The position numbers were made by a program, and so were the translations under genes. From sequence record LC819008.1: a stretch of 64,000 nucleotides of DNA, one strand, 5' to 3'. This document shows, piece after piece, positions 1 through 64,000 of this stretch. Under the pieces are notes generated by a model. That model made no database searches. It had not been told where the DNA came from and saw only the letters and a program-made list of their open reading frames with translations. How positions within the stretch are numbered: the stretch's first letter is position 1; every line of letters begins with the position of its first letter.

Positions 1-3
1 ATG

Positions 4-612
4 TCACCACGCATTATAGCCAGAAGGAAGCGGATATGTCAGTCCGGTTCCAGTCAGCAAGTTAGCCGAACTATTGCTACCAGTTGCAGCCGCTCCCGAG
101 ATCATCGGATAGAAAGTCGTAGCCGATGAATAAGGTGTATAATCAAACGAGTTAAACGCAACCCCGTTTTTATAAAACTTCATGGTCTTGGCCGTCAGAT
201 CCATAGCGACGCCAATGACGTCGTTGAGCCAGGCATAAGTACCATACGAAAAACGTTGTGCTGTTCCGTAAAGCAACGCAGATACGTTCGACGTGTAGCT
301 ATAGAGAAGCAGTTCACCGGGACCACCCTGGTTCCATGGATGAAAGAGTCCAGTCGTCGACGGAGCAACTCCAATGCCAGGAGTGTAGCCCCCACTACCA
401 GATTCGATTCCAGTAATCTTGACTTCGAAATACCATTTTCCTGAAGAACGAGCAATCGTTCCTCGTACCGATCCACCAATGGTCGAATCGAATGTAACTG
501 TTTTATTTCCATTGGACAACGTTACGCCAGAAGCATACATGTCGCCAGGATTCAAAGTCAGAGTCGATGTCTGGACTACAGACTTCTTATAAAGAAGTAA
601 CGGGTCATGCAT
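4..612 (-). CDS. SPRY/concanavalin-A-like lectin domain protein (putative virion/receptor-binding accessory protein)
   Basis: SPRY-type motifs 'GKWYFEVKI', 'GIGVAP' and 'DVIGVAMDLTAKTMKFYKNGV'. ATG at 612 is preferred over the GTG at 624 because it lies just after the upstream stop at 627. Confidence 0.7.
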   Translation of the reverse strand: MHDPLLLYKKSVVQTSTLTLNPGDMYASGVTLSNGNKTVTFDSTIGGSVRGTIARSSGKWYFEVKITGIESGSGGYTPGIGVAPSTTGLFHPWNQGGPGELLLYSYTSNVSALLYGTAQRFSYGTYAWLNDVIGVAMDLTAKTMKFYKNGVAFNSFDYTPYSSATTFYPMISGAAATGSNSSANLLTGTGLTYPLPSGYNAW

Positions 613-626
613 AATTTTCACCAAAC

Positions 627-1307
627 TTAAATCAGTCCACCAACAGGCGGTGTAAAGTTAGCCGTAATGATTGCAGAATCCCAGAATCCCCATTCGGCCG
701 TATAAACGTTTATACCAGACTGACCAACAATCATGCTGTTGTTGTTTATGATAGACGTACTGTCTGAGAAGTTGGCATAGGTATAGGAAGAACCAGTGCC
801 ATTTGCTAGCATGATTGCAGTACCGTTTATGTAAACGGTATTTACATTGGCCTTTCGCATAAATGCGATATGGTACCACGCTGTCGACATCTGGCCTTCA
901 GTCACACTGGCATCCCAGCATGTGGCGATGGTCGACATGGCATAGCCGAACTGCAGTCGATTACCGAAACCGTTGTCGCCGGTTCGGATATTAAACGCAC
1001 TGCTCATTATCGTTACATAGCCGGTTGCGCCGACCAGTAATACTCGAAGAATTGCAGTGAAGTCAGCAGTACTGGTCCGACTTCCATTAGCATAATTGAT
1101 CGTATCAACGCCCTTCATCGCAGTCGTATAACCAGAGAGCGAAATAGGAGGCGTTACAATCGCACCTGCGGCAGCAGTGTGGTTCGTGGGAGTGATCTTT
1201 CCAGTCGACGAATTGCTGCTGTAATTATAACCCCACAGAGGCTGAATGGAGTTGAGACCACCGCCACCCGACACTGCTTTCTTTTTTAAAAGCATCGGTG
1301 ATAACAT
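627..1307 (-). CDS. LamG/ConA-like beta-sandwich protein (putative tail-associated lectin)
   Basis: LamG-like 'DFTAILRV' and 'WYHIAFMRKANVNTVYING'; Ser/Thr/Gly-rich. ATG at 1307 (MLSPMLLKKK) is chosen over the GTG at 1340. Confidence 0.65.
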   Translation of the reverse strand: MLSPMLLKKKAVSGGGGLNSIQPLWGYNYSSNSSTGKITPTNHTAAAGAIVTPPISLSGYTTAMKGVDTINYANGSRTSTADFTAILRVLLVGATGYVTIMSSAFNIRTGDNGFGNRLQFGYAMSTIATCWDASVTEGQMSTAWYHIAFMRKANVNTVYINGTAIMLANGTGSSYTYANFSDSTSIINNNSMIVGQSGINVYTAEWGFWDSAIITANFTPPVGGLI

Positions 1308-1351
1308 AGTTTTCTCGCAAATTTGATTTACGTAAGTCACAGTATCGACCC

Positions 1352-1377
1352 CCTACCTAGCCTTTCGGCTAGGTAGG
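1352..1377 (-). terminator. Intergenic hairpin, probable terminator after the DNA polymerase gene
   Basis: Perfect 11-bp stem cctacctagcc/ggctaggtagg, with a GAAA loop on the minus strand. Confidence 0.65.
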
Positions 1378-1387
1378 AAGAGATCGA

Positions 1388-3538
1388 TCAATACGTATCG
1401 TAGATCATTCGCGTGTTTTTCTTGTTGCTCATGAAGATGCCCATGGTTTCCAAGATGTGGTAATAAGCACCACAGCAATCTCGCACAATCTTGCGTGCGT
1501 TCGAACCAATCAGGATCTCATCCGGAATGCCAGATAGCTGGATGATACTGACAGGAACGTAAATCGTTGTCATGTACTTACGACCGATGCGAGTACATTC
1601 GTCTTGAATATCCTTCACGAGATCCTTGTTCTGAATCTGATCCAGATAGACTTGCCAATCCGACACGTTACCGATTTCCAGAGAAACCTTCAACGACGTA
1701 TAGGGCGGCTCATCGACCATGCCATAGATCTTGCCAAACGTACGGTTCCAGAAAGTATGGTTCCAGTACGGCGTGCGATCTGCATCTTTGATTTTGTACG
1801 CATCTGCTTTCTTCAGGTGAGCAGCGCGGAAGTATTCGGTATTACCCGACTTCACGTCTTCATAGATCGACCATTCCTTCTCAGCGACCATGTCGACGAT
1901 GTCGTTCAGGTTAAGACCTTTACCATCCACCACGGCTTTCATGGATTCCAGCAGGAAGTCTTTCACTTCTGTCACAATCGCACCGGGCGTAGCCGACGAG
2001 ATCATATTTGCTCCCTTCAGTTCCAGGTCAGGCTTACGGAATACGTTACCTTCCTGTGCTGTCTTCATGGCGTAGTAGTGCTTGGCCATCGAAGTCGGGC
2101 AGAAGATCTTGAACTTGTACTCGTTTTTCATCTGCACATCGAACAGACGATCCGGATGGACGCCATAGTTCGCAGACATCATTGCATGCAGGTGAGATGA
2201 CGTTTGTGCGGCCAGATACACCACGACGTCGGAAGTCGATTCCATTTCGTCCGTGAAACCGATTTCGCCGTAAACACGACCAACCCATTCCTGAACAGTA
2301 AACAGAGTCGAGTCAGTATCGCCACCGAGAACCGAACGGCGAAGACTGGTCGGGAAGTTGCCCGTGGATGCAGGCATGTTGCCCGTGAGCCAGAAAGCAT
2401 CGATCAGCGGCTGCACTGAGCACAGCGTATTGTTGATGTTCTTGGCATTGGTTGCGAGAACGCCATAGTTGTGCGGACTTTCTTTCAGAATTTCCTTCGG
2501 CTTTTTACCAACCGAGAAAGAACGACAAATCTGACGCGACAAGTTAACGGTATCTTCCGAAACTGTCTTAAGAACGAACTGGGCTTCATCTACCGGCATC
2601 GATTCGTCGATGAAACGCGACAACTGATTCAGCAGACCAACCACAAAACCAGTATTGTGCTTGTACAGATGGTAGAAGTCACCAACATACACGAATGCTG
2701 CACGCTCAAGCGGCTTCATCGTTTCGACGAAATCCCACACAGGCTGCATGTGCTGGTTCGACTGGAAATAGAGCAAACGACTACGATCGATACAATCGTT
2801 GACGTCCTGCACAGTCGGCCAATGCAACTGGAACATCTTCATTGCTTCTTCGACCTTCTCCAGATCGGTGATAGCGCAGATCGACACGAGGTTGTTCAAG
2901 ATCGTGTCGCGGTCCATGTAGTGGCGGTTGCCTTCGATGAACTTTTCGTTGTTTGCGTTTCCGTATGCAGTCGTATTACGGCAGTTTGTCGTAAGCGACG
3001 AATGCGAAGTCGGATTAAATAGAGCCGTCGACGGAGTGAGCGAGGCCCCGGAGAGCGAGTTATTCGTGGTCTTTGCATTGTTCTGTCCGAGATCCTTAAA
3101 CACATAGAGAACCATGTCCCCTGCATTCTTGGCATCGAACATCTGATCTTTGAGCACCGAACGCTTAACGATGTTATCCATCGTGTAAAGCGACAGGAGC
3201 GATTGCCGAACATCCGGCGAGCAATACGACGTAAACGTCGGAGACATCGATTCGTTGTTCTCGAATACGTCTGCGAGATAACGCGACATCGTGGTTTCTT
3301 TGAGAACGCGGTCTTCGAAGTTCTCACGATGGAGGTAGCGCACCATCGGATCCCGGAATTCAAACAGACCACCGGGTTTCATGTTCTTGACGACGAATTC
3401 TCGTGCGGCTTGGATCGTGATTCCCTTTCTCTTGGAGAGAAAGAGCGATGCCTGGTCTACATAACCGTTGAGCACTTTCGTGTCACGGCGGTAGTCCTCT
3501 CGTTCTTTACGGAAAGTTACAGGTCGCAACTGATGCAT
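1388..3538 (-). CDS. Divergent family-B DNA polymerase, C-terminal (fingers/palm/thumb) subunit, phiKZ-like
   Basis: Motif B 'KTTNNSLSG' (KxxxNSxYG-like) and motif C 'GGDTDS'. No DxxSLYP motif A or exonuclease motifs are visible. Start moved to ATG 3538, which has an AAGGA RBS. Confidence 0.8.
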   Translation of the reverse strand: MHQLRPVTFRKEREDYRRDTKVLNGYVDQASLFLSKRKGITIQAAREFVVKNMKPGGLFEFRDPMVRYLHRENFEDRVLKETTMSRYLADVFENNESMSPTFTSYCSPDVRQSLLSLYTMDNIVKRSVLKDQMFDAKNAGDMVLYVFKDLGQNNAKTTNNSLSGASLTPSTALFNPTSHSSLTTNCRNTTAYGNANNEKFIEGNRHYMDRDTILNNLVSICAITDLEKVEEAMKMFQLHWPTVQDVNDCIDRSRLLYFQSNQHMQPVWDFVETMKPLERAAFVYVGDFYHLYKHNTGFVVGLLNQLSRFIDESMPVDEAQFVLKTVSEDTVNLSRQICRSFSVGKKPKEILKESPHNYGVLATNAKNINNTLCSVQPLIDAFWLTGNMPASTGNFPTSLRRSVLGGDTDSTLFTVQEWVGRVYGEIGFTDEMESTSDVVVYLAAQTSSHLHAMMSANYGVHPDRLFDVQMKNEYKFKIFCPTSMAKHYYAMKTAQEGNVFRKPDLELKGANMISSATPGAIVTEVKDFLLESMKAVVDGKGLNLNDIVDMVAEKEWSIYEDVKSGNTEYFRAAHLKKADAYKIKDADRTPYWNHTFWNRTFGKIYGMVDEPPYTSLKVSLEIGNVSDWQVYLDQIQNKDLVKDIQDECTRIGRKYMTTIYVPVSIIQLSGIPDEILIGSNARKIVRDCCGAYYHILETMGIFMSNKKNTRMIYDTY

Positions 3539-3648
3539 TGTTTCCGTTCCTTGGGTTGACAGCAAAAAAAGATAGCACCCCGTAAAGCAAATCCGAAGAT
3601 CACTTTACGGGGCGGATTCAAACTAGATGGTGACCTAACAAAAAAATA

Positions 3649-4074
3649 TCAGGTCGTGGTCGTATTGCCATTGAAGGTGATCTGGAAGTTGACGAAGCCA
3701 GCTTGCTTGAGCATCGTCGACAGGCGTACCAGATCCGACGTCGAGACGTTCGGAATGACGATACCGGCAACGCTGACCTGAACTTCCGAGATGGAAGTCG
3801 GGTCAATCCAGGGCTCACCGATGATGGTGATCGTGCCATCGATTTTCTTGATCCGGTAGTAGTTATACTGACGCGGATCGTTGGGGAAACCCGTCGGCAA
3901 GTTCCCGGACGAGACGACAGCTGCATGCACGGGCTGGATGTCGCCTTGGAGCATGACTGCAGTTTCGAAAGGGAAGTAGCCGAGGATCTCGACGCGTTTG
4001 AAAGAAGTACCCAGGACACTCGGAGCATACGTCTCGAAGTCATAGATCTTCTTATTGTCCATCGCTTGTGACAT
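3649..4074 (-). CDS. Conserved phiKZ-like hypothetical protein (possibly virion structural)
   Basis: 141-aa ORF with an AGGTG RBS, phage-like composition and the same orientation as its neighbours. Confidence 0.55.
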   Translation of the reverse strand: MSQAMDNKKIYDFETYAPSVLGTSFKRVEILGYFPFETAVMLQGDIQPVHAAVVSSGNLPTGFPNDPRQYNYYRIKKIDGTITIIGEPWIDPTSISEVQVSVAGIVIPNVSTSDLVRLSTMLKQAGFVNFQITFNGNTTTT

Positions 4075-4086
4075 GGATGTTCACCT

Positions 4087-4467
4087 TTAATCGTCGAACG
4101 GAGTTTCGAATCTTTTCACCACAATAGAGCGGTTATTCCGGTTCGACTCAGGTGCGTACTCGAATCCATCGCCGGCGTACAGACCGTGCGCCCGTAATTG
4201 CGACGCAATGTTTTTTACGAGAAGAAAAAAAGATTCCAGGAACCGCTGGAGGAATCTTGGATCGGGCTCCAGATGTTCACGATAGAAATTCCCCAACTTG
4301 GACAGTTGAGGTTCCTCGTGAACATCTTCGAGCTCGAAGATGATGACGTCGAACACCATCAGGACGACGTCACTCAAAACGTATTCAGGTAGTTTCTTCT
4401 CCGGACCCACATCGCGACAGAATTCACGAAGCGCGTGTCGGAGGTCGACAATTATCCGCTCAGACAT
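4087..4467 (-). CDS. Hypothetical protein (acidic, tandem-family candidate)
   Basis: 126-aa ORF with a GGGGA RBS, tightly packed in the operon; N-terminal 'IIVDLRH'. Confidence 0.6.
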   Translation of the reverse strand: MSERIIVDLRHALREFCRDVGPEKKLPEYVLSDVVLMVFDVIIFELEDVHEEPQLSKLGNFYREHLEPDPRFLQRFLESFFLLVKNIASQLRAHGLYAGDGFEYAPESNRNNRSIVVKRFETPFDD

Positions 4468-4880
4468 TCCCCTTCACCATGTTGGTCGATTTCATGTTCA
4501 GAAAAGATCTTGATGATCATATCCATACCCACAAACCCTTCAAATTTCAAAATGCTTGGAACTTGTGAGTTCAGAAGTTCAAGCTCTTTCATGTAACTAA
4601 AAAGTGTCGTCACGAATTCGTACGCCATCTGGGCAACGTCATCCGTGTACAACTCTTCGAGGATCCCCGTATCCGTGAGTTCCACGGCCATCTTCATCGT
4701 AGCTTCCAGGAGCTCGACATGTTGATTGGTCTTAGCGTTCTGAGAATGATGCAACCACATCACCATCGTGATTAGCATCTGCATCAGAACAAACTGATGT
4801 TCATCCTCTCGGAAATATTCCTCGAAGACGCTCTTCCATTTCTGGATCCGATCTTTCGTCGGAATAATGAATTTTTGCAT
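4452..4880 (-). CDS. Hypothetical protein
   Basis: 142-aa ORF overlapping the next gene by 16 nt. Confidence 0.6.
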   Translation of the reverse strand: MQKFIIPTKDRIQKWKSVFEEYFREDEHQFVLMQMLITMVMWLHHSQNAKTNQHVELLEATMKMAVELTDTGILEELYTDDVAQMAYEFVTTLFSYMKELELLNSQVPSILKFEGFVGMDMIIKIFSEHEIDQHGEGECLSG

Positions 4881-4935
4881 GTTAACGATTCGCCGATAGG
4901 TGTCTCATAACCATTGCCGAACGATCGATGTATTT

Positions 4936-5292
4936 TTATTCGATCACCTCAAACTTCAACGACATAAAACTGTCGCTGGGAATGAAGCTAACGTGCTGAT
5001 GAATGAACCCTGCACGCTGCAACTCGCGGAGAATGTGCGCACGGATCCTCATAAAGAAATCCATGATTCGCATCTGCTGCCCAACAGTAAATGGCTTGAC
5101 TTCCTGATGACCCTGAAACCAGTAGTCACCATAAACCATTCTCCTGATGTACGCGCGATCTTCTTTATCTCCACGTATGCCTTCACACAGGTTGTCTAGG
5201 GTCTCGGAATAATCGATTAATCCAAACTCCAGTGTAAAGAATTCCCGGAACATTTTCAGAATTTGGATCTTATCGATCAAGACCAGTTTCAT
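4936..5292 (-). CDS. Hypothetical protein
   Basis: ATG at 5292 forms an ATGA overlap with the upstream stop, which suggests translational coupling. 118 aa. Confidence 0.6.
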   Translation of the reverse strand: MKLVLIDKIQILKMFREFFTLEFGLIDYSETLDNLCEGIRGDKEDRAYIRRMVYGDYWFQGHQEVKPFTVGQQMRIMDFFMRIRAHILRELQRAGFIHQHVSFIPSDSFMSLKFEVIE

Positions 5293-5879
5293 CAGAACCT
5301 CAATCGCATTTTCAAAGCGTGAGCGCTGGACCACTGAAGGCTGCGTTCATCGATGGCATAATCGCCGTGCACATCGCGAATTAACGACATCGTCGCGCGA
5401 ACCATATCGTCTATGATTGCACCGACTTTTGTTGCTTCACGAATCTCGTACTCTTCAACCGAGTAATTCCGATTGAAGGTGGCGTTGGAGAAATAGGTTG
5501 CTTCTTCTTCCTTTTTCGTCCACTCAGCCATCGCATCGTTCATCTCCCGAAAGATCTGAACGTCACGTGCACTTATATCTACTTCTCGCTGGGTCGCCAT
5601 CACACACGACTCGATAAAACCCTCCAGTTCATGCGGATAGAAATACAACAGATCCTCGGCAGGACCCACCTTTTCGAATACGTGACGGAAATCCACCAGG
5701 TAGGTTCGCTCACCCATGTAACGATCCTCCTTTAGCACTTCAATCATCCTCGGGTATTGCGTTGTGAAAAGATTCCGATTACGGAACGACTCATCTCTCA
5801 AAGCCAGCCCCGGTTTCGTTTCCACCTGGACCAGCCTAGAAGAAGTAGCCTCGTTGTTCTTCGTAACGTTCTGGAACAT
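5292..5879 (-). CDS. Hypothetical protein (acidic)
   Basis: 195-aa ORF containing 'YLVDFRH'; start uncertain. Confidence 0.6.
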   Translation of the reverse strand: MFQNVTKNNEATSSRLVQVETKPGLALRDESFRNRNLFTTQYPRMIEVLKEDRYMGERTYLVDFRHVFEKVGPAEDLLYFYPHELEGFIESCVMATQREVDISARDVQIFREMNDAMAEWTKKEEEATYFSNATFNRNYSVEEYEIREATKVGAIIDDMVRATMSLIRDVHGDYAIDERSLQWSSAHALKMRLRF

Positions 5880-6261
5880 TGATAATCAGCTCCAATCTCT
5901 CGGTCAACCAGTACATGTCTTCAGGTAGCTCGGCAGCGATATTCGGAAACCACGCCAAGACTTCACCCAGTACCAGATGTTCGAGTTCTTGTTTTACAAA
6001 GTCCGCCTCACCATTGATCATGCAATCGAGGTTCAGCGCCAGATCGAGTTCTTCCTGCATCTCGGTATGATCCGAAGTCAGATCAAAAACCTTCTCCACG
6101 ATCAAAGGAAGAATCTCCTTGATGTGGCAGGTCGAATACGTTTTGCCTTTTTCTGTAGCCCGTCTGACGTACCAGTTAATGGGACGATGCAGATCGACTA
6201 GATATCTACCACCTTTGTACGGTGGCTTTGGATAGACGGGATCATCGTCAAATGGTCTCAT
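5836..6261 (-). CDS. Hypothetical protein (acidic)
   Basis: ORF containing 'YLVDLHR'. ATG 6261 is preferred over TTG 6321. Confidence 0.55.
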   Translation of the reverse strand: MRPFDDDPVYPKPPYKGGRYLVDLHRPINWYVRRATEKGKTYSTCHIKEILPLIVEKVFDLTSDHTEMQEELDLALNLDCMINGEADFVKQELEHLVLGEVLAWFPNIAAELPEDMYWLTERLELIINVPERYEEQRGYFF

Positions 6262-6823
6262 GCCGGTTAGCAATCTTTTCTTGTTCCGCTTTCGTCCACT
6301 GGATGACTCGCCAGTCTGCATACTCTTCGATCATCAGAGTGCGCAGATCACGACCTTGCGTGAGGCGATGCAAGACGAAACGGTTCGGATTCATGTGCTC
6401 GGTCGTCAGAGCCAGCAATTGCTTGAGGACATCATCCAGCATGTCCGCAGCTTTCTTGTTTGCCGGATCGTTCAGATCGTAACGCAATTCTTCACGCAGT
6501 TCCGCTTCAATGTCGAAACCGATCAACTCACGAAGATTCATGAGGTGGATATGCCAGTCACAGTCTTCGCCATAAACCCAGGCGCGGCGACGATTGACGA
6601 TAGCTTCCATGATCGTGATGACGACCTTGCGAACAAGATGCGTGAGAGCCGGTTTTGTAAAGTCGTATTCCTGGATGCTCGGCAGCATCTCGAAGATGTT
6701 CATGATGGCAGCGATATGCTGCTGCGGATCGATAATGGTAATCTTGAACGGACGATCGGAGATAACCGAAGTATCCATCCAGACTACACCATCCGATGCT
6801 TTTGTGAATTCGGGTTCTTTCAC
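6248..6823 (-). CDS. Hypothetical protein
   Basis: 191-aa ORF with GTG start and AAGGACGGAG upstream; first gene of the cluster. Confidence 0.6.
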   Translation of the reverse strand: MKEPEFTKASDGVVWMDTSVISDRPFKITIIDPQQHIAAIMNIFEMLPSIQEYDFTKPALTHLVRKVVITIMEAIVNRRRAWVYGEDCDWHIHLMNLRELIGFDIEAELREELRYDLNDPANKKAADMLDDVLKQLLALTTEHMNPNRFVLHRLTQGRDLRTLMIEEYADWRVIQWTKAEQEKIANRHETI

Positions 6824-6980
6824 CTAAACTCCGTCCTTGTAAAATGCCTCTAAAAGCTGCAGAATGACCCCGTAGTGCATTTGATTAGTGTCGGATATAA
6901 GAATATACTTACAACCATTCCAAAGCCTTCAGAGAGCCTAAAATTTAAATATAAAAATTTGGCGGCATAAGTGGAAGACC

Positions 6981-7004
6981 CCAGAACCCCCGAAGGAGTT
7001 CTGG
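6981..7004 (-). terminator. Hairpin after phuZ
   Basis: Minus strand reads ccagaactcc-TTCG-ggggttctgg: a 10-bp stem with one G.U pair and a UUCG loop. Confidence 0.65.
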
Positions 7005-7017
7005 AGTTCACCCAGCT

Positions 7018-8034
7018 TTAGAACACCAGGCCGTTGGATGCACGTTTCTTCGTGCCATCCGACAGCTTGTTCTTCACGACGCGAGCAGCTTCACGCTGTT
7101 CGTAATCGGCGACTTGCTTGCGAAGGCCCTTGACGACCGTGTCGAGGAAACCATCAGCCACCGCGAAATGCAGCGGGAAGCTGAGTGCACGCTTGTCGAC
7201 CGGCAAAGCTGCTTCATGCTCGACGATATGAACCGGTACGCCGACACGTTGGTATTCGACCGGCTGGCCGACTTTCGTGTTGTTCAGGTCCGTGTTCAGC
7301 GTTGCGACCGAGATCAGGTTGACGTCGCCGATCACCATCTTTTCCTGGTGGATCGACAGCACGCCGACTTGCGGTGCGTACGTGGTGACTTCGTCGAAGT
7401 GCAGCCAGTTGTGCAAATCGCGTTGGTCCAGGTTCTTGTTCTGGCCGCTGTAGAGCGCGGTCAGGCACGAGATTGCCAGATGAACCTTCGCGTCGATCTC
7501 TTCGATCGTGCCGTCGACACCGTTTTGCAGGAATTGCAGAACGATCGGTTTCTCGCGTGCTTCGACGATGCCTTCGTACGATTCGAGAGTGCCGATGCAG
7601 TTCTCGATGTAGTTCTTGGTGTCGTCACCGCCGATTACGAATGCGATTACCGACTTGCCCTGGTTCAGCGCTTCCGAAACGATCGACGGACCCATCACCG
7701 AACCCGAGCCGCCGGTAGCGGAATGGATCACGATGTTGATGTCGCCCAGCGGGAAACGTTGCAGCATTTCGCCGGTGTACTTGACGATGTCTGCGCCGTT
7801 GTGGCTACGCTTACCGCCCGAGCCGTTGGCTTCCGGCAGCTGATAGAAGAACTCTTCGGGCACGCCGAAGGTAGATGCTTTGGAGGTGTCCATGTACACC
7901 GGATTGACTTCTGCGTAACCGGCATTCTTCTTGCCGCGTTCGAGTTCGAAGTACTTGCCGATACCGATGCCTGCACCGCCCGTGCAGAAAATGTTGATTT
8001 TGCCCAGCGTGTTGGTATTGTTCAGATCCGACAT
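7018..8034 (-). CDS. phuZ: Phage tubulin PhuZ (spindle GTPase)
   Basis: Tubulin/FtsZ motifs 'FCTGGAGIGIG' and 'GSGGKRS', signature 'HSATGGSGSVMGP', T7 loop 'LDQRD', and a C-terminal tail ending 'GLVF' like PhuZ. 338 aa. Confidence 0.93.
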   Translation of the reverse strand: MSDLNNTNTLGKINIFCTGGAGIGIGKYFELERGKKNAGYAEVNPVYMDTSKASTFGVPEEFFYQLPEANGSGGKRSHNGADIVKYTGEMLQRFPLGDINIVIHSATGGSGSVMGPSIVSEALNQGKSVIAFVIGGDDTKNYIENCIGTLESYEGIVEAREKPIVLQFLQNGVDGTIEEIDAKVHLAISCLTALYSGQNKNLDQRDLHNWLHFDEVTTYAPQVGVLSIHQEKMVIGDVNLISVATLNTDLNNTKVGQPVEYQRVGVPVHIVEHEAALPVDKRALSFPLHFAVADGFLDTVVKGLRKQVADYEQREAARVVKNKLSDGTKKRASNGLVF

Positions 8035-8104
8035 GTTCAGTTCTCACTGTGAAATTTTAAAAGATGAGCCAGCGTCGAATTGATTTCGATACTGATTCAC
8101 GTTT

Positions 8105-8119
8105 GTAATATATCGCTGA
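8105..8119 (-). promoter_or_regulatory. Early-promoter-like motif upstream of phuZ
   Basis: Minus strand TCAGCGATATATTAC contains TATATTAC, the reported phiKZ early promoter core. It lies about 70 nt upstream of the start. Confidence 0.65.
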
Positions 8120-8143
8120 ATTTCGTTTAAACAAGGACTCCCT

Positions 8144-8956
8144 ATGCATTCAGGATCGGCCGTTGAGAAGGCCATCACGGAGATCAAGTACATCATCCCT
8201 GAGGAGATTCTTGATCTCGTCTTTCTCAAGAAAGCTTACTTCTTTCGTGACAGGCCGACCAACCTGGATCGAGAAATAATCAAGAAGGTCATCGCACCAC
8301 GCGTGATGGTCGACTGCAGTCTCATCGGAGGTACAGACTATATCGTACCCCTGATGGATATTTATCGCGAGCTTACCGAGGAGTGGATGGCTGTTTACCG
8401 CATCCCGAAAGAGTTCACCGATAACCGCAGCGTCATGTCGATTCTCGGCGTGATGTACATTAACCCGTACATGGTCTCGGCTCCTGCGGGCAACAACATT
8501 ACTGGCTGGTCGCACATCATGGCGACTACTCAGGCAGTGTTGGAAGCGATGTCTCCGATTCCGAACTTCAGTTCATCGGACGTTTCGCTTGAAGGTGAGA
8601 ACGTGATTGTCATTCGTGATGCTCGTGTTCTGCCCTCGTTCAGTTATGCTCGTGTCATTCTGTCTTACGACGAGTACATGAGCAACATCAATCCGCGTTC
8701 GTATCTCGCGTTTGCCAAGATGTGTGAACTCGCAGTCAAGTCATACATCTGGAAGAACCGCGTGATTCCTCTGGATCGTGGTGAACTGACTGCTGGCGTG
8801 ACGCTTGGCGCCATCAAGGAAGTCATCGACGAGTACAAGGATGCGGAACAGATGTATCAGGATTATCGCAAAGACACCATGCGAAAAGTCCTGTTGATGA
8901 ACGACGAAGGACGCAAACGTCGTCATCTCACGCGCATTATTGGCGGCTATAAATAA
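8144..8956 (+). CDS. Conserved phiKZ-like hypothetical protein
   Basis: 270-aa ORF divergent from phuZ, with an AAGGA RBS, followed by a hairpin. Confidence 0.7.
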   Translation: MHSGSAVEKAITEIKYIIPEEILDLVFLKKAYFFRDRPTNLDREIIKKVIAPRVMVDCSLIGGTDYIVPLMDIYRELTEEWMAVYRIPKEFTDNRSVMSILGVMYINPYMVSAPAGNNITGWSHIMATTQAVLEAMSPIPNFSSSDVSLEGENVIVIRDARVLPSFSYARVILSYDEYMSNINPRSYLAFAKMCELAVKSYIWKNRVIPLDRGELTAGVTLGAIKEVIDEYKDAEQMYQDYRKDTMRKVLLMNDEGRKRRHLTRIIGGYK

Positions 8957-8964
8957 TGTGGACT

Positions 8965-8992
8965 CCTACTCTACCCGAAAGGGTAGAGTAGG
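8965..8992 (+). terminator. Hairpin between convergent genes
   Basis: 12-bp perfect stem cctactctaccc/gggtagagtagg with a GAAA loop. Confidence 0.7.
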
Positions 8993-8998
8993 TAGACC

Positions 8999-9484
8999 TT
9001 ATGCTGTCGGATAGGAATCCGGGTAATCGTGATGCTTGAAGCCGTTGAGTCTGTCTTCGGCCTTGGCATCTTTGTATTTGTCGTTATTGATCACGACCGT
9101 CACGTGAGTATCGTCAAGCCAACCTTCGCGACTGACTTCGGAAATGTTTTTCAACATTTCGTCACTGCCGGCGGGAAGCTCACCTGCGATATGTTTGTTC
9201 TGGACATCTTGCCAGATAACGTGGTTGTAGCCCAAAAAGAAAATAGCCCACATCGCCGCAAGACATAACCACGCTCCAGCATCACGAGGCATGTGATACA
9301 GGAAGAATGCTGCGGAAACGACGAACAGCCAGAACGTCATCATGATCGCAAAGACCCAGTAACCGACCGCCTGCTGAGACCAGTTGAAGAGGATCGAATC
9401 CTCCTGATACATCAGCTGGTTCACCATCATGAAAAACGTGAACGCGAATAACAGCCAAAACAGAACACCCACAGCGGTATACAT
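8999..9484 (-). CDS. Multi-pass membrane protein (about 3 TM segments)
   Basis: Hydrophobic stretches 'VGVLFWLLFAFTFFMMV', 'YWVFAIMMTFWLFVVSAAFFLY' and 'AWLCLAAMWAIFFLGY'; GTGAGG RBS. Confidence 0.65.
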   Translation of the reverse strand: MYTAVGVLFWLLFAFTFFMMVNQLMYQEDSILFNWSQQAVGYWVFAIMMTFWLFVVSAAFFLYHMPRDAGAWLCLAAMWAIFFLGYNHVIWQDVQNKHIAGELPAGSDEMLKNISEVSREGWLDDTHVTVVINNDKYKDAKAEDRLNGFKHHDYPDSYPTA

Positions 9485-9587
9485 GGCCTACCTCACTTGT
9501 TATTAAAAAACGACCAAAAAAAATCCCAGGATAAGCTCTGGGATTGAAAAGCCCATCTCGGGGAGACCGGATGGGCTGGGCTACTGT

Positions 9588-9872
9588 TTAAACCGCTTCG
9601 AGCTTGAGGCTGTTACGCAGCACCACACCATTCATGGCACGTTCGATAGCTGCTTCAGCTTTCTTTGCTGCGAGGTCGGCTTCGCGCATTGCCATGCGTT
9701 GTGCATGGACATATTCTCGCACTTGCTTTTCTTCGCGAACCGTGAGGTTCTGACGTTCGAGGCGGTTGTTGACTTCGTCCCACTCGACTTCTTCAAACTT
9801 CTTGCCGTCCATGTACTTGTCCGACAGGAAGAGGCAGAATTCGAGAACGGTGACTTGATAGAGGTTATTCAT
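9588..9872 (-). CDS. Hypothetical helical protein
   Basis: 94 aa with an AGGAG RBS and an Ala/Glu/Lys-rich C-terminus. Confidence 0.6.
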   Translation of the reverse strand: MNNLYQVTVLEFCLFLSDKYMDGKKFEEVEWDEVNNRLERQNLTVREEKQVREYVHAQRMAMREADLAAKKAEAAIERAMNGVVLRNSLKLEAV

Positions 9873-9918
9873 GATGATGCTCCTGAGAGTTTGGAAATTA
9901 CACAGACGGTAGAGGAAG

Positions 9919-10065
9919 TTACTTGGCCAGCTTGTCGGTCATGTACGCGACCAAGGGGACGACGACGAGCAGGAGAAAGCCGACGTAGAGAACTACGTCT
10001 TTCCGTTTTGCTTTGACCGTATCGTTGCTGCGGTTTGCTGCTGCGAGAAATTGTTGCTTAGTCAT
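9919..10065 (-). CDS. Small single-pass membrane protein (48 aa, missing from the ORF track)
   Basis: Hand translation: MTKQQFLAAANRSNDTVKAKRKDVVLYVGFLLLVVVPLVAYMTDKLAK. It has an AGGA RBS and fills the operon gap. Confidence 0.6.
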   Translation of the reverse strand: MTKQQFLAAANRSNDTVKAKRKDVVLYVGFLLLVVVPLVAYMTDKLAK

Positions 10066-10109
10066 GACTTATTCCTGTTGTTTGACTGTACTGAATTTTG
10101 GTTAATCGA

Positions 10110-10571
10110 TTACTGCAGGGGAACACGCTTGCGGAAGGTATCGAACTGGATAACGACGTATCCGTTTTCGATTGTGACGCTCTCTACCCTCGCATTGCAG
10201 GTTCCGAAATCTTTGGCTTGGCGAACATCGCCATTTGCCAGGAACCAGTAAAGCTGATAGTCCGTCTTGCACTCGAACCCTTGGTTGCCTGAGATCAGGA
10301 TCAGGGGCTGATTGCTGTACGTACCATGCCAGGCGACTTTGATGTCGTCGAAGTTCTCTTCCATGTCAGTGACATAGTCGCGATACTTCATGTACCAGGT
10401 ACGAGCATCCGTATCCTGGTAGAACTGCACCGTGTCCACCGTTTTGCGGAGAACCGGTTTTGCATCCGCGTCACCTATACCACCCAACACCAGAACTGCG
10501 ATCGCTCCAACGATCGCAAGGATCCAGAACTTCCAGTTATCGTTGACATAGTTGCGAACTACTTGTGCCAT
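10110..10571 (-). CDS. Membrane-anchored or exported hypothetical protein
   Basis: N-terminal hydrophobic segment 'WKFWILAIVGAIAVLVLGGIG' followed by a beta-rich domain with 2 Cys; GGAG RBS. Confidence 0.65.
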   Translation of the reverse strand: MAQVVRNYVNDNWKFWILAIVGAIAVLVLGGIGDADAKPVLRKTVDTVQFYQDTDARTWYMKYRDYVTDMEENFDDIKVAWHGTYSNQPLILISGNQGFECKTDYQLYWFLANGDVRQAKDFGTCNARVESVTIENGYVVIQFDTFRKRVPLQ

Positions 10572-10603
10572 TGCGTCATCTCCAGTTACTGCATTGTAAA
10601 AAG

Positions 10604-10789
10604 TTACCTGTGGCGGATATTCGTCATCAGGCGTTGGACTTCATTCCGAACCACCATCTCGAAGGTATTCGGAAGTTCGCGGAATTCGACATCGATGATG
10701 TCAGGCTCGGTGATGACCTTGGGTACTGCAGGTTGAATCGAATTGTACATCTTCAAAGCTTGTGAAACGTATTGCTGACTGTGTGCCAT
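10604..10789 (-). CDS. Small hypothetical protein (61 aa)
   Basis: ATG at 10789 with a GGAGG RBS. Confidence 0.55.
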   Translation of the reverse strand: MAHSQQYVSQALKMYNSIQPAVPKVITEPDIIDVEFRELPNTFEMVVRNEVQRLMTNIRHR

Positions 10790-10840
10790 GATACGCCTCC
10801 GTTGAAAAGAATACAAAGTTCTTTATCCAACTTCACCGCA

Positions 10841-10855
10841 GTTATATGTTTCTGA
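10841..10855 (-). promoter_or_regulatory. Early-promoter-like motif
   Basis: Minus strand TCAGAAACATATAAC, identical to the copy at 13077-13091. Confidence 0.6.
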
Positions 10856-10919
10856 ATTATTCTGGGATTCGATATTTGACGGCATAAGCCGGGGATGGGT
10901 TTTACCCCATCCCCTAGCT

Positions 10920-12227
10920 TTACGCGACCAGTTTCAAACGTTTTGCATTCGAGCGACGGCAGAGCTCCGTCAGGAATGCATCCGGATCTTCCGGGTTTTC
11001 CTTGAATGCAAGTTCTACTTCACAACCAGGCAGCAACCATTCTTCCGAATGGCACGACAGAATAAACCGTCGTACTTCTTCGTTGGTGAGATCGTACATC
11101 AGTGCCATGTAAGGCTCGATCTCTTTGCTCGTGAGTTCGCCGATCAGGTAATCCTTATCGACTCGACCTGCGCGTTTGATAGCTTCATCGAGATCTTCCG
11201 GATGATTGGTCGTCATGATGACGATCAGGTTATCTAATCCGATTACTCCATCAAACGCATTGAGTACACCAGACATGGTAAGGAAGCTCAGGTCTGCAAC
11301 GGCCTCGACCAGTTCCTTTTTCTTTTTGCGGTCCTTCACTGCACTGCCTGATTGATCGACATCCTCAATGAGAACGATCGAACCAGGTTTGATGGTCGCC
11401 AATGCCTCCATGAGCGAACCATTTGAATGCTGAGACAGATCAAGCAAGTACAGATCTTTCTTGAAACGAGCAGAAAGCAGCTTCGACAGTGTCGTCTTAC
11501 CAGTACCCGGGGGTCCGTAAAAGAGGAACGAAATTTTGTATGTCAGTCCTTTTTTACGATACCACTCTCGACGATTTGAGAATTCTTCAATCCTTCCCAA
11601 GATGTCGGCCTTCAGGTCTGCGTTCATGCAAAACGTTTCGATGTCTCGCATGGGGACTTTACCTACCTGCTCCCAGCTTTTATCGCCACCGTACTTGTGG
11701 ATGAACACTTCGTCGGAAGCACCACGCTTTTCATTGAAGAGATCGACCAGTTGCAGGAATGAACTTTGATTCCATCCAAACGTGCGGATGGTGATTTCTT
11801 CTTTTTGTTTTTCAGACCCGCCAGATTCCAGAGAACCTTTATCGAACCAGAAGAACTTTCGTTTGTACCAGAAAACATGAACGCCCTTGCCGATACCCAA
11901 GCGGTAAGGCTTGAATACGGTTTCATCCGAAAACATGTCTTCCTTGTATTGCCGGAACATGAAGAAGCTACGACTGAATTTCGCGTAGCCGGACATCATG
12001 AACCATTTGTCAAACATGTTGTACGCATCTGCATTGCCGTCCCAACCAGCATTGTTCAGACGCATCGTAACCGTCGTGTAGCGAACGACCAGATCCCAGA
12101 ACTTCTTGGGCAGGTCTTTCAAGTAAAACATGATACCGCCAACCAACGGCAGTACCAGCGTCGCTAAGAGAGGGTTAGCTTTCGTTGCTGCATCGTAGTG
12201 GCCAAAGAGCCCATAGATCCAGTCCAT
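10920..12227 (-). CDS. BCS1-like membrane-anchored AAA+ ATPase
   Basis: N-terminal TM 'PLLATLVLPLVGGIMFYL' and a BCS1_N-like domain ('GKGVHVFWYKRKFFWFDK...EEITIRTFG'). Walker A GPPGTGKTT, Walker B VLIEDVD, 'TMSGVLNAFDGV', and SRH 'IMTTNHPEDLDEAIKRAGRVD'. Start at ATG 12227 (GGGGA RBS). Confidence 0.85.
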   Translation of the reverse strand: MDWIYGLFGHYDAATKANPLLATLVLPLVGGIMFYLKDLPKKFWDLVVRYTTVTMRLNNAGWDGNADAYNMFDKWFMMSGYAKFSRSFFMFRQYKEDMFSDETVFKPYRLGIGKGVHVFWYKRKFFWFDKGSLESGGSEKQKEEITIRTFGWNQSSFLQLVDLFNEKRGASDEVFIHKYGGDKSWEQVGKVPMRDIETFCMNADLKADILGRIEEFSNRREWYRKKGLTYKISFLFYGPPGTGKTTLSKLLSARFKKDLYLLDLSQHSNGSLMEALATIKPGSIVLIEDVDQSGSAVKDRKKKKELVEAVADLSFLTMSGVLNAFDGVIGLDNLIVIMTTNHPEDLDEAIKRAGRVDKDYLIGELTSKEIEPYMALMYDLTNEEVRRFILSCHSEEWLLPGCEVELAFKENPEDPDAFLTELCRRSNAKRLKLVA

Positions 12228-12306
12228 GTTGTTATTCCCCGAAAGAGTATTGTCAAAATAAACGTTGGCCAAATAAAAAAAGATTCAAACCTAGGCCGAC
12301 AGAGAT

Positions 12307-12334
12307 CCTAGTACCTCCGTGAGGAGGTACTAGG
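12307..12334. terminator. Intergenic hairpin
   Basis: 12-bp perfect stem cctagtacctcc/ggaggtactagg with loop GTGA. Confidence 0.55.
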
Positions 12335-12344
12335 TCACCGCTTC

Positions 12345-13019
12345 TTATTTAATTTTCGAAAGATCGAGATAGAACATCATCTCGTTATCGGTCTTCGGAA
12401 AGAATGCCTTGATCTTCCCGAGATAGTCTTTCTTGTCGCTGCCGATTACCCTGGAGTAGAAACCTACTTCCAGAAGAACACCACTGAACGGTTCTTCCTC
12501 GATGTTCACAAGATTCTTGCGATCCATCTTCATCCGGTAAACCATTGGGTGGAGTTTCTCCAGAACGATAACGTTCTCTTCCAGGTTGTTCTTGACGATC
12601 AAGGGCAGACTGATCTTGCCACCATGCAGCTGGTGTCCATTGGCATACCCCATGCCAAGGCAGATCTGGTTGTTTGCCGTGTTGTAGCCGAACTCAGCAA
12701 TGATCTCACGATCATCCTGAATGAAACGACTCATCACATCCATACAACCACTCAGATCACGGCGAAGCGTCTCCGAGAATTTCTTGATACCGACATCGTA
12801 CGGCTTTTTCTCGACTACACGCTTCTCCCCAGGAATCGGGGTGTAATCGATACCAGGCTCTACAGCAGGCTTCATGACACTGGTAGGGGGTAGGCTTGGA
12901 CGTGCCGTCACGAGCGGGCTGGTGAGCCCTCCAGTGACTGTGAGCACCATTCCCTCATCGTCATCACGATCCCCGGCTTGCGCCATTCTGAAATCCGCAT
13001 AGCGGTTGGTCTTCTTCAC
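12345..13019 (-). CDS. Hypothetical protein
   Basis: 224 aa, GTG start with an AAGGAG RBS. Confidence 0.65.
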   Translation of the reverse strand: MKKTNRYADFRMAQAGDRDDDEGMVLTVTGGLTSPLVTARPSLPPTSVMKPAVEPGIDYTPIPGEKRVVEKKPYDVGIKKFSETLRRDLSGCMDVMSRFIQDDREIIAEFGYNTANNQICLGMGYANGHQLHGGKISLPLIVKNNLEENVIVLEKLHPMVYRMKMDRKNLVNIEEEPFSGVLLEVGFYSRVIGSDKKDYLGKIKAFFPKTDNEMMFYLDLSKIK

Positions 13020-13076
13020 GGATGTAACTCCTTGTGGTACAACATTTTAAAAGGTTTACAGCGGAAACTCACAATC

Positions 13077-13091
13077 GTTATATGTTTCTGA
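13077..13091 (-). promoter_or_regulatory. Early-promoter-like motif
   Basis: Minus strand TCAGAAACATATAAC, 58 nt upstream of the 13019 start. Confidence 0.6.
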
Positions 13092-13503
13092 AACAATCTA
13101 GAGTTCCAACCTTTCAAAGAATCAAAGAGCATAGCTTTGAAAGACCGAAACGCCCTTTCGGACGTCTCGGTTCTCTCTGGGGGGATGAATGTGGTTGTGT
13201 ATCCCTCCAGATCATGGAGGGATCATAGTTTCTTTTTATACGCCTTCCACAGGCGTATCACTTTTTTCTTTTCTTTCTTTCAAAAACTTTAGACTTATTA
13301 TTCTTATTATTGTAAATACGTTAGTATTTACAATACTAACGTTTATAACTAATTCTAAAATTCTCTCTACAAGGTTCTGGTCACATTTAGAAAAATATAT
13401 GTTTATGCCTGTTAAGGCAGCAAAACTGTCCGGTAAAAATTCGGCAAGAAGCACAGATCATCTGACATCCGTTCCACTATCAAACGCAAAGGACGAAACG
13501 AAC

Positions 13504-14151
13504 ATGGGCCTCGTAGGCACTCTGCGCGAGATCGAAAAAACCTCGCCCGAAGAACTCAACCGCTATTCCGAAAACCGTCCCGTCATGGTCGACGGTTCCC
13601 TGTCCGAACTCGTGACTCAGGCACTGAATGTCGCCTACACGAAAAAAGACATGACATCGGGTAAACCGTACTACGGTCATCAAAACGCAACGGGCGAACC
13701 GCCTCCTGGCGCAGGCAACATTCCCGACATCCTGAACCCGGATACTCCGCGTCAGGATCCGAACATCGTCAAGCCTTCGCTTGAAGGCATGCAGCAAATG
13801 GGCGCAGATGCAATTGCGACGGCAGCTGCTGTGCTCGAAGAAGCCGTCAACGTGAACGACGGCCACGAACACCGCGTGGGTGAAGATCCGCTCATGGTTT
13901 ACGCCATTCCGGAAGACGGTAAGGTCACGGAAGAAATGAACGCGAACATCGACATGTACGGCGACTCCGGTGCCATGGATCCGTCGAACTTCGTGTTTGT
14001 TTTCACCGACAAGAACGATACTGTTGGAAGCATCGACTATCGTTGCGTCGATCTGAGCCAGAAAGTGAAGGACTACGAGAGCAAGGGCGCCAAGGTGTAC
14101 CAGTCGCTCGAATCGTTCTTCCGCGACTACGACAACCTGCGTAAGAAGTAA
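13504..14151 (+). CDS. phiKZ-like putative virion (head) protein
   Basis: ATG 13504 with an AAGGA RBS. The longer ORF start (13189) runs through AT-rich non-coding-like DNA. Contains 'DGSLSELVTQALNVAY' and 'PSLEG', a possible S/A/G-X-E head-protease site. Confidence 0.6.
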   Translation: MGLVGTLREIEKTSPEELNRYSENRPVMVDGSLSELVTQALNVAYTKKDMTSGKPYYGHQNATGEPPPGAGNIPDILNPDTPRQDPNIVKPSLEGMQQMGADAIATAAAVLEEAVNVNDGHEHRVGEDPLMVYAIPEDGKVTEEMNANIDMYGDSGAMDPSNFVFVFTDKNDTVGSIDYRCVDLSQKVKDYESKGAKVYQSLESFFRDYDNLRKK

Positions 14152-15398
14152 TGGACGGCCAGATCAAGAAAGTCCTGGATGCCGAATTCGATCACTTGCC
14201 GATCGACAAACGGCTCCTGGACAAAGTCCTGAAATACGAAAAGGATTTCATCAACAAGAACGAAGACCATATCACCTTCTTCGGTGGTCACCTCATGGGG
14301 GTGCAGGTGGTTCGTTTCGATCCCCGAGATCGACAGTACTGGTTCGATGAAATCCTCGAAATCAATGAGCAGGCTCTCGAAGAACCTCTCTACGCTCTGC
14401 GTGATCCGCATCATCCGAAAGATCCGCTGATCGACCCAGACTTCAATGTCCGCTCGGATGTCATGAACATCACCTGCGGATATCTCATCCATCGATTCCT
14501 CACCGCAAACCACCTTCCGCACGACAAGCAAAAGGAAGGCGCCGAATGTGTGGTGCGAATCATGCTGTACAAGTTCCTGACTTCACTGCTCTGGAACTAC
14601 TTCAAGTACCCGGCCAATCCTGCGGTAGCGGAAGCTACCTATAACGCTTTGTCGCTGAAGTTCGGCTTGAAGAAAAACGGCAACTGGAAAAAATACCTGG
14701 ACGAACGCGCTCACATCACTGTCGAGCCTGGTTCGATCCACTACAAGACGCTTGTCAACATGAAAGACGACGAGCAGTTCCTGTACTTCATCGGCGATAC
14801 GCAGGGTCGTATTCGCGGCACGGTGAAATCGATCTATGCGATCTTCGACCAGATGAACAAGGCTGGTATCAAGATCGTCTCCGCCTCCTCTGTCATGGAG
14901 TACGATGGCGAAATGATCCTGAAGGACAAGTCGAGAACCTACCAGTCGGAAATCCGTTATATCTCCGATGTGATTGGTGACCGCGGTTCGTTCATCAAGC
15001 CTGAACTTCTGAAGATCATTGAGAAGTCGGTGCCGACCGCCAACCCCGACATGTTGTTGAAGACTCTCCAGTGGATGTCTGACAACGCAGGTTATGGTAA
15101 GGACGACATCGTGAACCAGCTGACGACCAAGACGGTTATCTACTCGTTCAACTATCTCGCCCAGAATCCTGGACTCATCAAAGGCAAGCGCGACATCTCC
15201 GGCGTACTCTTCCGTTTGCGTGGTTCGTTTATGGCATCCCGTTCTTCGGACGAGGATCTCATGCAACTGCGAGAAATGGCTGAGCAGATTGCTGGGTTCG
15301 CAACTGGCTCTCGCAACGACACGGTAAAGAAGTCGATCCGCACGGCGGTTCTGCTTTACATCATCGGTCGGATCATGGCGAAGGACTACTACTCATGA
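14151..15398 (+). CDS. Conserved phiKZ-like core hypothetical protein
   Basis: 415 aa, TAATG-coupled to the upstream gene, with strong phage codon bias. Confidence 0.75.
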   Translation: MDGQIKKVLDAEFDHLPIDKRLLDKVLKYEKDFINKNEDHITFFGGHLMGVQVVRFDPRDRQYWFDEILEINEQALEEPLYALRDPHHPKDPLIDPDFNVRSDVMNITCGYLIHRFLTANHLPHDKQKEGAECVVRIMLYKFLTSLLWNYFKYPANPAVAEATYNALSLKFGLKKNGNWKKYLDERAHITVEPGSIHYKTLVNMKDDEQFLYFIGDTQGRIRGTVKSIYAIFDQMNKAGIKIVSASSVMEYDGEMILKDKSRTYQSEIRYISDVIGDRGSFIKPELLKIIEKSVPTANPDMLLKTLQWMSDNAGYGKDDIVNQLTTKTVIYSFNYLAQNPGLIKGKRDISGVLFRLRGSFMASRSSDEDLMQLREMAEQIAGFATGSRNDTVKKSIRTAVLLYIIGRIMAKDYYS

Positions 15399-15817
15399 CG
15401 CGTGAAACCGTCACCGTCGATGAACTGAATCCCCTCCAGCTTGAGCAGTATCATGCCTTGCTGGAGGAGTCTGATAGTGAACCGATGTTCTACGGTAAGC
15501 CGTTAGACCGCAAAGCTAAACGTCAGATCGTCCTTGATGACGATGACAATGTCGTAGGGGCCTTTGAGTACACCCGCACCCTTTGGGAAGGTACGTACTA
15601 CTGGCGAGCCAACCGTCCGTATGTCATGAAAGCGCATCGTGGCAAAGGACTGTTGTATCCTGCTCTTCGACTCTGGTTCTTAAATCGACGCCCGGCTCTT
15701 GCCTGGATCGATGACGAAAACCTTGCATCGATTCGCCTTTTCTTCTCGCTTGGCTTTTCGAGAGAATATGCGTACACGATGCACGGCAAGCTGGGACATT
15801 TTTACGTCCTTCATTAA
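15395..15817 (+). CDS. GNAT-family N-acetyltransferase
   Basis: Acetyl-CoA motif A 'YVMKAHRGKGL' and motif B 'ENLASIRLFFSLGF'; ATGA overlap with the upstream gene. Confidence 0.8.
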   Translation: MTRETVTVDELNPLQLEQYHALLEESDSEPMFYGKPLDRKAKRQIVLDDDDNVVGAFEYTRTLWEGTYYWRANRPYVMKAHRGKGLLYPALRLWFLNRRPALAWIDDENLASIRLFFSLGFSREYAYTMHGKLGHFYVLH

Positions 15818-15847
15818 ACGCCATCAACTTAAGGTTAGGCACCCAAA

Positions 15848-16024
15848 ATGGCACCGCGCACCAAGCTTCAGAAGTCAATGACCAATAACTCCAAGATTCG
15901 TGATGCTGTCACGAATTCGGCTGCAACCATTTCGGTGGGTGAGCCAAGCCTCATGTCTCGCCAAGGTGCCCCGAAGAGCATTAAAGTGCAAATCGGAAAA
16001 GGCGGGCTGGGGAAAGCAAAATAA
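15848..16024 (+). CDS. Small basic protein (58 aa, missing from the ORF track)
   Basis: Hand translation: MAPRTKLQKSMTNNSKIRDAVTNSAATISVGEPSLMSRQGAPKSIKVQIGKGGLGKAK. In operon orientation. Confidence 0.55.
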   Translation: MAPRTKLQKSMTNNSKIRDAVTNSAATISVGEPSLMSRQGAPKSIKVQIGKGGLGKAK

Positions 16025-16078
16025 CAAAACGCAGTAGTCCTGGTCGTAATCTTTTGGATTATTCACCGGGATTTGAAA

Positions 16079-16252
16079 ATGTCGAACCGACACCTCAAGC
16101 AGCACCTGATGCAGGCTACCTTGAAGCAGCACAAAGAGCATCACGTCAAGGATCTTTACATCGTCACGGAATCGGAACATCGCGGCAAGCATGTCACGAG
16201 TACGGTTCACGTGAAGGTGGGTCGTGGCGGGCTGGAGCACGTCAAGAAGTAA
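16079..16252 (+). CDS. Small His/Lys-rich protein (57 aa, missing from the ORF track)
   Basis: Hand translation: MSNRHLKQHLMQATLKQHKEHHVKDLYIVTESEHRGKHVTSTVHVKVGRGGLEHVKK. Its stop lies 13 nt before the terminator hairpin. Confidence 0.6.
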   Translation: MSNRHLKQHLMQATLKQHKEHHVKDLYIVTESEHRGKHVTSTVHVKVGRGGLEHVKK

Positions 16253-16264
16253 GCAGCATAAGTA

Positions 16265-16294
16265 CCTACTCCTACCCGCAAGGGTAGGAGTAGG
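16265..16294. terminator. Hairpin between the convergent small-ORF operon and terminase
   Basis: 13-bp perfect stem cctactcctaccc/gggtaggagtagg with a GCAA loop. Confidence 0.7.
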
Positions 16295-16305
16295 GCCTAT
16301 GTCCG

Positions 16306-18486
16306 TCAATAAACGGTAGAACCCGAATCGACGACTCGACGATGTACCGTGTCGAGTAGATTCTTGTCCCCGCCTTTTTGATAGCCGATCCGTTTCTCTT
16401 CACGGGTCTTCTTGATCATGTCCGTAACAGAGAACGTTTCGCCTTCCTCTTCAACAACGCGTGATGCCAGAGCACCGATCTCGGCTTCGAGTCGCATTTG
16501 TACGAAGTGGTCTTGCGCTCCACCCAATTTCTGAACCAGAGCCTGGATGTCTTCGCGCAACTGACGTTGCTGGATTTCGAAGTGAGACATTTCACGCAGC
16601 GACTTCTTGGCCAGCGTGGAACTCATCACAGTCGTGTGGTCGATACCGTAGTAAGACAGGTTCTGACCAAACATTGCCAGGTAGCAAGCCAGTAGCCATG
16701 CCACACAGCCGTCGTCGTGCTGTCCCTTCGGGTGATCGACTCGACCATTCTTGACTTCGAGAGCCAGAATCTGATCGATGGTCTTGATATCGTTAACGCG
16801 GTCCATGCCGTGCCGAACGGCATTTTGCAGAACCTGGCCGTAGAGGATCGATCGTGCATTCTCGCCAGAACCTGACGTGTTGTAACCAAAGTAGGACTTG
16901 TACTTGGTGTACAGATCACCCAGCACATACTTGTCGGCACGTTTGATTTCTTCCAGAACCTCCTTGTACTTCTCGGGATCCTGAACCAGACGGTTAAAGA
17001 GTCGCTTGAATGCATTCTGACCAGTCATGCGGAACTTCAAACACAATTGATCGATAATCGCAGGACCCATGTTCTTGCATTCGATAATCGCTACAAGCTT
17101 AGGCCACTTCATCAGGATGTCGTAGAGCCAGAGCGAATAGTCGATCACGTTAGCCATGTTCACATAGCACGTGCCAATGACTTCAAGTGTTGTCAAGTCG
17201 ACATATTGCATGCCGATCTCGTCCTTACCCTGAGCTTGGGAAGGATCAATACCAAGTGCGATGTTGCCTTCTTCCATGAGTTGGTCACGGACTTTCAGGC
17301 TAACATACCACTTCGTCAAGAAGCGGGTCTTCGGATCGATTTCAGCAACGAAATCTTCACGCTGGTTTTCACGAAGCGTGTTCAGTTGTTCGGTAGACAG
17401 AGGAGATCCGCGGCCACCAGAAGTCCAGATGTTGAAGTAATCTCGATCGGCTTCTTCGCCGCTAATCATTGCCTTCTTGATGTTCTCGTAATGTTGCTTA
17501 TCCGAGATACCAAGCATGCGGTGACCAAAGGTACAGTTGATTGCAAAGCCGTTGCTCGACGATGCTTCAACCATCACTTTCAGGTCGTCCCAGTTACGCG
17601 CATCATAGATCTTGTCCGTAAACGGGAACGAGTTCGTCAGGATCTGATAAGCGTAGGAACCATCACGGTCATCTTTCTTACCGGCGGTAGTTGCCAGGAT
17701 AATGCCGTGGTGTGCGTTGTTTTCACGGGCAGAAACGAATGCCGCGTTGGTTGTCGACAGAATCGTCGTCAGTGTAGCTTTCAACCAGGAGATGTACGCA
17801 AATTCGTCAATCCGGATGTTGGCAGAAGTAAAGCCTCGGCCCACCTTGTAGGCGCCCTTCTCATCCATCCGAGGAACGTGCGTCTCGTACTTGTTTTCCA
17901 GTGCAGACAAGTAGATGTATTCCTGGTTGTTCGGATCTTTCTTCGGTATCGATCTTCGTAGATACGGAGGTAAGACTTCTTCGTATTCCTTCAAGCGCTC
18001 AATGTCGTTACGACGCAGCTGGTCTTCTTTCGTCAGCAAGTGAATGGACGAGTGAACCAGACCGAAGTTGAGCAGGTAGCGGTCAAGTGATGCAATGTTA
18101 ACCGACTTACCAGTCTGACGAGGCTGAATCAGGAAGGTCGTGATGTGGTTGAAGTAACTCCACCACAGAGCCAGGTTCCCGCGGTTGGCTAGAACAGGAC
18201 TCGGCTGCATTGCACCCTGAACAGGAATGCGTGCAATCTCACGGAAGTAGTACCAGGGGTTATCGAAACACTCCTGGGTAATCATGCCCTTGTATTCGAA
18301 GGACAGATTCGGATCGAAGGGATCTACCCCGACCAGATATTTGTTGTGTAACGCCAGGGGCCAGAGGTTATTCTGGATACCCATGTCGTCAAGAATGTAG
18401 CAAATGTCAACGAAGGACTTGTTTCGGGTTTCCAGATCGATGGTTGCATCCGGATACCGATTCCAGTCTTCTTGGAAAAGAATCAT
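16306..18486 (-). CDS. terL: Terminase large subunit (phiKZ gp025-like)
   Basis: Walker A 'LIQPRQTGKS', Walker B 'IRIDEFAY', nuclease 'ALGIDPSQ' and 'HDDGCVAW'. 726 aa, next to the structural and sheath genes. Confidence 0.92.
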   Translation of the reverse strand: MILFQEDWNRYPDATIDLETRNKSFVDICYILDDMGIQNNLWPLALHNKYLVGVDPFDPNLSFEYKGMITQECFDNPWYYFREIARIPVQGAMQPSPVLANRGNLALWWSYFNHITTFLIQPRQTGKSVNIASLDRYLLNFGLVHSSIHLLTKEDQLRRNDIERLKEYEEVLPPYLRRSIPKKDPNNQEYIYLSALENKYETHVPRMDEKGAYKVGRGFTSANIRIDEFAYISWLKATLTTILSTTNAAFVSARENNAHHGIILATTAGKKDDRDGSYAYQILTNSFPFTDKIYDARNWDDLKVMVEASSSNGFAINCTFGHRMLGISDKQHYENIKKAMISGEEADRDYFNIWTSGGRGSPLSTEQLNTLRENQREDFVAEIDPKTRFLTKWYVSLKVRDQLMEEGNIALGIDPSQAQGKDEIGMQYVDLTTLEVIGTCYVNMANVIDYSLWLYDILMKWPKLVAIIECKNMGPAIIDQLCLKFRMTGQNAFKRLFNRLVQDPEKYKEVLEEIKRADKYVLGDLYTKYKSYFGYNTSGSGENARSILYGQVLQNAVRHGMDRVNDIKTIDQILALEVKNGRVDHPKGQHDDGCVAWLLACYLAMFGQNLSYYGIDHTTVMSSTLAKKSLREMSHFEIQQRQLREDIQALVQKLGGAQDHFVQMRLEAEIGALASRVVEEEGETFSVTDMIKKTREEKRIGYQKGGDKNLLDTVHRRVVDSGSTVY

Positions 18487-18519
18487 AGAGGAATCCTAGC
18501 ACAGGGTCATAAGGTTAGT

Positions 18520-18547
18520 GACTGACTGGGCTTTCGCCCAGTCAGTC
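18520..18547 (-). terminator. Hairpin
   Basis: 12-bp stem gactgactgggc/gcccagtcagtc, with a GAAA loop on the minus strand. Confidence 0.6.
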
Positions 18548-18557
18548 TATCGCTTAA

Positions 18558-20276
18558 TTACCAGGTAGAGACCTGTTGAATCGGCACGCCGGCCTGGCCG
18601 AGGATGATGTCATCCGTCGGACCTTGCTTGACGAACGTGAGGAACCACGTCTGGTCTTGCAGCACCGGGAAGTTGACCGTGAACTTCGCATTCCAGTAAT
18701 CCGCGATCGCCAGACGAATCGAATTCGTCGTGCCACCATCACTGAAGATGACGTGATCGGGTACCGGTGCATCTTCTTCCAATTGCGGGTTGGTCAGAGG
18801 ACGCGTGTTGGTGTAGAACGCAGTGAGCCAGTTCTCCAGCGAGCCGTAGCCCGACTGCATGTTGACTTCGCACAGGTTCTGGTTGATGAACTTGGACTTG
18901 ACCACGTTCAAATCTCCGTATTCCGGGGTTTGGTTCGGATCGAAGGCGATCTTCCACAGAGTGCTCGCACCATCGAAGTTTGCACCGCCCTTGAGCAGCG
19001 TAATTCCGACAGTTTGCACGAAGCGGTAAGCGCGCCAGCTGCCATTGACCTTCGAGAGGTCGATAGCCATCGTGAGCTGTTGCTTGACGCCGTAGAGTGT
19101 CGGCGAGAATGCGGGGCTATTCGCACCCAACTCGACGATACCCGTGACGTCGTAGCAGATATTCCGATCGAGGTTGAGCATGAACCAACGCAGGCGGTAG
19201 CCATTGATCGGATCTTGCCAGACCGGGAACGGATAGAGCTTGACGGTGAGTTGGTTCTCGACGTCCACGACCACCACATCCACATCTTGCATGATGAAGC
19301 GGTTCGTGCCCACAGCACCGCCGACGTAGCTGACTTCGCCACCGAGCAGGTTGTACTTGAGCTTGAACGTTGCGTGCTCGCCTGCCTGAGTCGGCGCGAA
19401 CTCGCGCATGCCCAGCAGTTCGAAACGCGTACCGTCGACGTTGTACTGCTTGGATGCGCCACTGTTGTAGTTGACGAGACCCAGCAGGTTCATCGAGTTC
19501 AGCGTCAGGTTCAGCGGTACTTCCAGGCGGTTCGGAACCAGCTTGGAAACCAGCGGACCTTGCAAAGCGATGCCCGTCACAGCAGCAATCGACTGATCTG
19601 TCGAAGCCGTGAATGACGTCACCGTTGCACGCAGTTCCTTGGACGAGAGCACAGCACCCGTATCGTCGAAGAGCACCACGTACAGGAATTCGCCGTTAGC
19701 GACGTCCGTGTTCGTGTATGCGGTCGGGATGTAGTACTGAGCCTTGTTGATGCCGTTGGGCATGACGCCCAGTTGCAGAGGAATCTGCGTGCCGATCGGT
19801 TGACCCGATTGGTCCAGCACCAGGCTGACGATTTCTTCGACGCCGTTGATGGGGTTGCCACGATACACGCGAGCCGTGGAGGCATTGCGAGCATTCACGT
19901 AACAACGCGCATCGACTTGCAAGCGGAAAGGCTTGGTCGTCTTGTCGATGAAGCAGCGGAACGCGTCCTTGGTTTGACCCAGGAGCACGTCTTCCGAGTC
20001 CATGTCGGCAATCGGCTTCGGTGTGACACGCGTGAGAGTAGGTACCCACAGATCCGACAGGGCTGTCACTTTGTAAGTGATGCCATAGTCGTAATCTTCC
20101 ACGTAGTCATTGATTTTCGGGATGTAGCGACCGGCTGCGTCACCACCGAGGAAAACTTCGGCTTTCGCCCAGGTCTTCCAAAGCGGAGCAACGTCCCAGT
20201 TCTTGATCGGCAGCTGACCGTCAGTCCCCCAGGGAATGGGGGTCTGCGGGACCGCGACCGTTGTCGTATCGGCCAT
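18558..20276 (-). CDS. Virion structural protein (phiKZ gp026-like, probably baseplate)
   Basis: 572 aa, beta-rich; position between terminase and sheath matches phiKZ-like synteny. Confidence 0.7.
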   Translation of the reverse strand: MADTTTVAVPQTPIPWGTDGQLPIKNWDVAPLWKTWAKAEVFLGGDAAGRYIPKINDYVEDYDYGITYKVTALSDLWVPTLTRVTPKPIADMDSEDVLLGQTKDAFRCFIDKTTKPFRLQVDARCYVNARNASTARVYRGNPINGVEEIVSLVLDQSGQPIGTQIPLQLGVMPNGINKAQYYIPTAYTNTDVANGEFLYVVLFDDTGAVLSSKELRATVTSFTASTDQSIAAVTGIALQGPLVSKLVPNRLEVPLNLTLNSMNLLGLVNYNSGASKQYNVDGTRFELLGMREFAPTQAGEHATFKLKYNLLGGEVSYVGGAVGTNRFIMQDVDVVVVDVENQLTVKLYPFPVWQDPINGYRLRWFMLNLDRNICYDVTGIVELGANSPAFSPTLYGVKQQLTMAIDLSKVNGSWRAYRFVQTVGITLLKGGANFDGASTLWKIAFDPNQTPEYGDLNVVKSKFINQNLCEVNMQSGYGSLENWLTAFYTNTRPLTNPQLEEDAPVPDHVIFSDGGTTNSIRLAIADYWNAKFTVNFPVLQDQTWFLTFVKQGPTDDIILGQAGVPIQQVSTW

Positions 20277-20288
20277 GGAACTTTACCT

Positions 20289-22889
20289 TTAGGTGATAGC
20301 TTTCAAACGGAGGAAGTGGTTGAGCACAACCTTGCCCTTCATGTAAACCTGAATCACGTAGGACAGGAAGTTGTAGTAGTAGATGTCGATGTCGATCACG
20401 TTCTCCAGGAAATGCGGAGTGATGAGAACGTAATTCGGATCAACAGCCGTTGCAGTCTGTGTCGGGTCAAATGCCAACAGCCATTCGTAAGGCGCGCAGA
20501 GCTGCTTCACGAAGTCCATGTTGTATTGAACCTTCAACTGATTGATGTCAATCGTCCCCGCCAGGCAGTCATACATGATTTTGCACAGGAACGGAGAGAA
20601 GACCGGATACAGATCCGGAATGACATCGGGACCACTCGGAGTCGGCTCCGGCAGTTTTGCAGAGAGGTAATCGCTTACCGCTTTGTCGATTACACGCGCA
20701 TCATCACGCCAGCTGTACGTGTCGCCATTCGTGAGAGAGCGCATCGGAACGATCATGTCACGAACCGAATACGGTTCACCGTTGTTGCCATCGGGAACAG
20801 CCACGAGCGCATCGTTTTCCGAGAAGAGCAGATCATCGCGATGACGCAGTCGACCATCCACGAGAATACGCATGACGCGGTCGTCTCGCAGATTGAAGAT
20901 TGAGTTGCGCGACAGCAGGTCATACTTCAGGAAGCCATTGTCTTCAGGAAGCTGACGTGTCAGATCGCTCTTGCAGAAGCCCGAGAAGCGAATAGCGATT
21001 TGCTGAGGCTGGTTAGCCGGATCCACGAGATACTTCTTGTTGCAGATCACAACCTTCGGCCATTGAACGAAGTAGTCCAGCTTTTCAGTCAGACCACGAG
21101 CATTCAGCATGATGTCCAGTTCGCCCATCGGCACATCCATTGCCTGGCTGCCGCTTACGCCGTTCTTCGTCACGATCTTGATCAGATCGAATTCGATAAC
21201 GCCATCGGGGAACATCTGGGTGATCATGTACCCGAGCGAGTTCTTATCCGAACGAACCAGTGTCGAGTAGTTATTCATGTTGATGAGCCAGGTCAGCTGG
21301 TTGTTGATAACCGAGTACTGGCCGGATCCAGTTACGTCCTTCCAGTTGTTCTGGAGAACACCGCCGATCTTGTCGCAGACGTACATGCGATAGTTCAGCG
21401 TCGGATCCAACGTTTGATTCTTGGTGTCGTAGACTTCGTCGATCGACTGAGCCGTATGACCGTAGATGGCTTCCACGAGCGCGCAGGACTGGTTCTGTAC
21501 CACGTATTGGTCGCCCACGTCATGCAGGTACCAACCGAGCAACAGACCGTCGCTATCGTACTCATAGCACGTTGCGTTCTCGTACATGCCTTGTGGCAGA
21601 TTCACCATCTTCACGCCGTTAACCGTCACGACCTTCAGAGGCGTATCGCCCAGAACCTTCGACACAGCGTTGTAGCCCAGTGCCGACTGAACCATGTCAC
21701 GTGTGATCAGCTGATCGTTCGGTTGACCATTTTGCGTACTGTTGGTCAGACGCATGATCTTCGTGTAGTCGGAAGCTTCGAGAACAGCTGCTTGCCAGTT
21801 CGACACAGTGGCGTTATCGCCAATCATTGCAGGCAGGAAGTCGCTCTCGTGCAACTTGTACAGTTCGTGGATTCGGTTCTTCTCGTAAACGAGAGGGCGG
21901 TTATAACCACTCTCACGAATCAGAGCAAGAACACGGCATTGCTGGGGGTCGGTCCAACCCGGCTTCCCATCCACGAATGCATTGATGAGCTGAACGCTCA
22001 TCGAGTAGTCTTTGTGCGTCACCATTCGCATGGCTGCCGCGGTGTTTTTGTGGTGGTACACGCCGTTCGGTTTGGCAGGAGCTGCCGGCCGCTGGATCAG
22101 GAAGAGATCCACGTCATCCTGATATTCGATCCTGGTCATCGCATCGGAATAGTGGAGCAGATACTTACGCTCGCTATCCAGAGTGGAATCGAATGTAGGC
22201 AGGCTCGATACGGGATACTCGACGACCTTGGTCACCGATGCATCGTAGAACCATTCCACCAGGTCACCTACTTTGCAGGTAATCGGGCTGATTTCTTCTG
22301 CCCAGTAGCCGTTGATGATTGCGTAAGCGTAACCAGCTTTCGCACGGTACTGATTGAACCTCGTCTGCATGGCCAGGATGTCAGTCATCATCAAAGGCGA
22401 CTTGCCATCTGCCACAATCGATTCGGTATAGCCTTGACTACGAGCTGATTGCCAGAACGCATTCGTGTAAACGCGGAAAAAAATATCTTCCGTGTTGTAG
22501 TCCACGTTCAACAGCTTGTCTTCTTTCTTGGTTGCGATGATGAGGTTCTTCGATTTCGTCACCATGTAGTAGGTTTCGAACTTCGGAAGCAGCACACCCT
22601 TTTCGGTGTAAGCCTCAGCAACCATCCCCATCTTGTTGCACACGTCCAGGAAGCTGACCCACTGGTTCTGCACCGGGAACAACCCGAAGTAGTCCGGATG
22701 AATCTGCCCAACCTGATAGACGTGGTAGTAATGCGTGTTGTCGGGAAGGTAGATCTGGAGCCAGTCCAGTTCCAGCTTCACGTACTCACCGCCAAATTGG
22801 CTGATCCGCTTGGGACGGGCACGGAACTGCTTGTCCTGCCTCGGTGAGCACCAAAAATTCTTCAGTGCATAATCGACAAGGTAATCCAT
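20289..22889 (-). CDS. Virion structural protein (phiKZ gp027-like, probably baseplate)
   Basis: 866 aa; N-terminus 'YLVDYALKNFWCSPRQDKQ' is typical of this family; synteny agrees. Confidence 0.72.
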   Translation of the reverse strand: MDYLVDYALKNFWCSPRQDKQFRARPKRISQFGGEYVKLELDWLQIYLPDNTHYYHVYQVGQIHPDYFGLFPVQNQWVSFLDVCNKMGMVAEAYTEKGVLLPKFETYYMVTKSKNLIIATKKEDKLLNVDYNTEDIFFRVYTNAFWQSARSQGYTESIVADGKSPLMMTDILAMQTRFNQYRAKAGYAYAIINGYWAEEISPITCKVGDLVEWFYDASVTKVVEYPVSSLPTFDSTLDSERKYLLHYSDAMTRIEYQDDVDLFLIQRPAAPAKPNGVYHHKNTAAAMRMVTHKDYSMSVQLINAFVDGKPGWTDPQQCRVLALIRESGYNRPLVYEKNRIHELYKLHESDFLPAMIGDNATVSNWQAAVLEASDYTKIMRLTNSTQNGQPNDQLITRDMVQSALGYNAVSKVLGDTPLKVVTVNGVKMVNLPQGMYENATCYEYDSDGLLLGWYLHDVGDQYVVQNQSCALVEAIYGHTAQSIDEVYDTKNQTLDPTLNYRMYVCDKIGGVLQNNWKDVTGSGQYSVINNQLTWLINMNNYSTLVRSDKNSLGYMITQMFPDGVIEFDLIKIVTKNGVSGSQAMDVPMGELDIMLNARGLTEKLDYFVQWPKVVICNKKYLVDPANQPQQIAIRFSGFCKSDLTRQLPEDNGFLKYDLLSRNSIFNLRDDRVMRILVDGRLRHRDDLLFSENDALVAVPDGNNGEPYSVRDMIVPMRSLTNGDTYSWRDDARVIDKAVSDYLSAKLPEPTPSGPDVIPDLYPVFSPFLCKIMYDCLAGTIDINQLKVQYNMDFVKQLCAPYEWLLAFDPTQTATAVDPNYVLITPHFLENVIDIDIYYYNFLSYVIQVYMKGKVVLNHFLRLKAIT

Positions 22890-22958
22890 TTTTCGACGCC
22901 ATAAAAAGAGGTTTCCCTACCCACCGGGATTGCCGGCAGGTAGGGTATCGAGCTTGTC

Positions 22959-23858
22959 TTACGACTTCAGCGTTGCGGTGATTTGCAGCAGGAAGTCGTC
23001 AGCCGAGTTCTTCGCCGGTACCCGTTCGATCATCCTGGAAAGCTGCGAACGGTGATACGCACGCTCCGACATCGCAGCCGTGATCATGGCCAGGAAAGTC
23101 GGGACGTGTTCGACGGAACACGCTACGATCTCGTGTCCATTGGCGCTGAACCAAGTCGAGTTGAGAATCGGATACAACACGATGGAGCTGAAGTTCTTCA
23201 GACGGATGTTGCCAACCACGTCTTCAGCACGGGCACAGAAGTCCGTGATGTCCTTCACGTAGTCCTGACCATCCAGGACCTGCATGATCGCATCAGCGCC
23301 GATTCGCGTCGCTTTTGCAATACCCTGACAGATCTTAAGATAGTCACGTTCGTCCGGCTTTTCGCTGTTATCGAACAGCGAATAGTAGAACCACGCCGAG
23401 AAGATCGTCAGCTTGTACTGATCCTCTGGCTCCAGGCCGAAACGTCGACTGATGTTTTCGCTCAGCCAGGAGGAATAAACACTTGCCGGAAGAGGGCTCA
23501 TCGCGCGGAAAAGCGTCGGGGGTTCCGAGCGCCACACCGCTTCCAGACCGGCGCGCGCCAAAAGCAGATTGTAGTCCGCCTGCGAATTGATCTTCAATTC
23601 ACCGCTCTGACGGTTCTTCGTAACGAAGTGCCGAGCGTCGACATACAGACCATCGTATGGATGCTTTTCGACGTACAGAGGGTGTGAAAATGCAGGGATG
23701 TCGACCGGCCATTCCGAACTGTCTTCGATGACAGTATAGCCAGCGTCATTTTTTGCAAGATAATTTGATACCGTTGCTTTTACGAGTGCCGCTTGAGTCG
23801 GCTCGGTGTGGTATCGGCGGCCGAAAGTGGTGTCGTACGCTGAAAGAAAAACAGGCAT
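22959..23858 (-). CDS. Conserved phiKZ-like protein (gp028-like, probably virion)
   Basis: 299 aa, divergent from the tail sheath gene; synteny agrees. Confidence 0.65.
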   Translation of the reverse strand: MPVFLSAYDTTFGRRYHTEPTQAALVKATVSNYLAKNDAGYTVIEDSSEWPVDIPAFSHPLYVEKHPYDGLYVDARHFVTKNRQSGELKINSQADYNLLLARAGLEAVWRSEPPTLFRAMSPLPASVYSSWLSENISRRFGLEPEDQYKLTIFSAWFYYSLFDNSEKPDERDYLKICQGIAKATRIGADAIMQVLDGQDYVKDITDFCARAEDVVGNIRLKNFSSIVLYPILNSTWFSANGHEIVACSVEHVPTFLAMITAAMSERAYHRSQLSRMIERVPAKNSADDFLLQITATLKS

Positions 23859-23968
23859 TTTTTGCCACCTCTAAACATGTATTTTTTTATTGCCGTAGCC
23901 CGACAATAAAGGAATTGGTTTCGAAATAAACGTCATATCATGAACTCATTTTCTAAGGAAGGCTGACG

Positions 23969-26080
23969 ATGGCAACTGCCAACTTCAACTCGATGCCTCA
24001 GAACGTTACTTACGGGGCACGAGACAAATCCGTTCCGGATCCGATCCTGACCGCGAAGCAGTATGCCACGCATCTGCCGTTGTGGTTCATCTTCGCCCAA
24101 AAGGGTCCGCTGACGCGAGTCGTTGCGGATGGTCCGACCCGTGAACAACTGTTCGGAGCTTCTTCGTTCGATCCGAGCTCGCCGTACTTCACCCACGCTA
24201 CTCAATTCGCGAACCAGGCGAACAGCAAGGGCAACCAGAGCATTTATCAGCGTGTCGTCCCGGCAGATGCCAAGACGGCGATGATGCGTCTCTGGCTGGA
24301 CCTCTTGCCGATGCAGGTTCCCGAATACAAGCGTGGTACGGACGGCAAGTACCTGCTCGACCAATCGGGCAACCCGCAAACGACGGGCACGAAAGTCGCT
24401 GGTTACCAGCTGAAGATCGTGAAGACGCCTATCGACGGCACGCTGCCCAATGGCGGTGCATTCGGTCAAGCGTCGCAAATGGTCGGCGACCAGGTCGACG
24501 CTACGAGCAACACTCAGTCGCAGCGTTATCCGTTCATGGACATTCCGGTTTCGTTCGCCGGCCTGTACGGCGACGACCTGGGCTTCCGTGCATGGGCGCC
24601 TGTTGCTGGTTCGCGCGTCACTCCCGACGCAGAACTGCTCGAAACGAACAAGTGCTATCCGTACGTGTTCGCCTGCCTGGATCGTTCGACGGATTCCATC
24701 CAGAACGTCCAGACGACTGCTGGCACGCAAGAAGTCACCTGCGTGTTCCGCCGTGGTCAGGTGAAGGCTTCGGTTGGCAACCAGGACGTCTCGTTCGAAA
24801 CGCGTTTCTACGACGCGTACAACGATCGCGAACGTACCGGTCTCGCACCGCTGTATGGTCCGTTCGACAACGTGCATCTGTACTACGACAACCTCGTCAC
24901 GGTACTCAAGCTGCTTTACACCGCAGAACAGCCGTTCATCGACTCGTTCAGCGACTTCGATGGCTCGGGCTTCACGGCTACCGATGAAGGCGAAATCTTC
25001 CGTTTCAACTTCCTCGGCGGCAAGACCTCGGGCGGCGTGCCGTACCATTCGTTCATCATCAACCGCAACGACGCGAACGCTGAAGCAATGAGCGACATCT
25101 CGACGGTGTGGGCTGAAGGTGGCGCGGACGGCGACATCTCGCTGGACAACTTCAACCGTCTGGTTCAGACGGAAATGGAGAAGTACGGCGACATCAACCA
25201 GGAAGTCACGGACGACCGTCTGGGCAACCCGCAAAGCATTTTCTGGGATTCGGGCTTCGACTCCGATTGCAAGATGGCCATGGCCAACTTCATCGGCGTT
25301 CGCAAGGACACCCAGCTCGTCTGGTGCTTGCAGGACGCTCAAGCAGCACAGCCGCTGACCGCCGACGAAGAATCGTCGATGGCAATTGCGCTCTTCACAC
25401 GCGCTCAGCAGATGCCGGAATCTTCGGAATACGGTACGTCTGCAATCCGTGCGATGATCGTCGCTTCGGACGGCATCCTGATCGGTTCCACGAACCGCAA
25501 GCGTCTGCCGCTGTCGCTGGAACTGCTGTCGAAGTCCGCTGAATACATGGGTGCTGGTAACGGCCTGTGGAAGTCGGCGTTCAGCTTCTCGCACGGTGCT
25601 CGTGCAGAAGTGACGTTGTTCCGCGATGTCAACGTCGTGTGGCGTCCGATCGCTGCTCGTCAGCGTGACTGGGCAAACGGCATGGTCTACGTCCAGAAGA
25701 AGGACATGGATACGCTGTTCTTCCCGGGCCTGCGCACGGTGTACGCTGTGGATCAATCGATCTTCACGTCGTTCATCACCTCCTGCGTTCTCGTCGACTT
25801 GCAAAAGACGGCAGATCGCGTGTGGGCGAACTTCTCGGGTGCGGACGAGTACACGAACGAGCAGTTCAAGAAGTACGTGGAGCAGGAATTCTCCAAGGCG
25901 ATCGAAGGCAAGTACGACAACCGCGTCACCGTGGTTCCGACTGTCTCGTTCACCGCCGTGGACGAATACAACGGCTTCTCGTGGACTCTCAACGTCGACA
26001 TGGGTGCCGACAACATGAAGACCGTCCAGTACACTGTGCTGACGGGCTACCGTAAAGAATCGATGCCCAGCGCCAACTAA
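23969..26080 (+). CDS. Contractile tail sheath protein (phiKZ gp029-like)
   Basis: 703 aa with very strong codon bias and 'IFWDSGF' in the C-terminal sheath domain; directly upstream of a tube-sized gene. Confidence 0.88.
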   Translation: MATANFNSMPQNVTYGARDKSVPDPILTAKQYATHLPLWFIFAQKGPLTRVVADGPTREQLFGASSFDPSSPYFTHATQFANQANSKGNQSIYQRVVPADAKTAMMRLWLDLLPMQVPEYKRGTDGKYLLDQSGNPQTTGTKVAGYQLKIVKTPIDGTLPNGGAFGQASQMVGDQVDATSNTQSQRYPFMDIPVSFAGLYGDDLGFRAWAPVAGSRVTPDAELLETNKCYPYVFACLDRSTDSIQNVQTTAGTQEVTCVFRRGQVKASVGNQDVSFETRFYDAYNDRERTGLAPLYGPFDNVHLYYDNLVTVLKLLYTAEQPFIDSFSDFDGSGFTATDEGEIFRFNFLGGKTSGGVPYHSFIINRNDANAEAMSDISTVWAEGGADGDISLDNFNRLVQTEMEKYGDINQEVTDDRLGNPQSIFWDSGFDSDCKMAMANFIGVRKDTQLVWCLQDAQAAQPLTADEESSMAIALFTRAQQMPESSEYGTSAIRAMIVASDGILIGSTNRKRLPLSLELLSKSAEYMGAGNGLWKSAFSFSHGARAEVTLFRDVNVVWRPIAARQRDWANGMVYVQKKDMDTLFFPGLRTVYAVDQSIFTSFITSCVLVDLQKTADRVWANFSGADEYTNEQFKKYVEQEFSKAIEGKYDNRVTVVPTVSFTAVDEYNGFSWTLNVDMGADNMKTVQYTVLTGYRKESMPSAN

Positions 26081-26096
26081 AGCGAGGAACTAAAAC

Positions 26097-26963
26097 ATGA
26101 GCCGCATGTCCGATTCGATGGTCCTGCCGGGGGTAGGTATCTCCAGCAACGTGGGCCGTCGCATGAGCAACCCGAACTACGGTGGCGTGATGGGCTGGTC
26201 GCCCAATCCGACACAGTGGGTCAACAAAACCGGTTACGTTCGTCGTAACCTCATCCCGATCGTCCTGCGTGCGCCGGCTGGCTTTGCCTACCTGCCCAAT
26301 CCGGACGACTGGTACGCAGCCACGCGTTCGATCTTCGAAACGCATCCGATCAGCATCGAAGGTCTGAACTCGACGCTGACGGTGGCTGCATCCGACACCC
26401 CGTACGGTGGTGCTGGTGAACAGTTCCAGGATCCGACCAACGTGACTCGCGAGCGTACTTCGCCCTCGTTCACGCTGCCGGATCTCTACGGTGCGCCGAT
26501 CAACGCGTACCTGGAATCGTGGATCCAGTACCTCATCATGGATCCGGAAACGAAGACGGCCCTCGTGAATACGCTGGGTGGTCAAGTTCCTCCGGACATG
26601 ATGGCGGACATTTACACGATGGACATGCTCTTCATCGAGCCGGATCCGCAACAGTCCACGGTTATCCGTGCCTGGATCGTGTACAACATGTTCCCGCTCT
26701 CGGGTGGCGAAACCACTGGCCGTCGTGACATCACGACCGACATGGAACAGATCCGCTACACCATCCAGATGGCCGGCTTCGCGCAGGTCGGTACGGGTGT
26801 GAAGGCGTTCGCGCAATCCGTCCTCGACGGTATGCGTATCGCTGGTGCGAATCCGTTCCACCGTCGTACGTACCTGGAAGGTATCGATGCGGACATCCTC
26901 CGTGCTCGTACCGGCTTCGGCAACCAGATCCAGGAACTGTCCGACAACCAAGTCGTGGTCTAA
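26097..26963 (+). CDS. Tail tube protein (phiKZ gp030-like)
   Basis: 288 aa following the sheath; 'YVRRNLIPIVLRAPAGF' and 'NMFP..GGETTGRRD'; GAGGA RBS. Confidence 0.82.
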   Translation: MSRMSDSMVLPGVGISSNVGRRMSNPNYGGVMGWSPNPTQWVNKTGYVRRNLIPIVLRAPAGFAYLPNPDDWYAATRSIFETHPISIEGLNSTLTVAASDTPYGGAGEQFQDPTNVTRERTSPSFTLPDLYGAPINAYLESWIQYLIMDPETKTALVNTLGGQVPPDMMADIYTMDMLFIEPDPQQSTVIRAWIVYNMFPLSGGETTGRRDITTDMEQIRYTIQMAGFAQVGTGVKAFAQSVLDGMRIAGANPFHRRTYLEGIDADILRARTGFGNQIQELSDNQVVV

Positions 26964-27035
26964 ACGACATCCAGAAGCAAAAAAAAAATACCACCGGTCC
27001 CTTGCGGGGCTGGTGGTATTTTTGCCGTCAACTAC

Positions 27036-28325
27036 TTACGAAGGCTGGCGCATCACGCCGACCATCACGTAGTTGTTGTTGCCATCGATGATGGCTTGGT
27101 TCGTACCGAGCTGGTTGGACACGAGGACATAGGCGTAGACCAGTTGGCCATTGACCGTACCCTTGTAAGCCTTGTAGTGAACCACACCACCGTCAACCGG
27201 CTTGCCTGCCGAGGTGAATGCCGGGAACAGAGCCGTATCGCTTTCGCCGTTCGAATACTGGACATTGCCCGAAGCGTCCCAGGTAGCGACGTCCTTCGTT
27301 GCGCAGTCTTGATACTCGTCGAATTGCTTGCCAGCGAGTTCCGTCGGGTCGGTGACTTCCGTCAGGTCGCTGGATGCGAACACGTATTGGCCCATCGACT
27401 TACCAGCGTTCGAAGCACACAGCATGCCCACACGGTTGCCCAGAGTGGAGATGACGCCCGTGAACGAACCCGCATCGGTGAACGACGTCACGTTGCCGTT
27501 TGCGTCGATGCTGGCCTTGGCCGACAGCGAACCGCGATTCGGGTCAGTGATAGCGATGCCGAACGTGTTGTCCAGGTTGATTGCCGAACCGATGGAGAAC
27601 GAGGTCATGCTCGGAGTGGTGAATGCCGTAGCCGTGAACGCTTGCTTGGTGAGAGCCGTGTCCGTGGATGCGACCTTCGCCGACACATCAGCCTGAGTCA
27701 GACCGGCGGCCTTCAGAGCCGTCGCGTACTGGTCGAGCAGCGCGTCGTTTGCATCACCCTTCACAGCACCGAAGGTGGAGTTGATGGGGTTGAAGTCCGA
27801 AGCCAGTTGCAGCTGGCCCGGCAGCGTAGCGATTGCAGCCTTGACCTTCGTGAGCGAAGTAGCGAGCTTGTCCGCGGTGATGTTACCCGAGAGCGAGCCT
27901 GCCGTTGCGCTGTTGAAGAAGGTTGCCGGGTCCTGACCTGCCATCGCGCCGACCATCGCATCCGTCAGCGGAGTGATGTTCGAAGTACCCGGAGCCGGAG
28001 CTACCGAATACAATGCGTTTTGAAGGGCCTGGCCGTTCGCCTGACCGCCTGCGACCTGCAAGGCACACGGATAGTCGTCCGCGCTTGCCGTGACCGTGTA
28101 GAGGCCGTTTGCGTCGGTCGTAGCGGTATGCGTATCGCCCGTCACACACTTGAACGTGACGGTGCCGCCCACGATGGGCGCGCCGATTGCAGCCGTACCA
28201 CGAGTGACGACTTGAGGTTGTTGATTAGCAGTGCTCGAAGGGCTGTTCGAACCACCACCACCGCCGCCACAGGCGGACAGAACGAGTGCCGATGCGATGA
28301 TAGCGGCGATTTGAATCTTTTTCAT
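27036..28325 (-). CDS. Host-like lipoprotein with Ig/carboxypeptidase-regulatory-like N-terminal domain
   Basis: Type II signal peptide with lipobox 'LSAC', a Gly/Ser linker 'CGGGGGGSNSPSS', and 'GTAAIGAPIVGGTVTFKC...ATTDANGLYTV...NITPLTDAMV'. Confidence 0.8.
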   Translation of the reverse strand: MKKIQIAAIIASALVLSACGGGGGGSNSPSSTANQQPQVVTRGTAAIGAPIVGGTVTFKCVTGDTHTATTDANGLYTVTASADDYPCALQVAGGQANGQALQNALYSVAPAPGTSNITPLTDAMVGAMAGQDPATFFNSATAGSLSGNITADKLATSLTKVKAAIATLPGQLQLASDFNPINSTFGAVKGDANDALLDQYATALKAAGLTQADVSAKVASTDTALTKQAFTATAFTTPSMTSFSIGSAINLDNTFGIAITDPNRGSLSAKASIDANGNVTSFTDAGSFTGVISTLGNRVGMLCASNAGKSMGQYVFASSDLTEVTDPTELAGKQFDEYQDCATKDVATWDASGNVQYSNGESDTALFPAFTSAGKPVDGGVVHYKAYKGTVNGQLVYAYVLVSNQLGTNQAIIDGNNNYVMVGVMRQPS

Positions 28326-28410
28326 TTTCTACGGTCCTTTTCTTATTACGAAAAAAAGCGGGCCTACCCTCGCAGGCCCTGTTGTCAAAAAGTTTTACTG
28401 CTACTGCTGG

Positions 28411-29178
28411 TTACGACGACTTCTTGTCATCGGGCTGATTCAGTTCATGAGCCCGACGTTCTGCATGGCGACGTTCCTGACGACGGCTTTGATGGCCGGT
28501 AACACCTGCCGTTTGAAACGCCTTCTGCATCTGGTTGCTGCCCATCTCGACTTCGCGACCCGGTTCACCAACAGAACCAGCCGCTTCGACGATATGGCTC
28601 GGCGCCAGTACTTCAGCCGTCGGCGATTCGACTTCGCGGTCTTGCTGCTTGCGCTCTGCCGCACGAGTACCCGAATGCCACATCCAGTGCATCTGGTTAT
28701 CGCTCTTGTTGACCACAGCCGTTGCCGGGGTGTGATCGTCTTCCTTCGGGTCGATCGGGCGGAAGCCGAAGATACGATCGATGACCTTCAGGTCGGTCGT
28801 CGTAGGCGTGAGGATGTTCAGTTCACGCAGGATGTCTTCGCTGGTGGCCTTGACGCCATGAACATTGAGCCATGGGCCGATCGAGTAGTACACTGCGATC
28901 AGATCCTGACCGAACGCCTTGACCCAGTACCACTTGTTGAAGTCCGGATCGTTGATGATCACGAACTTGTCCTGCATAAGCTTCTCGGCGAGATGCGTGG
29001 CCAGAGCCGGCACCTTCATCGAGATGCGTTTGTCGTTGCCTGCTGCGCCGTCGAGATACAGACTCGCATAGGCGGTCATCAGCATGTCGAGGCTGAGGTC
29101 TTTCGGTTCCAGCTGCGTGACACGCATGACTTGTTTCGTGCGGTTGATCAGGTAGCCGGATTTGTTTGCGCTTTGCAT
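28411..29178 (-). CDS. Hypothetical protein with a disordered charged C-terminus
   Basis: ATG 29178 with an AAGGAG RBS. Confidence 0.6.
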   Translation of the reverse strand: MQSANKSGYLINRTKQVMRVTQLEPKDLSLDMLMTAYASLYLDGAAGNDKRISMKVPALATHLAEKLMQDKFVIINDPDFNKWYWVKAFGQDLIAVYYSIGPWLNVHGVKATSEDILRELNILTPTTTDLKVIDRIFGFRPIDPKEDDHTPATAVVNKSDNQMHWMWHSGTRAAERKQQDREVESPTAEVLAPSHIVEAAGSVGEPGREVEMGSNQMQKAFQTAGVTGHQSRRQERRHAERRAHELNQPDDKKSS

Positions 29179-29252
29179 GTTGTTCTCCTTGAACAATTTT
29201 TGCCAAAAAAGATTTGATTGTAGAGCCGAGGCCGGTAAAACAGAAACCCATA

Positions 29253-29286
29253 CATAGCTCCTGAGCCCGAAGGCTCAGGAGCTATG
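29253..29286 (-). terminator. Hairpin
   Basis: 15-bp perfect stem catagctcctgagcc/ggctcaggagctatg, with a UUCG loop on the minus strand. Confidence 0.65.
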
Positions 29287-29311
29287 CTGGGGATGCTTCT
29301 AACGGACCGAA

Positions 29312-29821
29312 TTACTTCGAGCCGAACGCCGACGTGAACGTCGTGTTGATGGTGTCGCGCAGCTTGCTGAGATCGCCGCGGCTGTTCTTCGCGCCGTAGG
29401 TCGCGAACTTGATGTTGGTCTGGCCGTAGACGTCCTTCTCGCCGTCGACGACGAAGTTGCCCGTTTCCTTGTCGAGGACGCGGTTCGGGACACGCTTGTG
29501 TCGCTCGAACGAAACGTCGAGCACGCTGCGGCCGAGTTCGAACGACAGTGCTGCCGTGCCGAGATCCTTCGTTTCCTTGAAACGGCGTTCGACGGCTTTC
29601 GCGCCGGCGTCGGTCGAACCGAGGATGAAGTCGCTCACGTAGTTCTGGTCGTCGATCATCTGATCGACATTGCGGCCGTCTTCGGTCGCGATTTCGCGGA
29701 ACACGGACTTCTGCAGATCCTTGTCGAGATTGCCCGACGTGTCGACCTTGCCGTCGATCTTGGCGAAGAGGCGATCCGAGATCGATTGTGCACGCGTGTT
29801 CAGCTTGAATTGTTCGCTCAT
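29312..29821 (-). CDS. Hypothetical protein, probably highly expressed
   Basis: 169 aa with extreme C/G third-position bias and an AAGGA RBS. Confidence 0.7.
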   Translation of the reverse strand: MSEQFKLNTRAQSISDRLFAKIDGKVDTSGNLDKDLQKSVFREIATEDGRNVDQMIDDQNYVSDFILGSTDAGAKAVERRFKETKDLGTAALSFELGRSVLDVSFERHKRVPNRVLDKETGNFVVDGEKDVYGQTNIKFATYGAKNSRGDLSKLRDTINTTFTSAFGSK

Positions 29822-29890
29822 CGCGATGATTCCTTTTTAGAAAGTAAGGGTTACTGCGTTGGAAAAAGAGACTACGTTTTCAGCCGCTAG

Positions 29891-30340
29891 TTAATACGAG
29901 CGGCCACCGGGCTTGCGGTTGTTATTGTTATAACCACCACTGCCTTGATACTTCGGCCGATCCCCGTAAGACTTCGGAGGATACGACCGCACTTCTTGCA
30001 CCGGCACCGAAATGGGTTGCGGCGGCGGAGCAACGTACGGCTTGGCTTGGTTCAGGTTGTACTTCGTGATGAACTTCGCCTTGAAACCTTGCGACAGCAC
30101 CGGACCGTTTTCCGGCATGAACACGAGAACGTACTTGCCTTCGCGTTGCGTCACGATCGGCTTCTTGTACTTCTCGTGCCAGTCAGCAGGCAGCTGCGAC
30201 TGATCGAACGTCGTGTCATGGAACGCCGAATTGGGTTCGATGTACGTATCGTTCGATTTACCGACGGCCTTTTCGAGACCTTCGATCGTGTATTCGTTGT
30301 CCAGGAATTTGATAGTCCTGGAGTTCGCACCATTGGTCAT
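29891..30340 (-). CDS. Hypothetical protein with a Gly/Tyr/Arg/Pro-rich low-complexity tail
   Basis: 149 aa with a GAGGA RBS; C-terminus 'YQGSGGYNNNNRKPGGRSY'. Confidence 0.65.
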   Translation of the reverse strand: MTNGANSRTIKFLDNEYTIEGLEKAVGKSNDTYIEPNSAFHDTTFDQSQLPADWHEKYKKPIVTQREGKYVLVFMPENGPVLSQGFKAKFITKYNLNQAKPYVAPPPQPISVPVQEVRSYPPKSYGDRPKYQGSGGYNNNNRKPGGRSY

Positions 30341-30455
30341 TTGATCCTCAATTGTAAAATTGACCTGTGACTCATCTCTAAATCAGAGAGAGCGCTAGTA
30401 ACTTTTTATAAGTTTGAAGCAGGATTATCAAAGTTTACTCAGGAAACTCATGTGT

Positions 30456-30470
30456 GTAATATGTGGTTGA
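30456..30470 (-). promoter_or_regulatory. Early-promoter-like motif
   Basis: Minus strand TCAACCACATATTAC, upstream of 29891..30340. Confidence 0.55.
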
Positions 30471-30486
30471 AAATAAATAGAAAGCA

Positions 30487-30519
30487 TAATTCACAGGGGC
30501 TTGTGGCCCCTGTGAATTA
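30487..30519 (-). terminator. Hairpin after the prohead protease gene
   Basis: 14-bp stem taattcacaggggc/gcccctgtgaatta. Confidence 0.65.
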
Positions 30520-30528
30520 GCGGTCTGA

Positions 30529-31311
30529 TTACAACTTCTTGGTGTTGATCAGTTCGAAGAAGTTACGCTTCGCTTGTGGCGTGTCGCGCACTTCCCAACC
30601 CAATGCACCCATGAGTGCGCCGAGCGGAACGGATACCGATTCGTTCGAACCGGGTCGTTGACGGATGTTGCGTGCCGATTGACGAACCGCGCCTTCCGTG
30701 AAGATCTTGCTGGAGTGAGCTTCCAGCGACGGCGAGTCGTACTTCGTGGCCATGGCAATGCCAGGCTCGTTCACGTAGTCGAACGTGACGACGTGTTTCA
30801 TCTCCTTGATGATCCGGCCACCAACGCGATGAGGCATCGAGAAGCAACGAATCGAGAAGCACACGTTTTCACTGCCGTTGTTGATCTGCTTGTCCAGCGC
30901 ATCACCATACGGACCCGACGGAGCCACCGCAGACATGATGCCCACGATAGGACGGCCTTGACCATCCTTGTAGTGATCGAAGTCCAGGTAGATCTTCTTG
31001 TGATGACAGCAAGCCGACTTTTCGTCGATGCGCAGGAGACGTTCAACGAACTTGTCGTCCGATTGACCCGTTTCCTGGTTGGGGTGGCCATACTCACCAC
31101 GCAATACGCCCTTCGACGCCATGCGAACAAGATCGCTCGCTTCGGTGAAGAACTTCTTGCCGTAGTTGTAATCGTAGAACTCACCCTTGTTGTTTGTCAT
31201 GTTCAGGGCGCCCACGATCATGTCGTAGTACCCGTCACTGTTTTTCTTGAGCGTGCCAGCAGCGTTCCGACCATTCAGAACCTGACAGCTAAACTCCACG
31301 GCGCCTTGCAT
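30529..31311 (-). CDS. Prohead (head maturation) serine protease, phiKZ gp175-like
   Basis: 'LRGEYGHP' (catalytic His), 'VCFSIRCFS' (catalytic Ser) and 'VTFDYVNEPGI'. Confidence 0.88.
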   Translation of the reverse strand: MQGAVEFSCQVLNGRNAAGTLKKNSDGYYDMIVGALNMTNNKGEFYDYNYGKKFFTEASDLVRMASKGVLRGEYGHPNQETGQSDDKFVERLLRIDEKSACCHHKKIYLDFDHYKDGQGRPIVGIMSAVAPSGPYGDALDKQINNGSENVCFSIRCFSMPHRVGGRIIKEMKHVVTFDYVNEPGIAMATKYDSPSLEAHSSKIFTEGAVRQSARNIRQRPGSNESVSVPLGALMGALGWEVRDTPQAKRNFFELINTKKL

Positions 31312-31332
31312 CTTTAACCTCTTTGCGAAAAA

Positions 31333-32055
31333 TTACATACGGAGATATTCTTCGATTTGCTCGACACGCTCTGAGGGATTATTCAACGCAGCGATAATAC
31401 CCCGTTGCTGATACGAACCCGCGATACGGGTAAGCGTCGAGCTGGCCGAGTACTCGATGGTACGAATCGAAGTCGGCACAGATTCTTTTTCGGTGAGGTC
31501 GGCTACCGTCTTGACTTCATGGCGGAAGTACTTCGACCGGTCTTTCGCAAGACGCGTGTTCGTCGCCACAATCAGTTCAGTAATTTCACACTGTTCCGTG
31601 ATGTTCGTGCCAGCGTGTTTCACGGCCGAATCGAACACCTTGCAGCGGTCCAGGTAATTCATGAACCAGGGCACACGAGCCTTAGCGATGATCTCGGTAA
31701 AGATGTGGTAAACGAGACCACTGTTCTTCACGAGGTCCATGCTCGGACACACAACCGTGTTTTTGTCGAAGTTGTAGAGGACATAGATGTCCCCATCGAC
31801 GTCAACTTCCGAAATGGATGTCGGCGTCAGCGGAATGAACGCATTCGTCATGGTGATGAAGTAGCGGTTGCCCACAATCCATGCACAAATGCCGATGGTC
31901 TTGTTCTCGGAACCAACAGTCGCAAGCTTCACTTCGACGAAACGTTTGGGGATCATGATCGAGCAAGCATCTGCTGCCATGAGAGCCCCAGTCTTCGTCG
32001 TAACGAAACTACGTTTCGCGACTTCCGGGTCACGAGTGAGTTTCGTGACGTCCAT
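31333..32055 (-). CDS. Conserved phiKZ-like protein (gp176-like)
   Basis: 240 aa, in synteny between the protease and the vRNAP genes. Confidence 0.65.
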   Translation of the reverse strand: MDVTKLTRDPEVAKRSFVTTKTGALMAADACSIMIPKRFVEVKLATVGSENKTIGICAWIVGNRYFITMTNAFIPLTPTSISEVDVDGDIYVLYNFDKNTVVCPSMDLVKNSGLVYHIFTEIIAKARVPWFMNYLDRCKVFDSAVKHAGTNITEQCEITELIVATNTRLAKDRSKYFRHEVKTVADLTEKESVPTSIRTIEYSASSTLTRIAGSYQQRGIIAALNNPSERVEQIEEYLRM

Positions 32056-33488
32056 CAGGCGATTTCGATCTGGTCAGCGAACCAGTCCGCGACGTAGTCG
32101 ACCACAGCCAGGTTCAGCGCGTCTTCCGTCGAGATGTCGCTATTCGCAGCCATCGCTTCGTTCACGCCGCGCAGGATACAGATTGCGTCGGTGTGATTGA
32201 ACATCGTCAGGCACACGGCCTTCATCGCGAGGATGTCGATGTCCTTCAGTTCCGGATTGTAGACGCGGGAGATGAACTCTTCTGCGTTGTCCAGAATACG
32301 ATTGACGTTGGCGCGGATGACTTCGTCGTCCGTCGTACGAACGTAATGACGGATGTATTCGCCGATAGCACGACGCACGGAGATCAGCATACCGCTTTCC
32401 GTGTTCTGCTTGGCGAGCGTGACCTGGTAGGCCCACGCCTGCTTGTACTTTTCCGTACCAGCGACGATGTCTTCGAGATAGGTCTTGCGGTCGCCCGAGA
32501 TTGCAGCACCCAGAACCGTCTCGACGTCGCCACCTTCTTCCATGTAGCGATCGTACACCGACTTGTTGACGAACACGGTCTTGTTGTCGACCTTTTCGAT
32601 CAGCTTGCCGTGCTTCATCTGCTGGTTGTTGTACTCCATCGCGATGTAGAGCGCCGAGCCCGTGACTTCCACGAGGTTCTTCAGAGCGTAGGTGTACTTC
32701 GAGCTCGACAGCCCGTTCACGCCCGTACCCGTCGGAACGCCTTCACCACCAGCGAGCAGGCGATCTGCGAACAGGAAGGTCGCGAAGTTGCGAGCCGTAC
32801 CCTTGACGCGATCGACACGGAATTCGTCGTACGTCTTGAACGTGGTCGCTTGATGAGCGAACACGACGTTCCAGACTTCGCGGATGAGTTCGATACCTTC
32901 GTTGGCCACGAACTGGTCGACAGCCGTGTCGTAAGCTTCCGCGCCGATCTTCAGCAGACCGAGCAACTGCTCGTCCGTGAGTTCCGGATAGTCCAGCACC
33001 AGCACCTGGTTGTCTTGCGGCTTGATCGAGGCAAACTCTTCGAGCTTGTTCACAATTGCCGGAACGTCGAACAGGGGCGAGCCCGTGACCATTTCGATCG
33101 TGTAGCTGCGAACGCCCGTACGCTCGTCGATGTCCAGGACTTCTTTGAGCTTGTTGTGCAGTTCATGCACAGCCGGAATGACGACGGTCGTAGCAAATGC
33201 CACGTGACCTGCCAGAGCCGTACCCAGCGCCGCGGACGCCGATTCCATGTAGCAGTCGTGCACGTGTTCCTGCACTTCGCCATTGACGATCTGCGTTTCG
33301 TTGCCGTTGTAGATCTGTGCCGGCAGGCCGTCGATCTCGCTCAGGCAGCTGATTGCGCTACCCCAGATGTGGGTGGCAGCCAGTGCTTCTTCGATCGGCG
33401 AACCGGCTTTCGGACGCAACGACACGCCCTTGTCGGCGAGAACCGCCACGAGGTCTTTCGAGGAGTTCAGTGCTTCGAGAGTCAGCAT
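32055..33488 (-). CDS. Putative virion head protein (gp177-like)
   Basis: 477 aa, translationally coupled to the downstream gene, with strong codon bias; synteny agrees. Confidence 0.65.
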   Translation of the reverse strand: MLTLEALNSSKDLVAVLADKGVSLRPKAGSPIEEALAATHIWGSAISCLSEIDGLPAQIYNGNETQIVNGEVQEHVHDCYMESASAALGTALAGHVAFATTVVIPAVHELHNKLKEVLDIDERTGVRSYTIEMVTGSPLFDVPAIVNKLEEFASIKPQDNQVLVLDYPELTDEQLLGLLKIGAEAYDTAVDQFVANEGIELIREVWNVVFAHQATTFKTYDEFRVDRVKGTARNFATFLFADRLLAGGEGVPTGTGVNGLSSSKYTYALKNLVEVTGSALYIAMEYNNQQMKHGKLIEKVDNKTVFVNKSVYDRYMEEGGDVETVLGAAISGDRKTYLEDIVAGTEKYKQAWAYQVTLAKQNTESGMLISVRRAIGEYIRHYVRTTDDEVIRANVNRILDNAEEFISRVYNPELKDIDILAMKAVCLTMFNHTDAICILRGVNEAMAANSDISTEDALNLAVVDYVADWFADQIEIA

Positions 33489-33501
33489 GATTTTTGATTC
33501 C

Positions 33502-33774
33502 TTACTTGGCGATGACGTTGGGGTTCACGGCACCGCTTTGGTGTTCGCCAGTACGCACCGACTTGTTGAACTGACCGCTCGGCATGTTACGCAGAGCGCC
33601 TTCGAGCTTCTTGTGGACCTTCATCATGAAGACGCGGTACACGGTGTCACGTGCTGCCGGCTGGCCGAAGAAGTTGCGCACGTTCTCGTTGGTCATCATC
33701 GATGCCACGGTGTTACGCGTCAACTCGGCGCCGTTGGCCAGAATGGCCATGTTGGTTTGCGGAGCGGATTGCAT
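33502..33774 (-). CDS. Small hypothetical protein (90 aa)
   Basis: ATG 33774 with an AGGA RBS. Confidence 0.55.
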   Translation of the reverse strand: MQSAPQTNMAILANGAELTRNTVASMMTNENVRNFFGQPAARDTVYRVFMMKVHKKLEGALRNMPSGQFNKSVRTGEHQSGAVNPNVIAK

Positions 33775-33856
33775 AATTGTTCCTGTTAAAAAAGATGCTG
33801 ATTTCTCGACAGACATAAATGGGTGAGGACTCGCCTCACCCATTTTTCGTTTCAGA

Positions 33857-36800
33857 TTACGAGTCGTATGCAGCCACTACAAGCTCTGCGCCCTTCATCA
33901 GAATGGCAGTGGTCGTGCCAACGATGTCAGGCGAATTCACAATACGACGTGCAATCGACGTGTAGCTGAACCGACCAAGGATCTTCGTGCCATCCTCAGC
34001 CTTCATGGGTTCCTTGATGACCTTGCCGATAATCGACTTCAGCTGGTTCACCAGCACGATCTTGTCACCCACGCCAGCAGGTTCCGGCCCAGTAATGTAG
34101 ATTCGGATTGCAACAGAATCCAGAGGAATCGAATTCCCCTTGACCTTGAAGCCCTCATCCACTTCACCGGTAACAACCTTCTTCCCGGCCGACTTCCGAC
34201 GGTGGCCAATCTCGCGGTCAGACGCAGCAACAATCTTCTTGATGCTGTCGGACATGTCCTCTTTGTCGCCGCGATAGAACACCTCGATGCGTTCAACAAC
34301 GCCGTCGTATTTCGCTTTCGGAGCTTGAGAGCCGAGGGCTTTCAAACTATCAATGTCCGCCTCATCATAGAGATCGAGACCGGAAGTGATCTCGTCCTGA
34401 ATGATCATCAGAACATCGTCGTATTTGACTGCTTCACCGACTTTGATCAGGCGAGCAATCGCCTGTTTGAACGACACGATAATCGTCCGCTGTTTTGTCT
34501 GTTCCGTCATCAGCATGTCCGCCAGTTCTTGCGAGATCACGCTAGCATCTTCAATCACGTCAGCAGGTTCGCACAAAGCGAAGTGAGCGTAAGTGCCATT
34601 GCACCACACCACCTGACGGGGGTTCAGAGTGTCGGGTTTGAAGAAGCCCTTGTTGAAGGTAATTGCATCGCCTTCAATGAACTTCGTACCAACTTTGAGA
34701 TTGGTCACCAAGGTATGCGGAATCGTCATACCGGCGTTTTCGCCGTATTGTCGTCCCAGCGGATAACCCTTGGTTGTTCCGTCTTCGTACTGGACAGTAA
34801 TGCCGTGATCGGTAACTTCCGTCACCTTGCCTTTTTGCTTGGCCGTCACTGCAAAGAGTTCGCTCGCACGATGAGGAATCACGCGATCGTATCCAGTTGA
34901 CAGGATGTTTTCCATCTGACCGGTCACTGCCACGCCGTGCTCATGCTGAATGGAAATAAAACCCATCCGCTTCATGTCGTCACGGGTAGCACCAGGAGAC
35001 GCCAGAACACTCGACGAGAAGATGGAACTCATGGCGAGATCCTTCTTGTCGGGTTCAACCGGCATACCCAGCGTGTTGGTCAGCTGAGGATTCGGTGCGA
35101 GATAGGTATTGATACCCACTTCACCAGAGTCCTTCGTAGCTTCAGAGATGATGCCGATATCGTTCTTCCCGTATTCACGGGTAGCGGCTGTCATGGTGTC
35201 TTTCGAGCGACCACCAGCGCCTGTGAACGTAACTTCCTCGCGCATCTTCAGGTTTGCGATCGGATTGATGTCCTTCACCACGACGATTGACGGATCTTCC
35301 GCCAATGCTTGCCAGATGGCAAAAGGTTTCATCTCAATCGGATAACGGCTCTTGCCCGGACGACCGTTGTGTGCCCGCATGGAGCGAACCAGTTCCTGAT
35401 AAACCGCACCCGCGATTCGTTCGTAACCCTTGATGCGCATTTCGCTCATGTCGAGTTCCGGACGATGCATATCGTCCAGGAGCAGTTCCGTCGCAAAGAC
35501 CAGAATGCCCATGAAGTCAGTCGGTTCTTTCAGGTGGAGCAGCACATCCTTGGTAATCGGATCGACGAACATGTCGCGAGCCAAGGTGATCTCACGCAAA
35601 ACGCGAGTGCCGCCACCCGTCGTATCCAGAACGTTCTGATAAACGCCCGGATGATCGAAGTCCGTGATCGAGAAACCACGAATGATCCGACGGAATTCCT
35701 GGAAGCCGCCCAATAGCAGGCAAGCAAGACGATCGTTCTTGGAGAAGAGCAACGTTTCGTCACTGAACACCAGAGCGACTTCGTCAGGCTGCTGTTGAGT
35801 ACGCGTACCAACCGGCACACGACGGGTCTTGATCTTCAGACGCTTGATGAGTTCAGTCAGACCGTAATCCCAAGCGAGAATCATGCCGATCGGCACGTAT
35901 TTCCCAGCTATCTTGATCTCGACGAATTCAGCAGGCATACCGGACATATCGAGCCCGAGTATTTCTTCCATCTCGCCCAGAGGCTTAACTGTTTCACCTT
36001 GAATCAGGTAGAACGAATCGCCTTCGTAGTAGATGATCTTGCGTTTGTCGGAGATGGCGATCGGAACAAAGCCCTTCTTGATCCAGGGACCGACCACTTC
36101 CATGTTGAAGTTGTCTTCGATCTTCGAGAGATCGAGATGGAAAACAAACTTTTCCTTCTCCACATTCTGCAACGTGAACTCTTTGATCTGGTGCGCAAGC
36201 GCCGACACAGAGCGAGGAGCCTTGATGTTCATGTGGAAGACGTTTGCAGTCTTGATATCCGTCACCACGTCGATCGAGTTATCGAAACCCAAGGACATGA
36301 CTTCATTGATCAGCCATTGCTGGTAATCATTGACGGCTTTGCGGCTACGGTAGATGAAGAACTTGCCGTAGTAGCTCGTGATTGCAACACGGTTCGGTGC
36401 CACCTTACGGATCGGGAAGTCGCCGCGTTGATTACGCATTGCATACTTCACGCCGTTGGCAGTGTACGTACCGTCTTCGTTGATTTCCGGGATAGGGAAA
36501 CGCAGCGTGGTCGGTGCGCCTTCAACAGGCACGATACGAGCCACGAAGTTCTGGTTCGTACCCTGAATCGTCTCAGTCTTTTCGACTTCGAGATGATCCA
36601 GCATAACGTTCGCACTCTGAACGTGGGTGATCATCCTGAGGATGTGTTTGGGCAATGTGTGCTTGATGTACTTCTGCTGACTCACTTCAATCGAGGAGTG
36701 CAACATCGAACCATCGACGACCACTGCATTGGGAGCAGCGATGTGTTTGGTGTCGACATGAAGCTCATGCGGCTCGATATGCATTGCATCAACGAGCGTG

Positions 36801-38308
36801 CCCTTCCCGCCGAACGGATGGGGAATCGTTTTGTACTTTTCAGTGAGGTTCGACAGACGACGATACTCGGCAGCAGTCAGAAGACCAGCCTCAGCGAGAA
36901 CGCCAATGCGATCTTTCGTCTTGTGTTCGTAAGGACGCGTGTCATCGACAGCCAAAGGCAAGACTTCACCAGTAACCGGATTCACGATGTCCCGTGACTC
37001 TTCACTACTGTTGAGCTTTTCGAGCTCAGCGAGATCAGCGTCGATCATCGCGTTGATGTCGTCCGTGATTTCGAACCTGGAGGAATCTTCATCCTCGTGC
37101 TCAGTGAGCTTGGCTGCATTGCGAAGAAGTTCTTCGCTAGATTTCACCTCGGGCCCTTTTAAGCTCTTGGATGAGACCGTCGAGTCCGCCAGGTCTACGT
37201 CTTTTTTTACGGCGATTTCCTCCTCGTCCGCTGCACGCGGGAGTCCTTCATCGTCGTGTTCCGGTTCTTCTTCCGGAGTTTCTTTACCGAGCAGTGCTTC
37301 TGCTTCCTGCTTGGCGATGTCCTTCGGAGAAACCAGCTTGTCTGCTGCCGCAGCATTCGCATCGATTGCAGTAACCGAGCGTGCGGACATGAGCACCATG
37401 TACATGCGCAGAATGTACTTCTGCAGCTGCTTGTTGTTGTACGAAACGCTATCGATCTTGCGAACGTCCTTGGCCTGCATCTTGCCAGTCTTGACGTCCT
37501 GCTTCACCTGGTCGTGGTACGCTTCGTTGACGCTCTTTTGCCAGTAGTACAGGCGCTCCAGGTTCACCGAGATCCACGAGTTCGCATCTTCGATGATGAA
37601 GTTGATGAACCGGTAGTTCTTCGGCTCGATACGATCGAAAATGTTTGCAGGCTTCTTGCCTTCGTCGTCCGGCTCCATCAGGAACTTCCACAACTCCAAC
37701 AGGAAACGCGCCCCGTCGGAATGGAAGATCTTGAGCGAGTTCTGATCCATGTTCTTGCTGGCAGTGTTCAGGCGACTGATTGCCGGCAGGACTTCAGGGG
37801 TCTTAACGATGAGGAACTGATTGCGCTGCGAGGCGTTCGCTGCAATGTTCATCTCGCTGGTAACCGTATGCATCAGGTCGAACCAGGCATTGTAATCCGC
37901 ATAGAGCGAACGGATATACTTGTAGTTGTGATGGACAACGGCGTAATTGGTTACGACCATCGTCTTCGGATCTTTCGGCATCTTCTCCAGATCCAGCAAC
38001 TTGCGGAACCGGCGATTGCGAACGAAGTAGCCGCGCAGAATCGGATTCGAGTCAAACGTCACCCGACGGGGTTCGTGAGGCGGATCGATGAGTCTGAGCG
38101 GCGTGTAGATCAGGATGGGTTTGGTGATGCCCTTAAAGAGCGGATGATCCGAACCCGGCCCGACATCGATCTTACTTTCTGCAACGTAATGCAAGAGCGA
38201 GTTCTGAGGGAGCTCCATATCCTGAAGCGTCGAAACGATAGGGGCAACCAATTGGCCGCCCTTACGAATCATCCTCGCTCTCTCAAAGTTCTGATAAAGA
38301 AGGTTCAT
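33857..38308 (-). CDS. rpoB: Virion RNA polymerase beta subunit, large part (phiKZ gp178-like)
   Basis: RpoB-like motifs 'ISEATKDSGEVG', 'GFISIQHEHG', 'EDASVIS' and 'GVGDKIVLVNQLKSII'. 1483 aa; lacks the extreme RpoB C-terminus. Confidence 0.88.
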   Translation of the reverse strand: MNLLYQNFERARMIRKGGQLVAPIVSTLQDMELPQNSLLHYVAESKIDVGPGSDHPLFKGITKPILIYTPLRLIDPPHEPRRVTFDSNPILRGYFVRNRRFRKLLDLEKMPKDPKTMVVTNYAVVHHNYKYIRSLYADYNAWFDLMHTVTSEMNIAANASQRNQFLIVKTPEVLPAISRLNTASKNMDQNSLKIFHSDGARFLLELWKFLMEPDDEGKKPANIFDRIEPKNYRFINFIIEDANSWISVNLERLYYWQKSVNEAYHDQVKQDVKTGKMQAKDVRKIDSVSYNNKQLQKYILRMYMVLMSARSVTAIDANAAAADKLVSPKDIAKQEAEALLGKETPEEEPEHDDEGLPRAADEEEIAVKKDVDLADSTVSSKSLKGPEVKSSEELLRNAAKLTEHEDEDSSRFEITDDINAMIDADLAELEKLNSSEESRDIVNPVTGEVLPLAVDDTRPYEHKTKDRIGVLAEAGLLTAAEYRRLSNLTEKYKTIPHPFGGKGTLVDAMHIEPHELHVDTKHIAAPNAVVVDGSMLHSSIEVSQQKYIKHTLPKHILRMITHVQSANVMLDHLEVEKTETIQGTNQNFVARIVPVEGAPTTLRFPIPEINEDGTYTANGVKYAMRNQRGDFPIRKVAPNRVAITSYYGKFFIYRSRKAVNDYQQWLINEVMSLGFDNSIDVVTDIKTANVFHMNIKAPRSVSALAHQIKEFTLQNVEKEKFVFHLDLSKIEDNFNMEVVGPWIKKGFVPIAISDKRKIIYYEGDSFYLIQGETVKPLGEMEEILGLDMSGMPAEFVEIKIAGKYVPIGMILAWDYGLTELIKRLKIKTRRVPVGTRTQQQPDEVALVFSDETLLFSKNDRLACLLLGGFQEFRRIIRGFSITDFDHPGVYQNVLDTTGGGTRVLREITLARDMFVDPITKDVLLHLKEPTDFMGILVFATELLLDDMHRPELDMSEMRIKGYERIAGAVYQELVRSMRAHNGRPGKSRYPIEMKPFAIWQALAEDPSIVVVKDINPIANLKMREEVTFTGAGGRSKDTMTAATREYGKNDIGIISEATKDSGEVGINTYLAPNPQLTNTLGMPVEPDKKDLAMSSIFSSSVLASPGATRDDMKRMGFISIQHEHGVAVTGQMENILSTGYDRVIPHRASELFAVTAKQKGKVTEVTDHGITVQYEDGTTKGYPLGRQYGENAGMTIPHTLVTNLKVGTKFIEGDAITFNKGFFKPDTLNPRQVVWCNGTYAHFALCEPADVIEDASVISQELADMLMTEQTKQRTIIVSFKQAIARLIKVGEAVKYDDVLMIIQDEITSGLDLYDEADIDSLKALGSQAPKAKYDGVVERIEVFYRGDKEDMSDSIKKIVAASDREIGHRRKSAGKKVVTGEVDEGFKVKGNSIPLDSVAIRIYITGPEPAGVGDKIVLVNQLKSIIGKVIKEPMKAEDGTKILGRFSYTSIARRIVNSPDIVGTTTAILMKGAELVVAAYDS

Positions 38309-38319
38309 GAAAAGTCCTG

Positions 38320-39936
38320 TTAACGGGTCAGGTTGAAGCAGACGAGTTTCGCCGTATCAACCACCGCAGAAGCGATGAGTCGACCCTTCGGATCAACATA
38401 GGCAATTTTCTTTTTGAAGAGATCGTTGACCTCTTTAACGCCCTCGTCAGTGTAGAGTGCGTTGGCCGAAGACGTGTCGCCGTCGAAGTCTGCATTGAGC
38501 AGCGCGAGACGAATCATGTTCGGACAGATGGTGTTGATGAAGGCTTCGCCACGAATCGGGAAGGACATCACGTAGTCGTCTTCGTGACGTTCCCAATTGT
38601 CGTCCAACACCCAACGCTTTTCGCTGTTGGTGGTCGTTTTGATATACCCGATAGACGGGTAGATCGAGCCCAGAGATGCGACGGGGTAACGCGTCACAAA
38701 CAATGGGAGGGTGCTCAATTTTTTTACAACAGACAGATAGATCAGTTCTGCGTAAGTCGCAGGGCTGACATTGTTCTTGTCCAGATTGTCGGGCAACTCG
38801 CCGATGTCTTGCAGCAGACGAACGGTATTATCCGGGCCACGATAGACCAATGCCAGATAGTGATTGCCCACCATGGCAGGCTTGTGACGCATCTCCACGT
38901 TCTGAAAGAGCGAGAAGAGTTTGTCGATACCTTCGTCACTGAAGAACTTATCCCAGTCGTCCGGCTTCAGTTGCACGTTCTCCTGCTTGAACGTGTTTTT
39001 GTTTACCAGTTTGACAGGCGAGCCCGGTCCGTTGTGAACTTTCGAGAGGAAGTTGTTCTTGAACTCGAAGATAGCCACTGGACGGCAGGCGCGGATTGCC
39101 TGGTAGAGTCCGTAGACCGTGTGGTTCGGTCCGACGTTGCCAGGGTCGCCGAGTTCGGTGATGCCTTCATCCAGAGGCGAGATAACATTTCGCGTACCGT
39201 CCGCAATGTGTCGTGAAGCCCACTTGCCGAGCACCAGCTTCCGTTTACCGGAGATCAGGTTCTTCAGGCTTTCGTAGATTTCGTTAAACGTCATCTGCAG
39301 CTTAAAGCGCGCAGCGTCCGATACGTCGCGATCCGATGCCTTACCGTCGCCAGGAATGGTGTTAGCCACCATCAGCAAGCGTCGATAGATCTTGTTGATT
39401 TCGTCTTCTTCACTACGGCCATCGTCACCCATTTGCAGGTCACGCATGGCAGCAGGAATCACCATGACCTTATCGGTCAAGGCAACATGCTTGTAGTTGA
39501 CGATGAGCTTCTGAGCTTCCATCTTCTCAGGAGACTTGGTCGGCTGCAACTTGATGTCTTTCCAGTGCTGCATGAAGAACCGGAAACCAGTTTTCCCGTT
39601 GATGGGATCGCTGGGCATGAAGTCACCTTCCTTGTCGTCCCAAACGGCATAACCCTTACCGGACACGATGTCCATGTAAAGATGTTTGTTGCCCACCAGT
39701 GCATTGAAAATGGCCGGGTGGAACACTTGCGTTTTGACGTTGATGTAGCTGAACTTCTCGGTTCGCATTTCTTCGCCGACCTTACCAAAGATCAGCGCAG
39801 AAAACAAACCATCGGGATGGAAGTTGATCCCGGAGTTGTCGAAGATATCCAATGCCGATACGGGCCGGAGGTTCTTCAGACGTTCATCCTTTGGATCAAG
39901 AATCTTGATATTAAAAGGTACATTGATAGGCTTCAC
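38320..39936 (-). CDS. rpoC: Virion RNA polymerase beta' catalytic part (phiKZ gp180-like)
   Basis: Catalytic 'NADFDGD', plus 'FHPDGLFSALIFG' and 'LFVTRYPV'. Confidence 0.92.
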   Translation of the reverse strand: MKPINVPFNIKILDPKDERLKNLRPVSALDIFDNSGINFHPDGLFSALIFGKVGEEMRTEKFSYINVKTQVFHPAIFNALVGNKHLYMDIVSGKGYAVWDDKEGDFMPSDPINGKTGFRFFMQHWKDIKLQPTKSPEKMEAQKLIVNYKHVALTDKVMVIPAAMRDLQMGDDGRSEEDEINKIYRRLLMVANTIPGDGKASDRDVSDAARFKLQMTFNEIYESLKNLISGKRKLVLGKWASRHIADGTRNVISPLDEGITELGDPGNVGPNHTVYGLYQAIRACRPVAIFEFKNNFLSKVHNGPGSPVKLVNKNTFKQENVQLKPDDWDKFFSDEGIDKLFSLFQNVEMRHKPAMVGNHYLALVYRGPDNTVRLLQDIGELPDNLDKNNVSPATYAELIYLSVVKKLSTLPLFVTRYPVASLGSIYPSIGYIKTTTNSEKRWVLDDNWERHEDDYVMSFPIRGEAFINTICPNMIRLALLNADFDGDTSSANALYTDEGVKEVNDLFKKKIAYVDPKGRLIASAVVDTAKLVCFNLTR

Positions 39937-39964
39937 ACTGAATCCTTAACGGAGTAATCGAGGT

Positions 39965-42900
39965 ATGGCGTCTAAAAAGAAACGCGGCGGGCGCGATGAT
40001 TTCGATTTCGATAGCGACTTGGACTTTGACATTCCTGACTTCGGGGGCGATAACCCCGAAGCCACGAGTAAGAGTCGTAAACCGATTTCTGTTGGCCTTA
40101 AGTCAGCAGCGGCAGGGTTTGGCAAGACGTTCGCCAATGAGGCACGTCTGCGTAAAACTCTGACGAAATCACTGCCCAAAGAGTACGAAGAACCGATCTC
40201 GAAAGCATTCGAGATCAAAGATGGGTTTCGGGATCTATACAATACCAGTTCGTCCCAAGCCAGCGAAATCGTTCGTGAGACCAAACGTTCAGTCGGGCGG
40301 ATCACGAGAAACCTGGAGTCTGCACTTCCCAAAAAGCTGGCTGAAAAGCTCAAAGCGTGGGGTGACTCTGCTGATTCGGATACCGTAGGTAACCTGTCGA
40401 AAAGCGAAGTAGAGCAAGGCACGATCGATTCGGCCTTTGCATCCATCTTCGCCCAGACTCAGCAGGCTCAGGCTGATAACGAAAAGAAGCGCGACGCACG
40501 TCAGGTCATTCAGGACCAAATCGATCAAAAGCGTCATAAGGACATGACGTCTATCCTGGGGTCGATCGACAACTCGCTTTTGCAGTTGGCGACGTTCCAG
40601 GATAAGATCCAGACCAACTACATGAAGAAGTCGTTGGAACTTCAGTTCCGTTCGTACTTTGTACAGAACGACATGCTGGCGCTTCAGACGAAGTTCTTTG
40701 ACGAATTCAAGAAAGACCTTCAGGCAATCACGAAGAACACGGGGCTTCCTGATTACGTCAAGAAGGCGCCGAAAGAAGCTCTCATGGAGCTCATGCGGCA
40801 AAAGACCTTCGATTCGCTTTCGAATACCATTTCCAAAAAGCGTAACCAGTGGCTCTCCGGCGTTTTCAAGAAAGCGCAGGGTAAGATCTCCGAGACACTC
40901 GGTAACGTCAAGGACGGCCTGGGAATGGTTCTCGATGGGGTTGAAACCGGCTCCAGTATGTATGGTTCCGGCTTCGGTCCGTCGGGTGAAGAACTTGTCG
41001 GCGATCTCGCTGGCGGTTTCGCGGGGAACAAAGCACAAGACTGGTTGGCTAAGAAGATTCGGGCCCAGATGGTCAAGAATCCGAAAGCAGTCAAGTTCGG
41101 GAACAAGGCTAATCAAGTCTTATCAAATCTGCCGCAGTGGATGGGCAATCAGCTGGAGAACGGCAAGTACGCTGACAAGATCCCTGAATGGTTGAAGGAT
41201 ATCCTCAAGCCTGACACAGAGTCCTCTGGCGTCAATCTGAGCCGTGAAGTCGATCTCGATCGTGCAGCACGTTGGTCGGATAAGAATTCGCGTTCTCTGA
41301 ATGTCGTGATTCCGGAACTGCTCTCGAAGATCCATCATGAGCTCTACGTTACCCGCACGGGCGACGTAAGCGCTAAGCCTTTGGCATACGACTACGAAAA
41401 GGGCAAGTTCGTCACATCGAAAGAACGTCAGGCTCAACTGGCGGACACGATTGTTTCGAACCGTACGAAAGAATCGACGAAGCACCAGGTCGACAACATC
41501 TTCAAGGAAATCGATCCGAAGGGTGAGATCGATCCGAAAACTCGTAAGGCGATTGCTGCACGCATTTATGGTGCTAACAAACGCAATGTCTATTTCGACA
41601 AAGATAACATCCTGTCGCATGAAGTACTGGGCGATCACGATGATGCACGTCGCAAGTTCGAAGAGTATCTCGAAAACGACGAGCAGGGCCACAAAGAACG
41701 TCGTCTCACTAACATGTTCGGTCGTGTTGGCGGAGACAACGGTGAAGTCAAGGATGTGATTCAGGATCTCATCGACCAAGGGCGCCATGGCGAACTGGCC
41801 GATATGGGACTGCTGGATCTGAAGACTGGCCGCATCAACATGGAAAAAGTTCGCGAGATGGAACTGAGCCATGTTGGTAAAACTGTGAAGTCTGCAAATG
41901 GTAACATCTTCTCGGGCGGTAACGTCCAGATGTTTGCCAAGGGTGGTGCATTCACGAACAAGATCGTTCGTCGTCCTACCGCTTTCCCGATGAAGGGGGG
42001 AAAGACTGGTATCATGGGCGAAGCAGGTCCCGAAGCGATCATGCCTTTGTCGCGTGACAAGGATGGTCGTCTGGGCGTTAAAGTCCAAAAGGGCAAAACT
42101 GAACAAGCCGTTGAGGAAATCCTCGGCATCCTGAAACGCTTCGAAGCGAAAGGCTTCGGCGGCGGCATGATGGATCCTGAAATGCTCGAAGCTTATCTGT
42201 CTGGCAAGATGGATGATGCCAAGGGTTATTTCGGTAAGGGCGGTGCAGCCCTCAAGAAGCTGGGTCTGGGCGCTGCGGGTTCCATTTGGGGCGGCGCCAA
42301 GAACTCTTATCGTCGCAGCCGCATCATGGCCCGTAAAGCCAAGAAGATGGTTTTCGGCGGTGGCGCTTCCGCTCTTGACTGGCTGGGTAAACAGAAAGAC
42401 AAATTCGATCTGTATATCGGTAACGAAGTCGAGCCTCGTCTGTCAAAGATGAAACTCGAAGCTGGCCGATACGTCGATGCGAAGACCGGTAAGGTCATCG
42501 AGAAGTACGAAGATATCAAAGGCGACATCAAAGATCTTGATACGGATGAGATCGTTCTCAGGGCCACTGAGATCAAGGACGGTATTCTCAAAAACTTCGA
42601 GACGGGTAAGTCGGTGTTGTTGCGGCTGACTGGCTGGGGTAAATCTGCGATCAAGCAAGCATACGAAAAAACCAAAGCGACCATTGCGAAAGCGACGGGT
42701 CTCTCCAAGCTTCTCTCTAGCACGGCTTACAACAGCGTGAAGAAAGCTTATGAATTTTACACGGACGGGCCACAAGACGTGTATCTGAAGGACCAGTATG
42801 AAACACCGGTTCTTCTCAAGCGCATCATGGCGCAAGGATTGTATTTCGATAAAGCAACTCTCGATCCGATCTCGAAGGTGAGTCAGATCAAGGGTCCTGT

Positions 42901-45900
42901 TGTCGATAACGAAGAAAATGTCCTTATCACCAAGGAAGACTTGGCCAATGGTCTGTACGACAAGGAAGGTAAGGAAATCAAGACCGGGTTTGACAAGATT
43001 GCATCCTTCGTAGGTGCATCTATCAAGGGCGCGATTGGAACCTACAAGAAGCTGTTGGGTAAGGGCAAGGACATGGGGATGCGAGCGATGGCTTGGCTCA
43101 AGAATCTCTTTGGCTTTGATTCGCCCTTCACGGTCTTCAGCAGCCGTACAAATGACATTCTGACGGCAATGTACGCCATGCTCAATGACCGCTTGCCTGG
43201 CGAGCGTTCACCTGACCTGGATTCCATGATTGGCAAGGGCTCCACCGGTAGCACGGGGGACACTGTCAAGAAGGCTGGCAAAGCCGCGGGAGCTTTCAAA
43301 GAAGGCTTCATGAAACGCTGGAATAAGGGCAAGGATCAGGCACAGGCTAAAGCCGATGAACTCAAGGCGCGTTTGCCCGGTGATATCGAGAACGCCAAAC
43401 AGAAAGCACGCGACCTCCATGGTCAGGCTTCTGACAAACTGAACGAATGGAAAGACGAGCATTGGGATAAGGCAGAGCAACAGGTTCGTGAAAAGCTTGG
43501 TCGAGGGAAGGACCGAGTTGTAGACGGACTGCATGCTGTTGTCGACACCCTACGCGCACGTCTGCCCGAACAGAAAGCCAAGGTTGAAGGCGATAGCAAT
43601 GGCGATGGTGTTCGCGATGGTTCCATCGATGACCTCCGCGCCAAGCGTGCTAAAGCCAAGGAAGAAAAAGAGAAGGAAAAGAAGGAAGCCGAACAGTCTG
43701 CTGAAAAGGGCAGTACCAAGGGCGCCTGGGCGGCATTGTCCGCATTCTTCAAAAAGAATAAAGGCGAGGACGAAGAGAAGGGTGATCACTCTCTCCTCGA
43801 AGACGCCGAGGATCTCGTAGGCGGCGGTAATGGCGGCAAGGCTGAGAAAGCCGGTAAGGGTCTGAAGAAGGCTAGCCGTTGGGAAAGGATGATGCCTAAG
43901 GGCAAAGGCTTGGGTTCCAAGCTGCTGCGTGGTGGCATGAAAGCAATCGGTGGTATTGGCAAGCTCGGCCTGAAGTTTGGCGGCGCTCTCCTGGGTGGTG
44001 GTTTGCTTAGCGCGGAAACGCTGCTGGGCGGATTGTCGCTCGTGGGTTCTGCTCTGGGCATGACTGCCACTGCAATCGGCGCGATCATTTCGTCTCCAGT
44101 TACCGTTCCGCTCCTGGTAGCTGTTGGTGTTGGTGCCGCAGGGTACTTCGCCTATAAGTGGCTTACCAAGCCGGATCCTCAACCAATCGAAAAGGTACGA
44201 CTCGTGCAGTATGGCTTTAAGGCCAACGACATCGAAGCGTACAAGAAGATGAAAAGCCTGGAGCAACAACTTGCCCCAGCAGTAGTCTTCAAGGGTGAGA
44301 AGGCAGAATTCGATCCCAAGAAAGTTGATCTGAAGCAGGCGATGAAGCTTTACGGCTTGAACCCGGAAAGCAAGGACGATGCGGAGAAGTTCGTATCGTG
44401 GTTCGCTGATCGCTTCCGTCCGGTCTACCTCCAACACAGAGCGTTGATCGTGACATCGAAGTCTCCGAAGCCTCTGGAAGACGTTGACGATAACAAGCCT
44501 GATTTCAAGCAGTCCTATCTGGATCAGTGTTTGTTCCCGGGTGGTCATTACAACGTCACGACCAATCCCTTCAAGGGCAAGGACTATCTGCCTACCGCGC
44601 AGTATTCGGTGGAACAGCAGATCAAGGCCGCGAAGGAAGAAGTCGAGAAAGAAGGCTCCAAGAAACAAGATACCAACAAGGCTGATGCTCCGAAGCCTGC
44701 TGGAGGTGTAGCTGCCGCCGCTCTCGCTAAAAACGAAGCGGATAAGAAAGCACACGAAGCTGATCAAAAGAAGAATGATACGACCTTGACTCCTGCCCAG
44801 AAAGATCCGAGGCATGATTCCGACAAGGTCATGGCGCAAAATCGCCTGGCTGCTGCAACCGTTGGTGCTAACGAGGGCCCCGGAGGCCCCGGCCGTCAAC
44901 CTGGAGATCCGATTACCGGACCTTCTGGCCCTGATGGATCTGCTAAACCGGCAAAGTCCAAACCTGGCGTTAAGCCGATGAGCGGTGCCGCAGCACTGGT
45001 GAAAGAAACACTTCTGAAAGACATGCCGAAGTACGGGATTACTTCCCCGAACCAGCAGGCTGCCCTCCTGGGCAATATCGAACACGAATCCGGTTTCATG
45101 CCGATTTCGGAGAATCTGAATTACAAGCCCACCCAGCTGATGAAGTTGTGGCCTAACCGTTTCCCTGATTCGGGTAAGGCTCAGCAAGTCGCGTCGCAAG
45201 GTCCTCAAGGCATTGCGAACAACATCTACGGCGGTCGGATGGGCAACACGGATACCAACGATGGTTGGGATTATCGTGGCCGCGGCCCTCTCCAGATTAC
45301 TGGTAAGAGTAACTACGCGGCTGTCGGTAAGGCGATGGGTAAAGACATCGTCAATGATCCGGACAAGCTTATCACCGATCCTCAGACCGCAGCTGACTCT
45401 GCTCTGGCCTACTGGAAACTCAACCCTGCGCTCGGTAAGAACGCAGACGCTGGGAACTTCCAGAAAGTTCGACAGATGATCAACGGTGGTGGTATCGGAG
45501 CAGATGACGCAAATGCACGCGTGCAGAGTTATCTGGACAAAATCAAGAATGGCGAACTGCAAGTAGGTGGTTCGTCGTCTGGCCCTGGCGGTACGATCAC
45601 TCCTACGGGAACGGTCGATTCGCCTAAGCCTTCTACAGCTAACGTGGCGTCGAATCCGAATTCGGGTCCGGCACCTGATGCTTACCGACAAGCGTCCAAG
45701 GCTGAACCGACTGCGACGACTCCGTCTCAATTGGTTAGCTCTCCGCGTCCGACGTATGATCCGAGCTCTGGTGGTGGTGCTGCCATGAGTTCGAGCTCCG
45801 CGCCTTCGCAGAACGCTTACGTACAACGCAATACCCAACTGAATGCTGGTGACTCCCTTGACATCATGAAGCAAGGTCTCAAGGAATCGCAAACTCAGAC

Positions 45901-46084
45901 TGGGCTTCTCCAACGCATCGCAGATGGTATCGACAAACTCAACTCCAGGTTCGATAAGAACATGGGCGGGGGTGATAGTCAGGCACCAGCTGCTGGTAGC
46001 GACGAGAAGAGTAACTACGGCAAGCCTCCCGCTCCGATGACGGCGCCGTCATTGGGATTCCGCCGACAACTTGCTAACGTTTAA
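39965..46084 (+). CDS. Tail tape-measure / tail-associated lysin (phiKZ gp181-like) with C-terminal GH19 domain
   Basis: 2039 aa, helical and Lys/Gly-rich, divergent from vRNAP beta'. GH19 motifs 'ALLGNIEHESGF..ISENLNY' and 'YGGRMGN...DGWDYRGRGPLQITGKSNY'. Confidence 0.85.
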   Translation: MASKKKRGGRDDFDFDSDLDFDIPDFGGDNPEATSKSRKPISVGLKSAAAGFGKTFANEARLRKTLTKSLPKEYEEPISKAFEIKDGFRDLYNTSSSQASEIVRETKRSVGRITRNLESALPKKLAEKLKAWGDSADSDTVGNLSKSEVEQGTIDSAFASIFAQTQQAQADNEKKRDARQVIQDQIDQKRHKDMTSILGSIDNSLLQLATFQDKIQTNYMKKSLELQFRSYFVQNDMLALQTKFFDEFKKDLQAITKNTGLPDYVKKAPKEALMELMRQKTFDSLSNTISKKRNQWLSGVFKKAQGKISETLGNVKDGLGMVLDGVETGSSMYGSGFGPSGEELVGDLAGGFAGNKAQDWLAKKIRAQMVKNPKAVKFGNKANQVLSNLPQWMGNQLENGKYADKIPEWLKDILKPDTESSGVNLSREVDLDRAARWSDKNSRSLNVVIPELLSKIHHELYVTRTGDVSAKPLAYDYEKGKFVTSKERQAQLADTIVSNRTKESTKHQVDNIFKEIDPKGEIDPKTRKAIAARIYGANKRNVYFDKDNILSHEVLGDHDDARRKFEEYLENDEQGHKERRLTNMFGRVGGDNGEVKDVIQDLIDQGRHGELADMGLLDLKTGRINMEKVREMELSHVGKTVKSANGNIFSGGNVQMFAKGGAFTNKIVRRPTAFPMKGGKTGIMGEAGPEAIMPLSRDKDGRLGVKVQKGKTEQAVEEILGILKRFEAKGFGGGMMDPEMLEAYLSGKMDDAKGYFGKGGAALKKLGLGAAGSIWGGAKNSYRRSRIMARKAKKMVFGGGASALDWLGKQKDKFDLYIGNEVEPRLSKMKLEAGRYVDAKTGKVIEKYEDIKGDIKDLDTDEIVLRATEIKDGILKNFETGKSVLLRLTGWGKSAIKQAYEKTKATIAKATGLSKLLSSTAYNSVKKAYEFYTDGPQDVYLKDQYETPVLLKRIMAQGLYFDKATLDPISKVSQIKGPVVDNEENVLITKEDLANGLYDKEGKEIKTGFDKIASFVGASIKGAIGTYKKLLGKGKDMGMRAMAWLKNLFGFDSPFTVFSSRTNDILTAMYAMLNDRLPGERSPDLDSMIGKGSTGSTGDTVKKAGKAAGAFKEGFMKRWNKGKDQAQAKADELKARLPGDIENAKQKARDLHGQASDKLNEWKDEHWDKAEQQVREKLGRGKDRVVDGLHAVVDTLRARLPEQKAKVEGDSNGDGVRDGSIDDLRAKRAKAKEEKEKEKKEAEQSAEKGSTKGAWAALSAFFKKNKGEDEEKGDHSLLEDAEDLVGGGNGGKAEKAGKGLKKASRWERMMPKGKGLGSKLLRGGMKAIGGIGKLGLKFGGALLGGGLLSAETLLGGLSLVGSALGMTATAIGAIISSPVTVPLLVAVGVGAAGYFAYKWLTKPDPQPIEKVRLVQYGFKANDIEAYKKMKSLEQQLAPAVVFKGEKAEFDPKKVDLKQAMKLYGLNPESKDDAEKFVSWFADRFRPVYLQHRALIVTSKSPKPLEDVDDNKPDFKQSYLDQCLFPGGHYNVTTNPFKGKDYLPTAQYSVEQQIKAAKEEVEKEGSKKQDTNKADAPKPAGGVAAAALAKNEADKKAHEADQKKNDTTLTPAQKDPRHDSDKVMAQNRLAAATVGANEGPGGPGRQPGDPITGPSGPDGSAKPAKSKPGVKPMSGAAALVKETLLKDMPKYGITSPNQQAALLGNIEHESGFMPISENLNYKPTQLMKLWPNRFPDSGKAQQVASQGPQGIANNIYGGRMGNTDTNDGWDYRGRGPLQITGKSNYAAVGKAMGKDIVNDPDKLITDPQTAADSALAYWKLNPALGKNADAGNFQKVRQMINGGGIGADDANARVQSYLDKIKNGELQVGGSSSGPGGTITPTGTVDSPKPSTANVASNPNSGPAPDAYRQASKAEPTATTPSQLVSSPRPTYDPSSGGGAAMSSSSAPSQNAYVQRNTQLNAGDSLDIMKQGLKESQTQTGLLQRIADGIDKLNSRFDKNMGGGDSQAPAAGSDEKSNYGKPPAPMTAPSLGFRRQLANV

Positions 46085-46091
46085 ACGAAAG

Positions 46092-46125
46092 AATACACAG
46101 GTGGCCGACGGGCCACCTGTGTATT
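46092..46125 (+). terminator. Hairpin after the tape-measure gene
   Basis: 15-bp perfect stem aatacacaggtggcc/ggccacctgtgtatt. Confidence 0.65.
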
Positions 46126-46161
46126 TAATATGATTCGACGTAATTTCTAACAGGAGTAGCG

Positions 46162-48057
46162 ATGGGTGTAACCTCTCGCGACGTACAATGGTTGCGTAAG
46201 TCTTTCCTGCTCGCTACTGATAATCTCGATGATCAGTCGCTGCAAGAGTTCGGCTATACCGACACCATTGCACGTCCTTTCGACACAAGTCCTGGCGGCA
46301 ATGAGGTAATCAACCCTCTGCCCCAATTCACCCGGCATTGCGACATCAAAGTCAAAACGCCACTCATGAACACGTTTGGTATTGGTCGCTGGTACGATGA
46401 GACGTACGGCCAGTACTCGCAGAAAATCTACCTGCGCTTCGGTGTGCCCGAGTTCACCCCGATGTCTCAGTTCTTTACGGGGTTCTACAGCTATGAGGCT
46501 TCCCTTCTGGCCCGCACTGGCCGTGCTTCCGCTGGTATTGCTTATTACCTTGGTCGTGGGGTTGGTCTGGCTGTAACGATCTTCAACATCCCGCTGTTGT
46601 TGACGACCGTTGCTCTTGAAGCTTATCGCTTCTTCACGCAAAAACAAAGCTCGAAGTTTTACTACTTCAAGCCCGCTATGCATCTGTACTGGAATGCGGT
46701 CACTACGCTTGTGAATCACTACTGCGTGAACCGAGGCATCATTCCGCGGATGTTTACGTCTGACCAGAACCAGACGATGGCGGCTGAGAACACATACACG
46801 TCCGATGACCTCAAGCGCTTCGCTCAGGTGCTCGAAGTGTTCGATGAGAACGGCCAGGTCGACATGTACCGTTATGCTTCGTTCGCACAACGCCGCAAGA
46901 AAGCGTTCATGGACAAGCTGAAGGATATGCTCGATGTTTCGAACCTGGACTTCTCGGCATTGCACAACAACTTCCGTTCTGCTCTGAATCAGCAAACACA
47001 GCCCGTACAAGGCCGTGCATTCAAAGAGTACATGGACCTATGGCTCAACAGTCCGGAAGGCAATGCGAACTCATCTAGCGGTTCTACGGATGGCTCCCAA
47101 GGCGAGTCGGTTGCCGACACTCAGGTGAACACGATCGATAAGCCCGATCGCGATGGTCTGTGGAAGCTCCTGCAATCTGAATGGAACGACGGTACGGCTT
47201 TCGTTTGCTTCCGCGTGAATTCCACTGGTGAAGTTTCGGAGTCCTTCTCCAGTTCCACTGCCAAGTCGGAAATCGAAGACAAGATCAACGGTCTCGCCTC
47301 GCAGGCACGTAAGACCAGTTTCAACTTCTCCGGCGGCAACCTGACCGGAGCGTTGAGCGGTGCTCTGGGTGCTGTGGGCGACTTCGTAGGCGGTGTGGCT
47401 GACCAGTTCAACATCTCGGGTCTGGCTGTGTTGGGCGGCGCAGCATTCGTGGATATTCCGGAACACTGGGAATCCTCGACAGCATCTCTGCCTCAACAGT
47501 CGTACACGATCCAGCTGATTGCGCCTTATGGCAATGCACTCAGTCAGTTGTTCAATATGTACATCCCGCTCTTCATGATTCTGGCTGGTGCGCTTCCTCG
47601 CTCCACTGGTAAGCAGTCGTATACGGCTCCGCCTCTCGTGCAGCTGTTCGACAAGGGCAAGCAACAAACACGACTGGGCATCATCGACTCGGTCTCAGTT
47701 CGTCGTGGTACGACCAACCTGCCGTTTAACAAACACATGCAAGCGATGGGTATCGAGGTTACGTTCTCGATCAAGGATCTCTCCTCTATCATGCACATGC
47801 CGATCTCGCAAGGCTTCTCGTTGAATCCGACGAAAGGCATCTTCGACGAAGACACGGTATTCTCGGACTACATGGGCGTGCTGGCTGGTCTCGATCTCGA
47901 TGATCAGATCTACTCGTTCCGTAAGTTCGCTCTGAACATGACTCGTTACGCAACCAACTGGCGTAGCTGGACGTCGTCATCTCACATGGCGTCGTTCCTC
48001 GCTAACGGCACTCCGCTGCGTTTCGTGTCGATGTTCTACAAGGGTATCGATCCATAA
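46162..48057 (+). CDS. Virion structural protein (phiKZ gp182-like, baseplate hub/tail tip candidate)
   Basis: 631 aa following the TMP; 'DTSPGGNEVINPLPQFTRHCDI'; AGGAG RBS. Confidence 0.72.
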   Translation: MGVTSRDVQWLRKSFLLATDNLDDQSLQEFGYTDTIARPFDTSPGGNEVINPLPQFTRHCDIKVKTPLMNTFGIGRWYDETYGQYSQKIYLRFGVPEFTPMSQFFTGFYSYEASLLARTGRASAGIAYYLGRGVGLAVTIFNIPLLLTTVALEAYRFFTQKQSSKFYYFKPAMHLYWNAVTTLVNHYCVNRGIIPRMFTSDQNQTMAAENTYTSDDLKRFAQVLEVFDENGQVDMYRYASFAQRRKKAFMDKLKDMLDVSNLDFSALHNNFRSALNQQTQPVQGRAFKEYMDLWLNSPEGNANSSSGSTDGSQGESVADTQVNTIDKPDRDGLWKLLQSEWNDGTAFVCFRVNSTGEVSESFSSSTAKSEIEDKINGLASQARKTSFNFSGGNLTGALSGALGAVGDFVGGVADQFNISGLAVLGGAAFVDIPEHWESSTASLPQQSYTIQLIAPYGNALSQLFNMYIPLFMILAGALPRSTGKQSYTAPPLVQLFDKGKQQTRLGIIDSVSVRRGTTNLPFNKHMQAMGIEVTFSIKDLSSIMHMPISQGFSLNPTKGIFDEDTVFSDYMGVLAGLDLDDQIYSFRKFALNMTRYATNWRSWTSSSHMASFLANGTPLRFVSMFYKGIDP

Positions 48058-48066
48058 AGCAAAAGC

Positions 48067-48100
48067 CATATACCACCTGGCGCAAGCCAGGTGGTATATG
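48067..48100. terminator. Bidirectional hairpin between convergent genes
   Basis: 15-bp perfect stem catataccacctggc/gccaggtggtatatg with a GCAA loop. Confidence 0.7.
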
Positions 48101-48108
48101 TTCGTCTA

Positions 48109-49311
48109 TTAACCGCCAGGAATGGTGGTGGACTTGCCGGCAATCAGATCATCCAGCCACTGGATGTTGCGAGGAGCACCCAGGTCTTCTTGCGGCGGTT
48201 GAACGCGAGGATCCGTGTCACGCACCACCTGGTTCGAACCAGTCGAAACCGATTGGGGGAAACGCTTCGAGATCTCTTCGTTTACCGACAGAGGCTTGTT
48301 GAACACTTGCAGTGCTGCGTAAGTCTTGTCGATGGAGTTGGTGGAAGTCAAACCACCCGTCGTGAAGATGTTTTTCACTTGAACCGACGCACCCAACAAA
48401 GAAGTCAGGTCACGCAGTGGCGCTGTCGAGCCTTGAGGCTTGAAGTCCGACGTATTCCAGTTCGGATCGACTTTCTGATAGGCGCCCTGATACTGAACGA
48501 ATTGACCGTTCGAACCAGAGATGTCAGAAGGCGTATAAGACGTCTTGTCATTCTTGGCCAGCTGAGACACGGCATTCGGCTGAAGCATGCCGACTGCACC
48601 ATTGCCGATATAATCGGTCATGGCAGCAACAGAAGCCAGATCTCCACGAGCTAAAGCACCAGGCAATGAGCCAGTTGCGACCGTGTAAAGGATCGAACCT
48701 TTGTTTACGAGCGTGGTGGAAGACTGGATGGTGTCAGCAATGACTCCAAAAGCCCCCTGAATGCCCTGTGCGCCTGCCTCTCCGACTAGAGCGGTGAAGA
48801 CACCTCCGAGAGCGCCGTTGGCACTGAGAGCGATTCCGGCCTTCCCAGCCACAGCGTTGATTGTGTTAGCGATCCCGCGAATGTCGGAAAAGTTACCGGT
48901 CTGGACTGCACGAACGATTCCATTGACCGTCGTGTAGACTCGGTTGGCTTCCTTGATCAGGCCAGTGACTTCGTTGACGCCGCTTTTGACAGCAGCAATA
49001 GCCGACTGACTACCCGAGACCACATCGCTTACGAGCGACTTGGCTTTCGAATATTCGTCCGAAAAAGCTGCAGAGATTTTGTCTGTGAGGGATTCAGGAT
49101 TCAATCCCAGTACGCCATCTGTGGCGCTCTTCAGCAGATTGCCTGAAGTGAATTTGCTCAGGAACCCGAACTTGTCGGACAGATCGAATCCGGTCAGATT
49201 CAGATCCTGAAAACTGTTAACGACCGAGGAGTCTGTCTTTTTGTAGACGTCCTCGACTACGGTTTTCTCGTCCGGTGTCCGGCTTAGAATACTGGAAGCT
49301 AAGGTCGGCAT
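48109..49311 (-). CDS. Putative virion structural protein (Ala/Gly/Ser-rich)
   Basis: 400 aa with composition typical of tail/baseplate proteins; synteny agrees. Confidence 0.6.
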   Translation of the reverse strand: MPTLASSILSRTPDEKTVVEDVYKKTDSSVVNSFQDLNLTGFDLSDKFGFLSKFTSGNLLKSATDGVLGLNPESLTDKISAAFSDEYSKAKSLVSDVVSGSQSAIAAVKSGVNEVTGLIKEANRVYTTVNGIVRAVQTGNFSDIRGIANTINAVAGKAGIALSANGALGGVFTALVGEAGAQGIQGAFGVIADTIQSSTTLVNKGSILYTVATGSLPGALARGDLASVAAMTDYIGNGAVGMLQPNAVSQLAKNDKTSYTPSDISGSNGQFVQYQGAYQKVDPNWNTSDFKPQGSTAPLRDLTSLLGASVQVKNIFTTGGLTSTNSIDKTYAALQVFNKPLSVNEEISKRFPQSVSTGSNQVVRDTDPRVQPPQEDLGAPRNIQWLDDLIAGKSTTIPGG

Positions 49312-49354
49312 TTTTTCACCAGAAAAAAATATAGGTCACAACATAAGCAGATTC

Positions 49355-49386
49355 CTGACAGTGTAGCCCGAAGGCTACACTGTCAG
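49355..49386 (-). terminator. Hairpin
   Basis: 14-bp stem ctgacagtgtagcc/ggctacactgtcag, with a UUCG loop on the minus strand. Confidence 0.65.
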
Positions 49387-49397
49387 TATCCATAGAA

Positions 49398-49925
49398 TTA
49401 CTTCTCCTGAATCAGCGTAAAGTTCATGTCCCGGAAGTTCACAAACTCGTGAGGTTTCTCACCGCGAAGGATATCGCGCACGTCATTCAGAACGCCAATG
49501 TACAGACTGCTGTGACTCGGACGAATCGGAAGACGGTCCGGGCCTTGCAGGTAATAATGATCGAAAGGCAAATCATTTTCGACCATCATCTGTGCATAAT
49601 GGCTATTCGTTTGCAACTTGAGAATGGTTGCATCGAGGATCAGTTCACGAAACTTATCGCACGAGTATTTCGGCGACAGTCGCATGAAATTGATTGCTTG
49701 ATGCGGCTCCATATTTCGAATTGCATCACGTGTGCCGCCGGTGTTCAGGTAGCAGAACATGTTCTGCACGGTCCGGAAATGCCCGAGCAGAGGATGGTGG
49801 ATTGGCTCACCAACGTTGTACGACAATGCAAGCAGACGACCGAGCTTGGTCTTCGCCTTCATTTGCGTGTTGATGTGTGTGTAACCATCTTCATGCGGAT
49901 TGGGACGAACAGTCAAGTCACTCAT
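49398..49925 (-). CDS. Hypothetical protein, possibly NADAR-like
   Basis: 'DGYTHIN...AKTKLGRLL...HPLLGHFRTVQNMFCYL' resembles jumbo-phage NADAR-like N-termini. ATG 49925 has a GGAG RBS. Confidence 0.45.
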   Translation of the reverse strand: MSDLTVRPNPHEDGYTHINTQMKAKTKLGRLLALSYNVGEPIHHPLLGHFRTVQNMFCYLNTGGTRDAIRNMEPHQAINFMRLSPKYSCDKFRELILDATILKLQTNSHYAQMMVENDLPFDHYYLQGPDRLPIRPSHSSLYIGVLNDVRDILRGEKPHEFVNFRDMNFTLIQEK

Positions 49926-50490
49926 TGCTTTCTCCGGAATCTTTCTTCTTGTTCTTGTGACCAATCAGCTTACGCATCAAAGCCTTAAGGGGGCTACCTT
50001 CTTTTTTCGATTGAAGGAAATCGTTTACTTGCGCGATGAGTTCTGATTCCTCATCCTCCTCGCTCAGACTAAGCAGAACATCAGGAGTAAGTGGATACCG
50101 AACCTTGCCGACAAGACGACGACCATCTTTCATCTTCCAGATAGCCAGCAGTTCGATCTCTTCGACATTGGCAACAACAGCTGCCTTGACGAAGGTTGAG
50201 ACCGACATACTTTCATCTTCAGAGAACACCTGGTTCGTGATGTTGCCGCGCGCACTGGTGCGATGTGCTGGCGTTTGCGGGATCCCGTTTGCAGGATCGT
50301 TCACATAACGCTTAAGCAATGCGTCCCAAGTTTCCAGGCGTGTTATGCCTAGTCCTTTGAACAGAAATCGGTGAGTCAGATACCAAAGAACATTCTTCGG
50401 CCTTGAGGGGAAATTGAATATTCCCCGAGCAGTCAGGTCCATCTGACTGTTGACTCGTCGTGTGACGAGACTATCTTCTTTTCGTGCCAT
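49918..50490 (-). CDS. Hypothetical protein
   Basis: 190 aa with a GGAG RBS. Confidence 0.6.
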   Translation of the reverse strand: MARKEDSLVTRRVNSQMDLTARGIFNFPSRPKNVLWYLTHRFLFKGLGITRLETWDALLKRYVNDPANGIPQTPAHRTSARGNITNQVFSEDESMSVSTFVKAAVVANVEEIELLAIWKMKDGRRLVGKVRYPLTPDVLLSLSEEDEESELIAQVNDFLQSKKEGSPLKALMRKLIGHKNKKKDSGESNE

Positions 50491-50544
50491 TTGATAGGCT
50501 CCAAACAGTGATATGGTTTTCCATACCGGTTAAGATGACTTTGG

Positions 50545-51060
50545 TCATTCGCCAAAGTGTTCAAGTAAAGCATTGATAAACCCAGTCAACGTCTGCGTGT
50601 ATTTGTACAGCTGACGATGGTTGTGTTCCATAGCACCATGCAGTTCCATGTCTGCGAACTTCATGTACTCGTAGTAAGTGTCGATCAACTCTACTGCTCG
50701 TTGGATCTTCACCGCCGTGTCGTCCACGTAGTAGCCGTCGTGAACAAAGAGGAAGTCGTCAAATCTCGGATTCTTCAATTCCCTCACAGAGAAGATTCCG
50801 CGTTCAATATGCTGCTTATCTTTCAGATAGTCATTTACCTCCAGGAGTGACTTAATGAAGTCCGGCAAGTTCTCGGAGAAACATTCGATTCTTCCGAGAG
50901 AGGCCGGCGACTTGGTAAGAGTCAATTGCGTGATACCGATACGACCCAGTGCAATCTGGAGTTGCATATAGATGCTGTCGGGATCAGCTTTCTTCTCTTC
51001 TACCGCAACGGGTTCAGGAGTATTCCTTCTCCGCAGATAGTCGAACAGTCGCTGTATCAT
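50545..51060 (-). CDS. Hypothetical protein
   Basis: ATG 51060 with a GAAGG RBS. Confidence 0.6.
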   Translation of the reverse strand: MIQRLFDYLRRRNTPEPVAVEEKKADPDSIYMQLQIALGRIGITQLTLTKSPASLGRIECFSENLPDFIKSLLEVNDYLKDKQHIERGIFSVRELKNPRFDDFLFVHDGYYVDDTAVKIQRAVELIDTYYEYMKFADMELHGAMEHNHRQLYKYTQTLTGFINALLEHFGE

Positions 51061-51102
51061 GTGACCTTCATTCAATGGATTTTCCAGACATAGATCCAAA
51101 TA

Positions 51103-51117
51103 GTAATATATGTCTGA
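51103..51117 (-). promoter_or_regulatory. Early-promoter-like motif
   Basis: Minus strand TCAGACATATATTAC, containing TATATTAC. Confidence 0.6.
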
Positions 51118-51139
51118 GCTGTTTTAAAGGAGAAACATC

Positions 51140-51577
51140 GTGTCCTCATTGACACCTGAAAAGATCGAGGAAAGTTTTCAGGACCTCGACTACACCACGG
51201 GAATCCGCAAACAGATCGTGACTGCTCTGCTTCCGGATGCGCTAGGGAGCAAAGATCCTGAGCTTGCTCGAACTGTCATGCAGGGGCTTGACGGCATTGA
51301 TAAAGTTGCCCTTGGTCGTCTCAAACTCAATGAGAAAGCCAAGGAAAACGAAACCCGTGCTGACGAAGCCGCGGCAATGGCACAGTATCTGGTTACTTTG
51401 TCTGACCGCCGTCAAAAGGAAGGCAGACCGGAAGTCAGCCACAACGAAACAGTCGGACGCAAGCTGCCGGAAGACCGTCGGCCGGCCTACGATCCGTCTG
51501 TCCGTGACTCTGCAGCGGGTAGCGAAAACACGTCGGAATTCACCGAACGCATCGAAGGCGAGAACGGAAAGCGTTAA
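51140..51577 (+). CDS. Hypothetical protein
   Basis: 145 aa, GTG start with an AAGGAG RBS. Confidence 0.65.
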   Translation: MSSLTPEKIEESFQDLDYTTGIRKQIVTALLPDALGSKDPELARTVMQGLDGIDKVALGRLKLNEKAKENETRADEAAAMAQYLVTLSDRRQKEGRPEVSHNETVGRKLPEDRRPAYDPSVRDSAAGSENTSEFTERIEGENGKR

Positions 51578-52368
51578 TCCGCTTTGTTCTGTTCCACCAG
51601 TTTCTTATCGAGTTCATCGATAGAAAGATGCTTCGAAACGTCGACGTCTTCGATCGCAGCCAGACGTTCATCTGGGTAGATGATCGAAAAGTGTTCAACG
51701 TTAATGAACTTCAAGTGAATCCTGGGAGCCACTGCGGCTTCCAGGACCGCTAGGCTATTTATGCCGCGTTTCATCTGCTCGATGACTTCTTCGTCCTTAT
51801 CCGGATCGGAGTTGAAGTACACCATCGGAGCCACCAGCAACAGGAATGGCTTCGGATTTTTGATGAGTGAATTGGCATGTGCGTTGAGGTAGTGATGGTA
51901 GTCGTACATCACCATCATCACGTAATTCTCAGCACACAAAGCGGGCGTCATTTCCTTGATGTCTTTGCTGATGACATTCACACCAATTCGACCCTGGAAC
52001 TTCAGATAGATGATGCTGCGCAGTGCAGCCATCTCGTCGGGCTGGAACGGATACGGCCAGACGTTCACATCCAGCTGAGGCTTCTGATTGTCCGGCAGTT
52101 CGTGAGCAATCGTTTCCTTCATCAATTCGGCAATCTGGGGAGCCAGAAAGACAAAGATGTTGGTCATGAGTGCTTCTTGCAAAGTCTCGACTTCGAACTT
52201 GTTGTAAAGCTCGTCGTAGGCTTTCTTATCGATTCCTTCGAAGAAGTCACCCTTACGAACGTGATAGCCGTTCTTAATGAGGCTATGAGCGGCTTCCGGG
52301 TTCAGACGCCTCACTACCCCATAGCGCGCGTCCAGGAGAGCGCCAATCTCTGCATAGATGCCTTTCAT
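51574..52368 (-). CDS. Conserved phiKZ-like hypothetical protein (degenerate HAD-like N-terminus possible)
   Basis: 264 aa; 'IYAEIGALLDARYG'; TAATG-coupled to the upstream gene. Confidence 0.6.
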   Translation of the reverse strand: MKGIYAEIGALLDARYGVVRRLNPEAAHSLIKNGYHVRKGDFFEGIDKKAYDELYNKFEVETLQEALMTNIFVFLAPQIAELMKETIAHELPDNQKPQLDVNVWPYPFQPDEMAALRSIIYLKFQGRIGVNVISKDIKEMTPALCAENYVMMVMYDYHHYLNAHANSLIKNPKPFLLLVAPMVYFNSDPDKDEEVIEQMKRGINSLAVLEAAVAPRIHLKFINVEHFSIIYPDERLAAIEDVDVSKHLSIDELDKKLVEQNKAD

Positions 52369-52853
52369 TATGCGACTACCTCCGCAATGATTTCAGGATT
52401 ACCGTACGTGAAGAGAACCGCAAACATCACGAGGTAGCGGTTGTTCTGAAGGATCTTGACAATACCGTCCGGATCAGGAATACGATCACGATATTCCGTA
52501 CCCATAAACGAAAGTTTCGGATCCGCTGCTTCTTTCGTATTGAAGGCTTGTGCCAGATGGACGATCAGTGCCTGATAATCCTGCTCAGGCAAAGTGAAAC
52601 GAGTGCGGAACAAAGCCGTCAACGTGTAGACCAGGTTGATGTGCAGTGTGTCCTTGTAGATCATGTCGTAGAGATTCTGCATCGAATCTTCCGTGAACAC
52701 GAGCCAGCCTTGCGTTTGCAAGAGAACTTCGGCGAGGAAAGTTGCTTCATTCTGACGATTCTCGCCCTTGATCGTCAGGTTATGGAAATAATGCGACAGC
52801 GCACTGTTGATTGCGTTCTGTGCGGTTTCCGTGATTTCTGCCAGTGTTGACAT
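52368..52853 (-). CDS. Hypothetical helical protein
   Basis: ATG 52853 with a GGAG RBS; the longer track start overlaps the upstream gene. Confidence 0.6.
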   Translation of the reverse strand: MSTLAEITETAQNAINSALSHYFHNLTIKGENRQNEATFLAEVLLQTQGWLVFTEDSMQNLYDMIYKDTLHINLVYTLTALFRTRFTLPEQDYQALIVHLAQAFNTKEAADPKLSFMGTEYRDRIPDPDGIVKILQNNRYLVMFAVLFTYGNPEIIAEVVA

Positions 52854-52917
52854 AAAGACTCCGAACAAAAGATACGACAGAGTACCTGGCCGAAGCCAGG
52901 TACTCACACAGGATGGC

Positions 52918-53601
52918 TCACAGCGTGTTGTCGTAGTGCATGCCAAGAAGGATGTTACGAAGCGAACGGGTCGAACCGACCTCACCCGCATAGGGTTCGA
53001 GTGCTTTCATCGAGGCCCCGCCAGTCTTCATGATCGCTTGATTCATGAGACGATTGCCTTTCACGTCGCCCCCACGCCAGTGCATGAATTCTTCAATGGT
53101 CTTCTTCAGACCGAAAGCCTTCAGCAGTGACAGTTCGGGGTAACTGATCTTCGATCCCTTGCTATCGCCAGTGACCTGACCAGTAAAGTCGTCGATCGAG
53201 TGGTTGTTTTCCGGAATGGAAATCTTCTCCACCAGCAGCTGCGCCTGACGTCGTACCGGGAACGGTAGAATCAGATACGCATTGGGTGTCAGGAACCAGT
53301 CGCCTGATTCGTCCTGATACCAGAGATGCTGGAAGAATTGAATTCCAAACTTCGGTCCAAGGACGTTGATGTTTCGCATCGTGTCCAAGGGGAACTTGCC
53401 GCCTGGTGGATCGATATACACCAGTGCACCTTCCTTGTTTCGCATGCGCTCGATCCAGTTATGGAACTGAGCGTCATTCAGGTACTTCGGGCTTTTCGGA
53501 TCGAAGAGTGCCTGGTAAAGAGCCACGTTCGGATTGCCAGGGGCAATCGCGTCAATGATCTCCAGACACATCTTCTCAGCCGCCTTGCGGTTACGTGGCA
53601 T
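52918..53601 (-). CDS. Virion RNA polymerase beta C-terminal subunit (phiKZ gp149-like)
   Basis: 'LLVEKISIP...SIDDFTGQVTGDSKGSKISYPELSLLKAFGLKKTIEEFMHWRGGDVKG' aligns by eye with the RpoB C-terminus 'VDDKIHAR..YSLVTQQPLGG...[34 protein letters not shown]'. Confidence 0.8.
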   Translation of the reverse strand: MPRNRKAAEKMCLEIIDAIAPGNPNVALYQALFDPKSPKYLNDAQFHNWIERMRNKEGALVYIDPPGGKFPLDTMRNINVLGPKFGIQFFQHLWYQDESGDWFLTPNAYLILPFPVRRQAQLLVEKISIPENNHSIDDFTGQVTGDSKGSKISYPELSLLKAFGLKKTIEEFMHWRGGDVKGNRLMNQAIMKTGGASMKALEPYAGEVGSTRSLRNILLGMHYDNTL

Positions 53602-54139
53602 CGGGTTCGTCCTTGAGGCGAATCAGTCGCAACTTGATCTGCTTGTCTTTGCATCGCTCCAACATATCTTTGGTTCCGGGAGAATGACCGTCCCAGAAGC
53701 CAAGACCATGGCTCGATACATTAGCCATATCCTGGTTACGCATGAAGCCAGCCAAAGCGTTGTATTGCTTGCCTTGAGCATTGGTCTTAATCTTCGCACC
53801 AGGAACGTCGATGTTGTTCCAATCAGCCGGGAACTCACTCCAGCGCCAGCCTTTAGCTTTTGCCCAATCGACGATCTGTTTGTCGGCACCTTCTTTCGCC
53901 ATGCCGGACACAAACACTGTGTTTTCGGGGATAAAAGACCAGTCACGAATGAAGCCTTCCAAACAAGCTTCAAAGATTTCCTGGTCTACATTTTTCCGAC
54001 TGCCAAAAACGACTACTACGTTTTTGAACTTTCTCAATTCGTCACGTCGGATCGGACGAACCGGCTTGCCATCGCTCATGATTCTGCAATCCTGGTTAAG
54101 CCCCGAAAATTGATAGTTCTTCTCAATATATCGAGGCAT
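53591..54139 (-). CDS. YspA/DUF2493-like SLOG family protein
   Basis: 'VVVFGSRK', 'VSGMAKEGAD', 'FPADW', 'AGFMRNQDMA' and 'FWDGHSPGTKDM'. Confidence 0.82.
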   Translation of the reverse strand: MPRYIEKNYQFSGLNQDCRIMSDGKPVRPIRRDELRKFKNVVVVFGSRKNVDQEIFEACLEGFIRDWSFIPENTVFVSGMAKEGADKQIVDWAKAKGWRWSEFPADWNNIDVPGAKIKTNAQGKQYNALAGFMRNQDMANVSSHGLGFWDGHSPGTKDMLERCKDKQIKLRLIRLKDEPDAT

Positions 54140-54173
54140 AAAAAGGAGAGCGGAATCAATCCGCTCTCACGTT

Positions 54174-55598
54174 TTACTTCCAATAAGGCTTGTACTTGTC
54201 AATACGCATGCGCATCAAGTCCAGCGTCGAGAGGTAAGGAATGGGGTGATCGTCGTTGTTCAACGTCCACCAGCCACGAGTATTGCCCAGGATTTCATCC
54301 CAGTCGTAACCCTTTTCCTTGATGCCGTCGAACAGTTCCTTCGGCGTGCACAACAGACCCTGATTGCGAAGCTCGGGCATCAGACGGCTCATTTGCATGA
54401 GTTCCATCGTGATGTTGAGCGCGCGCTGCAGCATGGGGTCGGTGTCGATCTTCGAACGAACCTTCGTACGGCTCAGCTTGGCATCAGGGCGAAGAGTCAG
54501 GTAGTAATTCTGATCGTTGCCCTCCAGACCGAAAGAGTCCGGATGATCCCACAGATTATAGAACTCGGTCATCGCCGGCAGAATGCCTTGCTTCTGCGAA
54601 ACGATCAGACGAATGGGTACACCCGACGGACCCGACTTGCCTCGCAACTCAACTGCGTGCAATACGTTCAGGTCGGTATCGCCTTCAGCGTTGTCGAATT
54701 CATCACGCGGAAATTGCGGCAGCTTCGTCTGACGATGGATCAGTTTCTCCAGATTGTAGAACTGGACGATCGAGTTCATGATGTACGTGAACTTGTCCGT
54801 CACGCCCTTCATCTTGACGTTGCCCTGGATGTTCGACAGCTTCTTCTTTTCCGGATTGTATTGATCCAGATTGAAGATGGGGCCGACCTGAGCGGTCATG
54901 GAGAAGTAGTGAGAAGCCTTGTGAAGCAGCGGCGGCAGTTCCGAGAGCAGACGCAGCTTGTTGATACCTTGCTTCATGAACATCGTCTCAGCACCTTTCT
55001 CGCCAAGACCTGTATCGGAGTTCATCTTCGACACGTCTTTGGTCACGAAGTCCGTGAACGAGTCCAGACCACCGAACGTCGGGATGATCATGTCCATCAG
55101 TTCGTTGGTGGTGCCCAGCTTCACGAAAGGAAGCGGCGCGCGATACTCTTTCTTCTTGCCGAGATCGCACTTCGTTTCCAGGAATTCCTTGGTCTTGTCG
55201 TACCACTCTTCACCACCATAGACCTTGCGGTTGGTGACGACGAAGCGTTCGGATTCGATCGGGTCCACTCCGTCGAACTCAGGAAGCTGTGCGGCGAGAT
55301 CGCCAACACGCGTACCCTGTGTGTTCATTTCGGTTTCGAACATGGAGCCTGTCGATTCGCCATGAATGCGATACATTGCTCGCAGGTTCTTGTACAGCAT
55401 CGAGGTGGTCTTGAAGAGGTTACCGCCACCTACGTAACCGCTCAGCTGAGCATGCCCGCCATTGAGCAATGCTTCGCCATGTTGGCCGTAATACCAGCGG
55501 CCGGTGATGATGTCGAGACCGGCTCCCACGTTGATCATGGGTGCAAGATGTTCGGCCTTTTGGTAAGGTTGTTTAAACAGCATGTGAATGCTCTCCAA
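54174..55598 (-). CDS. uvsX: UvsX/RecA-like recombinase (phiKZ gp152-like)
   Basis: Walker A variant 'GYVGGGNLFKTT', 'LDSFTDF', 'TAQVG' and 'RGKSGPSG'; 474 aa; synteny agrees. Confidence 0.78.
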   Translation of the reverse strand: MESIHMLFKQPYQKAEHLAPMINVGAGLDIITGRWYYGQHGEALLNGGHAQLSGYVGGGNLFKTTSMLYKNLRAMYRIHGESTGSMFETEMNTQGTRVGDLAAQLPEFDGVDPIESERFVVTNRKVYGGEEWYDKTKEFLETKCDLGKKKEYRAPLPFVKLGTTNELMDMIIPTFGGLDSFTDFVTKDVSKMNSDTGLGEKGAETMFMKQGINKLRLLSELPPLLHKASHYFSMTAQVGPIFNLDQYNPEKKKLSNIQGNVKMKGVTDKFTYIMNSIVQFYNLEKLIHRQTKLPQFPRDEFDNAEGDTDLNVLHAVELRGKSGPSGVPIRLIVSQKQGILPAMTEFYNLWDHPDSFGLEGNDQNYYLTLRPDAKLSRTKVRSKIDTDPMLQRALNITMELMQMSRLMPELRNQGLLCTPKELFDGIKEKGYDWDEILGNTRGWWTLNNDDHPIPYLSTLDLMRMRIDKYKPYWK

Positions 55599-55688
55599 TC
55601 ATTTGAAATGAAGAATGCGTGAGTCAAACTATGGGGTTTTTCACTAAAAATATAGTTTGGCGTCTTTGATTACCTTAGCGAGATACCC

Positions 55689-56570
55689 ATGGACCACATT
55701 TTCCAGTCGAACATTTACTCGGATCGGGATCCGGATCAGAACATGGTCCAGATGAACGGATTGTTCCTCGACCTGATCTCGACCTCTGCCACAGCAGACT
55801 GCCAGTCGATGCCGCTCAAGCAGTTCTTTGGCGACTTCTACACGAAGGCACGTTTCTCGGTGGAGAACACGTTCGACAAGTTCCTCTCCTCGGCTCCGAT
55901 CGAACTGCGTCCCGCGAAGATCTTCGAGCGTTTCGTGGATACGCGTCCGTATGCGGACATCATGCAATACCGCGCTGAGATCCCCGAAGGTCTCATCGTT
56001 ACGTATCTCGATTACCTGAAGGTTCTCATGCCTGCTCAGGAATCGGCCAACAACATCGTGAAGGACGTCATCGACCCGTTCACGACTTTCGTCTCGAAGA
56101 TGATCTCGGACGAAATCTTCCGTAATCAGGCTGGCCATCAGATCAAGGAGTTCGCTAAACTTGAACCTGAATACGTGAAGATCAACAAGGAATTCGCCAA
56201 GTGCTTCGGCAAGAACGATTTTCGTGCTTCTGCTGCATTCGGTGAAGTCGTCAAGCGCAACGGCGACTGGCGTACTGTCTTCTCGGAAACGGCGGAACTG
56301 AAGAAGCTCTATCAGGACTTCCCGGCTCAGGAACTCACGAAGAAGCTGAACCGTCTCTACGAGATGCTCGACGAGCTCGTGGATCAGATCAAGCTCGATC
56401 ACTACGCGCAAGTGGAAAAGGAAGTCACGCAGCTGCTGGGCAACGGCATGTACTTCGTGGCGAAGATGGTGGAGCTCTCGGCTCTGACCACGTTCCGTAG
56501 CCGTACGTTCATCGAGACGATCAACACCACGATCAAGAACGTCGAAGAGTTGCCGAACGTGAAGAATTAA
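55689..56570 (+). CDS. Putative virion (head) protein, phiKZ-like
   Basis: 293 aa, helical, with strong codon bias; divergent from uvsX. Confidence 0.6.
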   Translation: MDHIFQSNIYSDRDPDQNMVQMNGLFLDLISTSATADCQSMPLKQFFGDFYTKARFSVENTFDKFLSSAPIELRPAKIFERFVDTRPYADIMQYRAEIPEGLIVTYLDYLKVLMPAQESANNIVKDVIDPFTTFVSKMISDEIFRNQAGHQIKEFAKLEPEYVKINKEFAKCFGKNDFRASAAFGEVVKRNGDWRTVFSETAELKKLYQDFPAQELTKKLNRLYEMLDELVDQIKLDHYAQVEKEVTQLLGNGMYFVAKMVELSALTTFRSRTFIETINTTIKNVEELPNVKN

Positions 56571-56607
56571 AACGCAGTTAAGAAACAAAAAAAATAATGA
56601 CGCTTAT

Positions 56608-56637
56608 CTACTCCTGGGGCCTAGGCCCCAGGAGTAG
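56608..56637. terminator. Perfect 30-bp palindrome between convergent genes
   Basis: ctactcctggggcct|aggccccaggagtag is fully self-complementary. Confidence 0.65.
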
Positions 56638-56648
56638 TTTGTCTCTTT

Positions 56649-57107
56649 TTATTCTGCGGCAAGTTCCAGCGGCCGGTTGTGCGTGAAGTCGGCCAATAAC
56701 CGTTCACGACGAATCTGCGCCTTTGCTGTGTTTACCTTAGAGAGATACCGTCGGTCGCCTGGGTTGTACATGGCGATGGCGCGGTCACGGGTCTTGTAAC
56801 GGTCAAGGTTACGAGAAAGAAGAGTAGCACCGAAACCCACGTTCGTGCATGACTTGTAAAGATCTTTCGCGAATACTTTCTTTTTCCTTAGTTCGGGAAG
56901 GTGAATGGAATTGATTTGCATGAGACCGTAACTGGTTGAACCATTACGATCATGGTGGACGGCTTTCGGATTACCGCCGCTTTCGACCTTGATGATGGCA
57001 CGGACGTCCATCTCATTGAGGCCGTTCTGTTTAGCGATGTCGCTGACGCAATCTGCAAGGGCCAAGTTGCAGAGGGAGAAGAGTAGCGCGAGTAAGAATA
57101 AACGCAT
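56649..57107 (-). CDS. Exported SLT-family lytic transglycosylase
   Basis: Signal peptide 'MRLFLLALLFSLCNLALA', catalytic 'IIKVES', 'GLMQINS', 'NVGFGATLL' and 'AIAMYN'. ATG 57107 has an AAGGA RBS. Confidence 0.85.
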   Translation of the reverse strand: MRLFLLALLFSLCNLALADCVSDIAKQNGLNEMDVRAIIKVESGGNPKAVHHDRNGSTSYGLMQINSIHLPELRKKKVFAKDLYKSCTNVGFGATLLSRNLDRYKTRDRAIAMYNPGDRRYLSKVNTAKAQIRRERLLADFTHNRPLELAAE

Positions 57108-57202
57108 TATTTTCCTTGTTAGACTACCAGTTGTAAAAAAGCGAGACACAAACTCACTCTACACCCTTGTGGGGCGTAGAGTGGTTTATGGGAGTTCTTC
57201 GA

Positions 57203-57640
57203 TCACTGGACAAACAACTGATCACGAGCTTCGAGGAGCTGACGAACTTCGATGACCACACGGAAGATCTCATCGTAGACCAACCAGCACGGCATCATCA
57301 CAACGATTTGTCGCGCAATTCGCGTCAGGTCGTGATCCGATTTTTGATGAAGGAAGACTGGACAGACAAGGTCTTCGACAGGACGTTTGCCCCAGATCTT
57401 GTCTGTGCAGGCGATCGGGAGTTCCATTGCGTGAGGATCGACTTTGGTCAGACCAAACTCTTTCTGAATTCGCAATAGTGTCTCTCGATCCAGTTCACTC
57501 TTCCCTGCGAGCTTGCCTGACAGGGAGGAAATGAACATGAGTCGTTTCATGCGCGAGGGTAAGAGGTGGAACAAAACCCGCAACGTGCGGGTCTGGAATC
57601 TCTTATTCGACAGTTTCATAGTTGAATAACCTGCGAACAA
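57203..57640 (-). CDS. Hypothetical protein
   Basis: 145-aa ORF in the operon; the start may be downstream at MKLSNK. Confidence 0.5.
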   Translation of the reverse strand: MFAGYSTMKLSNKRFQTRTLRVLFHLLPSRMKRLMFISSLSGKLAGKSELDRETLLRIQKEFGLTKVDPHAMELPIACTDKIWGKRPVEDLVCPVFLHQKSDHDLTRIARQIVVMMPCWLVYDEIFRVVIEVRQLLEARDQLFVQ

Positions 57641-57656
57641 TAAAGTTGATCATCCC

Positions 57657-59246
57657 CTATGCGGCCTTTTTCAACTTCGATTGCTTCGCCTTGTTCAGGC
57701 GTACATTCGAGTAGTAACCACAATAGGCACCGGCGTCATCACCTGCTTCGATGACGGTGAAATAACGGAACACACCAGGAGACTCTTCCCAAGTAAGAAG
57801 CGTAACCTTTGGATTCGTCTCTTCGATCCTCTTAAGACCATTACGGTCAGCCATGTCGATTCCGAATGTGAGGATCGTGGGAAGCGTGATCTCCACGCCA
57901 TTGGAGTCCCGGTAGAGGGCGTCTACCTCGATCGAAGCTACCCCAGGCTTGATCGACGCCTTCAGTTTCGTTACAGGAATTTCCTTGTTCTTCTTCTTCG
58001 TAATCGACGTCTCATATAAATGAGGCGTCAGATCCGTCACCGCATACCGTTTGGACGATTCGTCTTTGTTCAACCACTCGTCAAGACGGCTGGCCAGAGT
58101 GTTCACGGCCATTACGGCTTCCAAGGCTTTCTTCGGTGGATCGACTACCTCGGTGACGACCTGTTTGTCTACCGACTGAAGATTGTTGTTGTAGGAGTTG
58201 GGCTGATACAAAGACCAGTTACCATACTCGGTGAACATCTTGAAAACGTTCGACTTGAAAAACGCACCCAGATGTCCGATGACCATCTCGTTCTTATAGC
58301 CACCCAACTTGCAATGGTAGGCTATAAGGGCCTCCAACGATTCGATCGGTTCTTTCGTTTGAATGACTGAGTAGGAGGTATCGCTCAGTCGCTTGCCGAA
58401 GAGACCCAAGTCCTTGTCGATGGCGCCCATGTAGTAGCGGCCCTTCTCGGTCCCGGTCATCTCTCCGTTGAAGAAGAGCTTCTGATGGCAGATAAGCGGA
58501 TGCTTGTCGACTTCTGCTGCCTTCCAGTAACCCTGAGCAGGTTCCTTATGGAAGGCATCGTCGGTCAAACCAGCCAAGGTCATGTTCTTACCCAGGTTGG
58601 CATTGTTATCTGCCAGCTGGTTGCCCAGGAAGATCGAGTGACCCGGCATCCAGTCGCACTTGATGTCGTAGTCCTTCATCTCGTTCTTGAGCTTCCAGAG
58701 ATGCTGCCAGAGCGGCTTGTTCTTGATTTCATTGCCATCGCGGCGACGCCAGTTGTTCTTCGCCCAGAGGGGAAGGACTTTGGTATAGCCGTCGAGAGTG
58801 TATTCGCTATCCAGCCACAGGCGGATTGTGCGAATGTTTTCACGCTGGCAGTATTCAAGTGCTTTGATGAGGGCAGTGATTTCTGCGGCGTTGTTGGTCG
58901 AACGACCTTTCTCGTCAACGATCGGCGAAGGACCGAAAGCGTCGAGATAGAAGACGGGAGTAATTTCGATCGATTCCATGTGGCGATCGAGGATGGACAT
59001 CGTGCCTTCCTTCAGCTTCGATTCGTCCAGGTTCACGTAAGGATCTTCACCCTTACGGAATGCGTCGAGCATTGCTTTGTCGACGTAGCCTTCATTGGTC
59101 AGGTAGAAGTCGGCGTTGCCGCTTCCTTTCTTGGGTGCTTCGTTCGAATAGGCGTAACCGTGAATACCCCAGCCGCCTTCGCCGGGGTTAGGCACGCACG
59201 ATCCGTCCGTATGCAGGATGATTGCATCGATTTTAAGGTCGCTCAT
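57657..59246 (-). CDS. rnhA: Ribonuclease HI with a long C-terminal extension (phiKZ gp155-like)
   Basis: 'LHTDGSCVPNPGEGGWG', 'TNNAAEITALIKAL', 'LWLDSEY' and 'WMPGHS...GNQLADNNA'. Confidence 0.9.
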   Translation of the reverse strand: MSDLKIDAIILHTDGSCVPNPGEGGWGIHGYAYSNEAPKKGSGNADFYLTNEGYVDKAMLDAFRKGEDPYVNLDESKLKEGTMSILDRHMESIEITPVFYLDAFGPSPIVDEKGRSTNNAAEITALIKALEYCQRENIRTIRLWLDSEYTLDGYTKVLPLWAKNNWRRRDGNEIKNKPLWQHLWKLKNEMKDYDIKCDWMPGHSIFLGNQLADNNANLGKNMTLAGLTDDAFHKEPAQGYWKAAEVDKHPLICHQKLFFNGEMTGTEKGRYYMGAIDKDLGLFGKRLSDTSYSVIQTKEPIESLEALIAYHCKLGGYKNEMVIGHLGAFFKSNVFKMFTEYGNWSLYQPNSYNNNLQSVDKQVVTEVVDPPKKALEAVMAVNTLASRLDEWLNKDESSKRYAVTDLTPHLYETSITKKKNKEIPVTKLKASIKPGVASIEVDALYRDSNGVEITLPTILTFGIDMADRNGLKRIEETNPKVTLLTWEESPGVFRYFTVIEAGDDAGAYCGYYSNVRLNKAKQSKLKKAA

Positions 59247-59298
59247 GTTTTATCTCTACGTTGGCATTAGACACTGTATCAGAGTCTAGCCTAAGTTT

Positions 59299-59634
59299 TT
59301 ATCGACACTGTTCCACCCGCTGACGTGTCTTGGTGATCACGTACAGGAGTTGGTCGATGTATTTGTTTTGCTTGTCCATGTAGTCTTGCAAGAAGGCATC
59401 CATGGTTCCGTTTTTAATATCGTCATCGGTGAAGCTTTGAAACTTCTTCCGATCGAACTGAGGACGACGTGTGTAACGAGGCATGTTCTCCTGTTCACAC
59501 AAGTCAACCATCATTCTATTCTGTTTGGTAATATATTCCTGATTTTTGTCTATCTGTGGAGGATCAGGTTGTTTCGGTTCTTGCGCGCATGCAGCCAGGA
59601 ACGCGAAGAGAACCCCCGTCAAAATTTTCTTCAT
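59299..59634 (-). CDS. Small lipoprotein, o-spanin candidate
   Basis: Lipobox 'FLAAC', Ala at +2 (no Lol-avoidance Asp), Pro-rich after the Cys, and further Cys residues. Confidence 0.65.
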   Translation of the reverse strand: MKKILTGVLFAFLAACAQEPKQPDPPQIDKNQEYITKQNRMMVDLCEQENMPRYTRRPQFDRKKFQSFTDDDIKNGTMDAFLQDYMDKQNKYIDQLLYVITKTRQRVEQCR

Positions 59635-59693
59635 CTCTTCAATCCGGCAAAATGACCCCGGGAACGGAGCTCTGTTTAGGAGCCCCGTTTTCC

Positions 59694-60191
59694 CTAATCG
59701 TCGTACTTATCAAAGAAATCCGAATAGGACTTCTTCCGTCTAGCGGCTACTGATTCAGAAGCGACCTGGTCCTGGTCTGACTGCTCCTGAGTGCGCGCTT
59801 TGCGGTGCTGCTCGGCCTTCGTTTTAAAAGCTGCCACGACGTTGTGTTCGGGTGGTTCTGGAAGTCGTCCAGGGATTTCCGCGGGATTCACACACGTGAC
59901 AGAGTTCAAAGTTGGTCGCGCTGCCAACTTGTCTTCTAACTCTTTGATACGTAATTCCATCCGGTGAACGTTAGCAGCTTCAACGGACTTCTCTAGCTTG
60001 ATGTGTTCCTGCGACAACTGGTAGAATTTGGGAATGATCAGGAAGAGCGCGAAGATCAATCCCGAAACAAAGAAAAGCAGGAACACTTTCTTTCTTTGAG
60101 TCCTCATCCCCTCTTTCAGGGTAATCCCACCTAGAACCAATTCTTTTAAGAACGGCCAGATGAGCCTGAAGATGTAAAATGCTGATGACAT
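59694..60191 (-). CDS. Inner-membrane protein with coiled coil, i-spanin candidate
   Basis: TM 'VFLLFFVSGLIFALFLII' preceded by basic residues and followed by a heptad-like helix; lies upstream of the lipoprotein. Confidence 0.55.
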   Translation of the reverse strand: MSSAFYIFRLIWPFLKELVLGGITLKEGMRTQRKKVFLLFFVSGLIFALFLIIPKFYQLSQEHIKLEKSVEAANVHRMELRIKELEDKLAARPTLNSVTCVNPAEIPGRLPEPPEHNVVAAFKTKAEQHRKARTQEQSDQDQVASESVAARRKKSYSDFFDKYDD

Positions 60192-60300
60192 GCCGAGGAC
60201 CTCTTATCCATTTTATGACGGTTCCGTGTTCCTCATGTATTTTACCACTTTTGGTGGGAAAATTCTAACAATTTTTTTGAACTGCTGTATAAGGTGAGCC

Positions 60301-61602
60301 ATGAATACCATCAAAGGCTTTGCTCTCAATCGCAACTTCGTCAACAACGCTCCAGGCGTCGTTGCTGATATCGGCGAGCTTTCACAGCTGGGTTATACCT
60401 TCGCCAAGGAACCCAGGGTGTACTCCTCGCAGACATATCCCACATTATCACTGGTCCACATGCCGACCAAGGGTAGTGGCGTGGGTTTCTCTGCTGCCAT
60501 TCCGGACGATCAGGTCGCACACATCCTGAACGTCATCAACAACATTTACACGAAGTCGCTCAGCAATACGAATCCGATTGCTCCGGGTGAATTCGTGACC
60601 TACCTCCAGAACCAGATGGGTGCCGCTGTGGCAAACATCACGGTCGGTGGTCAGGTGATTTCGGGCAACCGCTCCATCGTCGAATGGATCCAGTGGAACA
60701 ACCCCGCAGTCGACAACACCAACATCAATAAGGTTTGGTTCGTCAACTCGTCTTTCGAAGGTCAGTTCGACGAATACGACTTTACAGTCATTCCGCCGTT
60801 CACGCCCGTCAGCCAGTTCTTCGGCCAACCGGCTGACGTGAAAGCACTGCTCGCTTCGCGCAACTACAATCAGCAAACGCAGGCTATCGAAGATGCGCGT
60901 GGTGGTACGAACGAGTCGTTCGTCTGGGGTAACGAATACAACTACGTGAACCCGGTGAACGCCAACGACAAGACGCCTGCGAAGTTTGCTGTGCTCGGTT
61001 ATGGTGAAGCTGCGAACAACATCGATTTGATCAAGCAAGCGATCGTCGACTACCTGCTCACCAACTCCACGCAAACGCGAGATCAGTGGAAGGCAATTTT
61101 GCCTGACCTTTTTTTGCGTACGGAGGTGATGTTGTTCCCCCAGTGGGGGTCGTTCGCGATTGAGAATGTGGTCGGTGGCAACAACGGCATCTATTCGCCG
61201 ATTCAGTTGCTCTCGTCGATCCTGACTCAGATCACGAACGACGCAACAGGTTACGACCCGACCTTCGTGCAGAACAACGCACAGATCTTCACGTTCCCGT
61301 ATATGTCGATTGCAATCGGCTCGTGCGGCAATGCAGAAAACCGTGACGGCAAGACGAAGCTCTCGGACTGGTTCCCGGATTACTTCTTCACACCCAACAC
61401 ATCGGCTGACTTCAACCGCATGTCTCTCGACACGCAGGGCTGGTTCCAGATGATGATGGCGATGCTGCCGATTGCCCGTGACATGACTTCGGGCTCCACG
61501 GTTCCCAACGGTTATACGCGAGTGATTCGCGGCACGAAGATGTATCTCGCTAAGAGCTACGACGACGTGCAGTTCCTCGTGCAAGCACAGGCGACTCCGT
61601 AA
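60301..61602 (+). CDS. Virion structural protein, phiKZ-like
   Basis: 433 aa with an AAGGTGAG RBS; position after RNase H matches phiKZ-like synteny. Confidence 0.68.
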   Translation: MNTIKGFALNRNFVNNAPGVVADIGELSQLGYTFAKEPRVYSSQTYPTLSLVHMPTKGSGVGFSAAIPDDQVAHILNVINNIYTKSLSNTNPIAPGEFVTYLQNQMGAAVANITVGGQVISGNRSIVEWIQWNNPAVDNTNINKVWFVNSSFEGQFDEYDFTVIPPFTPVSQFFGQPADVKALLASRNYNQQTQAIEDARGGTNESFVWGNEYNYVNPVNANDKTPAKFAVLGYGEAANNIDLIKQAIVDYLLTNSTQTRDQWKAILPDLFLRTEVMLFPQWGSFAIENVVGGNNGIYSPIQLLSSILTQITNDATGYDPTFVQNNAQIFTFPYMSIAIGSCGNAENRDGKTKLSDWFPDYFFTPNTSADFNRMSLDTQGWFQMMMAMLPIARDMTSGSTVPNGYTRVIRGTKMYLAKSYDDVQFLVQAQATP

Positions 61603-62237
61603 TGGCGACTGAACTCCTACCTGGCATTGGGGCTTCGGGGGATTGGACCCTCAAGCCTCCTTACGATTCCAAGTACACCGCTGGTCTCGCTTACAGCTGT
61701 CGGGCGATCAACAAGATCAGTTCCATGGTGGCCACGGGTATTGACGTTCTGAATACCCTTTTCATCCCGGCTGGCTTGGCGCAAGCCGATTACGATGCGG
61801 CAGTGGTGGCGGACCTTTCGATGGTTACGCTGCAATCCGCAGCGGGTCAGCTGATCATCCTGCCTTCGACGTATCTGGCAGGATGGCCCAGTGGGGACTC
61901 CGTACCTTACGCTGTCGTGGGTATGGTGATCAATCTCGGTCCGATTCCGAACACGATCGATCCGACCTTCCTCACGGCGAAGGTTGAGCCTGTCATCAAG
62001 AACGCTCTGGGCCTGGACCCCGAGATCCATTACGTTACGTTGTCGGAGACGACCAACAAGACGTGGGACGATCACGTGGCTCAGGAGAACACACGCACTG
62101 CTGCAATCACGGATGGCAATTCGGATTACATCAAGCGTCTGAATGCCGAGGCTGCTTTGACGGCAGCACAAGCCCAGATCGCAGCACTACAGCAAGTCAT
62201 CATCGATGCTGGTTTGACCATCCCGACAAGCTCATAA
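61602..62237 (+). CDS. Virion structural protein, phiKZ-like
   Basis: 211 aa, TAATG-coupled to the upstream gene, with a C-terminal coiled coil. Confidence 0.62.
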   Translation: MATELLPGIGASGDWTLKPPYDSKYTAGLAYSCRAINKISSMVATGIDVLNTLFIPAGLAQADYDAAVVADLSMVTLQSAAGQLIILPSTYLAGWPSGDSVPYAVVGMVINLGPIPNTIDPTFLTAKVEPVIKNALGLDPEIHYVTLSETTNKTWDDHVAQENTRTAAITDGNSDYIKRLNAEAALTAAQAQIAALQQVIIDAGLTIPTSS

Positions 62238-62249
62238 ACGAAAAAGACT

Positions 62250-62275
62250 CTACTGCTGGCTTCGGCCAGCAGTAG
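62250..62275 (+). terminator. Hairpin
   Basis: 11-bp stem ctactgctggc/gccagcagtag with a UUCG loop. Confidence 0.65.
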
Positions 62276-62305
62276 TGATCTTGTGAATTTAGAATAGAGG
62301 CGTAT

Positions 62306-62965
62306 ATGCAAACCGCGATGCTTTTAAAAAAGAAAGCAGCTATAGGGGTGCTGACCAATCTGTTAATGCCGTTTGACGGAAATTTCACAGATCTGGCAGG
62401 TAATACTGGCATCACCCAAGCCAACTATAGTTTCTTGACAAACCAGAAGTTCGGACAACAGGCAGTCAAGTTCGGATCGAATGGCGGAGTGACTGTTCCG
62501 CTAACATCGAAAATCACTTATGCTGGCGATTTCACAATCGAGACATGGGTATCGATGGGATCGCTAACCGGCGAGCAGATGCTGATTACTGCTGGGGCTG
62601 GGTGTTACATCGACTGCTATACGGGCGGTGCCTATAACGGAGGCGCTCCATGTTTTATTGTTTCGATCAATCCGACGAATAGTCATGCGTCAATGATTGT
62701 CGTTGGCAATAGCTGGACAGTTGGGACACTCCATCACCTGGCACTTTGTCGCTCGGGTTCAACCGTAACTTTGTACGGCGACGGGGCGGTGAAGGGAACA
62801 GTGACCAATACCAACGTGTGGGCGAATTCAAACTGGACGATCGGCAACTACACGTCGTCTCCGCTCTACGGTTTCTCTGGCGGTGTTCAGCAAGTTCGAG
62901 CATCGAATGTCTGCCGCTATACCGGACCATTCACGCCGCCGTCTAGCCCGTTCGTTCTCGATTAA
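62306..62965 (+). CDS. LamG/ConA-like lectin protein (putative tail-associated)
   Basis: 'LLMPFDGNFTDLAG', 'GDFTIETWV', 'WTVGTLHHLALCRSGSTVTLYGDG' and 'VRASNVCRYTGPFTPP'. Confidence 0.78.
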   Translation: MQTAMLLKKKAAIGVLTNLLMPFDGNFTDLAGNTGITQANYSFLTNQKFGQQAVKFGSNGGVTVPLTSKITYAGDFTIETWVSMGSLTGEQMLITAGAGCYIDCYTGGAYNGGAPCFIVSINPTNSHASMIVVGNSWTVGTLHHLALCRSGSTVTLYGDGAVKGTVTNTNVWANSNWTIGNYTSSPLYGFSGGVQQVRASNVCRYTGPFTPPSSPFVLD

Positions 62966-62978
62966 GTGAAGGCAGAAT

Positions 62979-63509
62979 ATGCAAGCACTCGCAAAGATAT
63001 CCGGCACTTGGAAAATTGTTAGACAGATCTTCGTCAAACAAGGCGGAGTCTGGAAAACAGTCAAGCAGGGCTACATCAAAAGTGGAGGAGTCTGGAAACT
63101 CTTCTTCACACTGGGTTTTACCGCTCAGCCACAAACCTTCGTTCTCAGTAGTCATGCGGCTAGTACCGATCTTGCTGAAATTAGTTTAACCGGCATGGGG
63201 GTTACGGATCACGGAGCGCTTCTCTCCGATCTGTTCATGTCGCAGAATTACGATAGTGGCGATGAGAACAGTGTAACGTCGTGGACATATCGAATGATGT
63301 ACGATTCTTCGTCTGCGCCGCCTAGTTGGAGTGGGAATCTGAAAGTAACCAACCTGAGCTCAGGTATTTCTGTAACGCTGTCGCCCACAGCGGACCCCAG
63401 AACGTGGTTGCTTCAAATTCCCAGCGATGGTAGTCAGACGTATCCGGTTAGTCCTTACGACAAATGGATACGTGATTCGATGGATACCTATTCAATCAGT
63501 GAAGCATAA
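62979..63509 (+). CDS. Putative tail fibre/adhesin-like protein
   Basis: Triple 'K-x-[SG]G-x-WK' repeat at the N-terminus, of the kind seen in tail-fibre tip segments; AAGG RBS. Confidence 0.55.
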   Translation: MQALAKISGTWKIVRQIFVKQGGVWKTVKQGYIKSGGVWKLFFTLGFTAQPQTFVLSSHAASTDLAEISLTGMGVTDHGALLSDLFMSQNYDSGDENSVTSWTYRMMYDSSSAPPSWSGNLKVTNLSSGISVTLSPTADPRTWLLQIPSDGSQTYPVSPYDKWIRDSMDTYSISEA

Positions 63510-63516
63510 AGACATA

Positions 63517-63544
63517 GACTACTCTCCCGTAAGGGAGAGTAGTC
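63517..63544. terminator. Hairpin between convergent genes
   Basis: 12-bp stem gactactctccc/gggagagtagtc with a GTAA loop. Confidence 0.7.
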
Positions 63545-63550
63545 GTATGT

Positions 63551-64000
63551 TTAACTGATTACCACATGTTCGTTGTAAACGATATTCGTCGGCAACAACA
63601 CGTTGTCCTTACTCAGCACGCAGGTCTGAGCGAGGTTCGACAAAGCACCGTGGTTAGATTCATAGTGAGACACCATGTAGATCTGACCAAAGGCTTGTTC
63701 GTCCAACAACTTCTTAACGAAGTAGATAGCTGCTTGACGATGAGTATCGTCGAACGCTGCTTCGAACTCGTCCAAGAAGAGGGGCAAGTGTCCAAGCCCA
63801 AGTTGCCTCAGCGCACACATCCGGAAAGCGAAATTGAAAATCGCTAGCATCGAAGCAGAGCCCTCCGCTACATCCTTGTTGGGCTTCCCAGTGCGTTCCT
63901 TCCAGAAAGGGAACTTGTAGTCCATCTCCGCCGTACCATCTTCCATTGTGAAAGGCAGGAGTTCGAGGGGATAGGACCATACGGAACCGACGACCTTGTT
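63551..64000 (-). CDS. SbcC/Rad50/SMC-like ATPase, C-terminal part (5' end outside the window; phiKZ gp165-like)
   Basis: The frame is open to the window edge (NKVVGSVWSYPLELLPF...). Degenerate signature 'VAEGSAS', Walker B 'LFLDEF', D-loop 'FDDTHR' and H-loop 'MVSH'. Confidence 0.82.
   Translation of the reverse strand, partial: NKVVGSVWSYPLELLPFTMEDGTAEMDYKFPFWKERTGKPNKDVAEGSASMLAIFNFAFRMCALRQLGLGHLPLFLDEFEAAFDDTHRQAAIYFVKKLLDEQAFGQIYMVSHYESNHGALSNLAQTCVLSKDNVLLPTNIVYNEHVVIS

Follow-up and report, generated by a model that had tools for sequence, protein, structure and literature searches.

Mitochondrial Bcs1 (yeast Bcs1 and mouse or human BCS1L) is an AAA+ machine that forms a heptamer and translocates the Rieske Fe-S protein in its folded state. 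Iyer et al. 2021 described orthologues of BCS1 in jumbo phages (PMC7824862). The phiKZ member, gp286, sediments in high-molecular-weight fractions 10-30 min after infection (PMC10914614). Together with gp285, it co-fractionates with 70S ribosomes from cleared lysates, and it cross-links to the L7/L12-stalk proteins RplL, RplK, and RplJ (PMC10449902). The PHIKZ286 gene carries 20 transposon insertions (20,517 reads) in a data set where essential genes have zero (bioRxiv 10.1101/2025.11.23.690004, supplementary table 2). Antisense knockdown of gp286 left plaque counts unaffected and reduced ChmA levels in a study that classes the gene as non-core (PMC12571901). Another AAA+ protein with a Bcs1-like N-terminal domain is YjoB of Bacillus subtilis (PDB 7w42), which is soluble and chaperone-like.

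We analysed a window of 64,000 nucleotides (LC819008.1), the first 64 kb of the 225-kb genome of FLC4-4C, a nucleus-forming jumbo phage that infects the plant pathogen Ralstonia and belongs to the RSL2-like lineage; the window matches the GenBank record at 100%. All genes from gp13 to gp19 are located on the minus strand. The original prediction, made from the window, described a BCS1-type ATPase followed by small, partly membrane-bound proteins, and proposed that they form an export or remodelling system linked to the early infection vesicle. The features it described are all in place in the window and the GenBank record. The ATPase is gp18 (10920..12227, minus strand), which contains 435 residues when read from its ATG and 450 when read from an alternative TTG upstream at 12272. 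Its Bcs1-specific domain (11634..12143, minus strand) covers positions 1-181 of the 182 in the Pfam BCS1_N profile (PF08740; E 2e-12, 47.9 bits against a curated cutoff of 28.1 bits), and its AAA module (11142..11525, minus strand) matches PF00004 with an E-value of 4.6e-16, likewise above the cutoff. The AAA module contains a Walker A motif (GPPGTGKT), a Walker B ED, a sensor-1 Asn, and two arginines within KRAGRVD. In an alignment of 27 homologues, the columns G238-T245, E288, D289, N341, R352, and R355 are invariant, and the residues for ATP binding and hydrolysis are intact. When gp18 was compared with PDB sequences by phmmer, yeast and mouse Bcs1 ranked first (E 8e-30). The AlphaFold model of gp18 (pLDDT 80.8) gave a consistent result in Foldseek, where the top 12 matches were all full-length Bcs1 chains (E 1e-27 to 3e-23, about 365-438 aligned columns). 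By sequence and predicted fold, gp18 is a true full-length Bcs1-family AAA+ ATPase, as had been predicted.

The resemblance to Bcs1 extends to the domain order, in which a hydrophobic helix is followed by the Bcs1-specific domain and the AAA module, and to the absence of an aromatic-hydrophobic-Gly pore loop between Walker A and Walker B, seen for both proteins in the PDB-hit alignment. The ATPase is predicted on the cytoplasmic side in gp18 and lies on the matrix side in Bcs1. However, the two share only 21-24% identity along the full-length chains, and 27% when the AAA domain is taken by itself. The helix of gp18 is weakly hydrophobic, there is no mitochondrial targeting context, and no Rieske-type client is encoded near gp18. 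YjoB is the next full-length fold match after the Bcs1 chains (E 1e-16) and also a PDB sequence match, but clearly a weaker one. FtsH shares with gp18 a classical-clade AAA module and an N-terminal hydrophobic segment, but gp18 lacks the M41 protease domain and the second membrane helix, and its only Pfam domains are BCS1_N and AAA. We note that the orthologue in phage RsoM3USA is labelled FtsH in GenBank, which is a mis-annotation.

Among phage proteins, gp18 belongs to PHROG 7485 together with phiKZ gp286 and PhiPA3 gp347. A tblastn comparison between gp18 and phiKZ gp286 gave 32% identity over 86% of the query; together with the shared PHROG, this identifies gp18 as the FLC4-4C orthologue of gp286. 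The idea of a phage BCS1 is already in print in outline (PMC7824862), and gp18 adds a member to the reported family. The phiKZ and PhiPA3 proteins align with gp18 over the full length and have the N-terminal helix at the same position, but they carry an insertion of ~70-80 residues in the AAA region (508 residues versus 435). Their conserved neighbour is gp285 or gp346, respectively, and membrane-protein neighbours are absent.

The N-terminal hydrophobic helix of gp18 (residues 18-36; 12120..12176, minus strand) is a candidate membrane anchor. Its position is conserved in 13 orthologues, but the original description of a transmembrane segment holds only in part, as the hydrophobicity is marginal. 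The helix has a Kyte-Doolittle value of 1.72, contains two prolines and two glycines, and scores close to +4.4 kcal/mol when an approximate Hessa scale is applied. On the same approximate scale, most orthologue helices are also weakly hydrophobic (roughly +0.6 to +4.7 kcal/mol), and one negative value was found, in the relative L016. The net charge is -1 before the helix and +2 after it, which agrees with the positive-inside rule and predicts an outside N-terminus and a cytoplasmic C-terminus. With about even confidence, we propose that gp18 is a phage-borne AAA+ protein of the Bcs1 branch that serves as an accessory, membrane-held remodeller of a folded client, and that gp17 to gp13 form a separate unit. 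By analogy with Bcs1, gp18 would assemble into a heptameric ring, which its marginal helices would tether to the inner membrane from the cytoplasmic side, the N-terminus lying outside and the ATPase inside the cytoplasm. Instead of threading an unfolded chain, the ring may spend ATP on remodelling a folded client or on inserting it into the membrane or carrying it across. Its role would be that of an accessory, non-core gene, since phiKZ gp286 tolerates insertions and knockdown and is listed as non-core.

The arrangement of regulatory elements suggests how these genes may be transcribed. Two identical early-promoter-like boxes had been noted, and the exact 16-mer TTCAGAAACATATAAC indeed has exactly two copies, whether the window or the whole 225-kb genome is searched, both on the minus strand. 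One copy (13077..13092) lies 58 nt upstream of the start of gp19 (12345..13019, minus strand; 224 residues), the gene directly upstream of gp18, and the other (10841..10856) lies 52 nt upstream of gp17; no such box precedes gp18. The core of the first box is invariant in RSL2, RSF1, and SURPRISE13, and the core and following leader of the second make up a stretch of ~35 nt (about 10814-10849) that four phages share without any change. Both boxes fall into a genome-wide AYATATWAC class, of which 15 of 15 sites are on the minus strand and which is also found upstream of the chimallin and PhuZ genes. This motif is probably the early promoter. In L016, an early-type box lies directly upstream of the ATPase gene. 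A hairpin after the gp19 stop codon (12300..12341, minus strand; -28.5 kcal/mol, z = -4.0) has a T7 run about 25 nt further on, and its stem is maintained by compensatory changes in RSL2, RSF1, and SURPRISE13; it is possible that this hairpin acts as an attenuating terminator between gp19 and gp18. The hairpin that had been placed between the ATPase and the downstream genes was confirmed directly after the gp18 stop codon (10888..10916, minus strand; -25.8 kcal/mol, z = -4.3, no U-tract). It is conserved, and in SURPRISE13 both arms are altered with pairing preserved. Because gp17 to gp13 have their own promoter box behind this conserved hairpin, they probably form an early transcription unit separate from gp18. 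A terminator-like hairpin with a T-run (9522..9545, minus strand) lies between gp14 and gp13.

The five proteins of this unit, all encoded on the minus strand, are small. Gp17 (10604..10789; 61 residues, PHROG 35615) and gp14 (9588..9872; 94 residues, PHROG 31386) are predicted to be soluble, with no membrane helix, and both are restricted to the RSL2-like clade. Gp16 (10110..10571; 153 residues) has one strong N-terminal membrane helix, a signal anchor by hydropathy and flanking charges, and a C-terminal domain with two cysteines that probably faces the periplasm. In a protein-language-model comparison, gp16 resembles small periplasmic proteins of lipoprotein or inhibitor-like type (score 0.90), which we take as a lead only. 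The 48-residue peptide with one membrane helix exists as predicted (9919..10065), but it is not unannotated, as the public record lists it as gp15; its basic N-terminus and C-terminal helix resemble those of a tail anchor. Gp13 (8999..9484; 161 residues, acidic C-terminal tail), described earlier as a three-helix protein, has two strong membrane helices and one weaker one, and its conservation is limited to the RSL2-like clade.

Could gp18, gp19, and gp17 to gp13 form one system for membrane export or remodelling, in which the small membrane proteins act as clients or co-factors at the early vesicle or inner membrane? We regard this as unlikely. The order from gp13 to gp19 is retained in RSL2, RSF1, and SURPRISE13, but this adjacency is little informative because the entire region from a gp21-like gene to PhuZ is syntenic in these phages. 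Where the ATPase of a relative is 43-58% identical, gp19 is retained, as is a protein resembling gp16 or a remnant reduced to its anchor (a gp16 homologue in L014, anchor-only mini-ORFs in L015 and L016), and a peptide of 47-63 residues with a C-terminal membrane helix occupies the gp15 position; across L014-L017, peptides of this architecture have 44-63 residues and no detectable sequence homology to gp15. The flanking boxes are probably early promoters, and the predicted topology of gp16, with the N-terminus in and a folded cysteine-containing domain out, is similar to that of the Bcs1 client, the Rieske protein. However, signal-anchor proteins like gp16 usually take the Sec or YidC route. 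In addition, only the RSL2-like lineage has gp13 to gp17 next to the ATPase, and no homologues of the neighbours lie beside it in phiKZ, PhiPA3, Noxifer, Phobos, PHA46, or the metagenomic relatives L017-L020. In phiKZ, PhiPA3, and Noxifer, the nearest three or four genes around the ATPase encode no membrane protein, whereas small membrane or exported proteins are found near it in Phobos (gp120), PHA46 (gp123), and the loci L014-L018; their recurrence in several lineages may indicate a loose functional link to membrane proteins. Considering the lineage-specific neighbours, their own promoter box past the conserved hairpin, and the inconsistent membrane neighbours among orthologues, the predicted system with client neighbours is not supported, and the adjacency of gp17 to gp13 to gp18 reflects lineage synteny without a fixed module, which makes it weak evidence for a system. 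Neither is the proposed link to the early vesicle, since the family also occurs in quite different phage groups (Caulobacter CcrColossus, Brevundimonas, Shewanella KASIA, and Salmonella Munch phages) and the orthologue in phiKZ is not required under laboratory conditions.

A remodeller of host ribosomes or nascent phage proteins, which would aid early phage protein synthesis and use its N-terminal helix only for oligomerisation or peripheral attachment, also seems improbable. The lysate and ribosome data on gp286 are at least as compatible with a soluble or ribosome-linked protein as with a membrane-bound one: it was found with gp285 and 70S ribosomes and cross-linked to the stalk (PMC10449902). 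It also sediments with large complexes (PMC10914614), and when it is knocked down, ChmA protein falls but plaque counts do not (PMC12571901). The soluble YjoB is, moreover, the next-best fold match behind Bcs1. However, any ring with a mass of about 0.4-0.8 MDa would be expected to elute together with large complexes regardless, and we consider cross-links to L7/L12 weak evidence because this stalk is abundant and flexible. No homologue of phiKZ gp285 lies beside gp18 in FLC4-4C, and the position of the hydrophobic helix is constant across all orthologues examined.

We consider it very unlikely that gp18 extracts host or competitor membrane proteins from the bilayer for degradation or counter-defence, acting in some relatives with an adjacent small zinc protease in the manner of a split FtsH. 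In L014-L016, the gene directly 3' of the ATPase encodes ~200 residues with an invariant AHELGH and Peptidase_M48 or M78-like matches, but this gene is missing from FLC4-4C and phiKZ-type loci. Gp18 is only 64% identical to its RSL2 counterpart while the flanking genes are 84-95% identical, a pattern of allele mosaicism often found in host-interacting genes, and dispensability in one laboratory host is compatible with a conditional role. Against this, Bcs1-type rings lack unfolding pore loops, according to the gp18 alignment and published Bcs1 structures, and defence-system models returned only generic AAA matches for gp18. The published proposal of a membrane-proximal virion assembly chaperone that hands folded head or ejection proteins to the prohead (PMC7824862) agrees with the presence of the family in several unrelated large-phage groups, but it is highly improbable, as gp286 tolerates many insertions and knockdown without plaque reduction while that screen shows no insertions at all in structural and assembly genes, and as the gene lies among probable early genes outside the structural module; in the relative L016, the ATPase gene itself is immediately preceded by an early-type box.

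For gp18 as an accessory membrane-held remodeller, gp19 is plausibly the sole conserved partner candidate. The AlphaFold model of gp19 contains a disordered N-terminal region of ~70 residues followed by a beta-rich C-terminal domain. It has no membrane helix by hydropathy and no Pfam or PHROG family, and the fold search returned no PDB or viral matches apart from orthologues. Homologues of gp19 (25-32% identity) adjoin the ATPase on its upstream side in L014-L016, and gp19 is the only neighbour still adjacent to the ATPase among more distant relatives.

The gene block at bases 8999-13091 matches Ralstonia phage FLC4-4C (LC819008.1) at 100% with identical coordinates, the sister phages FLC8, FLC6, FLC4-11C and FLC4-5C at 97%, and RSL2, RsoM3USA, RSF1 and SURPRISE13 at 76-81%. 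FLC4-4C is thus a jumbo phage of the RSL2-like type. The original gene list agrees with our ORF list and with the public annotation, except that the 48-residue peptide said to be unannotated is annotated in the public record as gp15. Within this block, gp18 (10920-12227, minus strand; 435 residues counted from the annotated ATG) had been described as a BCS1-type ATPase, and this identification is right and solid. The protein matches the Pfam profile BCS1_N (PF08740) with an E-value of 2e-12 and 47.9 bits (cutoff 28.1) over profile positions 1-181 of 182, and the AAA profile (PF00004) with an E-value of 4.6e-16, exceeding the curated cutoff, as a single classical AAA module. According to precomputed annotation, the BCS1_N domain is present on nearly all gp18 homologues. 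The columns invariant among 27 homologues (G238-T245, E288, D289, N341, R352 and R355) cover Walker A, Walker B, the sensor-1 Asn and two Arg residues (arginine fingers).

A phmmer search of PDB sequences placed yeast and mouse Bcs1 at the top (E-values 8e-30 and 5e-24), with Cdc48 and p97 lower, and the Walker A-Walker B stretch of gp18 aligned with its yeast Bcs1 counterpart. The AlphaFold monomer model, built on 27 homologues (pLDDT 80.8), was compared with the PDB using Foldseek. The best 12 matches are full-length Bcs1 chains with E-values of 1e-27 to 3e-23 and TM-scores of 0.46-0.58 by query, followed by the Bcs1 AAA domain alone (rmsd 2.7-2.9 Å) and then by Bacillus subtilis YjoB. Unlike FtsH, which carries a C-terminal M41 zinc protease domain, gp18 has no Pfam match to Peptidase_M41 and terminates past the AAA lid. 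In contrast to threading AAA proteins, both gp18 and yeast Bcs1 are without the aromatic-hydrophobic-Gly pore loop 1, as judged by inspection of the alignment only. Taken together, the domain, PDB-sequence, fold and catalytic-residue evidence makes membership of gp18 in the Bcs1 family well supported on the basis of sequence and predicted fold. The ring size and translocase activity that gp18 may have, we infer by analogy with Bcs1.

The original prediction also gave the ATPase a transmembrane segment. A hydrophobic helix does exist at residues 18-36 (Kyte-Doolittle 1.72, above the threshold), and its position is common to 13 orthologues, but its hydrophobicity is marginal: with two Pro and two Gly among its residues, it comes to ~+4.4 kcal/mol when an approximate Hessa scale is applied. 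The flanking charges are -1 before and +2 after the helix, so the ATPase is predicted to be cytoplasmic, which corresponds to the matrix side in Bcs1. To our knowledge, no AAA+ machine other than Bcs1 carries a protein through a membrane in its folded state. By homology, gp18 would form a ring, a heptamer as in Bcs1, at the inner membrane and act on folded clients. This combined statement is the best-supported inference from homology, and we give it about an even chance of being correct.

The gp18 family is widespread in phages, with 168 phage records matched by tblastn. The matches include phiKZ gp286, PhiPA3 gp347, Noxifer, Psa21 and jumbo phages of Erwinia, Serratia and Klebsiella, as well as members of quite different groups, namely CcrColossus of Caulobacter, phages of Brevundimonas, the 91-kb Shewanella KASIA, and Salmonella Munch and PHA46. 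PHROG 7485 is common to gp18 and phiKZ gp286. We note that phiKZ gp286 and PhiPA3 gp347 (at 5887-7413 and 4893-6419 of the extracted loci L005 and L012, respectively) are 508 residues long; their alignment falls into two parts, and an additional segment of ~70-80 residues lies within the AAA region. BCS1 orthologues were reported in all three major jumbo-phage groups by Iyer et al. 2021, who proposed that they act in membrane-proximal assembly (PMC7824862). In phiKZ, transposon sequencing found PHIKZ286 hit at 20 sites (20,517 reads), against none in essential genes (bioRxiv 10.1101/2025.11.23.690004). Antisense knockdown of gp286 left plaques unaffected and reduced ChmA, in a study that places the gene outside the core set (PMC12571901). 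From the proposal of Iyer et al. and these experiments, we conclude that this type of gene had been described before and that the phiKZ orthologue is dispensable in the laboratory. Our literature search found no biochemistry on any phage Bcs1-like protein. What the gp18 locus contributes is one more well-documented member with some regulatory context, rather than a new type of system. The suggested link to the early infection vesicle gains no support from the family distribution or from the dispensability of the orthologue in phiKZ.

The phiKZ proteomics also provide a serious rival to a membrane ring, namely a ribosome-linked role. There, both gp286 and gp285 are found in the 70S ribosome fractions and cross-linked to RplL, RplK and RplJ (PMC10449902). 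In Triton lysates pooled from 10, 20 and 30 min post infection, gp286 sediments in high-molecular-weight fractions (PMC10914614), which is compatible with a ring and not specific to one.

The ATPase gene also shows allele mosaicism. gp18 is only 64% identical to RSL2 gp17 (locus L006), against 84-95% for the flanking genes, and the relative ranking is reversed in RSF1, with 78% for gp18 and 54-78% for the neighbours. This mosaicism suggests that the ATPase gene may have been exchanged by recombination. Compared with RSL2, RSF1 and SURPRISE13 in sliding windows, gp18 diverges along its whole length, somewhat more in the C-terminal lid. A divergence hotspot marking a substrate-binding region was considered and rejected, as the divergence is dispersed and indicates no such region.

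The genes around gp18 had been proposed as possible clients of the ATPase. The entire gp13-gp19 block is syntenic in RSL2, RSF1 and SURPRISE13, and this adjacency is uninformative because everything around it is also syntenic. Relatives at intermediate distance are found on three metagenomic contigs, L014, L015 and L016, in which the ATPase is 58%, 52% and 43% identical to gp18. On these contigs, the ATPase is flanked by a gp19 homologue (25-32% identity) and by DUF7484 and PhuZ genes, and the genes intervening between these differ from those of FLC4-4C. A full-length gp16-like protein (215 residues) is found only in L014 among the three. The anchor of gp16 (10110-10571) occurs alone in mini-ORFs of 30-33 residues in the other two (L015:7071-7172 and L016:7088-7180), which could be either decaying genes or functional mini-peptides. 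The gp15 position is occupied in all three by a 47-63-residue peptide with a C-terminal membrane helix. None of the neighbours, gp19 included, is kept in the metagenomic relatives L017, L018, L019 and L020, and phiKZ, PhiPA3, PHA46, Phobos and Noxifer have no ATPase neighbour homologous to gp13-gp19. Among the loci compared, gp13-gp17 adjoin the ATPase in the RSL2-like clade only, and gp19 alone is kept outside it, in L014-L016; the co-occurrence across independent lineages that a dedicated ATPase-client module would show fails for most of the block.

By hydropathy, gp16, gp15 and gp13 contain strong hydrophobic helices, and gp17, gp14 and gp19 do not. In three of five cultured phages, no membrane protein lies within 3-4 genes of the ATPase. 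Small membrane or exported proteins do occur near the ATPase in several lineages, by a rough estimate not above their general abundance in phage early regions. The evidence for small membrane proteins as ATPase clients is lineage synteny, and we consider such a role unlikely.

Among the neighbours, gp19 looks like the sole candidate ATPase partner. Its AlphaFold model contains a confident beta-rich C-terminal domain. Foldseek searches of the PDB and viral structures returned nothing below an E-value of 0.1 except orthologues, and the protein atlas gave low scores only, so the predicted fold is new to the libraries searched. phiKZ gp285, at the same position upstream of the ATPase, was considered as a distant homologue of gp19 and rejected as unrelated (BLASTP E-value 1.3). 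Separately, a gene for a protein of ~200 residues lies directly 3' of the ATPase in L014-L016 (L014:6481-7071, L015:6440-7060 and L016:6462-7073). This protein carries HExxH within an invariant AHELGH zinc-protease motif and resembles Peptidase_M48 or M78. A search for it in FLC4-4C gave no match. The sequences raise the prospect that the ATPase may be paired with a protease in these phages.

The Tat pathway is the normal bacterial route for folded-protein export. A ring of the phage Bcs1-like protein, with gp19 perhaps serving as its adaptor, could export proteins in folded form through the bacterial inner membrane without Tat. It would insert or export phage proteins, for example gp16, and be a virus-borne bacterial counterpart of the mitochondrial Bcs1 pathway. 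We regard this as very unlikely; if a phage copy does export folded proteins, it would provide a new bacterial protein-export route and a tractable model for Bcs1. A search with PADLOC defence-system models was unproductive, with only generic AAA matches such as IetA and TRIP13 for gp18 and none for the neighbours.

Two identical 16-mers at 10841 and 13077 had been labeled early-promoter-like. The 16-mer is exact and has only these two copies in the 225-kb genome, so it was discarded as a general motif; its 9-nt core alone generalises. The generalised core, AYATATWAC, is found 15 times in the genome, always on the minus strand, and the reversed pattern, used as a control, has 0 and 1 matches. 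Thirteen of the 15 sites precede minus-strand genes by 28-176 nt, and these genes include chimallin (gp240 in the FLC4-4C genome), the PhuZ tubulin gp11 (7018-8034) and DNA ligase gp102. Sites in the window are at 8105, 10841, 13077, 30456, 51103 and 59528, all minus. An upstream TTTCA is common to the sites and a downstream GTGA is frequent, giving the extended form TTTCA-N3-4-ATATATWAC-N4-GTGA. Early promoters of other jumbo phages are AT-rich, ~10 nt long and near position -10 (PMC7598289), and phiKZ chmA is an early gene dependent on the virion RNA polymerase (PMC12571901). Given the strand bias, the gene positions and these reports, AYATATWAC is probably the early promoter of RSL2-like phages and a candidate virion RNA polymerase consensus. 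The original label is reasonable for the two boxes. This strand-specific candidate early promoter, which lies before chimallin, PhuZ and some twelve further genes, may be the more useful result in the short term.

The promoter-like boxes precede gp19 and gp17, and none precedes gp18, which is flanked by two conserved hairpins, one after gp19 and one after gp18. The hairpin after gp18, also noted originally, holds up (-25.8 kcal/mol, z = -4.3), and SURPRISE13 pairs there with a different stem sequence. Expression of gp18 may depend on read-through from gp19 or on a promoter that escaped recognition. In L016, the box ATATATTAC lies immediately upstream of the ATPase gene, which hints at early expression of the Bcs1-like family. 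A sigma-70 promoter scan of the gene block found fewer sites than in shuffled sequence. A run of ~35 nt at 10814-10849 (minus strand), comprising the box core and the gp17 leader, is 100% identical in FLC4-4C, RSL2, RSF1 and SURPRISE13, in surroundings that are only 76-81% identical. As this run is more strongly conserved than coding sequence, a regulatory role as an RNA or DNA element is possible. The divergent gp19-gp20 intergenic region (13020-13503) is unusually long at 484 nt, with AT-rich stretches and two hairpins (13201-13223 and 13238-13258). The ORF finder reports a 320-residue ORF in this region, whose annotated form starts only at 13504.

Public environmental sequences contain close relatives of this block. 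Contigs in three root metatranscriptomes (X11, X14 and X16, searched with positions 8900-13300 of the window at a 90% likeness cut) are from a relative 90-97% identical and cover gp14, gp16, gp19 and the gp19-gp18 junction, not the gp18 body, with DNA carry-over possible. The gp18 body may be uncovered because a divergent gp18 allele falls below the 90% cut. One contig joins the gp19 3' end to the gp18 start; it carries no timing and may also reflect DNA carry-over. In soil metagenomes (X1), a relative is ~98% identical across the whole block. FLC4-4C-like phages occur in natural soil and root samples.

Follow-up and report, generated by a model that had tools for sequence, protein, structure and literature searches.

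A clade-specific pair of small, highly basic proteins with a shared C-terminal module beside the large terminase gene of Ralstonia phage FLC4-4C

Small chromatin proteins can be acetylated by GNAT enzymes, as in the case of archaeal Alba with Pat and of mycobacterial HU with Eis, and GNAT toxins are also known in modules with ribbon-helix-helix antitoxins, of the TacT/TacA type. We analysed the first 64 kb (64,000 nucleotides, hereafter the window) of Ralstonia phage FLC4-4C, a Chiangmaivirus jumbo phage (LC819008.1, 225,071 bp), where an acetyltransferase gene, gp22, is followed by two short genes, gp23 and gp24, here called A and B. As in the Alba/Pat and HU/Eis systems, the proteins are small and basic and an acetyltransferase gene lies nearby; A and B nevertheless have no sequence or domain similarity to Alba or HU, and the FLC4-4C GNAT resembles small-molecule acetyltransferases. 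With TacT/TacA the locus shares a GNAT adjoining small proteins, whereas A and B lie downstream of the GNAT rather than upstream and gp22 is PAT/YncA-like. A GNAT toxin-antitoxin module was rejected on account of this downstream position and because neither A nor B has a DUF1778, ribbon-helix-helix, Pfam or PADLOC match.

A seven-residue glycine/lysine string that closes A in the window is reminiscent of the histone H4 N-terminal tail, but in A the string is C-terminal and not conserved, and neither a histone fold nor any similarity to histones was detected. Internal head proteins from the giant myoviruses SPN3US and phiKZ and from T4 resemble A and B insofar as the latter lie near head and packaging genes; those proteins are larger, are processed at A-X-E sites and carry N-terminal propeptides, whereas neither A nor B has a site of this kind, and the element common to the two is C-terminal. 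Like the clade-restricted small ORFans of jumbo phages, A and B are short, hypothetical, limited to one genus and placed at a variable junction between core genes, but they differ from these in forming a pair with a supported shared module, in their extreme charge and in the position-specific histidines of B.

Both genes were already in GenBank as hypothetical proteins, in LC819008.1 as gp23 and gp24 and in seven relatives that annotate the two of them, so that the first-pass annotation of this DNA was wrong to call them unannotated, and B was already a member of PHROG 33880. New here are the selection shown on both genes, a shared tail private to the pair, a clade-specific cassette with RNA hairpins, and the rejection of the histone analogy.

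A three-gene insertion between a head-protein gene and the large terminase gene

Region 14000-18500 of the window is 100% identical to FLC4-4C at the same coordinates, and 84-99% identical to eight further isolates (FLC4-5C, FLC4-11C, FLC6, FLC8, RSL2, RsoM3USA, RSF1 and SURPRISE13), RSL2 and RSF1 among them being assigned to the genus Chiangmaivirus. In FLC4-4C, gp240 is homologous to chimallin (PHROG 4795 'nuclear shell protein', E 8.8e-190; PDB chimallin 7sqt, E 1.2e-11) and gp11 is a PhuZ (window 7018-8034, E 2.3e-100), and since both are present the earlier guess of a nucleus-forming phage is compatible with the gene content. The authors of the SURPRISE13 paper draw the same inference for their own phage (PMC11898562). 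Our literature search found no paper that mentions FLC4-4C. The features of the locus are the following.

13504-14151, plus strand: gp20, hypothetical protein (PHROG 29071, labelled unknown function), first gene of a co-directional array
14151-15398, plus strand: gp21, conserved Chimalliviridae protein, orthologue of SPN3US gp262; neighbour, outside the insertion
15395-15817, plus strand: gp22, 140 aa, predicted acetyltransferase of the GNAT fold, opening the clade-specific insertion of three genes
15817-15847, plus strand: leader of gene A, conserved, carrying a ribosome-binding-like AGG at -11 to -9
15848-16024, plus strand: gene A (gp23), ATG start, 58 aa, pI 11.2, lacking His and aromatic residues, intact in all relatives (dN/dS 0.06-0.30)
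15974-16021, plus strand: shared module of A, residues 43-58, from BLASTP, hhalign, shuffles and profile scan
16036-16073, plus strand: predicted intercistronic RNA hairpin whose 3' arm pairs the GGGA of gene B (16067-16070), dG -16.3 kcal/mol, z -3.4
16079-16252, plus strand: gene B (gp24), ATG start, 57 aa, pI 10.1, 9 His (PHROG 33880, E 9.4e-40; dN/dS 0.03-0.19)
16199-16249, plus strand: shared module of B, residues 41-57, from the same comparisons, modelled as beta strands with low confidence
16265-16294, no strand assigned: hairpin of 13 bp separating gene B from the convergent terminase gene, likely a bidirectional terminator
16306-18486, minus strand: gp25, large terminase subunit, convergent neighbour (PHROG 2, E 6e-55, and annotation)

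Stop and start codons overlap along gp20, gp21 and the GNAT gene, after which A follows at 30 nt and B at 54 nt. By tblastn, gp21 is found in 291 phiKZ-like phage records, in several of which the annotation reads head or virion structural protein, and its SPN3US orthologue gp262 has been detected in heads by mass spectrometry (PMC10052503). The gp21 orthologue of phage RP12, ORF023 (36% identity, E 5e-101), directly abuts the terminase gene, without GNAT, A or B, and since the RP12 junction has none of the three, they constitute an insertion of about 860 bp that is specific to the genus. This clade-specific cassette of three genes lies between the conserved head-protein gene and the gene for the large terminase, and a hairpin closes it. 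The order GNAT, A, B, hairpin and convergent terminase, with intact ORFs, is kept in nine isolates and in all metagenomic contigs examined (L010, L015-L020), and the indels of the clade fall upstream of the GNAT gene, never between it and A or B.

The closing hairpin is strong on both strands (dG -31.8 kcal/mol on the plus and -33.1 kcal/mol on the minus strand; z -6.3 and -6.6), and because 6 of its 13 pairs covary, being kept through changes on both sides in relatives, we regard it as a conserved and probably bidirectional terminator. For the hairpin between A and B, the predicted minimum-energy fold pairs the GGGA of B in 7 of 8 genomes and contigs, window included, and its covariation is not scorable because of indels. 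A hairpin placed over the ribosome-binding-like site of B suggests, as far as the predicted fold goes, that translation of B may be controlled. The leader of A is largely invariant in six genomes at a synonymous divergence of about 0.8. It was considered as a common promoter and rejected, since its motifs recur nowhere else in the window, and no shared intergenic motif was found.

The presence of a GNAT upstream of A, proposed in the first-pass annotation, holds for the gp22 family, which matches both PF00583 and solved GNAT structures. The window protein by itself is just below the Pfam cut-off for PF00583 (E 0.0027; 18.4 vs 20.7 bits), and 5 of 5 family members match the domain, with a best E of 2.7e-5. 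The family profile matches YncA (3dr6, E 4.2e-5) and phosphinothricin acetyltransferase (1yr0, E 1.4e-4), and the acetyl-CoA loop aligns as R-G-K-G-L in the gp22 family vs Q-G-K-G-L in the solved GNATs. Hence gp22 is a predicted GNAT whose nearest solved relatives acetylate amino-acid analogues or small molecules, not proteins, although as a guide to its substrate this sequence resemblance is weak. At the sensitivity of word-based searches gp22 is clade-restricted. It is also the fastest-evolving gene of the block: at the nucleotide level it is 69.8% identical to RSL2, whereas gp21 reaches 93.2%, A 93.8%, B 94.8% and the terminase gene 90.9%, and because its identity is so far below theirs, gp22 does not co-evolve with A and B. 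The gene has a mosaic appearance, with the same 69.8% to RSL2 and 60.5% to SURPRISE13 between flanking genes at 84-95%, and this mosaicism suggests that alleles may have been exchanged by recombination.

Two conserved genes under purifying selection

The first-pass annotation had described two ORFs between the GNAT stop and a terminator, and we found both exactly as claimed, A with 58 aa at 15848-16024 and B with 57 aa at 16079-16252, together occupying the gap from the GNAT stop (15817) to the strong hairpin 16265-16294. Its quoted C-termini are exact and its count of 9 His in the 57 residues of B is confirmed. For B an alternative start exists, an upstream TTG at 16073 that would give 59 aa. 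B matches PHROG 33880 over its full length (1-57 of 57), a family labelled function unknown, and A has no PHROG match. The RefSeq record of RSL2 (NC_028950.1; L002:2355-2977) omits the annotation of the GNAT gene and of gene A, and both ORFs are intact there.

The check by tblastn and dN/dS in related phages that had been proposed for the two ORFs showed A and B to be conserved in relatives, with dN/dS between 0.03 and 0.30 (pairwise Nei-Gojobori, dS up to 0.97). The ranges of the two genes resemble that of the GNAT gene (0.09-0.24). These comparisons are drawn from one narrow clade, which limits their power accordingly. The triplets AGG and GGA show a 4-5 fold enrichment at -17 to -5 of FLC4-4C genes, and A and B each have a ribosome-binding-like element of this kind (AGG and GGGA, respectively) that ends 8 nt before the ATG. 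We conclude that both ORFs are genuine genes of the Chiangmaivirus jumbo phages, encoding 6-kDa products with a large positive net charge.

Could they instead be chance reading frames with a coincidentally shared tail? Their shortness, the lack of known homologues and the low confidence of the structure models would be expected of such frames, but purifying selection acts on both ORFs, all relatives keep them, including a metagenomic contig in which B is only 66% identical to that of the window, the similarity of the tails is statistically significant, and ribosome-binding-like sites precede both. Selection and conservation effectively refute this reading, and we give it a practically negligible probability. 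A 144-codon antisense ORF on the minus strand (window 15875-16309) overlaps both A and B; it is probably spurious because its frame is not conserved, the longest open stretches in relatives being 109, 63, 34, 29 and 26 codons.

The strong basicity noted at first reading stands, A and B ranking as the top two in positive charge when set among the 44 annotated proteins of the first 50 kb of FLC4-4C. The product of gene A has a net charge of +9. Histidine makes up 15.8% of B vs 1.74% in the same 44 proteins (binomial P 6e-7), and 7 of the 9 histidines are kept in 7 of 7 homologues, several of them spaced i/i+3 or i/i+4; since B varies at hardly any position within this narrow clade, the histidines are not distinctively conserved. 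In A, conservation peaks over the uncharged central residues 22-42 and is next highest in the tail, and the basic N-terminus is variable. Conserved lysine columns show no exchange of K to R, a mere hint because divergence is small.

Both proteins fall on the disordered side of the boundary in a charge-hydropathy plot, and AlphaFold models have a pLDDT of 58 for A as well as for B. At this confidence, A is modelled as a helix (residues 6-23) with two short strands, and B as three strands at residues 25-55, module included. A fold search with the low-confidence model of B gave generic beta-sheet fragments at best (E 0.4).

A C-terminal module shared by A and B

The first-pass annotation had taken the similar ends of A and B, summarised as a 'VxxG[KR]GGL' motif, as a sign of paralogy. 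The likeness itself goes beyond chance over the last 17 or so residues, but the motif as it was written is not conserved. BLASTP of A against B aligns the last 15-17 residues only (window pair, E 7e-4; RSF1 pair, E 2e-5), and hhalign of the A family against the B family gives E 4e-4, yet a probability of just 34%. Shuffled sequences reached the observed local-alignment score 0-1 times in 2000 in three genomes and 12 times in 2000 in RsoM3USA. The first 40 residues of A and B score no better than shuffles. Since the likeness is limited to the last ~17 residues, A and B share a homologous C-terminal module, and the paralogy that had been proposed for the whole proteins is supported for this module only, their first 40 residues not being significantly alike.

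Across both families the invariant columns of the module are one V, two G and one K, and 'GGL' varies: after the K/R, relatives have G, R, N or H, and the L of the motif appears as L, M, I or V. The likeness between A and B is in fact greater in divergent relatives than in the window, as in RSF1, where A ends in SSVKVQIGKRGMEKVKK and B in STVHVKVGRHGVEHVKK. The layout of the module consists of a strand of alternating hydrophobic and polar residues, a G-K/R-x-G turn, a short strand and a K-K end. From this alternation and turn we infer that the module would fit an amphipathic beta hairpin whose hydrophobic face calls for burial against a partner. A profile of the module was scanned against all stop-to-stop frames of the 225,071-bp genome, in six frames and on joined consecutive pieces of the unaltered public phage record, and it found only A and B, at 30-36 bits; the next-best score in this six-frame scan of the FLC4-4C genome was 5.6 bits (E 4.7). 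Because only these two are found, the module is private to the A/B pair and not a tag common to many phage proteins; it is real, but confined to one genus.

Searches for relatives of known function found none. At E<=1 neither A nor B has a family in Pfam or a match in NCBIfam, and this includes the domains of the nucleoid and chromatin proteins HU, Alba and Sso7d/Cren7; PADLOC has no match for A or B either. Searches of PDB sequences with single sequences and with a profile returned nothing of known function for the two proteins: phmmer of B against PDB chains found only TRIM69 and WDR24 (E 0.19-1.3), and phmmer of A against all PDB chains found 0 matches at E<=10, though H4 is abundant in the PDB. 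Against 50,697 phage records, tblastn with A and B at E<=1 found solely 11 Chiangmaivirus records. When A, B and the GNAT were used in word-based searches of 5.8 billion proteins, close relatives alone came up, and an exhaustive HMMER profile pass over 1.84 billion representatives added one divergent B (P0010), being otherwise confined to the clade. Five giant tandem-repeat proteins from the exhaustive search were rejected as an artefact of summed scores, their single repeats scoring 0.5-4.9 bits. Rfam showed nothing meaningful at the locus.

The likeness to the histone H4 tail that had been suggested for the end of A does not hold, with no PDB match for A at E<=10, no Pfam family at E<=1 and glycines that vary. 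The two glycines that flank the motif have given way to R and E in 3 of 7 A homologues, and where the window has the string G-K-G-G-L-G-K, relatives show K-R-G-M-E-K.

Possible roles of the two proteins

We hypothesise, tentatively and somewhat short of calling it probable, that A and B are two largely disordered polycations that pair or dock through their common beta module and bind a polyanion. Each would be largely unfolded alone; the amphipathic module would offer a pairing surface, for homo- or hetero-oligomers or for docking on a common partner, and the cationic remainder could then bind the polyanion, most likely nucleic acid. In B, the invariant histidines may add metal- or pH-dependent binding, the RNA hairpin over its ribosome-binding site may tune its translation, and expression of both would probably be late, together with the preceding head genes. 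The GNAT is a co-inherited neighbour, and A and B are possible substrates of it by virtue of their adjacency alone. One observation counts against binding to nucleic acid, namely that the most conserved part of A is the uncharged stretch of residues 22-42, which by its composition looks more like a motif for docking a protein partner than a DNA-binding surface. What we found is compatible with the roles put forward at first reading, in which the proteins would condense DNA, bind metal or lie inside the capsid. If A and B do bind phage DNA or RNA, they would offer a first case of dedicated small nucleic-acid-coating proteins in a chimallin-type phage, and such coating would bear on how a genome of 225 kb is organised or packaged.

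The role in the capsid would have A and B made late and packaged as internal polycations that neutralise the charge of the genome, possibly to be ejected with it. Their genes are indeed co-directional with, and directly downstream of, the orthologue of a head protein verified by mass spectrometry, beside terminase and virion structural genes; the products combine extreme basicity with predicted disorder, and related phages package many internal head proteins (PMC10052503). But the genes are clade-specific and absent at this junction in RP12, phiKZ and SPN3US, the module occurs in no other phage protein and so is no general packaging tag, and our literature search found no virion proteome for the clade. 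The A-X-E motif described for cleavage by the prohead protease of SPN3US (definition in PMC10052503) is likewise absent from the sequences of A and B, and we hold this role to be unlikely. The strong conservation of the uncharged stretch of A could also be read as a contact with the host, in which case A and B would be takeover factors that bind a host protein or the ribosome and inhibit or redirect it, docking by means of this stretch and the shared tail. Small size is typical of host-takeover factors, and A and B are accessory genes specific to the clade, placed at a junction where other Chimalliviridae carry unrelated small ORFs. Against this, they are surrounded by head and packaging genes of late type, not by an early region, and have no similarity to known inhibitor families in Pfam, PADLOC or NCBIfam, and to us a takeover function seems distinctly unlikely.

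The idea that A and B are chromatin-like condensers of DNA in the phage nucleus, with the GNAT acetylating lysines of H4-like tails and thereby switching their affinity for DNA, draws on the adjacency of the three genes in every genome seen and their joint absence from RP12, on clade indels that lie upstream of the GNAT gene and never separate it from A or B, on lysine columns conserved without replacement by R, and on the chimallin and PhuZ encoded by the phage. Adjacency within a narrow clade is, however, explicable by common descent, and several findings weigh on the other side: histone similarity was not detectable, the G-K-G-G-L-G-K string gives way to K-R-G-M-E-K in relatives, the nearest solved relatives of gp22 are small-molecule, amino-acid acetyltransferases, and gp22 diverges independently of A and B. 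Phage GNATs can moreover act on host proteins, Rac being an example cited in a review (PMC13282480). Such a switch appears very unlikely. About as doubtful is a reading of B as primarily a protein that binds or buffers metal (Zn, Ni or Cu), with A as its His-free paralogue in another role; the abundance of histidine (15.8%, P 6e-7) and the retention of 7 of 9 in 7 of 7 homologues, several at i/i+3 or i/i+4, are what one would look for, but B has no Cys and no match to a metal-binding family, and its histidines do not stand out where almost all of its residues are conserved in the clade. A combination of these themes can also be imagined, a minimal phage 'chromatin' in which the polycation pair, joined by its beta tail, would coat or condense DNA, with the GNAT tuning it through N-terminal or lysine acetylation and the histidines of B through metal or pH, and this we consider highly improbable.

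Beyond Chiangmaivirus, the junction of the head gene and the terminase gene carries unrelated micro-ORFs, 024.1/024.2 in phiKZ, gp261 in SPN3US and Xoo-sp14_191 in Xoo-sp14 (loci L012:6196-6536, L027:2752-2991 and L014:7131-7265). The small ORFs beside the terminase genes of phiKZ and Xoo-sp14 were considered as relatives of A or B and rejected as unrelated, and phiKZ gp023 was rejected as a relative of the GNAT. The gp21-type/terminase junction looks like a hot spot for small accessory genes in Chimalliviridae, and the cassette described here shows it as a site where these phages acquire them. In a 224-kb metagenomic contig (ERZ23287672; L015:1780-2328) the gap between gp21 and the GNAT gene holds an extra gene of 182 aa without a Pfam match.

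A second GNAT gene, unrelated in sequence to gp22, lies between the gp20 and gp21 orthologues of FLC8, FLC4-11C, RSL2, RsoM3USA, RSF1 and SURPRISE13 (for example at L007:715-1098, L003:57-491 and L002:716-1096). It is absent from FLC4-4C (window 14151), FLC4-5C and FLC6, where the stop of gp20 overlaps the start of gp21. Upstream of gp20, window 13020-13503 is a divergent intergenic region of 484 bp, the longest in the first 50 kb and AT-rich (GC 0.37 vs 0.52), with terminator-like hairpins at 13201-13223 and 13238-13258 and an AT-rich palindrome near 13309-13334. This region is likely the control region of the gp20-gp24 array.
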